A DNA stretch of 64,000 bases from Basidiobolus meristosporus CBS 931.73 (Eukaryota; Fungi; Basidiobolomycota): the NCBI GenBank assembly GCA_002104905.1, contig MCFE01000275.1, positions 1 to 64,000 of the forward strand, in the 5' to 3' direction. The stretch's first letter is position 1. The number at the start of each line of letters is the position of its first letter. This document shows, piece after piece, positions 1 to 64,000 of this stretch. The position numbers and the translations under genes are program-made. The notes below the pieces were generated by a model. It searched no databases, was not told the DNA's origin, and saw nothing but the letters and a program-made list of their open reading frames with translations.

Positions 1-700
1 ATACCTGCAGCCATTATGTCTGTTTGACAGCTAATAAAATCCACCAATCAGTTTTCTCCAGCTTCCATTGAAATATGGTGCTGAACATATATACTCTGAG
101 CTCTTGCATGATTGGTGGGATCCCTAGCTGATGAAATATAACTGTGGTAATTCAGGGTGGTTTATCTGAGCTAAAACTCAAGCCTGTCAAGATTTATTAT
201 AGCCATATAGTATTACTAATTGCTTGACATGCAGGAATATATACTGCCTCAATAGCTGAGAGCACCATGGCTGGTTATTTTGGATCAATTGCAAGTAAAT
301 GCTGTTCTAGCATATAGCAATCAATACCTAATGCTCAAATGTCTGTTATTTAAGTCCCTATTACAGTATGAAGCACTCTCAGCATCAAGATTTTGCCTAC
401 TAGCTGCTCTAGAGTATTTCAGAACAATAATCATGGTCATCTGCAAATATCAGAAAGAACACCTAACTGGTGTAGCTTGATCAGCTCTGTAAAATTGTGT
501 AATCTTACTTGTGTTCTCCGTTGCTATCACCATATCTAGATGTGAAGATACCATTATATACATCAGGTTACAATCATCTGCTGAAAGTGATAGTGTGATT
601 TGCTGGATCTGATGCTGCTTCTCATGGTGGCTGTGCATGCCTGCAATTTTGCATTTGGAAGCATCCATATATGGATCTTTTCATAGTCAAAGCTTGTAAA
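1..700 (-). mobile_element. Ty1/Copia RT-RNase H remnant (pseudogenised)
   Basis: Minus-strand translation gives PAMVLSAIEAVYIPACQA and NPTNHARAQSIYVQHH, which resemble Copia RNase H motifs (TVALSTTEAEY; NPxxHARTKHIDIRHH). ORF 450..668 resembles the Copia RT C-terminus. Confidence 0.7.
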
Positions 701-1455
701 GCCACTTAATAATCATATGACTTTGTTACTTAAGCCATTGCCTACAAGTCTTTTAGAATATTGGGGCTATATTTTATAGGGACTAACCTGAAATATGTTA
801 AACAAAATCTGAGGCATCCAGAACATATAATTTCTCAAAGCTCACCAAACAGCTCTGGCTTTGCACATAAGCTCTTGGGAATTTCCTAAGCATACTCATT
901 CTATTTTTACAGCCAAGAACCTGTAAAATATAAACACTACACTGATGCTTAATATCAGAGTAAGTGTGACACACTTACTCTAATTGTTCCCCCATCTCTT
1001 CCAATAGCTCTAAACACCTACACATATTCCTCAGCACACTCAATGGCCTAATAGATCCTTAATGTCAACCCATGAGAAATCATTGTGATGATATCATTTA
1101 AAGGCCTTCACAGAATTCAAGTCTCAGAGCTAAGAGCCATTGATCCCACCGGAACACTGTGTAACAACCTCTGAGGAGTAACTGCTCCCCAGATTTAGCA
1201 AAAAACTTGGTCAAAATTACTCATCCCAAAAATACATTAGTGTCTTTTAATTAGTCCCCTGTCAATTTGCACGCTTTCAGAGCCTGGATACTCAATCACA
1301 TCCTATCTCTGTGTACATTGATTGGCTATTGCCTCTTTTTTACACTTCTTGCTTTGTGTCTCAACTAATTCTTGTACTTTTCATGTATGCAAATTGATTT
1401 ATTTCCCTCAAAATTTCAGTTGAACATCAATTGTCAACTGTATTGACCTATAGAA

Positions 1456-1803
1456 TTTTATAAATATTAGTAATTCCACCTGGATATTTGCCAGACTTAG
1501 TTGCTTTGATCATTATATTCAAATCTTAGCAAATACTCATTAAGTTCCTTCTGGGGATTTACTTAAAACAGACTCTCCACAATATTGGTTAACCAAAACA
1601 TGAAAGTTCTGAAAGTTGTCTAAACACCCCCAAGCTTTGCACAGATATTCCTGGGACCTTCCTAAGCCACATTTTTATGTTTGTTATGCCAGATCAGCGT
1701 AAAAGTATAAATACTACTTTTACACTTGATAAGTCATTAAGGAAAGCCATTTAACCTGCCCATTCACTTAATCACTTCCAATATTTCCAAGACTATCATA
1801 AAA
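1456..1803 (+). repeat. Diverged LTR, family A (Copia)
   Basis: Aligns by eye to the LTRs at 41448..41798 and 50449..50780 (gggatttactt, aaaagtataaatac, aatcacttccaatat). The ends are eroded. Confidence 0.6.
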
Positions 1804-2299
1804 TTGGAGTCCATACACCCAACACTAACATTAAGCCCAATACCCCACTCACCACATAACTTACCAAACTCCACTATTGTTTATGTATTTCTATCATACC
1901 ACCCTTTCTCCATAACCTTGGCAGGAACACTGCAGCTTTATGCCACTGTTCATTCATTGGTTCCTCTATGTCCTGGTCCCTGGCTGGCACTGTAAGATAT
2001 AGCAGTTCATCTACCAGTCACTGCAAAAAGCCCTTGCAATATTCAATTGTTTTTCATGAGCACTGCTTTTGAAGTGCTGCAACCTTCTGGGATGGCAATT
2101 AATGCTCCAAAATTTCACTCTAGGCATTGCAATAGTCTTTCAAGTTCTTGACATTGTTGCTTTGTTAGTTAACCAGAAAGATCTCTGTTGATGCCCCTAT
2201 TGGGACTCATACAGTGTGGCTAAGCAGCCCTGACAACAGACAATACAAAGCTGCTCATTAGGTATACAGGAGTAGATGGCAATGGTTTGAACAAAATGC

Positions 2300-4000
2300 A
2301 ACACAGTAGAACTGAAGAGTAGACCATCACTTACAACTTTGATTGAGGGATCTTGACCTACTGATTACATCAGACCACCGGAAGAAACACTATAGGATAT
2401 ACAACTTACACCTGAGAGACTTAAGCAACTTATCATTGATGATGAAAACCTAACTCCTCAGGAGTTCTGATTATTTGAAGAAACCCTGAAAAGACATGAT
2501 AAGGTTTTTTCATATAATTACAAGGAGATGGGGCTCTTAAAGACATTGGCTGAAAAATCTATCAAGACTCATAGAGTGCCCCACACACCCTGGTCATTTA
2601 AGCCTTACCCACTGCCCAGAGGACTCCAAGTTGATGTGCATGACCTGCTCAAGAAGAAGATAGAAGCTGGAATCCTAGAACCATGCCGTGGACCTTATGC
2701 TAACAGATGGTTTGCAACCAAAAAGAAGAATGGAAACCTCCAATTCATTCAAGGCATGCAACCGCAAGTGCTGTCACTATTGGAGATGGTGCTATACCTC
2801 CATCTCTTGGTGACTTTGCAGAAAGCTTAAGTGGCCACTCCATGTACGCAACATATGATCTCTACTCAGGATATGACCAGATCCCCCTTGATGAGACATC
2901 AAGAGATATGTTTGCACTCCAGACACCATTTGGACTGTTAAGGATGACAAAACTCAGCCAAGGGGCTACAAACTCTGAGGCTCAGTTCCAGAGATGCATG
3001 CAAATATGCTGTACCAGTTAATACCTGAGAAACCTGCTGTCTTTGTTGATGACATAGGCATCAAAGGACCAAAATTTTGGGACACCACCAAAGTTATGCC
3101 TGCAGTAAGAGAGTTTGTCCATGACCATATTTCAGACAATGATGCCATATTAGGAGTCATTCAAGAAGCTGGACTCACCATTAGTGGTGAGAGAAGCAGC
3201 TTTGGTGTATCAGAGATATCCATTGTTGGACAAAAATGCAACACCTTTTGTTGTTCACCTGGAGACTCCAGGACACAAAAGATATGCAATTGGCCTACTC
3301 CCACAAATCCAACACAAGCTTGTGGCTTTTTGGCAGCTTGTGGGTTCTTTAGGATCAGGATATCAAGATTTACTGAGATAGCAGAACCAACCTGCCGGCT
3401 ACAGAGAGAGAAAACCCCATTTATCTGCAGAGAAGAACAAGAAGAAGCCTTGACATTACTAAAAGAGGTCTTAGTATCTCCACTGGTTCTAAGACCACTT
3501 GACTATCAGAACTCTGAATGCCCACCTATTTTGACAGTGGATACAAGCTTCATAAAAGCTGGAGCATTACTTGGCCAAGATGATGTAAATGGCAATCACT
3601 ATGCCTGCAGATATGAGGGCTGCCTATTCACTCCTAGAGAAAAAAGGTACTCACAGATTAGGAGAGAGCTACTAGGAGTTATGAAGATGTTGAGGAAGCT
3701 GAAGTCACAACTCTACATGACAAATTTCATCCTGGAGACAGATGCTAAGCCACTTATAGGAATGATCAACAAGCCTGACCTACATGATGATGCCACAAGC
3801 TTATGGATGGCATGGCCAAAATTTTTGACTTTGAGGTCAGACATATCCCTGCCAAGACAAATGTTATGGCTGATGCACTCTCCAGGAAGGCACCACAATA
3901 ATTTGAAGACCACTGGTAGACTGTCTTATCAAGACCTGTGAGAATAATGCAACCCTGTGGCAACAGCAATTACATCTTGCACTCTGAGCAGATAGAATTA
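2300..4000 (+). mobile_element. Ty3/Gypsy pol remnant (RT + RNase H), frameshifted
   Basis: ORFs 2528..2830, 2707..3021 and 2994..3941 contain PYANRWF..KKKNG, DLYSGYDQI, QGATNS, VFVDDIGIKG, LTVDTS and ETDAKPL. Confidence 0.85.
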
Positions 4001-4029
4001 CTACCAAGAGAACAACTGGATTATTGCCA

Positions 4030-5060
4030 TTTAATTGATATCTGGAAGCTTCTGGAATACCATGATTAGTAATCACTTGGTCAGTGAGAAAAGTATACAA
4101 GGGAGGCAATCCCTCAACAATAAATCATCATCACTTTTATCAATATACCAACTTATTGATTAGTGTGATCACTGCTACCTGCTGCTACCTGAACTTCCAA
4201 CCCCAGACCACAGGACACTCCCAGAAGCCATGCTTACAGCCAATTGACCTTGGAGGCATTACATGTGAAGAATACTCCAAGTAAGTATCTTTTATTATTT
4301 TTAATTCTTTCCCAAGTTTGTTCTTGTACAGGCAAAGATACTTCTCTGTCTTTGTAACTATTGACAACAGCTGCATTCTTATCAAATCCCTGCTGTTGGA
4401 GTTTACATTTGTTTTGACTTTGGAAGCTTTGGTACATTGTCATCTCAAAAGATGCTGAACACAGCACATACTTTTGTTAATATGCAAACTAAGTTGGGGA
4501 TTGTAACCCAATAGTTTTCCCTTGACAAGCTTGTGGCTTTATTCCCCACTACATCAGATTAGAGACAGTACCCAAGTATTCCTAGCAAGCTTTTGCTAGA
4601 GGTTATTGCTGTTGAAATATTGGACTATTTGGTATCATTCAGCAGCCAAAGATTCATTTAACAATTCTGGACTAGTCTTTGTCACTGTGGGACTAATTTA
4701 CAGCTCTAACTTTGCCACTTTCTTCAGATCTATGATCTAACAATTATTCCCTTATAGTCGGGATCAAATTAGCACTATTACTTAACATTGTGTACTAACC
4801 CTGAAACTGTTGCAGAATGCTCCTGAATATTGGGAAACCCTTTGTACTTAGTGTTACAGCTGTATTACCTCTACAAAGGTATAAATACTGAGCTTCTTTA
4901 CTAATAAACAACAGTTCAACTATTATCACTATTTCATGATAAATTCCTTATATCCAAATCACTTTTTAAATTGCAACAATTGCACCCAGTGAACACCCCA
5001 CTCACAAAACACTTGAGAAGTGTTGGACATATCTCTCCCTTGGACCTATACACCACCACA
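4030..5060 (+). repeat. LTR family C, 5'-truncated copy interrupted by a solo LTR B
   Basis: Colinear with about 25660..26315 once 4610..4978 and one TSD copy are removed; ends in ccaccaca. Confidence 0.85.
4610..4978 (+). repeat. Solo LTR family B (Copia), 369 bp, 5-bp TSD ATTGC
   Basis: TGTTG...CAACA ends; ATTGC at 4605-4609 and 4979-4983; matches the LTR at 23310..23678. Confidence 0.95.
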
Positions 5061-5151
5061 GTGGCATGTAATTGCAGCAAATTTTGCAAGCTATAAGTCA
5101 CTGGCTGGAATGTGGAACTAATTGGAAACCAGAGTTACTAAAGACTGCAAG

Positions 5152-5520
5152 TGTTACAGGTATTGGTGTATGAGTTGTAGAGGAATAGGAAGTTTAGCTA
5201 GTATTGTATTCACTAAAATTTGAACTGATCTTTATTGAGATTCCAGCAGCTCCTTATATACATTTTGCCAGATAAATTGCTGACTAATTGTATTTCCTAA
5301 TTTAGGCTGTGGCTGATTACTCATTTGATTGCATCATCATCACCTAATAAGATCCTACCTAATATATCTATTTCTGTCTGATAAGGATCTGCAGATTTAT
5401 TTGCTGACTAATGTTACTGATTTGATAGATAATACTGATATACTGATAACCTAAACAACTAACTAGTTGATTTGACTAAAAACTGATCTAACTTAAATAT
5501 TCAAACAGTAGATGATAACA
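5152..5520 (-). repeat. LTR family E (3' LTR of minus-strand element)
   Basis: tgttacagg...gataaca; homologous to 15399..15767, 29841..30209 and 33753..34121. Confidence 0.9.
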
Positions 5521-6328
5521 TTCTCCCTTGCTAAAGCTGAGAGGGTTTTCCTGAATCTCATTTCTTGTGATACAATAACTTGATGGTTCAGTATTATCAG
5601 CAAGTCTTGCAAGCTTATGTCTGTCCCTATGCACTAAGACTTCCCAGATATTGCCTTGTTTGTCCACTAGTTGGTAAGTTGCAACTGGACATTCTCTGAT
5701 GATCTTGAATGGTCCTGTCCATTGTGGCTCAAACTTCTACTGAGTGTTGTTTCTTAGCAATACAAAGTTCTTAACTGTCAATGCTTCTGGTGCTACAGTC
5801 TTATCAAATCTCTGCTTCATCTTTTCTGAACTTTGAGATACTTTGGTCTGTGCCTCTTGATGTCTTTGTTCCAGTTGCAGGTGTCTACTTGGCTGACTGA
5901 GTTCATCTTCTAAGGTCTCTGTAAGCTTGGGTTGTATGAGATTTCCTGGAATCCTTGGTTCATATCCATACACTTAGTAAAATGGCAATTGCTGGGTGGT
6001 GTTTTGTACTCTGACTCTGCATGCAAAGAGTGCTTGGTCTATATACTCATCCCATCTACTGGCAATTCCATTTGCATACTTGGTCAGCATATTTTCAAAT
6101 AATCCATTAAACTGTTCAGTGACTCCATTAGTTCTGGGGTGATATGCCAAGGTTTTCAAGTGTTTGATCTGCTGCATTTCCAGGTAAGCTTCCAATGTCT
6201 TGGCTATAAAGTTTGCACCTCTATCAAACAGAATCTCTACAGGGCATCCAAACTTCATAAAGATTTCATGGTAGATGAAACTTGCAACTACTTGTTCACT
6301 GGCTATAGGTACAGCTTTAGCCACTGGC

Positions 6329-6849
6329 TGTCATGATCACATGACAACCATGAACACCCATGCCAAGTTTCAGCTTCCTAGCTCAATTTCTAAGAGATTC
6401 CTTCTGGAACTTTCTACCACCTTCCAGAGAGTTCCTGACCATTCCAATCCATTGCTACGCAATGGAACATTCCTTGGAAGCTTCCCATTGTATTTTACAT
6501 AGAGCAGTACCATATATGGAAATGCCAGGTCACATGTCTTTGTCACATGATCAGGTGACCCAACCCATTTCCCCATCTGGTTTCAGTGCCGTGTCATGTA
6601 TGTCATTATCCCCAGCACAATTGCTGTGCCTCACCCCACAACCCCATTAGTATTAGCCAATATCTCTTGGCATCAGTATAGCCAAAAAGTATATATAGTC
6701 CTATCCCCCCTTAAGTATTCCTCACTCTGATAAACACAGGTCTTGAAGTAACAGCCTTGACTTGAATCCTGCCTTGCCTTCATGGTCCACACCTAAGTCC
6801 CTTCCTGCTGTGCCTAGCTTTTCCTCCTGCCTTGTTTCTATTCATAACA
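6329..6849 (+). repeat. 5' LTR of element D
   Basis: Direct repeat of 11710..12230, TG...CA ends, TATA-like gtatatatag at about 6689. Confidence 0.97.
6402..6414. promoter_or_regulatory. Canonical 3-unit heat-shock element TTCtgGAActTTC in U3 of LTR D (also 11783..11795)
   Basis: Matches the nTTCnnGAAnnTTCn consensus, with further partial nGAAn inverted units nearby. Confidence 0.55.
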
Positions 6850-6851
6850 GT

Positions 6852-6862
6852 TTTATCAGACT
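6852..6862 (+). promoter_or_regulatory. Self-priming PBS (Tf1-type), tttatcagact
   Basis: Its reverse complement agtctgataaa occurs in the LTR about 30 nt downstream of the TATA (exact at 12105-12115, 10/11 at 6724-6734). Confidence 0.75.
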
Positions 6863-7255
6863 CTCCTGACTTATCTTTGGATCCCTGCCTTCTGCCCAAA
6901 GTTTTAAGAAAACTTGTAAAAGGAATACTCACCATAGGTATCACCCATCATCTTTCCCTAGTCTTGTCCTATAAAGGCAAAGATACTTTATCTTTGTAAA
7001 ACTATTGGTCACAGCTGCATGCACTTTATTACCCTGCTGGTGGAGTTTACAGTTGTTACAGTATTGGAAGCTTTAGTACAATACTCTATCAAAGGACGTC
7101 AAAACCAGTACCTTCTGAAGTGATGCTAACTTATTTAAGTTGGACATTGTGGCTCAATAGTTGTATTCTTGACATACTAGTGGCTTTACAAACCCACAAT
7201 CTAGTTGAGTATATTCCAGTATTCCTTGCAAGTTCATCCACCTTCCTCTGCTACC

Positions 7256-8188
7256 ATGTTGAACCCAGAGATGAACTTTGCCCAGCTCATGGCTGCCTTT
7301 ACCCAACTGCAGCAAGACCATGCAGACCTCAGAAACACTCTTGCTCAGTTCCAGAACCAAAGTGTCCAGCATACTAGCTATGTCCCAGTCTACCAAGAAC
7401 CCAAGTATACTCCAGCTACCAAGTTCAACAGCTCTCAGAATGAATTCCGTGGCTTCATCAACATGGTGAAGAGCAATCTTGCACTCCAGCCCAACCAGTA
7501 CCCCACTGACCAGGCCAAAGTTGGTTTCATCTCCAACCTGCTTACTGGTACAGCTCTCAAGTGGTTCTCCCCATTAGTGGAGACCAACTCTCCCCAACTC
7601 AGAGACTACTAAGCCTTTCTCACTGAAATGAAGCTAACATTTGGTAACCTTGACTAAGCCAGAACTGCTGCTAACAAGATCAAGACCCTCAAACAAGGGA
7701 ACAAACCAGCATCAGTCCATGCCTCAGAGTTCCAACAACTCTCCAGTGACCTCAGCTCCTGGGGTCAAGCAGCCTTGATTAGCCAATTCCAAGATGGCCT
7801 CAATGATGAAGTTTGTGATCTGCTACTCACACTCCCAGATCTAGATACATTGGTTGAAGCTATGCACCAAGTAATCCTGTGTGATAACAGACTATTCCAG
7901 AAGAAGCAAAAGAGCCATCAAAGACACATTCCTGTTGCAGTCCCAGCCTCTCCAGCTCCCCAAGTCACTCCAAAAAATCCTATGCAGATTGATAGTGCCA
8001 AATACAAGAAACTATCAAAGAGTGAAAAGTCCAGATGTCAACAAGCCAACCTCTGTCTATACTGTTGCCAACCAGGTCACTTTGCCAAGTCCTGCCCCAA
8101 CATGAAGTCCAGCTTCAAGCTGATGCAGTCCTTCAGTAACCAAGCTAATTCAGATCTGTTGGGAAACCCCAATGTCCAGTTGCACTGA
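7256..8188 (+). pseudogene. gag: gag of element D (capsid + CCHC knuckle), interrupted by stops/frameshift
   Basis: ORFs 7205..7612 and 7775..8188; PMQIDS and CX2CX4HX4C motifs. Confidence 0.9.
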
Positions 8189-8205
8189 CAGGCTTGCAAC
8201 TGGAC
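8161..8205 (+). promoter_or_regulatory. -1 programmed ribosomal frameshift signal: G GGA AAC, 6-nt spacer, 11-bp hairpin
   Basis: The heptamer is in the gag frame; the pol frame is -1 and open from 8149. Stem gtccagttgca (8174-8184) pairs with tgcaactggac (8195-8205). Confidence 0.8.
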
Positions 8206-11200
8206 CCACTCATGAAAATGCAGTATATCCAAGAATCTTCCTTTGCCACAAAATCTATCCAGTCCTTCAGAATGCCTGCCAATATCCAGATCCCTGACTA
8301 CAGTCCTGTCCCAGTCCAAGCCCTGATTGATTCTGGTGCTTCATCCTGTTTCATTGACCAAGCATTTGTCCAGAAGCACTCTATTCCTGTTACCTTGAAA
8401 TCCTGTCCAGTCCAAGTAGAAGTTATTGATGGAAGATCACTCTCCTCTGGTGCCATTACCCATGAAACATGCTTACTTCAGCTGTCCAGTACTGCTCACA
8501 AAGAAAGAATTGCCTTCAGCATCATCAACTCACCACACTATCCTATTGTGCTTGGAAGCTCATGGCTGAGCTACCACAATCCAAGTATTGATTGGAATTC
8601 CAAGATCCTGTCATTCACCAGATCCCACTAAGTCAACTCCATGAAATCTCCAGACCCTGATAACCGTGAAAAGACTGTTGCCAACAGTTCAACAGCCCAA
8701 GATACCTTGCCAGCTGAAAGAGCCTCCTCAGCAAACATACCAGCCAAGTACCAAGAGTTTGCCCATGTCTTTGACAAGAAGAAAGCAGAACTCCTCCCTG
8801 GCCATTGGCCTTATGACTGCCCTATTGACCTTGAAGATGGAAAAGTCCCTCCATTTGGCCCAATATATAACCTCTCCCAGCCAGAGTTGAACAAACTCCA
8901 TGGTTATATTGATGAAAACCTCCAGAAGGATTTTATTCAGCACTCCAAATCACCTGCTGGAGCCCCAATCTTCTTTGTCAAGAAGAAGGATGGCACCCTC
9001 AGAATGTGTGTGGACTACTGTGCTTTGAATAAGATCACAGTCAAGAACCGCTACCCCCTGCCTCTGATCAACACACTGTTGGATCAGCTGTCTGCTGCCC
9101 AAGTCTTCACCAAGATTGACTTGAGAGGAGCTTACAATCTTGTCAGAATCAAGCCCAGTGATGAATGGAAAACTGCCTTTTGCACAAGATATTGTTACTT
9201 TGAGTACAAAGCTATGCCATTTGGCCTTACCAATGCCCCTGCTGTGTTTCAACACCTCATGAATGACATCTTGTGTGAATACCTTGACCAGTTTGTGATA
9301 ATCTACCTTGATGATATTCTCATATACTCCAAGAGCCAAGATGATCATGATGAACATGTCAAGAAAGTATTGAGAAAACTAGACTCTGCCAGTCTCTATG
9401 CCAACCTAGAGAAGTGTGAATTTGACCAGAGAGAAGTGGAATTTCTTGGTTACCTCATCAGCCCTGAGGGGACAAAAATGGACCCAAAGAAAGTTGACTC
9501 AGTCCAATCCTGAAAAACTCCAAGCTCAGTCAAGGAAGTACAATCCTTCCTGGGATTTGCCAACTTCTATTGCAGGTTCATAGCCAACTACTCCAAGATA
9601 GTCACCCCTCTGACAAAGATTACCCTGAAGAACACACCTTTTGGCTGGAATGAGGAGCAATCCAGCTCATTCAACCAACTCAAGAAATCTTTCCTGAAGG
9701 CCCCTCTGCTTGCCCACCCTGACCTTGAGAAGTAATTCATAGTGGAGACTGATACTTCTGATTTTGCCCTTGGTGCCATACTCTTGCAGTATGGTAAGGA
9801 CAATGTGTTGCACCCCATTGCATTCTACTCTCGGAAGTTTTCCCCTGCAGAGATCAACTATGATATCTATGATAAGGAGTTGCTTGCCATCATTGTAGCC
9901 TTTGAGCAATGGAGACACTACCTGGATGGTGCAAAACACAAAATCAAAGTTTTCTGTGACCATAGGAACCTTGAGTACTTTGCAAATTCCAAAGTACTAA
10001 ACCAGAGACAAGCCAGATGGTCACTCTTCCTGTCCAGCTTTGACTTTACTATCACCTATAGACCTAGTGCAAAGCAAGGAAAGCCTGATGCCCTGTCCAG
10101 AAAAAAGAAATATGCCCTGGAAGAGGGAGATAATGCCTGTTGGCAAATGGAACACCCATTGCTGAGCAAGAAACATTTTGAGATTCTTGCCACCCAGTCC
10201 TCAAGTCTTGTCATCCCTTCATTCCTAGTAAGGATATCAGAATCCCAAGCCTCTAATATGACTTCCAGTACCATCAAGAAATATCTGGAATCCCCAGTTG
10301 GGCCCCCTCCCAAGTTCCCAAACATCCAGAACCTGCATTTGGTAAACAACCTCATCTACCACAAGCAGCAGCTTTATGTCCCAGACCTTGCCACCCAGCT
10401 GGATATTATTAAGTCTTGGCATGATTCAATGGCTGCAGGCCACTTTGGCACTGCCAAAACCTTGAATGCTATCAAAAGAGATTTCTGGTGGCCTAGAATG
10501 TTAACTCTTATCAAAGAGTACATTCTGACTTGTGATATTTGCAACCATGCAAAACTAGCCAGACACCAGCCCTATGGACTTCTTCAGCCCTTGCCTATCC
10601 CAGAACACCAATGGAGATCTATATCTATGGACTTCATGACTGACCTCCCTGAGTCATGTGGCTTCAATGCTATACTTCAAGTGGCTGACTTGCTGACCAA
10701 GATGGCTCACTTTATCCCTTGCTGTAAGAACACTGATGCAAAAGAAACCGCTACGTTAGTCCTCAAGATTATTTTCCGCCTTCATGGTATCCCCAGTGAT
10801 ATTGTGTCAGATAGAGGCCCACAGTTTGTGTCCAAGTTTTGGAAACACTTCATGCAATACCTTAGTGTTCAAGTCAAACTCTCCACTGCCTTCCATCCTC
10901 AATCTGATGGCCAGACTGAAAGAATCAACCAGATTCTAGAGCAATACCTCCGGTGCTATATCAATTACCAGCAAGACAATTGGGTTGATCTACTACCAGT
11001 TGCTGAGTTTGCCTACAACAACTCAAGCCATAATGCAACCAGTTTCACACCATTCTATGCAAACCATGGATTCCACCCTCAGTTTGATATCCAGATACCA
11101 ACAAACCTAATGAGCCCACATGCTGCTGAACATGCCCAAGCAATCCAGGACATCCAGAATACCCTCAAGGAAGAGCTGTCCTTAGCTCAGGAAAGCTACA

Positions 11201-11676
11201 AGAAATTTGCCAATCTAAAATGGCATCCTAGCCCTGATCTTAATGAAGGAGATTCTGTATAGTTACTCAGAAGAAACATCAGCACCAACCGCCCTTGTGA
11301 CAAATTGGATTTCAAGAAACTTGGTCCTTTCAAGATCAAGAAGATGCTTAGCCCTATAGTATATCCGCTACAGTTACCAGCAAGTATGAAAATCCATGAT
11401 ACTTTCCATGTGTCCCTCCTGGCGCTGCATTGTAAGAACACCTTGCCAAACCAGCAATAAGCAATGCCCCAAGCCATCCAGGTTGATCAACATCAAGAAT
11501 TTGAAGTTAAACAGATTCCAGACTCCAAGTATATCCGGTCAAAGCTGTACTACTTAGTAGACTGGATTGGTTATGGTCCAAGTGACCAAACATGGGAACC
11601 AGCTACCCATCTCATTAATTGTCAAGAACTAGTTACCCAGTTCAACCAGCAATATCCTGCAAAGCCTGCCCCATAG
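8161..11676 (+). pseudogene. pol: pol of element D (PR-RT-RH-INT-chromodomain) with several premature stops
   Basis: ORFs 8194..8631, 8641..9513, 9742..11262 and 11464..11676 (EFEVKQI...YLVDWIGYGPSDQTWEP). Confidence 0.92.
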
Positions 11677-11709
11677 GGAAACAGAGCTTTGCCTGGAAGA
11701 GGAGAATAG

Positions 11710-12230
11710 TGTCATGATCACATGACAACCATGAACACCCATGCCAAGTTTCAGCTTCCTAGCTCAATTTCTAAGAGATTCCTTCTGGAACTTTCTACCA
11801 CCTTCCAGAAAGCTCCTGACCATTCCAATCCATTGTTACACAATGGAACATTCCATGGAAGCTTCCCATTGTATTTTTCATAGTACAGTACCATATATGG
11901 AAATGCCAGGTCACATGTCTTTGTCATATGATCAGGTGACCCAACCTATTTCCCCATCTGGTTTCAGTGCCGTGTCATGTATGTCATTATCCCCAGCACA
12001 ATTGCTGTGCCTCACCCCACAACCCCATTAGTATTAGCCAATATCTCTTGGCATCAGTATAGCCAATAAGTATATATAGTCCTATCCCCCCTTAAATATT
12101 CCTCAGTCTGATAAACACAGGTCTTGAAGTAACAGCCTTGACTTGAATCCTGCCTTGCCTTCATGGTCCACACCTAATTCCCTTCCTGCCCTGCCTAGCT
12201 TTTCCTCTTGCCTTGTGTCTATTCATAACA
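11710..12230 (+). repeat. 3' LTR of element D
   Basis: Follows PPT ggaagaggagaatag; followed by TSD CTGGC. Confidence 0.97.
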
Positions 12231-15200
12231 CTGGCCATTATGTCGCATGGTCAATTGCTACTAGGGCCCAACAGTTGCATTTCATTGTAGTTGGCAGTCT
12301 TCCAATAAAGTCAATTCCCTATCTTTCAAAAGGTCTTACAGTCTCCAAGGGAAAGAGTACAGCAATTCTCTGTGGTTGGCCTTGGTTGATTTGGAAATTT
12401 GGGCATGTTTTCACTAGCTTCTCAATGTCTTGTTTCATTCTGGGCCACCATGCTCTGGCTTTCACAACACTATAGGTTCCTTCAATTCCAAGGTGTCCAT
12501 ATCCATTGTGTAGCTTATGTATTAAATCCAGGCAAGAAACATCAGGGCAATCGGCAATAGAGCTTCCATCAACAATATGGTAGAGTGTTTCATCCTGTAC
12601 TACAAATTTGCTGGCTTCATCCCGGATTATCTTCTTGATATCTTCATCCACCTCATTAGGAATGGCTTGGTCCTCCAACTACTTTGGTAATAGGCTAGGC
12701 CAATCTGATTCATGCACTAAGTTGAGTTGTCCAACTTGATCTAATCCTGATAAGGCATCAGCAACCGTATTGTTTTTTTAGGGCAGTAGACAATATCCAA
12801 GTCAAATTGCTGAATGTATTCACTACATCTTCTCATTCTTGTAGAGAGTACCTGCTGAGTAAATATGTACTTGAGTAAGGTATGATCAGTCTTCACAGTG
12901 CATTTGACTCCTTCAATATGGCATCTCCACGTCTTCAAACAGTGTATTGTAGCAAGCATCTCCTTCTCATGAACTGGATAGTTTTGTTCTGCTGAGTTCA
13001 GTTTCTTGGATTCAAAGGCAACAGGGTGGTCCTTTCCCTTGTGTTCTTGGCTCAACACTCCACCAATTGCATAATCTGAAGTGTCTGTGCACATAGTAAA
13101 CTCTTTTCTGAAGTCTGGTATTCTTAAGCTTGGCAGCTTAGCAAGTTCATTCTTGACCATCTGGAAGGCAGTCTCACAAACTATGTCCCACTTGTAGGTA
13201 TTGTCTTTCTTTAGGATATCAGTTAAAGGGGCTGCAATACTTGCAAAGGACTTGACAAATCTCCAATAACAGGAAACCATTCCAAGGAATGATCTGAGCT
13301 CTGATATGCTATGGGGCTGCTTCAGATTCTTGATGACTTCAACCTTCTTAGGGTCTAAGGTTACTCCTGTGCTAGTCACTATGTGTCTCAGATATTCAAC
13401 ATGTTCCTTGAAAAATTCATACTTGGGTAGCTTGCCATAGAGCTTGTTCTCTCTTAGCTTTTACAAGACCTTTTCAATGTGCACCAAGTAATCCTCTTCT
13501 GTCTTAGTGGCTACATTGAGTTGGTCCAAGAGCTTGTCAATCCAAGGTATTGGGTACTTATTCTTCATGGTAACTGAGTTGAGGGCTCTGTAGTCAACGC
13601 ACATCCCAAGTGTTCCATTCTTCTTCTTCACAAAAAGTACTGGTGCTCCCCAGGGTGACTTGCTGGGTCTGATATATCCTTGCTCCAGTAATTGATCTAT
13701 TTGTCTCTTCATCTCTTCCAACTCCAATGGACTCATTCTATTAGGTGTCTTACTCACTGGAGGGCTATCTCCTGTTTCAGTGGTATGAACCATGGCTCTG
13801 ACTGGTGGTAGGCTTACAAGCTCTTCCAGAAATATGTCTGAGTACTCCTTCAAAAGAGTCTGGACCTTCTAGGGTACTGGAGTCAGAGAATCCTGCTGTA
13901 ATACTGCCATGAGGAACATCTGCATGCCTTTTCTTAGTGCTCTACAGAACTGTGTCTTGCTAAGCTCACTTGTCTCACACACACTGGAATTGACCATGCT
14001 GAAATCCAGTCTGGCAGGTAATAGCTCATTGGTCTTGCTGTCCTTCAGGATCTGAGTAGCATAGGTTCTCCAGTTGATTGATGGATTACAACAAAATAGC
14101 CAGGTTTTCCAAAGTACAAGGTCAAACCTACAGTTCCCATATATATAGGCCTGCATATCTTCTTTATAGTCATTGATCTTCATCCTTACTGGCTGAGTAA
14201 TACGGTTGATTATGTGAGAGTTGCCATCAACTGTTGAGAATGAGTTGATTTGGTGGGTTCTGAGTTGATTCCAGCTATCAGAGCAAATTACTCTGGCATG
14301 CCCTCATGTAATGCTCATGAGTCAATCATGATCTTGGCAGGTACTCCATTGATTACTCCATTGAAGTATAATAGCTTTCCTGAGTTTGAGGTCATCTGGG
14401 ATAGGTATTCTTCTGTCATGTGGAAGGTGAGCTCTGAGTCTTCTTCAAGTTCATCCTCCATGTTACTATGCTCCATGGCCTCAATATGGTTAAAGGTTCT
14501 TCATGGCTGGTCTCCATTTCTTCTTTGAGGGCAGTACTTTGCAATATGTCCCTGCTGGTGGCAATTGAAGCAAAGTCCTTTCTTCTTACAGTCTTCTGAG
14601 GTAGGATTCTTCTGCATAGCATCTATTTTCATTGTAACTGCTTCTGACTGTCTTCTTTCATAGTGATTGTAGCCACTCTAATAAGTCATTGTGGGTTTCC
14701 CAACTCCAAACAAAGCTGAGTCATAGTTAATGGCAATCTTGATGGCTTCTTCAGTAGTCTGAGGTCTTTGATAAATCACTTCCTTACAAGCTCTTTCTTT
14801 CAACCCATCAATAAAGTATTCAACCTGATTCAGAGGGTCCATTCTTTAAATTGGTTCAAGTAGACATCTATACTCATAGATGTACTCTTGGACCATTCCT
14901 TTTTGTCTGAGTGTCTTCAACTTTCTTCTTAGTAGTGTCTGTTGGTGTGGGGGCTCAAAGGCATTCTGAATTCCCATCACAAACTTATCCCAGGTAGCAA
15001 TTGTAGAGCATCCCATTATGGTGGCTGACCTGATCTTGTTGTGGAACCACTGCAAAGCTGCATCTGCTAGGTAAGAGGCTGAATAATGTAACTTGTGTTC
15101 TGGAGCAATTCCCTTAGCCTTGAAAGCTTCTTCAATCTGAAAGAGTCAAGTTCCCATGTTTTCATTGACTCTACCATGGTACTACTTGACCTTCACACTA

Positions 15201-15398
15201 AAGTTGCTCTTGACAGGGTTTTGCTAGCTTTGGGCCAAGGTGGTAATTCCTTGTTGCAGCAGGCTAAGGATCTGGAGTAACTGTTGCTGCTGGGCCAGGA
15301 TTTGTTGCATAGCATTCTTCCATTCATGATTTTTGGATATCTTGAGGGAGACTTCTTCTTTCTTCAGGAGGGATGTTTCTGGTTATCACTGCTGCCAA

Positions 15399-15767
15399 TG
15401 TTATAAGTCTTGGTATAAGAGTTGTAGAGGAATAGAGAGTTTAGCTAGTACTGTATTCACTAAAACTTGGGCAGATTGTTATTGAGATTACAGCAGCTCC
15501 TTATATACATTTTGCCAGATAAATTGCTGACTAATTGTATTTCCTAATGTAGGCTGTGGCTGATTACTCATTTGATTGCATCATCATCACCCTATAAGAA
15601 CCTACCTAATATATCTATTTCTGTCTGATAAGGATCTGCTGATTCATTTGCCAACTAATTTTACTGATTTGATAGATAATACTGATATACTGATAACCTA
15701 AACAAATAACTGGTTGATTTGACTAAAAACTGATCTAACTTAAATATTCTAGTAGCAGATCACAACA
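15399..15767 (-). repeat. LTR family E shared between two tandem internal regions
   Basis: PBS and gag lie on its left; PPT and integrase tail lie on its right. Confidence 0.9.
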
Positions 15768-16140
15768 TTCTCCCTTGCTAAAGCTGAGAGGGTTTTCCTG
15801 AATCTCTTTTCTTGTGATACCAATAACTTGATGGCTCAGTATTATCAGCAAGTCCTGCAAGCTTAAGTCTGTCCCTATGCACTAAGTCTTCCCAGATATT
15901 GCCTTGTTTGTCCACTAGTTGGTAAGTTGCAACTGGACATTCTCTGATGATCTTGAATGGTCCTGTCCATTTTGGCTCACACTTATTCCTAGTGTTGTTT
16001 CTTAGCAATACAAAGTCTCAACTGTCAATGCTTCTGGTGCTACAGTCTTATCAAATCTCTGCTTCATCTTTTCTGAACTTTGAGATACTTTGGTCTGTGT
16101 CTCTTGACGTCTTTGTTCCAGTTGCTGGTGTCTACTTGGA
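15768..16140 (-). mobile_element. 3' end (integrase tail + PPT) of a second, truncated family E element
   Basis: Near-duplicate of 5521..5890; ORF 15778..16008 contains WTGPFKII. Confidence 0.88.
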
Positions 16141-18508
16141 CAACAATATGTAATATGATTATTAACTAAAATTAATTAAATAATATTTGGGAAAAAAATA
16201 AACACATAGAAAAAGTTGTGCGACAATTATACATAAAAAATATATATTAATTATTGAAAAATATCAAATTTTTAAACTAATAATATCTTTGGAACAACTA
16301 TGTGTTCTTATTACATAGTTATATATGCTGTACAAATAAAAAATATTATGACCCTTTCAAATACAAGATTATATAGTGTAAGACTAGATATGTATACCAT
16401 GAATGAGTTAAAACAAATGCTTGGAAAATAATTTAACGGTTTGCCTTTACAGTGATAAATAACACAATTCTGGACTTTGATATCAAACTACTCAATTTCT
16501 CACTTTGCAGCAATGATACCACATTTTCTATCTGTGGTATTAACAGCATAACTTGTATATACTTGTTAAATACTCATCTGCTCTCTGGAATACCTCCAAT
16601 ATTCTCTGAGCTATTGCATCAACAGCATTAGTCACTGCTGATAGTTCCCTCAATAATACATGGTATTAGTTCACAACATACTTGCAAATACTTGAAGTGG
16701 TGATGTTGTAGCAGTCATTTGCTGGTCTTCAGCTGGATGTATAAGTCTGCTAGTATCATTGCAGAGATTTTCAAATGCATAGTTGACTGAGTGACAGAAA
16801 ATTCCAGATTATTATCCTCACTGGGCAAACCATCAGCATACTCTTTTTTGGCAGTAGCCCCACTGCTTATAATAAATGACAAACAAACTGGAGTCCAATT
16901 ATTCTCCTGCTGTGGTCTGCATTGGGTCAGATTAGGTGCCAGAGAGCTTTATTTTATCTGTTGGTAAAATATATATTGAAACTTAACACCTCTAAGGGGA
17001 CATTGCAATATATTTACATAAGAACAAGGTTCCATTTGTTTACTTCTGATGCTTATTTTTATTGACTATTCATATACTTGATATTAATGTGCGTGCTGAG
17101 CCTTAGATACCAGACTTTCTTAGATAGAGATGAATACTGACTAAAACAATAAAGAATAGTGTCTCAGTATTGAATATCAAGCTGCATGTCCCATGGTCAA
17201 GTCTATCTTGATTTAACACCATAAGAGAAGATAGAATAGCTCTGTGTATAATAAGCTTGTTCCACTGTATTATGCCAGGGCATGCAGCGCAATCTGCGGT
17301 GATTGCAAATAATTGGGTGTGAGGTGTAGCCACCAGTAGGGAAGATTAATCTTGAAAAGGTTTTCACTGTATAGGATGATCTTGCATACTACTAGACAAT
17401 ATGACAGAATGTGGTTGGCCCAATGTGTTGACAGTTTTTTAAAAGAATTGCATGGTGCTCTGACAGTTTCAATGGACTCTGCATTGATTTGTGCAGACCT
17501 ACCACACTAATACATTGAATTGTCTTATATGGCAACAAACTTGAGGGTGCTCAAACAGCCTCATTGCAGACTTTGGCAGGCATTATAAAGCAGTATGGCA
17601 GCCCACTGCTAGCTCTGAACAATGCTACTATACCAATTTATCAAATAGTATATCCTTCTTCTACCTCCCCTTGTGCCATTCAAACATTACACTGTAGAAT
17701 TACCTGCTGAAATGCTGGACTATTTGGTATCATTCAACAGCCAAAAATTTACTAAGCTATTCTAGTCTAGTATTGGTCACTGTAGGACTAGTTTGCAGCC
17801 CCAACTTTGTCAGTTTCTTCATATCTATTATCCTATGATTATTCCCCTATAGTGATGATCAAAATAACACTTTTCACCAAACATTATGTACTAACCCTGA
17901 AGCTGTAACAGAATGCTCCTGAATGTTAAGAAACCCTCCTTACTTAGTGTTACAGCTGTAATGCATTTACAAAGGTACAATTATTTATCCTCTTTATGAG
18001 TAGACAACAGTTTGACTATTATCACTATGTCCTGATAAGTTCCTTATAGCCAGATCACATCTTAAACTGTACCAGGAATAAATAGTAGTATAGAGCTGTA
18101 GTGCTCCTGCCAAAGTTATCAAAAAGCACATAAACACCTAAATACTTATTAGATGGGAAGTATAATAGGGTTACTTGTTGAGGGAAGCTGTAGAGAATAA
18201 CTTAGTAGAGTTAGTTTACTGTCCAACTGACAGAATGATAGCACATATATTGACAAAACCACTAGCTAGACCACCGTTGAGAACATCAGAAAGGAATTAG
18301 GATTAAGAAATTATTTATATGAGGGGGAGTGTTGAAATATTGGACTATTTGGTATCATTCAGAAACTTAAAATTTACTAAGCAATTTGAGACTAGTCTTG
18401 GTCACTGTAGAACTAATTTGCAGCCCCAGCTTTGCTAATTTCCTCACATTTATGATCCTACATTTATTCCCCTATAGTGATGATCAAAATAACACTTTTC
18501 ACAAACAT

Positions 18509-19244
18509 TAGACTTGTTCCGTTGGATAGTGCCACATTGAGCCATGAGTGCCAAATGATGCCATAGTGTGCCAGAGAGGCCAAGTGAGCCTACACTTGGC
18601 CACAGAGTGTGAAACATAGCTCTGCATCTTCATGTAAAGCAGCCCCTGTGTTTCACCCATTGCGCAGGAGAAAATCCATTTTTTGACCTTTTTTTGTGGA
18701 TCAATGTAGCTCAGGATGTGTAAGAGCACAGGAGAGCTGAGGATATGCATCTGGTACCCAATACCCATGGCACTCTGAATCTAGCTCCAGTAGCTTGTAT
18801 CATGTCACAAAAATGAATGGCACTATCTTGGTCCACTGGTACTATCTGGCACTATATTTAAATATTAGCCCTAAAGTAAGATCTATACAAAGCACTTATA
18901 GTGCCAGATAGTACCAGTGGACCAAGATAGGGCCATTCATTTTTGTGACATGATACAAGCTACAGGAGCTAGATTCAGAGTGCCATGGGTATTGAGTACC
19001 AGATGCATATCTTCAATCTGCTTGTGCTCTAACATATCCTGCACAACATTGATCCAAAAAAAAAGGTCAAAAAATGGATTTTCTCCAACACAATGGGTGA
19101 AACACAGGGGCTGCCTTGCATGAAGATGCGGAGCTATGTTTCACACCCTGTGGCCAGGTAGAGGCTCAATTGGCCTCTCTGGCACACTATGGCATCATTT
19201 GGCACTCATGGCTCAATGTGGCACTATCCAACGGAACAAGTCTA
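18509..19244. mobile_element. Foldback / giant-MITE-like palindrome, 348-bp arms with 40-bp spacer, TA at both ends
   Basis: 18509..18856 is the reverse complement of 18897..19244 (outer about 70 bp identical, roughly 90% overall). It interrupts an LTR B at cat-TA. Confidence 0.9.
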
Positions 19245-19435
19245 TTTTGTACTGACCCTGAAGCTGTTACACAATGCTCCTAAATGTTAAGAAACCCACC
19301 GTACTTAGTGTTACAGCTGTTATGCTTTTCCAAAGGTATAAACACTGATCCTCTTTATGAATAAACATCAGTTCAACTATTATCACTATATCTTGATAGG
19401 TTCCTGGTATACAACTCATTTCTTAAATTGCAACA

Positions 19436-19449
19436 AGTTATGAGCCCTG
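19436..19449 (+). promoter_or_regulatory. Half-tRNA-iMet (anticodon arm) PBS agttatgagccctg
   Basis: GTTATGAGCCCTG is complementary to CAGGGCUCAUAAC of initiator tRNA-Met, as in Ty5/copia. Confidence 0.8.
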
Positions 19450-22400
19450 ATTACCTTAGCCAACTCTAAAGATGATTTCTACCAGAAAACAGAGCAATGC
19501 AATTATCTTCCCTTTAAAGGAGGGGTTGGATGGGAGAAACTACGGATCATAGAGAATCATAATGCCAATCCACCATGGGGAAAGAAAGCTTTGGAATATA
19601 GTAACAGGAAAAGAACGTAAGCCCAAAAGAACAGCAGCAGAAGTGGAAAAGTCTCAGGAAAAGAAGGGAAAAGCCTTTAATACTATATGTTTCAATGTGC
19701 AAGATTCCTTCATCAGACAAATCCATGCTTCAAATAATGCAAATGCAGCATTGGAGTTCTTAGAGAAGATATTTAGAACCAAGTCAGTATCAAGCAAGCT
19801 TTATTTAAACAAAAGTTCTTCAACAAGAGGAAGAAGCCAGATGTTGATATGCTACAACTCATAACCAGAATAGAGACACCTGCAGAAGAACTTTACCGCT
19901 TTGATGCTGGTGTAGATGATGAAGAAAATATACTCTGCCTGCTTTGCAGCCTACCAGACAAATACAAGCCACTCATACTCTCTTTTGTAAGTAGAGAAGA
20001 CAATCTGACTTTAGTCCATATCAACGGGAGACTTTTCCACAAAGAGCTCAGATGTAATGATAAAGCAGAGAAACTGAAGACATGCTTTATTCTGCTCAGA
20101 AAGGCACAAAGAAAACAAGGTAAAACAACAAAACCAAAGAAAACCTGGTTGTGGTAACCATTGTAGGAAGCCAGGACACTTGGGAAGAGAATGCAAGAAG
20201 AAACTAGCTGACAAAACACAGAAACTGGAGCAGGCAAGCCATTGAACTACTGATTAACAGTTATTTGTCACTGTACAAGAGAGTGTAAGTAGCTAAAGTC
20301 ATGAATGGTATATTGACTATGGAGCATCACCGCAGATTTGTGGTATAAAGGAGTGGTTCTGCAACTTAAAGACTATTCCTGTAAGAAATGTTTATCTGCG
20401 TGACAACTCTGCACTGCAGGCTACTGCTGGTGGGTGTATACTACTAAATTTGAGTATTATCTCCGGGTGTACAGCAGCAATTCTGACTGATGTCCTCTAC
20501 ATACCTGGAATAGCTAAATACCTTCTCTCAGTCAGTAAAGCAGCTGCTCAGGAACTGAAATTTGCTTTTACTAAGATGAGCTGCTCAGCATTGAGTGAAA
20601 ATGGATAAAGATATGCTGTGGAAATTAATAGTCACAATATGTATAAGTTAAAATGCAAGATCATTGTGCCCAAGTAGGCCAGAATTGCTGAAATAGATGA
20701 AACCAACTGGGAGACATGGCATAGAAGGCTAGGACACAATGGAGAACAGAAAATCACCTGATTATTTAAAAATGAGTTTGTTTCAGGCCTAAATTACTCA
20801 ATTCAAATCAAGTTGAGTGTCTGTAAGGGTTGTGCATATGGCAAACAAGCTAGGCAGAGTTTCAGGAGCTCAGGAGGCATCAGCACTGCCAAAATACTAG
20901 CTATTCTACACTCAGACATATGTGGGCCCATGAGAACATTTTCCTTTGGAGCAAAGAGATACTCTATGATATTTATTGATGACAAGACAAGATATACATG
21001 GATATGCCCCCTAAAAACAAAGGATGAGGCTTTAGAGACATTTCAACACTTCCAGTACATGGCAGAAAAACAATCTGGGTATAAATTGAAAATACTTCAA
21101 AGTGACAATGGAGGGGAATACTGCTCAAAATGGTCTGTAGAATACTGCTCATCTACTGGTAAACCTCAACAAACCACTGTTCCACCTACTCCACAGTAAA
21201 ATGGAGCAGCAGAATATGCAAACAGAATGATAGTAGATATGGGAAGATCTATGCTACATGATAAGGGAGTGGACTACAGGTTTGGGCTGAATCTTTTGCT
21301 ACTGTGGTATACATCAAGAATATATGCCCAATAACAGCTCTGCATGATTCTATACCCTACAGAGCATATACAGGCAAAAAAACAGGCCTCCAGCACCTCA
21401 GGATCTTTGGCAGTGATGTATTTTATCACATCCCTGACAAAAAACACTTAAAGCTGGAACCAAAGAGTTGAAAAGGGATCTTTTTTGGGGATTGTGATGA
21501 ATCTAAAGGGTAGGGACATTGCACTTGAGGAAAATTCAGACTGTAAAGCTACAGAAATCATTGGCCAGCTGCCTGATGATGTAATCAACACCAATGAAAA
21601 AGATAGGTACTTATAACATTTCCAGATCAGAACAGATTGTTCCATTTAGTGGATCTACTAGAATAAGAAATGCCCTTGGATTGTGGTGGTGGATGTCTAA
21701 TGATCATGGGGAAGCTTATCTTGCCTTATGTGTCAAGTTTCAGAATTTGGAGCAGGAAATGCAAAGTCCAGATGCTACTATCTGGCAACAAGCCATGCAG
21801 GCGGAGTAACAATGGGTGATCAAAGCAAAAATGTGGGAGTTTGTAGATTAACCAAATGGGAGAAAGCCAATAGTACGTAGATGGGTCTAAAAGATCAAGA
21901 TAACCTGCAATGGTATGGTTGATGAGTACAAGGTTAGATTGGTGGCTGAAGGCTATACCCAGATACATGGAATAGACTTTGAGGAAAGATTTGCTCCAGT
22001 TGTCAAGTGTAACTCCATTAGGACAGTTCTAGCACTGGCAGCTGTAGACAGTCTAGATGTGCACCAAATGGACATCAAAACAGCCTTTCTAAATTGGCAT
22101 TTGCAAGAAACTATATATATGGAGCAACCAAAAGGCTTTGCCAATCCAGAAGGCCCCCATAAGGTGTGCAGACTCAAGAAATTGTTGTATGGGCTTGGAA
22201 AGGCACCTAGAGCATGGTATAACAAGACTGACCCACATCTAGAGGAGACTGGGTTAATTTGTAGCACTGCAGATCACAGTATATATGTAAGACAGCTTCA
22301 AAAGGGTATGAACATCCTAGTTCTTTTTGTGGACAACCTAATCATAGCTACAAGTGACCAGGAGGCACTTGAACAGACAAAATCAGAACTCTTTAGCAAG

Positions 22401-23309
22401 TTTAAGATGAAAAATCTGGGAAAATTGAGCTATTTTCTTGGAATTTAAGTGAACTTTGATAAATCAACGCAATGAATTGTGCTGAATTAGTTAAAGTACA
22501 TCAGGGAAATTCAAAGATGCTTCAAATGGAAAATTGCAAGCCTGCAGCTACCCCTATGGGCAATTATCTAAAATTGAGCAAACCTCAGCCAGTTTTTGGC
22601 AAAAACAGCTAAAATATGGATCAAAACTTTCCCAATCAATCAATGATTGGTAGCCTGTTGTGCTTGATAGTGTCTGCATGCCCAGATATTGCAGTGGCAG
22701 CTGAGATAGCCGGTCAATTCATGCAGAATTATGGATCAGATCAGATTACAGCAGTTAAGTGGCTCTCCAGATATCTAAAGGTACCATAATTATGGTACTG
22801 AAATACTCTGGAACAGCTAATACTCAATAATTTGATGGTTATAGTAATTTAGATTGGGGTACAGATCTGATTGACAGGTGCTCTAACTTGGGGTGTGTAA
22901 CTCTTTATGCTGGTGTAGCCATAGCTTTGAATTGGATGAAACAACCAACTGTGACCCTTTCTATAACTGAAGCTGAATATAGGGCTGCTTGCCAAGCAAT
23001 TGAGGAGGCTATATAGCTACAGAAATTACTCAAAAACCTAGGCCTTAATTCATATGAACCAGCATGTATTTACAAAGATAAGCAAAGATGAATTTCACTA
23101 GCTTGGTATTCTACTAATCAAGCCAGAACTAAGCACATCAATGTACAACAGCACTTGGTGAGGGAAGTTTTAGAATTAACTTTGTAGAGTTAGTTCACAG
23201 TTCAACTAACAAAATGGCGGCACATATATTGACAAAACCACCAGCTATATCACAGTATGAGAGTCACAGAAAGGAATTAGGATTAAGAAATATTTTTCCT
23301 GAGGGGGAG

Positions 23310-23678
23310 TGTTGAATTATTGAACTATTCGGTATCATTCAGCAGTCAAAAATTTACTAAGGAATTCTAGACTAGTCTTGGTCACTGTTGGACTAACTTG
23401 CAGCCCCAACTTTGCCAGTTTCTTCATGTTTATGATCCTATGATTACTCCCCTATAATGAAGATCAAAATAAAACTTTTCACCAAACATTATGTACTCAC
23501 CCTGAAGCTGTTACAGAATGCTCCTGAATGTTAAGAAAACCTCTGTACTTAGTGTTACAGCTGTATTGCTTCTACAAAGGTATAAACACTAATCCACTTT
23601 ATGAATAGACAACCGTTCAACTATTATCACTATATCTTGATAAGTTCCTATATCCAAATCACTTTTCAAATTGCAACA
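23310..23678 (+). repeat. 3' LTR family B
   Basis: TGTTG...CAACA after the PPT. Confidence 0.95.
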
Positions 23679-24839
23679 TCACCCTTGGTTCTTTCTTACC
23701 CACTACTACCTTTGGTGTCCCACATATAGCACTGATCAGAAAGAGCTATGGCATGCTGCTTGCTAACTTCCACATTTATGCACACCCATTGCAATTAACA
23801 AACTTCTGTCACCTCACCTTCATAGCCTCTCAGTATGATACTTGCAAAGTTGCCATACATGTAATATTGATTGTAGCATATGTATCTTGCAAACATAAAC
23901 CTGGTGGCCACCACTTTGCCATGAATTTCTACTGGATATTGCAGAGAATCCATTGGAAATTAATCAATGTATTCCTTCCCTCTGATGGTTTGAGTTCCCC
24001 TTATAGGTGTGCTATGGCCCTTGCTTGTGTGATTTCCATATTGAATGGTATAGGAACTGGCTTGTGACCAGGAGAAATCTGATATACCTTGGTTGTGTTT
24101 TTCTAGTATCAATTAGTTGCTTATTGCACCCAAAACAACATTGCATTACTTTACTGAATACCCATGCATTGGGGCTGCTAAGCTTTGTAATGCCATGGGC
24201 ATAGTATCTCCATGTGCACATTTGTGCTCAGTATTCTCCAAGTCTTCCTGGCTGTCCTCCAAGTGCCAACTCATCAAATCCATGATGAACTTGAATATAA
24301 TATTCTTGATAAGATTGGGCAATGGTAGTACCTTCAACTTGACCTGTCTCCCTATATTGTTATACATCCACTCCATAGGAAGCTCCAAAAAAGTGAAATA
24401 AGGTCCCATATTTGCAACACATGAAGTAAGATGGAGTAGTCAATGGATACAGTAGTGGCAGAGATCTATGTGCTTAGCATTATGTTTATATTATAGTAGC
24501 TCAAATTCTGTCACAAACTTGTTGCACAAATGCTGTGGAGGTATCAAGCTGACAGTGGTGATCCACTTCTGTGTAAGTATTCCTACAGCTTCAACATATG
24601 AATCCCAATATTTCCCATATACTCTTGGTAGAAATTGCTTCAGAAGGCCACATATATAAATACATATCCAGTTCATCCAGTCCTTGCACTTGTATTGTTG
24701 CATATATGTGTGAATGCTGATTGGAGCCTGTGAGAAGTACTTAGTATAGCAGATATTCTGTTTTATCATGCCAATCCCTTAAATTTCCTTATTATCTTGA
24801 AGGGCTCATTTAGCCCCTTGTACAACTTAGTCATCAGTA

Positions 24840-27800
24840 TACTGGACAAGTCTTAGTCACCACTGGACTCATTTCCAGCCCTAACTTTGCCACCTTTTTT
24901 CAGGTCCATTTCTTAAGATGACTTCTGCCTGTAAGCAGAACAGTAGAAGCATCTTCTCTGTGACGGAATAGTTTGATGGGAAGAACAACAGCCTTTGGAG
25001 AATCAAGATGCAGGCCCACGTAGATGAAAAAAGCTTTAGAAGATGGTAAGAGGAAAGGAGGTTGAAATCAAAGGAGCAGCAGAAGAAGTTGAAAAGCTTC
25101 AATGGAAGGGGAGAAAGCATTATATGCCATATGTACCAATGAGCAAGATTCCTTCATCAGACAGGTGTATGATTCTAATACTGCCAAAACAGCATGAGAA
25201 TCCTTAGCAAATATCATTAGCAAAGTCAGGTTCCGGCAAGCGTTGTAGTGGGGTGACAGTGACACCCACTAACAGATGTGCTCATTCCCTTATTTTCTAC
25301 TTCCCTATATCCCTACTACACTCATTTTAGTTTTATCCCATTTGTCTTACCCAATCAGTACTATCCCATAAGCCGGTTGACTATCACACCTGCTTACCTT
25401 ATTGCATAAGTTACCCCTCACTTTATGTAAGATTACTAGTTACAAGTGCTTCTATATTAGGCAAGTACCCGCGCCAGTACCCGTGACACATGATCAACCC
25501 GTGTCACCATCCCTACCATTTCCATACCATATATGGTATCCCCATGTTACACAGGTTTCAGAATACTGATTCCTGATTGGTTGGATGTGCTGTGCCTCTT
25601 AGAACCTTCCGGCACCTACTTAGAACATTCTTAGGTCATTCTGATCTCATTAAGATTTCTATTGAACTCCGGAACCTTCTGGAACATCATGATTAGTAAT
25701 CACTTAGCCAGTGAAGAAAAGTATATAAGGGAGGCTATCCCTCAACAATAAATCATCATCCCTTTTATCAATATACCGACTTGTTGATTAGTGTGATCAC
25801 TGCTACCTGCTGCTACCTGAACTTCCAACCCTAGACCACAGGACACTCCCAGGAAACCGCGCTGACAGCCAACTGACCTTGGAGGCACTACTTGTGAGGA
25901 ATACTCAGAGTAGGTATCTTTTATTATATTTGATTCTTTCCCAAGTTTGTTCTTGTACAGGCAAAGATACTTTTCTGTCTTTGTAACTATTGACCACAGC
26001 TGCATTCTTATCAAGTCCCTGCTGGTGGAGTTTACAGTTGTTTTGACTTTGGAAGCTTTAGTACATTGTCATCTCAAAGGACGCTGAACCCAGCACATAC
26101 TTTTGTTAAGACGCCAACTAAGTTGGGGATTGTAGCTCAATAGTTTTCCCTTGACAAGCTTGTGGCTTTATCCCCCTTCACATTAGATTAGAGACAGAAC
26201 CCAAGTATTCCTAGCAAGCTTTTGCCAGAGGTTATCGCACCCAGTGAACACCCCACACACAAAACACTTGAGAAGTGTTGGACGTATCTCTCCCTTGGAC
26301 CTATACACCACCACAGCGTTATTCAAGGAGAAAGTTCCACAACATGAGGAGGAAGCCAAAGGTTAACATGCTACAACTCATTTTCAGAATGGAGACACCT
26401 GCAGAGAAACTTTACAGTATCAATGCTGGTGTAGTTGATGAAAAAAGATACCCTGTCTTCTTAGCAGCTTACCAGACAAGAGTTAGCTACTCAGACTTTC
26501 TTTTGCAAGCCAAAATGACAATCTGACTTATATGAAGTCAACGGGAGACTCTTTGATGATGAGCCAATGCCAAAGAAAATGCCTTATTCAGCTCAGTATG
26601 GCTCACTGACAAGTAGGGGAAACAACAGAACTGAAGAAAAACAGGTTAATGTAACTACTCTAAGAAGCCAGGGCCCTGTGCACAAGAATGCAAGAAAAAC
26701 AAGCAGAAAAAAAACAAAAACTAAAGCCAGCGAACCATATAACCTCATGCAAGCAGTTACTTGTAATTGTACAATAGGGTACAAGAAATCATGGTAATGA
26801 ATGCTGTATTAGCTCTGTTGAGATATCACAGAGATATGTTGGAAGTAATATGGAGAATTAGAAGATATACTTGATATTCACATATTGATTAATTGAGTTG
26901 CAACACAATGTTCATACTTATTGCAGAACTACCTATATGTAACTGCTTGGCAAATATAAGGGAAGTTTCATGAGCACATGTGCTAAGATTCAGCTGTTTT
27001 CAGCAAGCTGCAGACTTTGCTCAAAATCTGTACTTAACTAATTTCTGATAATTGGTAGATATCTTGTAAACTAATATCTGAGAGACAGCTTTTTGTTAGA
27101 AGCTACCACTTGTGGGTCTATGCAGCAAAATGTGGGTGATATCTCAGTGGTAGCAGTGGCAAAACTGACTAACTTACTCCATGTGTCTGGAATAGTCAAA
27201 AAACTGTTCTCAGTATGGAAAGTAACTAATCAAGGACCAAAATATGGCTCTACCAAGCTAAGCTGCTCATTATTAGGTGAAAATAGACAAAATTTATCTT
27301 TCTGAATCCAAAATCACAATATGAACAAGATTCATTGCACATTCATTGTATTTGGGTATATAAGCACTGTTAAACTAGTGTAGCTGATTGGAAGACATGA
27401 CATAGAAGGCTAGGACACATCACAGAACAGAAAATGCACCCACCTGTGAAAAAACAACTTCTTTTGGGTCCAAATGACTCAATTGCAATCAATTCAAGTG
27501 TCTCTAATAGTGCTCACAGGACAAACTAGCCAGGAAATGTTTCAAGAGCCCAGGAGGCATTGACATCACTGAAATACTAGCTATTGTGCACTCAGACATT
27601 TGTGAGCCCATGCAAACACTGTCCTGTGGAGCAAAGAGAGGCTTTATAGACGTTATTGATGACAAGAAAGGATGTACATATCTGTATATCTGTAAGACAA
27701 AGGATGAGGTTCCTGAGATGCTTAACAGTTTTGAGAATAAGGCAAAAAGCAAACTGGGTGAAAATGGAAGGAACTTTGAAGTGGCAAAGGAGGGTAATAC

Positions 27801-28640
27801 TGTTCTAAGGAGTTTGCAGAGGTCCTGCTAAACTACTGGTTTACTTTGACAGAGCACTGCTCCACAAACTGCATGGCATGATTGAGTAACAGAATGTGCC
27901 ATTGGAACAATAATGTAAATTGGAGGTTCTTAATACATAATATGGGAAGAGACTACAAGTTTTGTGCCAAATATGTTGCTACAGCAATATTCATCAAGAA
28001 TTAATGCCCCACAATTACACTACACAAATCTTTACCCTTTGCATCTTCTAGAGGCCAAAAACTTGACCTCCAGTATCTTTGGATTTTTGGCAGTGGTACT
28101 GTCTATCAAACCCCTGACAAAAATGCCTGGAGTTAGAACCAAGTAGCACAAAGGGGCTTATTCATAGCAATTGTGAAGATACCAAAGTGTATAGAGTGTA
28201 GGATGGCAAAATCTAGAAGCTGATCACAAGCAGGAATATTGCATATGAGGAGCATACAAATCAGGAGGCCTCAGAGCTCCTTAGACAGGTGCCAGATGGT
28301 GCAATCCCAATTAATGAAAATGATATGCGCCTAATGCAGCCAAATATGGAAGAAAATTTGACCAGTTCCAAATTAAAAGAGATTAGACCTGTTTGGTGAT
28401 CTACCAGAATTAGAAATGCCATTGGATCTTGGTGGCAGACATCCAATGACCATGAAGAATCATATGTTGCCTTGTGTTCCAAATCTTCAAATTGGAAGCC
28501 AGAAATGCAAAGTCTAGATGCTACTTTGTGGCAACAGACATTCAGGCAGACCATCAATACTGATGAAGGCAAAAATGTGGGAGCTGTTAGATTTACCAAA
28601 TGAGAGGAAGCCAACAGGATGCAGATGGGCCTGTAACAAG
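24840..28640 (+). mobile_element. Decayed Copia family B copy (partial LTR, gag to start of RT), split by a solo LTR C
   Basis: Colinear with about 19450..21890; MHSDICEP integrase motif in ORF 27586..27831. Confidence 0.8.
25244..26315 (+). repeat. Solo LTR family C, 1072 bp, 4-bp TSD GCGT
   Basis: tgtagtgg...ccaccaca imperfect terminal inverted repeat; GCGT at 25240-25243 and 26316-26319; the flanks rejoin into Copia gag. Confidence 0.9.
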
Positions 28641-28689
28641 TTTTATTTCAATAGTTGTATGCACAGCATTCATCCCTGGTCTGTTCATT

Positions 28690-29669
28690 TGCTAATAGGA
28701 TCCAATGATTACATTTCATGGTAGTTGGCAATCATCCAGGAAAGTCAACTCCCCATCTCTCAAAAGGTCTTACAGGTTCTAAGGGAAAGGGTTCTACCAT
28801 TCTCTGTGGTTGGCCTTGGCTGATTTGGCAATTTGGGCATGTTTTCACAAGCTTCTCAATATCTTGTGTTATAAATCTTGGTATTAGGGTTGTAGAGGAA
28901 TAGAGAGCTTAGCTAGTATTGAAAACACTAAAACTTGAACTAATTTTTATTGAGGTTCCAGCAGCCCCTTATATACAATTTTGCCACATCATTTGATGAC
29001 TAATTGTATTTCCTAATGTAGGTTGTAGCTGATGACCCATTTAATTGCATCATCATCACCCAATAAAATCCTACTTAATATATATATTCCTGTCTGATAA
29101 GGATCTGCTGATTATTTGCTGACTAATGCTATTGATCTGATAAATAACCATGATATACTGATAGGCTAAACATATAACTAATTGATATGACTAAGAAGTG
29201 ATCTAACTTAAGCATTCACGTGGTAGATAATAATATTCTCCCATTCTAAAGTTGAGAGGGTTCTCCTGAGTCTTTTTTCTTATGATACCAATATCTTGAT
29301 GGCTCTGTATTGTTGGCAAGTCTTGCAAGCTTGCGTATGCCTCTATGAACTAAATCTTCCCCAATATTCCCTTGTTTGTCCACTAGTTGGTAAGTGGCAA
29401 ATAGACATTCTCTGATGATCTTAAATGATCCTGTCCATTGTGGCTCAAACTGCTTCTGAGTATTGTTTCTCAGCAATGCAAAGTTCCCAATTGTCAATGA
29501 TTCTGGTGATATAGTCTTATCAAATCTCTGCTTCATCTTTTCTGCACTATGAGATACTTTGGTCTGTGCTGCTTGATGTCTTTGTACCAGCTGCTGGTGT
29601 CTACTTGGCTGACTGAGTTCTTCTTCTGAGGCATCTGTAAGCTTTGGTTATTTGAGATCTCCTGGAATC
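28690..29669 (-). mobile_element. Family E fragments: integrase piece, LTR (28867..29235), PPT and integrase tail
   Basis: Homologous to 12270..12430, 5152..5520 and 5521..5950. Confidence 0.8.
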
Positions 29670-29840
29670 TGTTGAAATATTGGACTATTTGGTATCATTC
29701 TGCAGCTAAAAATTTACTTAACAATTTTGGACCAGTCTTGGTCATTGTGGGACTAATTTCCAGCTCTAACTTTGCCACCTTCTTCAAATCTATGATATTA
29801 TGATTATTCCCTTATTCTCACGACAAATTAGCACTATTAC
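29670..29840 (+). repeat. 5' half of an LTR family B, cut by the element E insertion
   Basis: tgttgaaatattggactatttggtatc... identical in start to 4610 and 18330. Confidence 0.88.
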
Positions 29841-32800
29841 TGTTATGATCTGCTGTTTGAATGTTTAAGTAAGATCAGTTTTTGGTAAAATCAATTAGTT
29901 ATATATTTAGCCTATCAGTATATCACTGTTATTTATCAAATCAGTAGCATTAGTCAGCAAATGAATAAGCAGATCCTTATCAGACAGAAATAGATATATT
30001 AGGTAGGATCTTATTTGGTGATGATGATGCAATCAAATGAGTAATCAGCCACAGCCTACATTAGGAGATACAATTAGTCAGCAATTGATCTGGCAAAATT
30101 TATATAAGGAGTTGCTGGAATCTCAGTAAAGATCTGTTCAAGTTTTAGTGAATACAGTAGTAGCTAAGCTCCCAAATCCTCTACAACTCTTATACCAAGA
30201 CTTGTAACATTGGTAGCAGCAATAACCAGAAACATCCCTCCTGAAGAAAGAAGAAGTCTCCCTTAAGATGTCCAAAAATCAAGAATGGAGGAATGCTATG
30301 CAACATATCCTGGCCCAGAAGCAACAGTTACTCCAGATCCTTAGCTAGCAGCAACAAGGAATGACTACCATGGCCCAAAGCCAGCAAAACCCTGTCAAGA
30401 GCAACTTTTGTATGAAGGTCAAGCAGTACCATGGTAGAGTCAATGAAAACCTGGGTACTTGGCTCTTCCAGATTGAAGAAGCTTTCAAGGCTAAGGAGAT
30501 TGCTCCAGAAAGCAAGTTACATTATGCAGCCTCTTACCTGGCAGATGCAGCTTTGCAGTGGTTCCACAACAAGATCAGGTCAGCCACCATGATGGGATGC
30601 TCTACAATTGCTACCTGGGATAAGTTTGTGACGGGAATTCAGAATGCCTTTGAGCCCGCATACCAACAGGCACTACTAAGAAGAAAGTTGAAGACACTCA
30701 GACAGAAAGGAATGGTCCAAGAGTACATCTATGAATATAGTTGTCTACTTGGGCAAATTGAAAGAATGGACCCTGTGGATCAAGTTGAATACTTTATTGT
30801 TGGGTTGAAAGAAACAACTCATAAGGAAGTGAATTATCAATGACCTCAGATTATTGAAGAAGCCATCAAGATTGCCATTGACTATGACTCAGCTATGTTT
30901 GGAGTTGGGGAGCCCACAATGAGTAATCAGAGAGGCTACAATCACTATGAAAGAAGACAATCAGAGGCAATGCCAATGGAAATAGATGCTATGCAGAAGA
31001 ATCCTACCTCATAAGACTGTAAAAAGAAAGGACTTTGCTTCAATTGCCATCAGCAGGGACATATTGCAAAGTACTACCCTCAGAGAAGAAATGGACACCA
31101 GCCATCAAACCTTTAACCATATTGAGTCCATAAGGCATAGCAGCATGGAGGATGAACTTGAAGAAGACTCAGAACTTACCTTCCATATTACAGAAGATAC
31201 CTATCCCAGATGACCTCAAGCTCAGGAAAGCTATTATACTTGAATGGAATAATCAATGGAGTACCTGCCAAGATCATGATTGACTCAGAAGCATTGCATG
31301 AGTAGATGTCAGAGCAATTTGCTTTGAAAGCTGGAATCAACTTGGAACCCACCAAATCAACTTCAGTCTCAACAGCTGATGGGAACTCTCACATAATCAA
31401 CCGTATACTCAGCCAGTAAGGATGAAGATCACCAACCGTGAAGAAGATATACAGGCCTATATATTTGGGAACTGCCAGTTTGACCTTGTACCTGGGAAAA
31501 CCTGTCTATTTTGTTGTAATCCATCAATCAACTGGAGAACCCATGCTACTCAGATCCAGAAGGACAACAGGACCCATGAGTTATTACCTGCCAGACTGGA
31601 TTTTAAATTGGCCAATTCCAGTGTGTGTTAAATAAGTGAACTTATCAAGACATAGTTCTGTAGAGTACTAAGAAAAGGCACACAGATGTTCCTCATGGAA
31701 GTATTACAGGAGGATTCCTCTACTTTAGTACCCCAGAAGGTCCAGACTCTTTTGAAGGATTGTTCAGATGTATTTCTAAAAGAGCTTGCAAACCTACCAG
31801 CAGTCAGAGATGTGGATTATGCCATAGAAACAGGAGATAACCCTCCAGTGAGTAAGACACCTTACAGAATGAGTTCATTGGAGTTGGGAGAGATGAAGAG
31901 ACAAATAGATCAGTTACTGTGGCAAGGATATATTAGACCCAGCAAGTCACCCTGGGGAGCACCAGTACTTTTTGTGAAGAAGAAGAATGGAACACTTAGG
32001 ATGTGCATTGACTACAGAGCCCTCAACTCAGTTACTGTTAAGAATAAGTGCCCCATACCTTGGATTGACAAGCTCTTGGACCAACTCAATGGAGCCACTA
32101 TTTTCAGCAAGATTGACCACATGTCAGGATACAACCAGATTATGATAAAGCCAGAAGGCATCCTTGTGACAGCATTGAGGACCAGATATGGACATTACAA
32201 GTACTTAGTCCTGAGTTTTGGCCTCACCAATGCCCCTGCAACATTCATGACCCTGATGCAGACTGTCTTCCAGGAGTACTTAGACATGTATGTCATAATC
32301 CACCTAGATGATTTATTGATATACAGCAAGACAGAAGAGGATTACTTGGTGCACATTGAAAAGGTCTTGTAAAAGCTTAGAGAGAACAAGCTCTTTGTCA
32401 AGCTACCCAAGTGTAAATTCTTCAGGGAGCATGTTGAATATCTGGGACACATAGTGACTAGCACAGGAGTAACCTTAGACCCTAAGTAGGTTCAAGTCAT
32501 CAAGAATCTGAAGCAGCCCCATAGCATATCAGAGCTCAGATCATTTCTTGCAATGGTTTCCTATTATTGAAGATTTGTCAAGTCCTTTGCAAGTATTGCA
32601 GCCACTTTAACTGATATCCTCAAGAAAGACAATACCTACCAGTGGGACATAGCTTGTAAGAATAGATCAAGTTGCACAACTCAACTTGGTGCATGAATCA
32701 GATTGGCCTAGCCTATTACAAAGTACTTGGAGGACCAAGCCATTCTTAATGAGGTGGATGAAAGATTACAAACATGCCAAAATTGCCAAATCAACCAAGA

Positions 32801-34121
32801 CCAACCACAGAGAATTGCTGAGTTCTTTCCCTTGGATCCTATAAGACCATTTAAAAGATGGGGAATTGACTTTATTGAAAGACTGCCAACTACCAGGAAA
32901 TGCAACCATTGGATCCTAGTAGCAATTGACCATGCCACTAAATGGCCAGTGGCTAAAGCTGTACCTATAGCCAGTTGACAAGAAGTTGCAAGTTTCATCT
33001 ACCATGAGATCCTTATGAAGTTTGATTGCCCTGTAGAGATTCTATCCAATAGCGGTGCAAAATTTATGGCAAAGACATTGGAAGCTTACCTGGAAATGCA
33101 GCAGATCAAACACTTGATAACCCTGGCATATCACCCCAGAACTAATGGAGTCAATGAAAGGTTTAATGAATTATTTGGAAAAATGCTGACCAGTATGCCA
33201 ATGAAGTTGTCAGTTGATGGGATGAATATATAGACCAAGCACTGTTTGCATGCAGAGTCAGAGTACACAACACCACCCAGCAATTGCCATTTTACTTAGT
33301 GTATGGATATGAACTAAGGATTCTAGGAGATCTCACACAACTAAAGCTTACAGACACCTTAGAAGATGAACTCAGTCAGCTAAGTAGACACCAGCAACTG
33401 GAACCAAGACGTCAAGAGGCACTGACCAAAGTATCTCAAAGTGTAGAAAAGATGAAGTAGAGATTTGATAAGACTACAGCACCAGAAGCATTGACAGTTG
33501 GGAACTTTGTATTGCTAAGAAACAACACTTGGAAGAAGTTTGAGCCACAATGGACAGGACCCTTCAAGATCATCAGAGAATGTCCATTTGCAACTTACCA
33601 ACTAGTGGACAAGCAAGACAATATCTGCAAAGACTTAGCGTACAACAACAGACTCAAGCTTGCAAGACTTGCTGATAATACTGAACCATCAAGATATTGG
33701 TATCACAAGAAAAGAGATTCAGGAGAACCCTCTCAACTTTAGCATGGAAGAATGATATGATCTGCTGCTTGAATATTTAAGTTAGATCAGTTATTAGTCA
33801 AATCAATTAGTTATATGCTCAGGTTATCAATTTATCAGTATTATCTATCAAATCAGTAGCATTAGTCAGCAAATGAATCAGCAAATCCTAATCAGACAGA
33901 AATAGATATATTAGGTAGGATCTTATTGAGTGACAATGATGCAATCAAATGAGTAATCAGCCACAGCCAACATTAGGAAATACAATTAGTCAGCAATTGA
34001 TCTGGCAAAATGTATTTAAGTAGCCGCTGGAATTTCAATAACAATCTGCTGAAGTTTTAGTGAATACAGTACTAGCTAAACTCCATATTCCTCTACAACT
34101 CTTATACCAAGACTTGTAACA
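29841..34121 (+). mobile_element. Ty3/Gypsy family E element with both LTRs; internal deletion of RNase H; flanking 5-mers do not match
   Basis: LTRs at 29841..30209 and 33753..34121; PBS tggtagcagc at 30211. Gag 30361..31116 with CFNCHQQGH, RT 31686..32372 (IHLDD), integrase 32727..33742. Confidence 0.92.
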
Positions 34122-35660
34122 GGAATACTGTAACATGAAAAGAATTTGAGCCCAAAGGAACAGCAGAAGAAGTGGAGAAGTTTCAAGAGATGGAGAGAAA
34201 GGCCTTTAATGCCATATGTATCAATGTGCAAGATTCCTTCATTGGACAAATCCATTCCTCAAATACTGCCAAAGCAGCATGGGAATCCTTAGAGAAGATC
34301 TTTAGAGTAAAGTCAGTATTAAGCAAGCTTTATTTAAAACAAAAACTCTTCAACATGAGGAAGAAGCCAGATGATGACATGCTACAACTCATTACCTGAA
34401 TGGAGACACTTGCAGAAGAGCTTTACAGCATTAATGCTGGTGTAGATGATGAAGAAAAGATACTCTGTCTGCTTTGCAGCCTACCAGATAATTATGAGCC
34501 ACTAATACATTCTTTTGAAAGCAGAGAAGACAATTTGACTTTAGACTATGTCAAAGAAAGACTTCTTCATGAAGAACTCAGACATAAAGTTCAGGCAGAG
34601 AATATTGCAGATAATGCTTTATGCAGTTCAGAAAGGCACTCAGAAAAGAAGGGAAAGCAACAAAGCCAAAGAAAACCTAGTTGCTTTAACTACTGTAAAA
34701 AGCCAGGACACTGAACAAGAGAATGCAAGAAGAAACAAGCAGACAAAAAACAGAAACTAGAGCAGGCAAACCACATAGCTACTGATGAACAGTTATTTGT
34801 AACTGTACAAGAGAGTGCAAGTAACCAAAGTAATGAATGTTATATTGACTCTGGAGCATCCCAGCATATTTGTGGTGTAAAGGAGTGGTTCAGCAACTTA
34901 AAGGCAATTTCCGTAAGAAAGGTTTATCTGGGAGATAACTCTGCTTTGGAAGCTACCGCCAGTGGATCTATACAACTAAATATGAGTGATAGCTCAGGGA
35001 CAACAACAGCAAGACTGACCGACCTACTCTGTGTACCTGGAATAGCTAAGAACCCACTCTCAGTCAGTAAAGCAACTGCACAGGGACTGAAGTTTGTTTT
35101 TACTAAGATGAGCTGCTCAATATTGAGTGAAAATGGATAAAAATTAGCTTTGGGAATCAGAGATCACAATATATACAAGTTACAATGCAAGATCATTGTA
35201 CCTGAGTAAATCAACATTGCTGAAGCTGATGAAACCAGCTGAGAGACGTGATATAGGAGGCTAGGACACATTGGGGAACAGAAAATGAGCCAAATGATGA
35301 AATATCAGCTTGTTTTGGGCCTAAAATACTCAATTCCAATCAAATTGAATATTTGTAAGGGATGATCATATTGCAAATATGCTAGGCAGCATTTCAAGAG
35401 CTCAGAAGGCATCAATACCATCAAAATATTGGCTATTGTACACTCAGACATATGTGGCCCCATGAGAACACTGTCCTTTGGAGCCAAGAGATACTTGATG
35501 ACATTTATTGATGACAAAACAAGATATATATGGGTGTACTTCCTCAAAACTAAGGATGAAGCTTGACATATGTTTAAGTACTTCAAGAACATGGCAGAAA
35601 CACACACTGGGTTTAAATTGAAGGTACTACAAAGTGAAAATGGAGGAGAGTACTGTTCAT
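34122..35660 (+). mobile_element. Copia family B gag-protease-integrase fragment
   Basis: Colinear with about 19595..21125; ORFs 34172..34714 contain CFNYCKKPGH. Confidence 0.85.
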
Positions 35661-35689
35661 AGAGCTTGCAATTATCTTGCTGGCCAGTT

Positions 35690-37700
35690 GATACTTCTAC
35701 ATTGGCACCTGGCCATATTTGACACCTTGTGCTAACTAAGTCAGGTGAATTTATGATGCCTTTATGCTTGCCTCAGCCTTCTAAGTACAACATGCAGAGT
35801 GATAGCTCTGACAAAGATGGTTCACTGATGGGCTGTGAGCCTATCTCCCCTAACAACAGTACCACATATGAGCCAGGTCAAATCCCAATATACAATGAGA
35901 CAACACTAGTTGAAACAAATGCCAAGGATACTTTATGGAGCCAAGTGAGCCCAGTAATCCATCTACTGGTGAATGATGTAATGTTGTGGCTAGAGAGGTT
36001 GCATGTTTCCACCAATATCAGTAATGGTGGCTTTGAGGCCTGGTAACTACTTCTTGCCAAAATTATTTGGGATGCAAGTTACTATGTACATGATGCAAGT
36101 GGGCAACTCTCAAGCGGCTGGCAACATGGAATCCAGAGACTGTCCTGATTCCAGCATGTATTAACAGTTAAATGGCACTCACATCCAAAAATGCTACCAC
36201 TGAAATGTGTCCAAGTTGTCAGGAATCATTTCAAGCTTAATGAGCCCTTCTATATGCCAGAGAAATTCAAAAGAATTAGTAAGATATTACAGAGTATTCA
36301 CTACCCTAAGTACTTCTCACATACTCCAATCAATATTCATATGCATATGCAACAATACAAATGCAAAGACTGAATGAACTGGATATGTATTTATACAAGT
36401 GGTGTTCTGAAGCCATTCTTACCAAGAGTACATTGGAAGCATTGGGAGTCATATGTGGACATTGTAGGAACATTTATCCAGAAGCAGATCACCAATGCCA
36501 ACTTGACGCATCTACAGCTGTTGTGTGAGGAGTTTGTGATGGGATTTGAGTGGCTATACTACAAACATAAAGCTGAATGTGTAGATCTCTGCTGCTACTG
36601 TATCCATTCTCTACTCCATCTTACATGGTGTATGGAGAATATTGGGCCTTGCTTTACCTCTTGGGAGTTTCCTATAGAGCAGATGTGTGGGGAGATAGCA
36701 AGACAAGTCAGGTTGAAGGTACTACCATATTCTAATCTCATCAAGAACATTACCTTCAAGTCTGTCCTGGTTGTGATGAGTTGGCACATGGAGGACAGCC
36801 AGGAAGAGTTGGAAAATACTGAGGACAAATGTGCACATGGAGACACCTATACCTATGGCATCAAGAAGCTAGGCAGCCCCAACGCATGGGTAATCAGTCA
36901 AGTAATGCAAAGTTGGGTTGGGTGCAACAAGCTACTAACTTCTATTAAGAAAAATATACTAAGGTATGCCGGATTTCTCTTAGTCACAAGCTAACTTCTA
37001 CACCATCTAATACAGAATTCACACAAACAAGAGCCAGAGCACACCTATAAGGGGACCTAGAATTCAGCAAGGAGAATCAATATATTGGCTAAATACTGAG
37101 AAGTTCTTTGCAGATATTCAGGAGGTATGCATGGCAGAAGTGGAGACAACCAAGCATATGTTTGCCAGATGTATATGTTACCAGCAGTACAAGGTATATG
37201 GCAACTTGGCAAGTATCACACTGAAAAGCTGTAAAGTTGAGGTGATAGAAGTATGTCAATTGCAGTAGGTGTGCACCTTTGTAGAGGTTAGTAAGCAGGA
37301 GGCCATAGTGTTTTTTGATTCATACTATATATGAAGTACCCAAGGTGGTAGTGGGTGAGCAAGTAAAGAGGGGTGATTGTACAGTGGAATATATGAATTG
37401 CACAAGGGGAGGTACAAAAAGGAAATACCATTTGTCAAATTGGTACGGTGGCATTATACAGAACCAGCTGTAGGCCATCATACTGCCAATATTATGCCAT
37501 TGGAGTTTTGCATAGAGCTTGTTAAAACACCGTCAAGTTTCTTGCCATATAAGGCAATTAGATATCCTGGCCGGTTGGATCCATTTACAATAGTTGTAGA
37601 GCACAATAAGGCTGCAATAATACCATGCAATTACTGTCATAGTGCCAATCAAACCCTGTCAAGTTTTATCACTTTATTTGGTAGTAAAATTAGCAAAATT
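35690..37700 (+). mobile_element. CACTA/EnSpm-like (Tnp2/DUF4218-type) transposase remnant
   Basis: ORF 36374..36994 has FEWLYY..CIHSLLHL..IGPCFTSWEFPIEQMCG, resembling the HxLxHL..GP..WxFPxER motif of CACTA-type transposases. No terminal CACTA repeats were found. Confidence 0.7.
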
Positions 37701-37859
37701 TCATTGTGATCCTGTCATAAGATTGCTAAGAGGGTCACTAATCCCAAGCTTCTAGTATTATGAAGGTCTCTCAACCAGATCCTGATGGCTATTCTGGATT
37801 GGATCCACCGACAGGACCAAATTATTTTTCATAGGGTGAGGTATTTCCACAAATATCAG

Positions 37860-40800
37860 TAATGAGGGCTTTGAGGATGTTCAACTGCTAAGAAAATGTA
37901 TCTGAGACAAAAATTCTTTACTACAAAGATGCAAGCAGGAGATGAAATGAAAACTCTAATTAACAGAATTACCCTGCTGGTAGATGAGATGGAATCTGTG
38001 GGTGTACCAACTACTGATGAGGATGTGATAGTAACCTTCCTGAATAGCCTGACAGACAAGCTTCAGGGCCTTGTATCAGCCTTAGAGTCCAGAACCAAAG
38101 ATTTGACCTTAAATTAAGTATATGAAAGGCCCCTGGATGAAGAATTATGAAAAACAAGTGCTAATAAGAAAGAAGAAGAAAATGCTTTAATATGCAACAA
38201 TAACCAACAAAGGAGGTACCCAAGACCTTACAAAGGCAATAGCAACCTGTTTTGCAACTACAGCAAATGGAATGGACACACATCAGACCAATGTCACAAA
38301 AGAGAGATAATCAGCAAAAGAAGCCTGAATATGGAAATACTGGAACAACTGAAGATAGACTATTCATATCTGCACTAAATATGACAACAAACAAGGATTC
38401 TCAGACATGGTACACTGACTTTGGAGCATCTCAACACTTTACACACCAAAACAAACTTTTTCCCAATATCAAGAAATTCCAATCAAGAAGGTTTTCATGG
38501 GTGACACTAGAACACTTGATGCAGTGGGAGGTGGGACTATCCAAGATAGTCTTAGAAGTAGTGAAGGAAGCCACACACAGACCTTTATAGAAGTGCTCTA
38601 TGTACCAGAAATAGCCAAGAACCTACTACCTGTAAGCAAGACCACTGCAGAAGGACTCAGTTTCAGCTTTGACAGTTCTAGATGCACGATCACTGATCAA
38701 AATGGTGCCCATATTGCTTCAGGTATCAGAGATCAGAATCTATACAATTTGACTTATATTCCATCATATTTGGAAGCCAATATAAGTAACTTAAATGAAG
38801 TAACACCAAAGCTTTGGCACAGAAGATTCAGGCACATCAATTTTGATTATTTGGGCAAAATGATCATAGATCAGCTAATTTCCAGAGTAAAAGTTGATCC
38901 CCCAGCTAATTTGGAGCACTGTGAAGCCTGCATATATGGAAAACAAGCCAGACAACTCTTCACAAGCTCTGGGCTAATCAAAACTAAGAAAAAATTAGAT
39001 CTAACTCACTCAGATTTGTGTGGACCTATGCTAAATTTATCCTTAGGCAGGATGAAGTGTTTAATCACTTTTATTGATGATTATACAAGATACACGTGAG
39101 TCTTCTTCATGGAGAGAAAGGAAGAAGCTTTGTCTAAGCTCAGAGAGTTTAAAGCCATGGTGGCAAGAGATATTGGAGAGAAAACCTAGAAAAGATACTC
39201 TGACAATGGTGGAGAATATACCTCAGAACTCTTCATCCACTTCTGTAAAATTTGTGGGATAAAGCAGGAGACTACTGTACCATACTCCCCACTGAAAAAT
39301 AAAGTAGCAGAATGGGCCAAAGACCAATAATTGATATGGTACAATCCATGATCCATGATCAAAAATTGTCCTGTGATTATTGGGCAGAATCAGTTGCTAC
39401 AGCTGTATACCTTAAAAATAGGAGTTATAACAGAATACTTTGTGACTCTACACCATATGAAGTATGGTATGGATACAGACCAAGTACAGAACATCTAAGA
39501 ATATTTGGGTGTACAGCATATGCCAAGAAACTGCCCAGAAGTCAGCCAGAATTTGAGCCATAAAGTGTAAAATGCATATATTTGGGCTACTTCAATGGGA
39601 GTAAAGCATATGGACTCTGCAATCCAAAGTAAAGAAGCTAATCAAGTTTACCAACTATCAGAATTGAATCAGGGCAAAGCAATGATAATTCTTTCACTCC
39701 AGAGGACTCTACAACCATGATTCAGCTTGAAGCAGTGCCCAGGAATCCCCCAGAAGTGATCATTCCAGTATCAAATGCCTGGAGACCCAATTGGGCAAGA
39801 AATTGCTCAAATTATTATATCAATGAGGGTACAAACTTAGCCTATACCTATTCAGTCCATATTGATGAACCCCAGACTGTCAAAGAGGCCCTAAATAGCC
39901 CTCAGACAAAGTTTTGGAGATCTGCAATGACTGAGGAATATCAGGCCCTGATGGAAAATCAAACTTGGGACTTGGTCAAATTACCAATCAACCAAGAATC
40001 AATTGGATGCAGGTGGGTCTTCAAGACAAAATACAAGGCTGATGGTACAACTGAAAGATACAAAGCAAAACTTGTGGCCAAAGGATTCTCTCAAACAAAA
40101 GGACTTGAGTATACTGAGACCTTTGCACTGGTAGCCAAGTTTAATTCCATCAAATTAATATTGGCTATTACAGCTAAATATAAGCTTTTTATACATCAAA
40201 TGGATGTAAAAGCTGCATTTTTGAATGAAAAACTTGATGAGGACATGCATATAGACCAGCCTGATAGGTTGTTGACCAAGATAACCCCCATTTGGTCTGC
40301 AAGCTTAAAAAGTTTCTATATGATCTCAAACAATCACCAAGAACTTCAAAATGCAAGATAGACTCTTATTTGGAATCTTTGGGTTTCAAAAGGAGTAATG
40401 ATGACTATAGTATATACTATAAGCCAGATAGAACAAATCCAGTACTATGAGCTCTATATGTGGATGATCTTATTATAGCTGCCAACAACCTAGCAACATT
40501 GGAAGAGACTAAATCCAGCCTATCTAAAGAGTTCAAGAAGTCTAATCCAGGAGAACTCAGTTACTACTTAGGGATTAAGTTCTTCATAGACTAAAGTACC
40601 CAGACTATCACCCTAAGCCAATCCAAGTATACTCATGATATACTAAAGAAGTACCAAATGGAAGACTGTAAACTGGCAGCTACCCCAATGGAGACAAATC
40701 CTAACTTGGTCAAAACTCAACCAAATCAAGAGAGCTTTGTGCCATCTGAAATCCCTGACTTTCTTTATCAATCTATGGTCAGCAGTCTGTTGTATATCAT

Positions 40801-41798
40801 GCTTGGAGCATGTCCAGATATCTCATATTCAGTGGGAGTTGTCAGCCAACATAATCAGATCTATGGATCTGATTATATTGCAGCAGTTAAGCAAATTTTT
40901 AGATACCTCAAAGGAACTGCTGATATCTGCCTAGGATACACTTATAAGGATTCAGAACAGGTTCTTGTGGGATATACTGATGCTGATTGGGGATGAAACT
41001 GGGAAGATAGAAGATCCACCACAGGATATACCTTTCTTTACTGTAAAGGAGCAATTTCATGGAATTCAAGAGAGCAACTAACTGTAACACTTTATACCAC
41101 AGAGGCAGAGTACATGGCAGCCTGTGAAGCTACAAAAGATACAATGTGGATAAGAAAGCTTTTACAGACTTAGACATATGTCAAAAAATGCCTATTACCT
41201 GATTTCAAGATAGTCAAGAATATATACAATTAGGTACAAATCCAACTTTGCATGCAAGAACTAAGCACATTGATATTAGACATCATTTCATACATGCTGC
41301 TATAGAGAATAACTTAGTTAGCTTAGTTTACCATCCTTTGGATGAAATGATTGCAGACATATTTATCTAATCATCAGCTAGAGACAAGTTTGAATATCTT
41401 AGATCAAAATTAGGACTAGTTAGTATGAACAATTAGCTGAGTGGGAGTGTTGTAAAAGTTTGAAATTTTCCACCTGAAATACCCACCTGACTTACTCACT
41501 CAGATCATTACCTTCAAATCCTAGAGAATACTGACCAAATTCCTTGTTGGGATTTACTTGGAATATTTTCACCAAAATACCTGGTACCCAGAACATGAAA
41601 ATTCTCAAAGTTGTCCAAACAGCCCCAAACTTTGCACACATGTTCCTGGAGCCTTAGTAGTCTATTATTCATGCTTCTTACACCAAGACCATGTAAAAGT
41701 ATAAATACCACTTTTACATTCAATATATTATTAAGTGAAAACCACATAATCTACTTGTCCTCCCAATCACTTCCAATATCTCCAAGACTCTTACAGCA
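37860..41798 (+). mobile_element. Ty1/Copia family A element, 5' LTR missing, decayed gag-pol, PPT and 3' LTR (41448..41798)
   Basis: Motifs KLWHRRFRH, CEACIYGKQ, HSDLCGP, HQMDVKAAFL, YVDDL and LVGYTDADWG; PPT gagtgggag. Confidence 0.92.
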
Positions 41799-41799
41799 C

Positions 41800-42230
41800 T
41801 TATATTGGCTTCCAAATATGATGAATAACTGCTCAATATGTATAGATTCTGATCTTTGATACCCAAAACAATATGGACACCATTTTGATTAGTGATCCTG
41901 CGTCCAGAATTGTCAAAACAGAAACTGAGTCCTTCAGCTATGGCCTTGCTTATATATAGTGATTCTTGGCTATTTCTGGTCCAAGGAGCACTTCTTTGAC
42001 AGTAAGTGTATGGCTTCCTTTACTGCTTCTGAGGTTTACTTGTAAGGTTCCTTCTCCAAATGCATTAGGTGTTCAAATGTCACCCATGAAAACATTCTCA
42101 ATTGGAATTTCTTAATGTTGAGTAAAAAACATAGCCCCAATCTCCAGTCATATGTTTGCCCAATGCAATAGCTTTGCTGTAGCCAAGCTTGCACTTCCAT
42201 AAGAAAAAATGCCAGCAGAATACTATTACA
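41800..42230 (-). mobile_element. Copia protease-region fragment, opposite orientation
   Basis: The reverse complement aligns with about 38400..38750 (ccagaaatagccaagaa). Confidence 0.6.
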
Positions 42231-43449
42231 ATATCTGCTGAAATCCAACCTTCTCAACAATGATACTATTGATATCCAACCTACAAGCTTCATAGTAGAC
42301 TCAAAGACATGCTCTCCAGGTAAAGACTGGGCCAATGAGCAATCACACCAAATTTTGTAATCAGCTGCTAAATACTTCCACCAAAAATTGCAACTGAAAA
42401 CTTGAGGCAGGAAAACCAGCTGTATACTAGCTTACCATTCAATGAATTCTAACTTTGAGACTTGTCATAGGGTTAGCTCCACACACAGTCAGACCAGATG
42501 CTTGAAGTTACTCTATGACTTATTCATCTGCAAATAAATGGTAATATACACATCATCTTATTTGAAGTAAGATATATCTAGATTATTTTCTCAAGATGTA
42601 TTCCAAATTTCAATAATGCACACAACCATCAGCAGATCCTTTGATGGATCATAACAGCATTCAGCTGCTCCTATCAGCTTGCCCCAACTAAGCTGGCTCA
42701 ATATACCAGCCAATATCTGCTCACAGCAATACCCCACTTGCATTTCAAACAATGCCAATCCCTGACAGTTCAGTGGCAGAGGATAAAATGTAGAGGATGT
42801 TTGGGAGCCAATTGAGCCCATTGATCCATTGACATGTCCAAGGCCTACAACTGACAGGTATTCCTACTTCTAAGCCAAACCAAAGGCCCTAAGGACTCAT
42901 GCATTTCTTTCTGCAGCCTTATTGAGTCATTGAATAAGCTTGCACAAGATATGTGTGAAGTGGGAGTAAGTGGTAAATGCCTTGTGGTCACTACTTGACA
43001 TTAGTCCCTAGTTACCTGCATGTTGATGGTGGCAATGGAAGCTAGCAAGTGATTGGCATTATTTAGAGGAGTGGGCCATTTTTGGATTATGATTGATTGA
43101 GTTGAAATGGAGTGGCACTACTTTTGGGTCAACTTTGTTGGAGCAGCTATAAGAAAGCTCTGAGGAAAGCGCAGGAAGTTGCATTTACAATAAGGAGAAA
43201 TGTGGGCGGGATTGAATATTGTGGTTACTTCCGGTATTTGATGCAACGGCCCGAACCCAAAGTCCACGAATCACAACTCCACCCCGATGAAGGTACTCTA
43301 TCCGATTAAATGAATAATTAGACGTCCAGGCGACTATTTACAATACTGCAGACAATTAGATCACCACTCCTATTCCCATACATGACGAACCCCGGACATT
43401 AGCCAGGAATGATTATTTGTTTAGAATTGGCCCGGTTGGAAGTGTGACT

Positions 43450-44800
43450 ACTGCTTCAGGACCCTCAAGCCCCTGAAGCATATAAGTGCCCTATCCATGC
43501 ATGTGTTCCCGGCCTCCTTCAATGGGAGTTTGGCGATGCGTTTGTGTGCATTACTATGCAAGGTTCTGATCGGTGTGAGCACCATAACATCCTTCAAATG
43601 CTTTGGATTCAAAGTCAGCAGCAGGTGGGGACAACAAGGCGGTCTAGAGATATATGGGATGGGGGTTGGAGCGAGTAGGCTCGCCACGACGCATCAGCCA
43701 AACGGCTCGTGGGTGAGCGATATTGATTACATTGGCATTATTGCCAGAGGCATACATCATATTGATCAATCAATTACCAGGTGGAATCCCCAGTACCGCC
43801 AGGAATTTGGGAATGAGTGGGTTTTGCTCCACCACAGACGATCGGGGTGCACGATGCAGATGTAGAACTGACTGCCCATTGCAATCCCAACTGTGGGACT
43901 GTGTGATTCCACTCCTCGATAAGGGCAAATTACGGGGGCTTCGGATGGCTTAGACATATACCTTCGATCCCATGGTACAGTCACCTCTCCTAAGTGGAAC
44001 GAAGTTAGTTTCATGCTGTCACCAGGTACCTACTGGCAAAATCGGGGATGCGACCGTTGTAGGATGTGCGATTGCGGCATTCTTGGTCACCAGGGGCGAC
44101 GAAGAAACGATGAGATGGCAAACCACCGAAAATTACCGAGCACGCCATTGGCCGGTAGTAAAGGGTGTATAGGATTGATTTACTTGGGATGGATGGCCAG
44201 AGGAGGCCCAAGGGAATCCGAACTGACGGGATCATGATGTCGATGTAAGTGGGCAGTGAACCTCTCAAGCGCAGCCAGTACAAGCCGGCATTCATGAAGA
44301 ATGGATCGAGGTTTCGGATGACTTTGCAACCATTAATGGGATCTTGCCAATCCAGTCGCTCCAACCTCCTTCCCACCTCGCGTATGCTCCCGGAGGCATT
44401 CCCGCAATCGGTATTCATCAGGGATTTTCCAAGCTGCCCATTGGCGATGTCGAAGAATAGGGTTGGTGCATACAGGTACTACTAGATATCACATCATCGA
44501 TGCATCAATGCGTCAATAAACAAGCCGCATGCCGATGCATGATACGTGCTCCCTTATTTACCAACAACGGCGGTCTGTAGTCGTCATCGAGCTGTGATTG
44601 ATTGCATTTGATAATGGAGGCTGGCTCCATGTAGCGGATGGGAGGGTGATGTGGGTGATTTGTTCGATCTGAACATTTCTCCGGGCTGTGGAAATGGCCA
44701 CATCCTGATTGAAGCTGGATAGCATGGAGGACACGCGCCTCACGCTGACAGGCCTGGATGGCACAGGGACATATGGATTTGTTCAAGTAGCCAATAGATT
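43450..44800 (-). CDS. Possible spliced gene of unknown function
   Basis: CpG-normal DNA with protein-like minus-strand frames (44558..44764, 44011..about 44480, 43766..44014) separated by GT..AG segments. No family recognised. Confidence 0.35.
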
Positions 44801-45160
44801 TGGTCGGGAATAAGCTCACTGCCGTCGACAAGAGAATGGCTTGACTGGTCTCATAGCCCGATGGCCGATTCCTACTGAGCACAATCATTCCGTTCCGTCT
44901 CGAACGAGAGTAGGCTTCACCGACCGAGATCGAGATAATCTACGCTGTTGGAACGCATGCTTTGGTTGCAGATTGCACATGATGCCTACACAACTACAGG
45001 TATCATCAGCCATCTATCCTAAGCTAGCATTTGACGTACTACGGCCAAATCGGTCCGCATGGATGACTTCATGCCGTACCTGTCATCCATAAATATGCGA
45101 GTAGGTGGGTGGGTGCGAAGAGGGCAATTGCCGACATTCACGAATTCCATTAGCCCAGAG

Positions 45161-45931
45161 ATGTCAGTTGCAGTAGTGCAGGGGGCCAGCAGAGGATTAG
45201 GACTGGCGCTGGCCAAGACCCTTCTTTCCAGAACGCAGCTCAGTGTAGTAGCTACCTGTCGTCAGCCCGAGTCATCCGAAGCAGCCATGCTGCGGTACAT
45301 AGGGGACCAGACGTTGTCCAAACGGCTAACCATCCTTCCACTTGATGTGACCGACGAAGCAACGATTAGGGCGGCTGCCAAGCAAGTCCAATACACCTAT
45401 GGCGACAAGCCAGTCAAACTTTTCTTGAATGTTGCAGGGATTCTTCACGCAGAAAAGGCGATCGAGCAAATGGATATGCATGCGGCATTGGAGACATTCC
45501 AAATCAATACTCTAGGCCCCATGGCGTCGGCCAAGCACTTTGTCCCGCTGCTGTGTCAAGACGCAAATCCAGAAGATCCTTTTCTTGGAGAGTTCTCCGT
45601 ATTCGCCTCGATTTCGGCACGTGTCGGGTCGATAGGGGATAACAGGTTGGGTGGTTGGTACTCTTACAGATGCAGCAAGGCTGCTGTAAACCAATTCACC
45701 AGGACTCTGTCCCGGGAGTTCAACAACCGGAAGCGGAAATCACTTGCCGTCAGTCTTCACCCTGGCACCGTGGATACAGGCCTCTCGGCACCATTCCAGG
45801 CCAACATCGCAAAAAGCAGCCTCTTCACGCCCGACGTGGCAGCAAATCACCTCTTTCAAGTGCTGCAACAATTGAGCGCCCGTCATAACGGCAGGTTCCT
45901 TGCCTGGGATGGTAAAGAGATCGAGTACTGA
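45161..45931 (+). CDS. Short-chain dehydrogenase/reductase, C-factor (CsgA)-like, intronless, 256 aa
   Basis: QGASRGLG, NVAG, SARVGSIGDNRLGGWYSYRCSK (YxxxK) and HPGTVDT. The likely ATG at 45161 immediately precedes the Rossmann fold. Confidence 0.92.
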   Translation: MSVAVVQGASRGLGLALAKTLLSRTQLSVVATCRQPESSEAAMLRYIGDQTLSKRLTILPLDVTDEATIRAAAKQVQYTYGDKPVKLFLNVAGILHAEKAIEQMDMHAALETFQINTLGPMASAKHFVPLLCQDANPEDPFLGEFSVFASISARVGSIGDNRLGGWYSYRCSKAAVNQFTRTLSREFNNRKRKSLAVSLHPGTVDTGLSAPFQANIAKSSLFTPDVAANHLFQVLQQLSARHNGRFLAWDGKEIEY

Positions 45932-48900
45932 TCGTGCCAAGCGATGATAACTACAGTCGGCCTCGTATTTCGATGGCCGTATACAACTAGGATAGGTGGA
46001 TCAGCAAGTACAAGATATCATACAGTTACCCAAAAAAGAGGACGATCCAATCATGGAGCATGAGCCATAGACTAACCCCCTCTATTTACAGCCGTTTTTG
46101 TGGCCTTTTTTGTTCGAATGATCATTCCGGTGTCGGTGTCGGTGTCCCCATGGTTTTGGGCCAAGCAATTGCTAAGGCAATGCCCTTCATTAGAATGTGT
46201 AAGGTTAGCTTCACGGGCTGTCGTGGAGGCAGTAATGATCAGCGGTATACTGCGTGCCTGTGTTGCGCCTTAGCGGTATTGAGGCTCGCCCTTATTTGTG
46301 CTAATAAATTGAGTATACGAAGTGCAGCCGTCCATCCCTCTTGACCCATCATTGCACGCCCTGTCCCAAAAAAAGCAAACAAAGCAGTAACAGGGTGCCT
46401 CGGCATGTTGCCTGGCCGCCTGCACACATTGAATTCACTGGATGCATGAGTAGCCCATAACCAATCAGGTCCAGCCCATCGCCCACTCAAAGGATGTGTA
46501 ACGTGTGTTGTGGCCTGATGCCTAGCGTCGGACCGAATCACATCTGGCGATGTTCGCACCAACAGGTGTAGTGCGTTTGGGAATCTCACAGATCATGGAC
46601 TCCCAAATCGCTCCAATGGACCGATCTATTAATAGCAATGGTGAGCCTGGTGCGTTTGGGTTACCTAGGTTACAACCATGGGTGGGAGGGGTCTCTGTAG
46701 GTAAAATCCTTGATCGGAGTCATGCTCATCTGGCGTATTGGGTGCAGGAACTTTCCACAATCGAGCTAAAATAGAGTTAGAGATGCTCAAACATCGTGGT
46801 CACCAGCATGTCTGAGCTCGGCTTATACTGGTTTAATATGACCAGATGTAGTGTCTCGCAGGAGAACCCAGGAATAGTGCAATGACCTTGATGTCTCATT
46901 TGGCCATGGGATTGAGATTGAAGTCAGACCACGAGGCAAGTCATATTAACACAATCTTGGCGATGCTAAGGCATAATGCAGTGGCCCTCGATTCTTTTGT
47001 TGGTGTGTGCGGCTCAAATTAAAGGCTGGGCTTTGTCTCAGGGTCAAAATATGCCAGAGTTGCTAATAGCCGATTTGAAACCCTCCTCGTATCAGCTACA
47101 TCATAGTATTAACAAGGTTGCCGCGCTATAACTAAATAAACCCTAGGCCATTGGATAGGCCACTTCGGACTGGTGATTGGTGAGGATCTTGGCTATTATG
47201 TGTACACCCCTTTGTCTTGCGTATCATCCACTTCTCGCTGTGGATGCAATCCCATATTGATACCCATCTCCGCCCAGCATGAACAATAGGCTTGAGTTTC
47301 CATGGAAGCACGGCATTCTGGTCCAAAGTCAGTGAAGTGGCCTGGCCAAATCTTCACACGGTAACCTTTGTCATAGTTGTGAATGTGTGCATGTTTCTTT
47401 CTGCACTTTACAAAGCTAATGTGTGACACCCATTGTATTCTGGACAAGTTCATATTAAATATCTAGACTGGTATCCATTCAATTTATTGCTAGGGGTTGT
47501 CATTGGTTCTCTACCACTGATAAAGGTTTTTGGTCCCGTCCTACATAACAAAGAATCATCTTCATAAAGGAGGGAACTTGTTTGAAGGGCCATTTTAATC
47601 GCAGCAAGGGCTGTACTACCCACTTTCGATTCTCCTATTCAGTCCACGTTCCTCTCCAATTTAGAAATCCGAACCCCCAATATGTATGGAAACCATTACT
47701 TCCCGATAATTATTCAGCAAGGGAAGCTTTATATCGATGCTTTAGGAAATCCCATCGTATTACGGTGCAAGTAGGAGAAATACCTGCAGTATGAGTGCAG
47801 CCTGGTATGCTATAAATACCTCCTGACGGGCCTGTCGCTGTTGGCTTAACCATCCTCTCCAACCTCATCATAAAATTCATTCGCATCACCTTAGGCCATT
47901 CCAGAACAGAATGCTTTGTATCTATCGACTCTTTACGTTCAAACGCCATTCTAAATCAGGCTCTAAACAGAATGCTGGTTATACCTGTTTGCACAGCCTG
48001 GATTACGAGACCTACTCGACAGAGATTGCCAGGCAGGAACTAGAGACATTCATAGCCTCTCCCGCGGTCGATGCGTACCCTGATGAACAGAAAATCGAGT
48101 TTGTGAGACTAGCCGAGCTTCTTGATCAAAGTTATCAACAATTCTTCGCTGACACCACCCACATCCTCAGCTGTTAACCTCTCGAGCCCGCTAAGCGAAG
48201 TCCACTCCTAAATAAGCCACATCTCCTCATGCAAAACCTTTGTAGTTAAAGCAATGTATATCATACAAATCACTTTCCTTTCGGTGGATGATAACCCAAG
48301 CCAGCTCCACTTATTCTTACGTCGTGTATATAGCCAGCCAACGATACCTCTGTGTTTATTATTGATATATAAATCCCTATAGAACTGTTGCTTGACTTCA
48401 AGCCTTGCAAATACCACTGAAATAAATTCTCAACCTTCACCATGAACCACGATTTACCTGGACGTGCCTTCGATTGATCCCCTTATGCTGTTCATCTGCG
48501 TCAAGAGCGGATTACTCATTTCCAGCATCCCTTGGATGGGTCCCAGTCCTCCTATTCCACCATCTCCGGTGCCCAATGTGCGTGAGCATGTGTGTTGAAT
48601 TCGGACAATTGATCCTGCATTTGAATTCGGAGGTTTAGCGTGTAACACATGCCATGCGCTAGCACTCCCCACTCGGTATTGATGATAGAACTTCTACAGT
48701 AAGGTTTGGTTCCATAATATGAAATTCTGGAATGAGTGGAGGTTGAACAACGTGACCCGGGAACTCCGATTTCGAGGTTTCATGATGAAACACGGTTTCC
48801 TTAATCATCATCCAACCAAAGATCTCGGAGACAGTGATTTGGGGTATGCTCTATATAGGTGATCTGAGGGTTCCCTGATTATATTGGAGCTTGCATCCCT

Positions 48901-50307
48901 AAATTGCATATATGTGGACAGATGAAGCTTGCCAATCTAATTGTGGAATATAATCTTTGCGGAGCTGATGGATCATCAAGGGCCGACGTGACTGATCCCA
49001 CCCATGGCCCATCTACGGAGTGGTTCAACACTAGCGTGCGCTGGAAGGAGGTCCAGCCTTGCAAAAGGTGCGACAGTTGATTTACTCTAGGTGCAATCTG
49101 GCAGGCGAGTCAGATTATGTTAGCTAGATTCCAGAATTTTGATCCAAGCATAGGAAACTTCGATGGGACAATCGGCTAGATTTCGCAACGCGGTGCGTAC
49201 AGGCTATAATACACATTATTTACTGTTCTGGCAAAAATCAAGGCTGGCATGTACGATATTCCGTTGTGTGGGCCAGAACCCATTTGCCATGGAGTTTGTC
49301 GTTTGAGGAAAACCCGGACATTTGCTGACTTGACAAGGCGACGTGCAGCTGCCGAAGCCTGATCACAGATAGGGTGACTTCTAAACAGCTTTGGAGATTC
49401 TGAGCATTTAAGTGCTGTGTAAGCATTAAAACCCGGTTGTTGTTTGAAAAATCATGCGATTGTATTATACTACATAAAAATCTGTAAAGCTCACCGCTTG
49501 GTGACGCGCTGGTTTTTAATCTATCTAAGAAACACTGGCAACTCTGCATAGCGTGATGGTCAAGTGCTCTGGATTCTTCCCATCACATGAACCGAACCTG
49601 TCATTGTCAAGTTTGCAAAGGCTTTGCTTCTTACTGGGAGATAAATTCAACATTTACAATTTCCATTTGCAGGGGCGTATTATATATAGGTGCTCAAAAG
49701 CCGGATTCTTCTCTGTAGATGATATGATGGTGGAGAATCCAGTATTTCTCACCAAGCTTGAACAGTATTTGAACGTCAAAAAAATAGTGAGATAACTGCT
49801 GTACAACCTCTGCGTTCGAGATAATCTAGACTTTACAGAGAGCTGAGTGCTACCAAATACTTTTGAATCAAGGCGTTACTTCCGAGGCGAATATATAGTA
49901 GTATTTCCACATGTATGTTGTGTATAAAGGTTAATTAGTCTCCAAGATGTGTATTTATCCTCTAATGCATTCAAGCTGGACAAAGCTACCCAATTTGTAT
50001 CCCGCAGTGGCACCAATACAATTGCATGATCCATTGTTGATAAAGCTGCAGCAACCACGGTAATTCTGGAGCCCGGCCCAGTATCGTGGATGTATTAGCC
50101 ACTAATAAACTAGATTCTAAATAGATAACTGTTGGGTCTACACTGTCATTAGGATGGTACTCTCCATGTATTTCTTGTCTGCATGGTCAGGCGACGGAAT
50201 GTGGCCCATGGGGAAACTTAGTGCAATATGGTGCACTATCAATGAAGATGTGAAAGAGCATTGCTCAAAGTGGTGATTTGTATACACCATCTGATGTGTT
50301 GATGGCA

Positions 50308-50991
50308 AAACATGTAAATTTTGTAATTACACCTAAGTATTCCATTAGCTTGGTCACTTGGATTGTAGTGTATGAATCTTGGAATGTCTTGCATAAACTC
50401 TCAGTTGGGATTTACTTGTAATATTTTACTAAAATATTAGGTACCCCTTGTTGTAAAAATTCGGAATTCCACCTAAATATTCACCTAACTTAGTCACTTA
50501 GATCATTACCTTCAAATCCTAGAGAATACTGACCAAATTCCTTGTCGGGATTTACTTAGAATATTTACCCAGAACATGAAAATCAGATAAGTTGTCCAAA
50601 CAGCTCCAAACTTTGCACACATGTTCTTGGGACCTTCCTTAACCTATTCTACGTGTTTGTAATGCCAAGACCATGTAAAAGTATAAATACTACTCTTACA
50701 TTCAATAAATCATTAAGTGAAAACCACATAATCTACTTGTCCTCCCAATCACTTCCAATATCTCCAAGACTCTTACAACACCCCTAACATGAAAACTTGC
50801 TAAATTTTCCAGAGGCCCCTAATCCTGCATACATGCACTTGGGATCTCTCTCAGCTTGTTTTACATGCTTGGTTTGCCAAAACTATTCAAAAGTATCAAT
50901 AATACTTTACACTCAATAGACTATTGAGTGAAACTCACAAAATTTGTTTGCTCTGCCAATCACTCCCAATACCTCTAAAGCTCTTACAACA
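50308..50991 (+). repeat. Old solo LTR related to family A, interrupted by a younger solo LTR
   Basis: The flanks rejoin as gggatttacttgtaatattttactaaaatattaggtacccct|aacatgaaaac and align to 41448..41798; ends in ctcttacaaca. Confidence 0.7.
50449..50780 (+). repeat. Solo LTR family A, 332 bp, TSD CCCCT
   Basis: TGTTG...CAACA; CCCCT at 50444-50448 and 50781-50785. Confidence 0.95.
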
Positions 50992-53382
50992 AAACCAAGA
51001 CATGTAGTGAATATATGTCCCAGGTTGTATGTAACTCAGCTCATAGAAGGCTGTTTAGGAGGCTTAGACTGCAAATATACACAATGGTCATTTTCTTGCA
51101 AGGATTTCTCACAAAAAAGCTACAAATACCTGATGATAGTGTGGAAATCAGTATTAAGGGTACAGCTCTGAAATTTATCATTCTATAGAATTAGAAATGA
51201 ATAATGACATGGTATACATGTACTCCTAGTTGTCCTGTGTATATACAAAATACAAAGCACAGCCACGTGCTCATTGAATCTATTAAAAAGAATAGAATGT
51301 TCTAGTAAGTGGCATTACTAGAAGAAGAAATAGTTCTTTTTAAATTTCCATGCAGTTACTGTGAGTGAGCGCTGTCTCTGCTATGAGAGGAACTAGGTTG
51401 TGGCAAACATCAGAAGCAGGATATATAGAGGTAATTAGAGTAGTTACCTGTAAGATGAAAGCATTGATAGTATCAATGCCATCATAAAAGCTGCACATAA
51501 TGGTGTAGTTGCCATTATAGTTGCAAGACATTGAATAATAGAGAAATACGATGTTGAAAGGAGGATTCAAGTCCCAGAGATTTCATGCTATACTACACTT
51601 GGTACTACTTTGTTTGAGGAAATAGAGGCAAATGCACATGGAACTGTAAATATTCGATGTAAACAATGGCAGGGAATGGGAATTCTTCGGAAATTCTCAC
51701 AAGATAATCACTTTGCTAAATTGGCTCGTACTCACGCTACTTTGAAGTTAGGTAGGAGCTCGTAGCAAACGGCCAAATGGATATGGGGTAACCTATCGCC
51801 ATGTCCATTGATGAATTACGAACTGTCCAGTTGAGAAAGTGGAATATGTCTATTGAAGTTGGTATGGACAGTGTTCAATCAGCTGAAATGTTGTGTATTC
51901 TTACTCTGCCTTCGTTGTACTGGAGCCATCCAAGGAATGGATCTTTCCAAAAAAAACGCCGGATTGAGCTTTTCGCACCCATTCCCATCCTAGTTCAAGC
52001 GTGTGCTACACCAAGTTCAACAAGCCTACCAAGGCCTCGTTCTAATCCCCTTCGAAGCAAATGGCGTGATGTATCTCTGTTCAGGTTAGGAAGGTTGGTT
52101 GCGATATAAAGTGGCCTCAATAGGACCTATATGAAGCTTGAACCGGTCGTGGATAATGTTAGCCATTCGAATGTCTCGGATTCTACTCGAAACTGCCTTA
52201 ATGTGGCTCTGTTTCAGTCCCGACCTCCAAAGAACATGTATCTATGATACTATGAATGCATAGTGTGGTAAGTGAGGATTCGTTTTTGCTGGTGGGAAAA
52301 GTAGATAGGACAATGAACGAATCAGGATGCTTCTACGAATGTTAAATCCAGTTAGCTTCGTGTTTTTGCGCTTTTAAAGCAACTTCGGGATTCTCAGTTA
52401 ACCAACTGAATAAAGCACGTATAGAAGTACTCACGATATTCATCATGTGATAAATCGATCGGCAGTACACAAAACGTCGTGAATATTCGCGGTGATGAAA
52501 TCTAGCAAAGCCCAATCTCTCTAGCTTGGCCTCACTCCGCCTGCAGTTGAGAACTGGTTAACAGTAAATTACCTTTATAACGACGCTTTGCGGAGCAGAG
52601 AACATGGTAGCTGCTCTTTTTGTGACAAAGTGACTGACGCAGGTCACCCATGCTTCCTTTCGTTACCTATTGATGTTCATATTATTGCTTGAAGAGAAAC
52701 CTCGGGTGTTGGTGAGCATATCAAGCTGGATACTTTGTAGCCGAATCAGGTCGCTACTGAGCAACTATACTACTGTTAGTAGAAATGCATTACATGACAT
52801 ATGCATGGTGAGTAGCTTGGATCCTGTTGAATCGCTACCTGGAACCGGTTCGGTTTTCAAAGCATCAGCTACAGCATAGCGTCTACTCACGATTAAAATC
52901 AGCCAGACCATGGACAAGGATAGAAATACCAGAAATCGAAACAGTCCATGATCTTCTCGTGCTGGTATTCATTTATGATTATCTGGTACAACAGTGACAT
53001 GTTTGGCAAACGCAAGTGACCTTGTGCCCTTTAGGGCAAGATCTGTTAAGCTTGGTATGGTTTTGGCAAATGATCGTACATGCTAATCACGTTATTTGGG
53101 TTATATTTGTATTTTCAAGCCATTGGCGAGGGGAAATTTCTCAGACCTTTCCCATTTTGAGGATCTATGAGAAATTACTGTACCTTTCTAAAACAAGTTA
53201 GCCATTCGTAAGGAATCGCTTGCTACTAGGCAACACTCATGGAAACGTATATCAAATACAATCAGTATTGTAATAACGGCTGGAGAGAGATAACGACACT
53301 ACATCGATTGCGGTGCCCATTCGACATACAAAAGAGCAACAACTATAAAATTCCAACGAATGCCCAGGGTATTCCCATCAAA

Positions 53383-54999
53383 ATGCGCTACTCTACTCTC
53401 CTCTCCTTGATTCTTTTATCCGCCTCTAGCGTCTTCTCGGCCCCAGTTACCGAGTTTCTGGCCCGCCCTGTCCGCTACGACAACCACAAGCTGATCCAGC
53501 TGAAGCGCTCCGACGCCGCTCTAGATTTCATTAGCAAGAACAACCTGGACATCTGGCACAAGGCGTCCGATGTCCTCCATGTTCGCGCATCTCCCAAAGA
53601 CCTGGAGAGCCTTGCCGAGTTCTCCCCCGAGGTCCTGATCGAGAACATCCAGGAAAGCATTGATCTCGAGACAAAGTCGTTGAAGCAAGCTGCCCTCGCC
53701 AAACGTGCGGTGGACGATGCCACCTGGTTCCAGAGCTACCACACCTTCACCGACATTGTCCAATGGCTGCAGAATCTCTCCCAGAAGTACCCTGACCTGG
53801 TGACCCTTGTTCCTTCCATCGGCAAGACCACCCTCGGAAAGGACATCCCCGCCCTCAGGATAACCAGCAAAAACGGCGCAACAAAGAAGAAGTTCTGGTT
53901 CCAGGGACTCCAACATGCCAGGGAATGGATCGCCACCACCACCATGCAATACGTGGCCGACGGGCTTGCCTCGGGATATGCCACGGATGCGAGCACCAAG
54001 AAGCTTCTCGACGAGGCCGAGATCATCATCATTCCAGTCTCGAATCCCGATGGCTACGAATACACCTGGAATGGGGATCGTTTGTGGCGCAAGAATCGTC
54101 GCAACAACGGCGGCGGAGTCTACGGAGTAGACACGGTAAGTATCATGTTCAGGTATATGGTGAAGTGCGACCAGCCATGGGGATGTGCGCGGTGGTGGAC
54201 TGCAGTGATGGGGCAGATAAAGACTACGTGATGTAGAGCAAGGGGATATCGAGCGTTAGGGGACGTCATCGAGCCCCATACCTCTTGCTGGTAACGGCAG
54301 CTCGGCCACTCCTACGTGGAAGTCCCCCAACGGCCCACTCTATTCCATCTCTCTTGACGGGAGTGTTGCAAGGACACCCTAATGTCCACCACTGCCCTCC
54401 CCCCCACTGGTGTCGCACACTTGCCAGCAAGCAACAACCGGAATACTGAACATATTTTTGATGTGTAGAACAGAAACTGGCCTGATCATTGGAACAAAGG
54501 AGGCTCCTCTACCAATCCCCGAGATGAGACCTATATGGGACCATCCGCCGGTAGCGAGCCTGAAGTGAAGGCATTGATTAACTACTATTTCCAGCAAACT
54601 GGAATCGTGGGTGCCATTGATTACCACTCCTACAGTGAGTTGATCATGTGGCCATATGGCTGGACTTACACCGATCCCGCTACTGTGGCACCCTATACTA
54701 CATTGGCCAAGAATATGAAGAGTGCCATTCGTGGTGTAAATCCTAATGAGCAGTATGTTGCCCAACAGATCAGTGATCTGTATATTGCATCAGGCAGTGC
54801 TGCAGATTGGTTCTATAGTGATGAGGTTCTTCAGAAGCAGAAGTTCCGAAGCACTTCATTGACTGTAGAACTATCTCCCAAGCAGAATAACCCCGGATTT
54901 GTTCTTCCACCCCAGAACATCATCCCTGTAGGAAAGCAAACTTTGGCGTCTCTCAAGGTGTTCATTAACAGTGTTCTTGCCAACCCCATCAACACTTAA
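53383..54999 (+). CDS. Secreted M14A zinc carboxypeptidase A-like preproprotein (copy A); exons 53383..54135 and 54469..54999
   Basis: Signal peptide, propeptide, HAREW, RKNR, VDT|NRNW across a GTAAGT..TAG intron, DYHSY, LYIASG and VEL. Confidence 0.93.
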
Positions 55000-57056
55000 C
55001 TGATTTGAAATGAGGAACATTATCGTCGTTCCAATTAACGTATGAAACTTGAATCCTACGATTCAAAATAAATGACTTAACAGTGCTATACCTTTGTCAG
55101 ATAAATAGTAATATTCCTCAAATACTACTGCAACCTTAACCTAGCTGTACTTCAATACTGGGCCTGTACTAGTGCTATGTATGTTGCTACTCATTTTTTG
55201 ATATTGGTACGAAGGAATAGCAGTGCTATATCGAGCGAGCAATCGAAGGCATAACATACTCCTCAGATTCGAGTACCAATAGATGCACACTTCACTGCAC
55301 ACATGCCGCTACTTTTACAACAGCGGTATTAACCCTAACAGTTTGGTTCATTTTCTTTGGTGGTGTTGTTTACAAGATGTCTTCAATAATCAATTAAAAA
55401 GCATTTCTACAAGGAATGTCAGTAGAAGTATTCACATGTGATTCCTATATGATTGTTGCGTATCGGGTGGATCTAATGCGGAAATACGAAGCTCCGTGTG
55501 CATCAGCTTTTGGCCACGAATTTTCCAGCGAGTGCGTACTCTATGAATGCAATTATTGAGTGAAGTGTTTCATTGCCAACGGGCACAATATTCTCAGCCG
55601 GTAGTATGAAGTTGGATACTCCCTGCTGATCAGCAGGCGAAAGCTCTACTGCTATCGAGATGCCATGAAATCCTTGAGCTTGAGAGACATGATCACCATA
55701 GAACCAGTCGGATGAACTTCCCGAAGCGATATACAGTTTGCTAATTTGCTGAAGCTGGTACCGTTCTTGGGGATTTACATGTTGTATAGCATTTTTCATG
55801 GTTTTTCCAAGTAGAATATATTGAGAGACTGCCATGGGATCCATGTCTATCCATGCATACGGCCACATGATTAGCTCACCGTAGGAGTGGTAATCAATGG
55901 CCCCAACAATATTACCTAGTTGAAGGAAGTAGTTCATCAACGCCCTCACTTCAGGCTCGCTACCGGCGGATGGTCCCATATAGGTCTCATCTCGGGGATT
56001 GGTAGAGGAGCCTCCTTTGTTCCAATGATCAGGCCAGTTTCTGTTCTACACATCAAAAATATGTTCAGTATTCCGGTTGTTGCTTGCTGGCAAGTGTGCG
56101 ACACCAGTGGGGGGGAGGGCAGTGGTGGACATTAGGTTGTCCTTGCAACACTCCCGTCAAGAGAGATGGAATAGAGTGGGCCGTTGGGGGACTTCGACGT
56201 AGGAGTGGCCGAGCTGCCGTTACCAGCAAGAGGTATGGGGCTCGATGACGTCCCCTAACGCTCGATATCCCCTTGCTCTACATCACGTAGTCTTTATCTG
56301 CCCCATCACTGCAGTCCACCACCGCGCACATCCCCATGGCTGGTCGCACTTCACCATATACCTGAACATGATACTTACCGTGTCTACTCCGTAGACTCCG
56401 CCGCCGTTGTTGCGACGATTCTTGCGCCACAAACGATCCCCATTCCAGGTGTATTCGTAGCCATCGGGATTCGAGACTGGAATGATGATGATCTCGGCCT
56501 CGTCGAGAAGCTTCTTGGTGCTCGCATCCGTGGCATATCCCGAGGCAAGCCCGTCGGCCACGTATTGCATGGTGGTGGTGGCGATCCATTCCCTGGCATG
56601 TTGGAGTCCCTGGAACCAGAACTTCTTCTTTGTTGCGCCGTTTTTGCTGGTTATCCTGAGGGCGGGGATGTCCTTTCCGAGGGTGGTCTTGCCGATGGAA
56701 GGAACAAGGGTCACCAGGTCAGGGTACTTCTGGGAGAGATTCTGCAGCCATTGGACAATGTCGGTGAAGGTGTGGTAGCTCTGGAACCAGGTGGCATCGT
56801 CCACCGCACGTTTGGCGAGGGCAGCTTGCTTCAACGACTTTGTCTCGAGATCAATGCTTTCCTGGATGTTCTCGATCAGGACCTCGGGGGAGAACTCGGC
56901 AAGGCTCTCCAGGTCTTTGGGAGATGCGCGAACATGGAGGACATCGGACGCCTTGTGCCAGATGTCCAGGTTGTTCTTGCTAATGAAATCTAGAGCGGCG
57001 TCGGAGCGCTTCAGCTGGATCAGCTTGTGGTTGTCGTAGCGGACAGGGCGGGCCAG
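53458..57056. repeat. 1111-bp inverted repeat pair (53458..54568 and 55946..57056), spacer 1377 bp
   Basis: Base-for-base reverse complement; I found only two differences, both in the intron. Confidence 0.95.
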
Positions 57057-57131
57057 GAAGTCAGTAATCGGAACCGATAAGGTAGATACTATTAATGTGA
57101 TGAGACACAAGGTGAAAACTATCATGCGCAT
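55503..57131 (-). CDS. Secreted M14A zinc carboxypeptidase (copy B); exons 57131..56379 and 56045..55503
   Basis: Same motifs and same 333-nt intron as copy A; it has its own signal peptide and a divergent C-terminal region of about 145 aa. Confidence 0.93.
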
Positions 57132-57640
57132 TTTGCAGGTCCTTCTGTCGTGTCCGCCTATATATAGCTATCTCTCATACTTCGTTTGCAATTTCCTTTG
57201 CTCGACAGGAAGCCCCAGCCCAGCAAGTGGGCAATGTCGGCTAGTGTACGTGTGATCAAAATAGGCATTGTCTTACATAGGATCCATAGCTCCATTTGGA
57301 GCGCGGAGATAGATTCGATGGTATTTGGTGGATTTCCAACGGTGTAACATCTAAACCCATAGGACTAACCCTTTTATAGGCTTTGATAAACCTTACCATG
57401 CAACGCTCATCTCCTGGACCAAACTGAACGCTGTCATATGTATCTAAACTTGAAGATAAATCCCGATTTAGAATCTTAAACCAACGAGTTGGCATGCATT
57501 GCTGATTTGATTGGGCTTTGAGGTAAAAACACACTTTTGCAGCTACAAACATATCATCTGGCGATGAATCACATGAAGCGCGCGGTAAGCCCAATCTATA
57601 TATCATCTGTGCGAATAGACCTACCTTTGTAACCTCGGCA

Positions 57641-58504
57641 ATGAACTCTTCTCATGATGGTAAGTGGAAGTAACTGCATACATGAATTGTAAAGAGTAAA
57701 CGAAGTACTCATCTGTGAGCAATTGTGCTTCATTCCAACAAGATCGTAGGCTTTTGGCCTGGTTCCAATCCGTTGATAGGTAGGACGAATATGATAGATC
57801 ATCTCATGGGGAATTCTATGAACTAAACTTCTTGTTCAGGGACAATTCAGGAGATATTACTGCCCAAGAACTCCAAGTTGCTTTGTCAAACGGTACCTTT
57901 GGCATTTTCTGTAACATGTAACGTTGCTTCTAACATCTGCTAATGTTGCTAGGAAGCTGGACGCCTTTTAACATGGAGACGGTTCGCTTGATGATCAACA
58001 TGTTTGATCGTGACCATAACGGCACCATCAACTACCAAGAGTTTGCTGGTTTATGGCGCTATATTGAAGACTGGCAAAAATGCTTCCTAGGCTTCGATAA
58101 AGATCACAGCGGATACATCGACGCACAAGAGCTGCAGGACGCTCTGAGAGCCTTTGGTTACAATCTCACACCACAGTTTGTTCGCCTATTGATCCTGAAA
58201 TACGACAGCAGAGGTACTTCTTTAACACATACGTACATATAAATTGAGCACTCCACGGTATGGAAACTTACGCTCATGGGTGATATTCTAGGTAAAGGAG
58301 ACGTGTCCTTTGACAATTTTATTCAGATTTGTGTGACCATCCGCTCGCTAACTGAATCGTTCCGTCGCTTCGATACCGATAGTGACGGGTGGATTCTCAT
58401 TAATTACGAACAGGTAAAAGCAAATATGTGCTACCCTCCTGATGTATTATTAACGATGTTAACAAATGCACCAGTTCTTAGAACTCGTTCTCTCCAACCG
58501 TTAG
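57641..58504 (+). CDS. PEF1: Penta-EF-hand protein (ALG-2/peflin family), 6 exons, about 175 aa
   Basis: Exons 57641-57659, 57743-57779, 57840-57892, 57953-58213, 58292-58413 and 58475-58504 splice to WFQSVDRDNSGDI..MFDRDHNGTI..FDKDHSGYID..FDTDSDGWI..YEQFLELVL. Confidence 0.88.
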
Positions 58505-59230
58505 ACCACTTGGTGAAGTCCGTATGGTTTTCTAGATAGATCTGTAGCTATTGCGTCTAGGAAGCCTTCACTGACTAGCGTATCCCCGATTATTAATTAA
58601 AAGTTCATCCCTGCCTTCGGTGTAACTAGGAACGGATGGGCTTAGCATGTATCATGACTAGCAATAGCAGTATTTGATTGAGTGAAATAAATAGCGCTGT
58701 CCATGTCCCATTCAAGAGAGCGACCACGGCTGATCTAGGTTATTTTCGCGGGTAGAGAAGGAGCGGGCACGCTTTCGACGGACTGGCTTCTACTATATTG
58801 TACAAGGGCCCATCTGACGCACTTGCCAGACACCCGTCTGGATAGCAACCATGTACATGAAACCACCATTTTCCCGCTTCTGCTATTTATAGCCAGCAAG
58901 CCAACCAGCCCTGATATTGCCCTCTTTGCGCCCATTACAATCAATGGTAGATGTCGGGCACCCCCTGAATCGATGGTAATGGTCGCCAATCTCCACCGAA
59001 AATGAAACTACCACCGGCTGCTGAGAACCACGTGGAAGCCCTAGTCTGCAGTAATGCGAAACCTCTCAGCATCCTTTATTGGCAAACACCAAATAAATTA
59101 CACCAGTCCACTGATAAGCAGAGTTCTGCAAACACATTTTGGCATTTATGGTTCCCCATAGTGCATCCAAGTATGTTATTATGATGCAGATCTTTGTCCA
59201 GCTGGAAGAATTCCTATGGAATGGGTTGCT

Positions 59231-60565
59231 TCACGCATCACGGTCAGGCTCTGACTCTACCCAGCTTTTGAGGTAGTCAATGAGCACTGCACCAAATATC
59301 AGCTGCTCAGCGTGATAAACCAGCAACGGGATGGTCATCACACCAATATTCGGGTTACCTTCAAAAAGGAGGTTTAATAGCGGGACACCTAGGCTGACCT
59401 GCAACTTGTTAAGCCTTGTCATGGTGAACAAACGTTCGACAACACATACCGTTTTGGTTCCTGCACACATCATAATGGCGACGGTATCAGGACGAGAAAA
59501 GCCAAGAGCTGGGATCCTCGAAACAAGGAAGGAGAAGCTGTTGAAGATTGCAAAAAATACCGCATCAAGTGCAATAACTGATGCCAAAGAACCTAAACCA
59601 ATCTGGAGCTCTTTGTTGGAAAAGGTATCACAGAAAACACTCCAGATCAAAATAATCAAACTCAGACTATTTAAAGTGGAGAAATTGATCTTGCTTTGTA
59701 GATAGGCCACTCCATTTGGAGTCGCAAGTTGGATGATCTGTCCAATAATAACTGGGAGTATTACAGTTAGCCCCAACTCTAAAAATACCCTCAACAATCC
59801 AACGGAAGTATCTGAGCCAGTGTGTGGAACTAGAGATTCATCGATCAACCCGTAGAAAAGCAAAGGCGAGATAAAAACGCCGAGGACATTTCCAAGGGTG
59901 GCATTGGTCAACGCCGCAGATTCGTTCCCAAGCGCAGATTTGGTCATGACAACGTTGGAAGAGATCGTTGTTGGTGTGGAAGACATGACAATAAGGCTGA
60001 AGTGATTTTTTAGCATGGCTTGAAACGATATAACAGTTCCATGGCCTTTAAACATACCCAGCTAGAAGATACTTGTTGATCGGAGTCAAATTTAGTAGTC
60101 TTGAGACACCATATACAAAGAAAGGGATAAGGAAGAGCGATATAATTTGCACCACTAAGTGAAAGTACGCATTAAGACACTACGCATAAAGAATGGCTCA
60201 GTAAGTAATAACACTTGCCTGTGTGAAGCCGCCACATTAAAAGAGTACGTGCAAGGACTCTGGTCTTCATGGAGAGGCCGCTCAGAAGGAATATCAAGAA
60301 AACAACTCCGTATTTAACGGTATATTCTACACAAGGTTAAAAGGTATTCTCAGACTTGAACATAAGGAATGTAAAAACCTGTCTTTAGAGGGCCGCCTTT
60401 TCTACCCAGACTAGGGTAGAGATAAGCAAATAATATTCCGCACATGAGAGTGGCCAAAAACCACTGCCTCTTGAGGCTTGCAACCAATCTGTTGGTTCTT
60501 GTACCGTCCGAATCGGAACCAGTGGTCTTAGGTAGTAACGGAGCCCTGACAGAAGCTTCCACCAT
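59231..60565 (-). CDS. SBF-like sodium/bile-acid symporter family membrane protein (SLC10A7/RCH1-like), spliced
   Basis: KRQWFL..LFAYLYPSLGRKGG, PTTISSNVVMT..GNESAAL..LGNVLGVFISP and VSLGVPLL..YH. Internal exon boundaries were not fully resolved. Confidence 0.88.
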
Positions 60566-62117
60566 GTTGAAGAATATCAGTTACAAGAGGAGATGGAGCA
60601 GAGTGATGCTTTTTATCCCAAAATTGACCATCGTAGCTCAGATAATCTGATTTGCATATAACCAGACATCGGATTAGTCCTGCAAGCCAGGAAAAGTCGA
60701 CAAACCCTCAAATTATATTAAAACAAACGATAAAAATAGTGAGCAATAAGGTGTAGCATCCTACTATAGAGATTGCATACCAAATACTCCAACTGAAAAA
60801 GTGATTCAGAGATCCAAATTGAGATATTCTCCATATGACTCAGATGCATGGTTCGGTCATACTATATCCAGTTGTATGCACCATACAACATCAATGAATC
60901 AGCAATCCCCAAACCACATTTTCCCACCAAAATTCGACCACGGTTAGCATTTGGTAAACTCATCGACCATATGACAGCAAGAGCCCTCTCTACTCTCCCT
61001 TGGTAGCTTGGCCCAATTACAGCTACGCATGTATGAACAGTCAATATCTTTAGCGTAGGTTGTTGAATTCTAACTGGTGTAGAGATAGCAAACGTCCTGA
61101 GGCCGGTTATGCTAGAGATAGAGATGCGACCTAAGGAACGTGCCCGTCGAGCCGTTGGAATTGTGTTATTGGCCTGGCTCATTTTTAGAGAATCAGAAGA
61201 GAATCACTGAATGCCTTGGGCTGGAGCAATACACAGAAACCATGGAACTATAAACGTAGATATATATACAATATTGTGAGGTTCATTTGAGTAACTTCAA
61301 GTTTGAGCTGTTGAGTCGACATGCTAGGCATCACCTGCCGAAATAAATGCCGTCCTCGTCAATGTAGTTTACATGGAGTCACAAGTACACTATGGAAGAG
61401 CAGAGCAGGCTAAAGGAGAAGCTCTGCTGAATATGAATATACGATACAGTGTAGCATTAGCTTTGGCTATCTACGCGTACTATAGGGGTGCGTCACTACT
61501 GTGCTTTCTATAGGGCGGCAACCATGCTGATCTGCTCCAGTGTTTTCCTTGCTTGTTTCGGCCATATATATATATCGATATAAAGCTGGGTATTCAGCAC
61601 CAGGAAAGCTATTTACATACCTGAACCAATGCTAACCGAGATAGCGCCCTTCTGCCTGACGCGCGCTCTCGAAAATGGTGTTTATCTGAAATGGCTGTTG
61701 GCTAAATTTTTTACTCCACTACTGGCTCGCAAAAATGGCTAGGATCCCGCGCTTGTTCGCGTCGTGATGGAGTGGATGAGCATGATTCTGAAATCTCGAG
61801 TGGGCTCGGGATGAATCGCTTTGATCTCCATTTTGGTTGGAAATTTTCGACAAATTCTTCGTGAAGATTGCGTATGATTTATTCACTTATTATTCAGATT
61901 CTTATTGAATGCTCGATTTCACCTGAATCACGTGACTTGGGTAGCAATACGAGGAAAATAATGATGATTAGCTCTAAAACCCCTGACGGTTTTTAATTCA
62001 TGATAGAAGCTTCTGCTCCAGTTTACTATTCTTTGAGCTTATATTGTTTTTTTTACAAAGTTCCAACTTTCATATTTTCAAAGTAAAACATAGGTTTTAA
62101 CTACAACCTGTGCTATC

Positions 62118-64000
62118 ATGGTGTTCCCCACTTCCATTATTACAAACGATCTGGTCGCTACTTGGGACGCAGCAGGAAAATCACAGGCGTAAGTTTACTA
62201 CATTTACCAGTTCCAACACGGATTCGAGATCGCTACTGAGAAACTCGCGATTCGTATGAGACCATTAAAACCACTGTGAGTCCTTTCTAACACCCTGTCG
62301 GCTTTTTCAATGAATGAAGATTACAAAAAATCCATGAGTTACTTAACCAATCCGCCCCCAATGCAACTGTTGCCCCTTTGTCACGTGCGATTCACGAAAG
62401 TCTGTACAAATTTGTGAAATTTAACCAACTGACCGCTCCGGAAGTGGTATCCTTTCTGCAAGACATACATCAAGAACATGGTTCGAAACAAGACATTGGA
62501 GCCTCCATCATCGATACCATCTGGCTGTTAGACATGGAGACTGAGGAGCCTGAATTCAAGACTGAAAGACAGAGATTAGTCGAAGTAACCAAAGCCGTTT
62601 TGGTAAGTGTCATTCTATCAATGTGATCTTTTACTTTTACTCAAACTATGTCTCGCTACTAGAACAAAGATTTCATATCAACTGTCATGATGAAAGAGCG
62701 TTTGGAAATGCAGTTTTTGGAGACCGTTGGGCTTATCGCTTCGTTTAGAATGTTTAACAAAAAAGCCATTCGAATCAACACATCACTACTGTACGTTACC
62801 AAAACTATTGCGCTGTGTATCATTGATTCTTTTGTATTAACCTGCTGCATATTTTTCCAGATATAAGCAGCAGAAATTCAACCTGTTACGCGAAGAGTCC
62901 GAGGGATATGCAAAATTGATCACCGAATTGACATCCCGCATTGATTCATCTTTTGATAGTCAAGAGGAGTCCGCCATACAAGAGAGAGTTGATGAAGTGT
63001 TGCAGAACGTTATGACTTTAATCGGTACTTTGTTTTTAAATCGTGTCGCTGCGTGTGTGTGTGTTTTACTTACCTTCATCCTTCGAAGGCTATTTTGACC
63101 TTGATCCTAACAGAGTGCTCGATGTGATTTTGGAAGTTTTTATCACCAATGTCGCCAAGCATTATCGTTTCTTTCTCGCACTCTTGAAAAAGTCTTCTTG
63201 GTTACCGCGAGTGTCACAAGCCCCTGTTAGGTCTAATGTTGATAGTATACCGGTTGACTCGATGCTCGGATCAGGAGAGGTCGGAAGCAAAGTGTGCGGC
63301 CAAATCCTAGGCTTCAAATACAGCTATTACTCCGTACGAATGAATCTTTCACAATTATTCAGCGATCTGTTCTTAATCTTGTTTGGTTGATTTCTAGAAT
63401 CCTGACGTGGAAGAGGAGACTCCCGAGGAACTATACGCCGTTACTGCGCTGCTTATCAAGGAGGGCTTTGTTGACTTGAGCGATATTTATCCTCATGTAA
63501 GAAATACCTTTTATGGTGTAATTTCCCATACTATTACCTAACCTCTTGATTTATAAAGTTATCACCAGAGGACCAAGAGGTTGAAAACGAATACAAGAAG
63601 TTCAAAGACAAAATGGATGATCAGGCCTTCAGTGCTGGATCGAACGCACTCACGGTATACTCTAGTGAGCTGTAAGATTGTTATCACGGTTAAGTAATAT
63701 TTAACTTAATGCAGATGATGACCGCATTGGTTGATGATGATGCTGGAGATGGAAGTGGCGGCTCAATCCTCAGTACCAATGAAGCTGAAATTCCAGAGGT
63801 TCGTTCGATATTTTTCGATCTTCAGCTTTTGTGCTAAATTTTATATCGACTAGTCCGCAGCACCTCCACGGCCTCTTCCCAACCACAAAGCGGGTTTAAC
63901 GGCGGCCTTGCTCGCTTTAGGAGATCTACAACACGCTTCATTCTTCTTATATAAATTCCCGAACATGAGTGCTACGCAGCCCGATGTTGCCGATAACTTA
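62118..64000 (+). CDS. THO2: THO complex subunit 2, 5' part, multi-exon, truncated by the window end
   Basis: [19 protein letters not shown] and [12 protein letters not shown] signatures across short GT..AG introns. The ATG at 62118 is inferred. Confidence 0.88.

What the first reader, a model, noticed from the sequence alone, without database searches (positions are those of the whole stretch)
53383..57131. Convergent carboxypeptidase pair joined by a 1.1-kb near-identical inverted tract: gene-conversion or invertible cassette
Seen: two tail-to-tail M14A genes are nearly identical over 53458..54568 versus 55946..57056 (two differences found), including a whole 333-nt intron. Signal peptides, promoters and the C-terminal ~145 aa are old (about 55% aa identity by manual alignment), and the boundaries are abrupt and lie inside exons. 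Inference: recent gene conversion between ancient paralogues. Geometrically, a crossover in the repeat would flip the 1377-bp spacer and swap which promoter/signal peptide drives which catalytic C-half while keeping both ORFs intact, a shufflon-like switch I do not know of for fungal peptidases. Read-through transcription would also fold into a 1.1-kb hairpin.
Basis: partly seen in the sequence, partly recalled or inferred. Interest (0 to 1): 0.8.

Follow-up and report, generated by a model that had tools for sequence, protein, structure and literature searches.

The report
Gene conversion between inverted carboxypeptidase paralogues
Two old, tail-to-tail carboxypeptidase genes of the fungus Basidiobolus meristosporus have had 1.1 kb of their front halves, intron included, copied from one to the other, probably repeatedly; this is a clean case of an ordinary process, and no data show that the DNA between them flips.

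Summary
Window 53458-54568 and 55946-57056 are reverse complements over 1111 bp with two mismatches, both in a 333-nt intron. The flanks are about 60% identical or unalignable. The window is Basidiobolus meristosporus CBS 931.73 (MCFE01000275.1, a PacBio assembly).

The genes are convergent M14A procarboxypeptidases. Trees disagree between partitions. Gene A is "A-type" throughout. Gene B has a long-branch "B-type" C-half and a unique signal peptide, but carries A-type sequence in the tract. So the tract is a non-allelic gene conversion, with A as donor.

New here: the tract is compositionally odd. Its GC3 is 0.75, against 0.48-0.57 in five paralogues and about 0.47 in the genes' own C-halves. 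It shows an AT-to-GC substitution excess and has a GC-rich intron. This suggests long-running GC-biased conversion, as in sex-chromosome palindromes, rather than a single event (about 60:40).

The flip-flop geometry is correct, but it is only an expected by-product of homologous recombination. No recombinase lies nearby, and orientation cannot be tested here.

The scan read this same stretch in an overlapping window. Its notes also list similar inverted pairs elsewhere in this genome (DPP4, PMA1, Zn2Cys6 and others).

Verdict: real, ordinary in kind, low-to-moderate interest.

The parts
53383..54135 (+). Gene A, exon 1 (251 codons): signal peptide, weak pro-segment match, and the N-terminal part of the M14 catalytic domain with the HxxE zinc motif
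   Evidence: Pfam PF00246 at E 1.8e-40 and a weak PF02244 match at E 0.002. The exon is the front of partial NCBI model P0006. The signal-peptide region is 68-75% identical to the other paralogues.
54136..54468 (+). Gene A intron, 333 nt, GT..AG, 54% GC. It holds both arm mismatches (54318, 54377)
   Evidence: The intron site is shared by all seven paralogues. The other introns are 60-140 nt and 24-38% GC. It has no other copy in the DNA held, no Rfam match, and a fold z-score of -1.7.
54469..54999 (+). Gene A, exon 2 (176 codons plus stop). The first 100 nt lie in the tract; the rest is the A-type C-half
   Evidence: Pfam PF00246, profile positions 130-285. The C-half is 90-92% identical in protein to P0002, P0003 and P0005.
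53458..54568 (+). Conversion tract, arm 1 (1111 bp): most of exon 1, the whole intron and 33 codons of exon 2
   Evidence: Two mismatches against arm 2. GC3 is 0.752 in the exon-1 part. It is the GC-richest kilobase of the window.
54569..55945 (.). Spacer (1377 bp) between the arms: C-half of A (54569-54999), 503-bp intergenic stretch (55000-55502), and C-half of B (55503-55945, minus strand)
   Evidence: A and B are 60% identical in DNA here, with pS 0.83 and pN 0.28. No further repeat is present.
55946..57056 (-). Conversion tract, arm 2 (1111 bp), inside gene B
   Evidence: The sequence is A-type: sister to P0005 with 99/99 support.
55503..56045 (-). Gene B, exon 2 (180 codons plus stop). 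Its C-half is B-type and sits on a long branch
   Evidence: Pfam PF00246. Its best relatives are only 63% identical (P0004, P0009). Terminal branch 0.61-0.93, against 0-0.3 for the other B-types. The reading frame is intact.
56046..56378 (-). Gene B intron, 333 nt, 99.4% identical to the intron of A
56379..57131 (-). Gene B, exon 1 (251 codons). Its signal-peptide codons (57057-57131) resemble no other paralogue
   Evidence: P0001 equals exon 1 plus exon 2 of B. The signal-peptide region is 39-47% identical in DNA to all others.

Best explanation
A and B are two anciently diverged, convergently transcribed M14A procarboxypeptidase genes. Together they form a small natural palindrome.

The 1.1-kb arms cover part of the pro-segment region, the first roughly 60% of the catalytic domain and the intron. 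They are kept alike by intrachromosomal non-allelic gene conversion at the DNA level. A-type sequence, native to gene A, has overwritten the matching part of the B-type gene B. The last event was very recent, leaving 2 differences in 1111 bp.

The edges are probably held where homology ends. On one side that is B's unrelated signal-peptide codons. On the other it is the 40%-diverged C-halves. Selection for two different specificity halves may also play a part. This step is inference.

Because the tract alone is strongly GC-enriched, I infer that conversion has recurred for a long time and is GC-biased. This is the same process that shapes mammalian sex-chromosome palindromes.

Occasional crossovers in the arms would invert the spacer and swap the two C-halves between promoters. 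That would be a by-product, not a programmed switch.

Shown: the tract itself, the disagreement between trees, the donor type and the composition anomaly. Inferred: recurrence, GC bias as the cause, and what sets the boundaries.

Confidence that this is gene conversion is about 0.9. Confidence in the full statement, including recurrent GC-biased conversion, is about 0.6.
For: 1. Tract and edges. 1111 bp carry 2 mismatches, both intronic. Synonymous sites are identical, and the flanks drop abruptly.

2. Age of the paralogues. Synonymous sites are saturated between every pair of paralogues (pS 0.57-0.87). In the A-B C-half pS is 0.83; in the tract it is 0.

3. Disagreement between trees. In the tract A equals B, and the pair is sister to P0005 (99/99). 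In the C-half A joins the A-types (100/99 in DNA, 94/96 in protein), while B lies outside with P0009 and P0004. An AU test rejects A+B there at p 0.0012. B also shares a 6-nt insertion with the B-types (read by eye).

4. DNA-level mechanism. The intron lies inside the tract, so a cDNA-mediated event is excluded.

5. Composition.
- GC3 of the tract's exon-1 part is 0.752, against 0.48-0.57 in five paralogues. The C-halves of A and B are 0.50 and 0.45.
- 49 other long open frames from 106 kb of this genome average 0.504 (sd 0.075, maximum 0.667).
- The tract is the GC-richest kilobase of the window, 0.551 against 0.415.
- A change-point scan finds a GC3 step only in A and B. The high stretch runs to about 54480 in both and starts at 53454 in B; in A it also covers the signal-peptide codons. 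No shuffle of 300 reached the observed value, and the paralogues show no such step.
- Lineage-specific changes on the tract are 9 AT-to-GC against 2 GC-to-AT under the strict rule, and 21 against 8 under the relaxed rule. Every other lineage leans the other way. Fisher p is 0.0026 and 0.0002.
- IQ-TREE flags A as compositionally deviant in the tract alignment only.
- The intron is 54% GC, against 24-38% in the paralogues' introns.

6. Assembly. The genome was sequenced with PacBio (PMC7466969), so single reads can span the 3.7-kb structure.

7. Precedent. Palindrome arms that convert arm-to-arm are GC-enriched relative to their flanks (PMC8981503; PMC3723533).
Against: - GC enrichment and tract do not match perfectly. 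The last 100 nt of the tract (33 codons of exon 2) have an ordinary GC3 of 0.52, while A's own signal-peptide codons outside the tract are 0.64. GC-richness could therefore be a property of A's exon 1 and intron that predates a single conversion.
- B's GC3 step is not independent evidence, because B's tract is a copy of A's.
- The polarised counts rest on parsimony among paralogues that are saturated at silent sites.
- The intron is also about 200-270 nt longer than in the paralogues. GC bias does not explain that.
- No orthologous locus in a second strain or species could be found, so concerted evolution across a speciation event is not shown for this pair.
- Starting a conversion between halves only about 75% identical is mechanistically disfavoured. 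This argues for an early start, but it is not evidence.
Confidence: 0.6

Rival explanations
1. A single, recent gene conversion from A to B, with no long history of exchange. On this view the GC-rich exon 1 and intron are an older peculiarity of gene A, for example from proximity to an allelic recombination hotspot at its 5' end, and were simply copied once.
For: Only two differences separate the arms. GC3 enrichment covers A's signal-peptide codons outside the tract and stops about 90 nt before the tract's 3' end. All paralogues show a mild 5'-to-3' decline in GC3.
Against: None of five paralogues and none of 49 other long frames reaches such a GC3, so a separate cause must be invented for A alone. 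A first conversion between sequences that are today about 75% identical, as A is to P0009, would be a strongly disfavoured homeologous event. The same scan's notes list many similar pairs in this genome, which points to a frequent process.
Confidence: 0.3
2. An assembly or polishing artefact. On this view gene B really has a divergent 5' half, and the consensus was homogenised by reads mapped to the wrong copy.
For: No independent assembly or read set could be examined. P0001 and P0006 occur on one contig only. Many similar tracts are noted in this one assembly.
Against: The assembly is PacBio, and long reads span the whole 3.7-kb structure and its unique flanks. Paralogues 75-80% identical do not cross-map. 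Mis-polishing gives mosaics, not a 1111-bp block with two intronic differences and single-base edges. Both reading frames and the splice sites stay intact.
Confidence: 0.04
3. A programmed or regulated invertible cassette, shufflon-like or flip-flop. On this view the cell flips the 1377-bp spacer to change which promoter and signal peptide drives which specificity half.
For: The geometry allows it and keeps both frames. The un-converted C-halves carry His196, Tyr248, Glu270 and the S1' pocket, with residue 255 Ala in A and Ser in B (motifs read; residue numbering from established knowledge of bovine carboxypeptidase A). Fungal flip-flop inversion between inverted repeats exists in Ogataea polymorpha (PMC5720833). 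A paralogous carboxypeptidase gene sits in an inverted-repeat bracket conserved between species.
Against: No recombinase or transposase domain lies within 10 kb. The arms are long plain homology. Only one orientation is assembled, and it is the parental one. The mature enzymes would be the same in either state, so only promoter linkage would change. No expression or read data exist.
Confidence: 0.03
4. Identity maintained by purifying selection on the protein, or a recent whole-gene duplication followed by fast divergence of the ends.
For: The N-half is the more conserved half across the family, at 77-88% protein identity.
Against: Synonymous sites and a 333-nt intron are identical, while all other paralogue pairs are saturated at silent sites in the same region. 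B's C-half groups away from A (AU p 0.0012). The flanks show silent-site saturation, not recent divergence.
Confidence: 0.01

Closest known systems
Sex-chromosome palindromes with arm-to-arm gene conversion (human Y P1-P8; primate and mouse X palindromes)
   Same: Inverted arms more than 99.8% identical around a unique spacer. Identity is kept by intrachromosomal conversion. The arms are GC-enriched relative to their flanks, with AT-to-GC biased replacement. Spacer inversion occurs as a rare by-product (PMC3723533, PMC8981503).
   Different: The arms here are 1.1 kb, not 9 kb to 1.45 Mb. They hold only part of a gene, so the two genes stay different in their signal peptides and C-halves. The organism is an early-diverging fungus and the locus has no sex-chromosome context. 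Conservation of the palindrome across species is not shown.
Partial interlocus gene conversion between adjacent inverted paralogues (for example the Drosophila Hsp70Aa/Ab pair; own knowledge), and the other pairs noted in this same genome
   Same: A sharply bounded tract that includes silent sites and introns, inside older diverged genes, with trees that disagree between the tract and the flanks.
   Different: Here the donor lineage can be named (A-type), and the tract carries a clear composition shift.
Bacterial shufflons and inverting hsdS or pilV systems (R64 Rci/sfx and similar; own knowledge)
   Same: A constant N-terminal part with alternative C-terminal parts. Inverted repeats lie inside coding sequence, so an inversion swaps C-termini in frame.
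   Different: Those systems use a dedicated site-specific recombinase and short specific sites, and both orientations are seen in cultures. Here there is no recombinase, the homology is 1.1 kb, and only one orientation is known.
Flip-flop mating-type switching in Ogataea polymorpha and Komagataella phaffii
   Same: A fungal chromosome segment bracketed by inverted repeats that inverts by homologous recombination (PMC5720833, PMC6692504).
   Different: There the inversion is induced, and a position effect (centromeric silencing) makes orientation matter. No such position effect or induction is known here.

Membership tests
Non-allelic (interlocus) gene conversion tract | A block of near-identity with abrupt edges inside otherwise diverged paralogues | tested here: met
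   1109 of 1111 bases match, against about 60% in the flanks. Identity past the 3' edge is no higher than against other paralogues.
Non-allelic (interlocus) gene conversion tract | Identity extends to silent sites and non-coding sequence, so it is not due to selection on the protein | tested here: met
   pS is 0 in the tract and 0.83 in the C-half. The 333-nt intron is 99.4% identical.
Non-allelic (interlocus) gene conversion tract | The tract and the flanks give different trees | tested here: met
   In the tract A+B join P0005 at 99/99. In the C-half B lies outside the A-type clade (100/99). AU p 0.0012.
Palindrome maintained by recurrent arm-to-arm conversion | Arms GC-enriched relative to flanks and to non-converting homologues, with an AT-to-GC excess | tested here: met
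   GC3 is 0.752 against 0.48-0.57. AT-to-GC against GC-to-AT is 21:8, against 33:71 in the pooled A-type relatives (Fisher p 0.0002). Change-point scan 0 of 300 shuffles. Caveat: the match to the tract edges is imperfect.
Palindrome maintained by recurrent arm-to-arm conversion | Arms more alike within a species than between species at the orthologous locus (concerted evolution) | not testable with these tools
   No orthologous A/B locus was found. The B. ranarum contigs L002, L003 and L006 share no flanks with the window. No closer relative of B's C-half exists in the protein collection.
Shufflon or site-specific invertible cassette | A dedicated site-specific recombinase encoded at or near the locus | tested here: not met
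   Called genes within 10 kb are THOC2, SBF-like, EF-hand, the two M14 genes and adh_short. ORFs in the 7.4-kb gene-free gap have no Pfam match.
Shufflon or site-specific invertible cassette | Short specific crossover sites rather than long homology | tested here: not met
   The only repeat is the 1.1-kb homologous tract.
Shufflon or site-specific invertible cassette | Both orientations present in a population of cells | not testable with these tools
   No reads and no second assembly are available.
MEROPS M14A metallocarboxypeptidase (A/B type) | Peptidase_M14 domain, with carboxypeptidase A-type enzymes as closest solved relatives | tested here: met
   PF00246 at E 1e-33 to 1e-40 on all four exons. 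The best PDB matches are CPA4, CPA2 and CPA1, at E 1e-50 to 1e-45.
MEROPS M14A metallocarboxypeptidase (A/B type) | Zinc ligands His69, Glu72 and His196, plus Arg127, Asn144, Arg145, Tyr248 and Glu270 | tested here: met
   The motifs HAREW, WRKNR, NRNW, DYHSY, LYIASG and VELSP are present in both genes. Residue numbering comes from established knowledge of bovine carboxypeptidase A, not from a structural alignment made here.
MEROPS M14A metallocarboxypeptidase (A/B type) | Signal peptide and N-terminal activation pro-segment | tested here: inconclusive
   Both genes have hydrophobic N-termini. Propep_M14 PF02244 scores only 18.6 bits, below the cut-off of 22.1. The family is detected in paralogues P0008 and P0010.

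The most novel reading that the evidence does not exclude
Homologous recombination in the 1.1-kb arms flips the 1377-bp spacer often enough that both isomers coexist within or between strains. This would re-pair two differently regulated promoter and signal-peptide units with two specificity halves, Ala255-type and Ser255-type. The carboxypeptidase family would then use inverted-repeat brackets more generally: a paralogue is enclosed by a 198-nt inverted repeat conserved between B. meristosporus and B. ranarum. That would be a recombination-driven expression switch for secreted peptidases in an early-diverging fungus.
Probability: 0.07. Interest if true: 0.7.

Novelty: new member of a known kind. 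Interest (0 to 1): 0.3.

Why it matters
In kind this is ordinary. Gene conversion between neighbouring inverted paralogues is well known, and the scan's notes list many such pairs in this same genome. Three points give it modest value.

- It is an unusually clean partial-gene case. The converted part is the "constant" half: the pro-segment region, the first two zinc ligands and the carboxylate-anchoring residues. The untouched part holds the third zinc ligand, the catalytic Glu and the whole S1' specificity pocket. Conversion and divergence therefore partition one enzyme into a shared half and a specific half.

- The tract's strong GC3 excess is a candidate footprint of GC-biased gene conversion in a zoopagomycete fungus. 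To my knowledge this bias has not been documented in that group. The many other tracts in this genome would allow a proper paired test.

- It is a practical warning. Such tracts mislead orthology calls and gene trees, break short-read assemblies, and let reads map to either copy.

Tried and rejected
- Orthologous locus in B. ranarum. The contigs with P0002, P0003 and P0004 (L002, L003, L006) share nothing with the window outside the coding sequence. The ends of L003 and L006 do not overlap, so a convergent pair there is neither shown nor excluded.

- A closer relative of B's C-half. A region search of P0001, residues 285-431, found nothing above 63% identity. B's native N-half therefore cannot be reconstructed.

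- An RNA gene or repeat in the long intron. There is no Rfam match at E up to 1, no other copy in the window or loci, and the fold z-score is only -1.7.

- A decaying identity gradient beyond the tract, which would show older and longer tracts. None was found.

- The tandem SPRY genes in L004 as an independent test of GC bias. Coding and non-coding sequence are confounded there, and a recent duplication is possible, so the test was not informative.

- A recombinase or transposase near the locus. None was found.

- Purifying selection, a cDNA-mediated event and a recent whole-gene duplication are rejected by the intron and silent-site identity and by the trees.

One Pfam call failed on a frame containing stops and was repeated without it.

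- The spliced protein of gene A was never joined or submitted. Its exons were searched separately by reference, and each partition was analysed on its own. For gene B the database protein P0001 served as the full-length sequence.

- The large representative-protein search, structure prediction and complex prediction were not used, because no claim here depends on them.
Full report
**Where the window comes from.** A protein search with exon 1 of gene A returned Basidiobolus meristosporus CBS 931.73 proteins at 96-100% identity. The contig carrying P0001 is GCA_002104905.1 MCFE01000275.1, 105,677 bp. Gene B sits there at 55503-57131, the same coordinates as in the window. A paper that used this genome states it was sequenced with PacBio by Mondo et al. 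2017 (PMC7466969).

**The observation.**
- The repeat finder gives a single inverted pair in 52-58.5 kb and none other within 45.9-64 kb.
- In the ungapped register, 53458-54568 pairs with 57056-55946 over 1111 bp with two mismatches, 54318/56196 and 54377/56137.
- Gene A (+) has exon 1 at 53383-54135, a GT..AG intron at 54136-54468 (333 nt) and exon 2 at 54469-54999.
- Gene B (-) has exon 1 at 57131-56379, an intron at 56378-56046 and exon 2 at 56045-55503.
- The NCBI protein P0001 equals the spliced model of B exactly. A corresponds to the partial model P0006.
- Both mismatches are intronic, so the exonic part of the tract is identical.
- Outside the tract, the signal-peptide codons are 32% identical and the promoters cannot be aligned.
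- The C-halves are 60% identical in DNA and 56% in protein. BLASTP over the whole of exon 2, including the identical 33 residues, gives 65%.
- The spacer is 1377 bp.

**What the genes are.** All four exons match Pfam Peptidase_M14 (E 1e-33 to 1e-40). The nearest solved structures are carboxypeptidases A4, A2 and A1. A weak pro-segment match falls below Pfam's cut-off.

The motifs for the zinc ligands and catalytic residues are present in both genes (numbering from established knowledge of bovine carboxypeptidase A).
- The tract ends 20 residues before His196.
- The converted part therefore holds His69, Glu72, Arg127, Asn144 and Arg145.
- The unconverted C-half holds His196, Tyr248, Glu270 and the S1' pocket.
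- By motif, residue 255 is Ala in A and Ser in B.

**The family and the trees.** Five close paralogues were fetched with their DNA:
- P0005 and P0009 from B. meristosporus (loci L004 and L005);
- P0002, P0003 and P0004 from B. ranarum (loci L002, L003 and L006).

All have one intron at the same site, 60-140 nt and 24-38% GC. Silent sites are saturated between every pair (pS 0.57-0.87), so all these duplications are old.

| Partition | Result |
|---|---|
| C-half, DNA tree | A groups with P0002, P0003 and P0005 ("A-type") at 100/99 |
| C-half, protein tree rooted with distant outgroups | A-type clade at 94/96 |
| C-half, position of B | Outside the A-types with P0009 and P0004 ("B-type"), on a long branch; B shares their 6-nt insertion (by eye) |
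| C-half, AU test | Rejects an A+B clade, p 0.0012 |
| Tract | A equals B, and the pair is sister to P0005 at 99/99, inside the A-type side |

Gene A is A-type in its signal peptide, tract and C-half. The tract is therefore native to A and foreign to B. This is gene conversion with A as the donor lineage. Because the intron is included, the event was DNA-templated and not cDNA-mediated.

B's own parts are odd. Its signal-peptide codons resemble no paralogue. Its C-half has no relative above 63% identity. It is nevertheless an open frame with all catalytic motifs, and pN (0.27) is far below pS (about 0.8). So it looks functional but fast-evolving.

**The composition anomaly.**
- The exon-1 part of the tract has a GC3 of 0.752 in A and B, against 0.48-0.57 in the same codons of all five paralogues. 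The C-halves of A and B are ordinary, at 0.50 and 0.45.
- Forty-nine other long open frames from 106 kb of this genome average 0.504 (sd 0.075, maximum 0.667).
- The tract is the GC-richest kilobase of the whole window, 0.551 against 0.415.
- A two-rate change-point scan finds a significant GC3 step only in A and B. The high stretch is 53454-54480 in B. A drops to 0.48 from 54483. No shuffle of 300 reached the observed value, and the paralogues give only the values expected of shuffles.
- Sites where the tract differs from otherwise unanimous paralogues are 9 AT-to-GC against 2 GC-to-AT under the strict rule, and 21 against 8 under the relaxed rule. All other lineages lean the other way. Fisher p is 0.0026 and 0.0002.
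- IQ-TREE's composition test flags A in the tract alignment only.
- The intron is 54% GC.

Arm-to-arm converting palindromes of primate sex chromosomes show this same pattern (PMC8981503; PMC3723533). I therefore read the pair as a small palindrome under long-running, GC-biased conversion.

Caveats:
- The last 100 nt of the tract are not GC3-enriched, and A's signal-peptide codons are mildly so. The match to the present tract edges is therefore approximate.
- B's step exists by construction, because its tract is a copy of A's.
- Parsimony among saturated sequences is crude.
- The intron is also about 200-270 nt longer than in its paralogues, which GC bias does not explain.

I put recurrent GC-biased conversion at about 0.6 and a single recent event at about 0.3.

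**The switch idea.** A crossover within the arms would invert 54569-55945. Recombination that converts inverted repeats is sometimes resolved as a crossover, so rare or historical inversions are to be expected, as seen in the human P6 palindrome (PMC3723533).

Nothing suggests a programmed system:
- there is no recombinase domain among neighbouring genes or gap ORFs;
- there are no short specific sites;
- the assembled state is the parental one;
- the mature enzymes would be the same in both states, with only promoter linkage changing.

Regulated flip-flop by inverted repeats does exist in fungi, in Ogataea polymorpha (PMC5720833). It relies there on a position effect for which there is no hint here. 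The read-through hairpin is a geometric truth without data.

**Artefact.** PacBio reads span the structure. Sequences 75-80% identical do not cross-map. Mis-polishing would not give a block with single-base edges and intact splice sites. I give this about 0.04. It can only be settled with the raw reads.

**Context from the scan.** The same stretch was read in an overlapping window under a flip-flop title. The scan's notes also list near-identical cores inside old inverted pairs elsewhere in this genome: DPP4, Zn2Cys6, PMA1, GSIII, LEA-like, Ras2 and deacetylase. Three of them were followed up and judged to be gene conversion. I did not check those. They suggest a frequent process in this fungus, or, less likely, a systematic feature of this assembly.

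**Seen in passing.**
- The B-type paralogue P0009 in L005 lies next to an EF-hand gene paralogous to the one beside gene B, but in the opposite relative orientation. It is bracketed by a 198-nt inverted repeat whose arms are 97% complementary.
- The same element forms both ends of the 2770-bp B. ranarum contig that carries the matching B-type gene P0004. It is about 83% identical between species. The promoter region between arm and gene cannot be aligned, and silent sites are saturated. The arms share species-specific states. No Rfam family matches.
- This is a conserved inverted-repeat bracket around a whole carboxypeptidase gene, with signs of concerted evolution. Inverting it would reconcile the two loci. 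It deserves its own look.
- L005 also holds an unannotated third, distant carboxypeptidase copy.
- L004 has three tandem SPRY genes with roughly 600-700 bp of near-identical sequence.

**Verdict.** The gene-conversion inference is supported and refined: the donor is A-type, and conversion is probably recurrent and GC-biased. The switch remains an untested by-product hypothesis. This is a new member of a known kind, with interest 0.3.

Noticed in passing
L005 8863-9060 and 11144-11341 (MCFE01000493.1); L006 1-150 and 2632-2770 (B. ranarum JASJQH010009870.1): The B-type carboxypeptidase paralogue (P0009 in B. meristosporus, P0004 in B. ranarum) is bracketed in both species by the same roughly 200-nt inverted repeat. 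The arms are 97% alike within B. meristosporus and about 83% alike between species. The promoter region between arm and gene cannot be aligned, and silent sites are saturated. The arms share species-specific states, which indicates concerted evolution. The B. ranarum contig ends inside both arms. No Rfam match was found. The gene's orientation relative to the neighbouring EF-hand gene is opposite to that of gene B in the window.
   Followed up: partly
L005 12746-14147 (+): An unannotated third carboxypeptidase copy lies downstream of the EF-hand gene. It is 45-50% identical in protein to A and B. It has frame changes that may be extra introns and one in-frame stop in the read-through, so it could be a gene or a pseudogene.
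   Followed up: partly
window 54136-54468 and 56046-56378: The shared intron is 333 nt and 54% GC. The same intron in five paralogues is 60-140 nt and 24-38% GC. The extra 200-270 nt have no other copy in the DNA held, no Rfam match and no long ORF. Their origin is unexplained.
   Followed up: partly
L004 12012-12730, 13566-14284, 15522-16241 (MCFE01000498.1): Three tandem SPRY-domain genes share roughly 600-700 bp of 97-100% identical sequence inside diverged flanks. This is either homogenisation in direct orientation or a recent tandem duplication. A 31-bp tandem array lies at 9237-9667, just upstream of P0005.
   Followed up: partly
window 45932-53382: A 7.4-kb stretch upstream of gene A has no called gene. 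It holds dispersed repeats: 50316-50991 matches L004 3234-3584 at up to 88%, and 47910-48143 matches L005 2313-2546 at 71% in DNA and 77% when translated. ORFs of 90 aa or more have no Pfam match.
   Followed up: partly
window 4200-42200: There are many dispersed direct and inverted repeats of 150-1300 nt at 78-97% identity, for example 14500-15767 against 29841-31108 at 91%. This looks like a transposable-element-rich block and was not examined.
   Followed up: no
genome-wide (scan notes): The scan's notes list many other old inverted paralogue pairs with near-identical cores in this genome: DPP4, Zn2Cys6, GSIII, LEA-like, PMA1, deacetylase and Ras2. Taken together they may say more about B. 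meristosporus than any single case. A paired test of GC3 in tract against flank would be easy.
   Followed up: no
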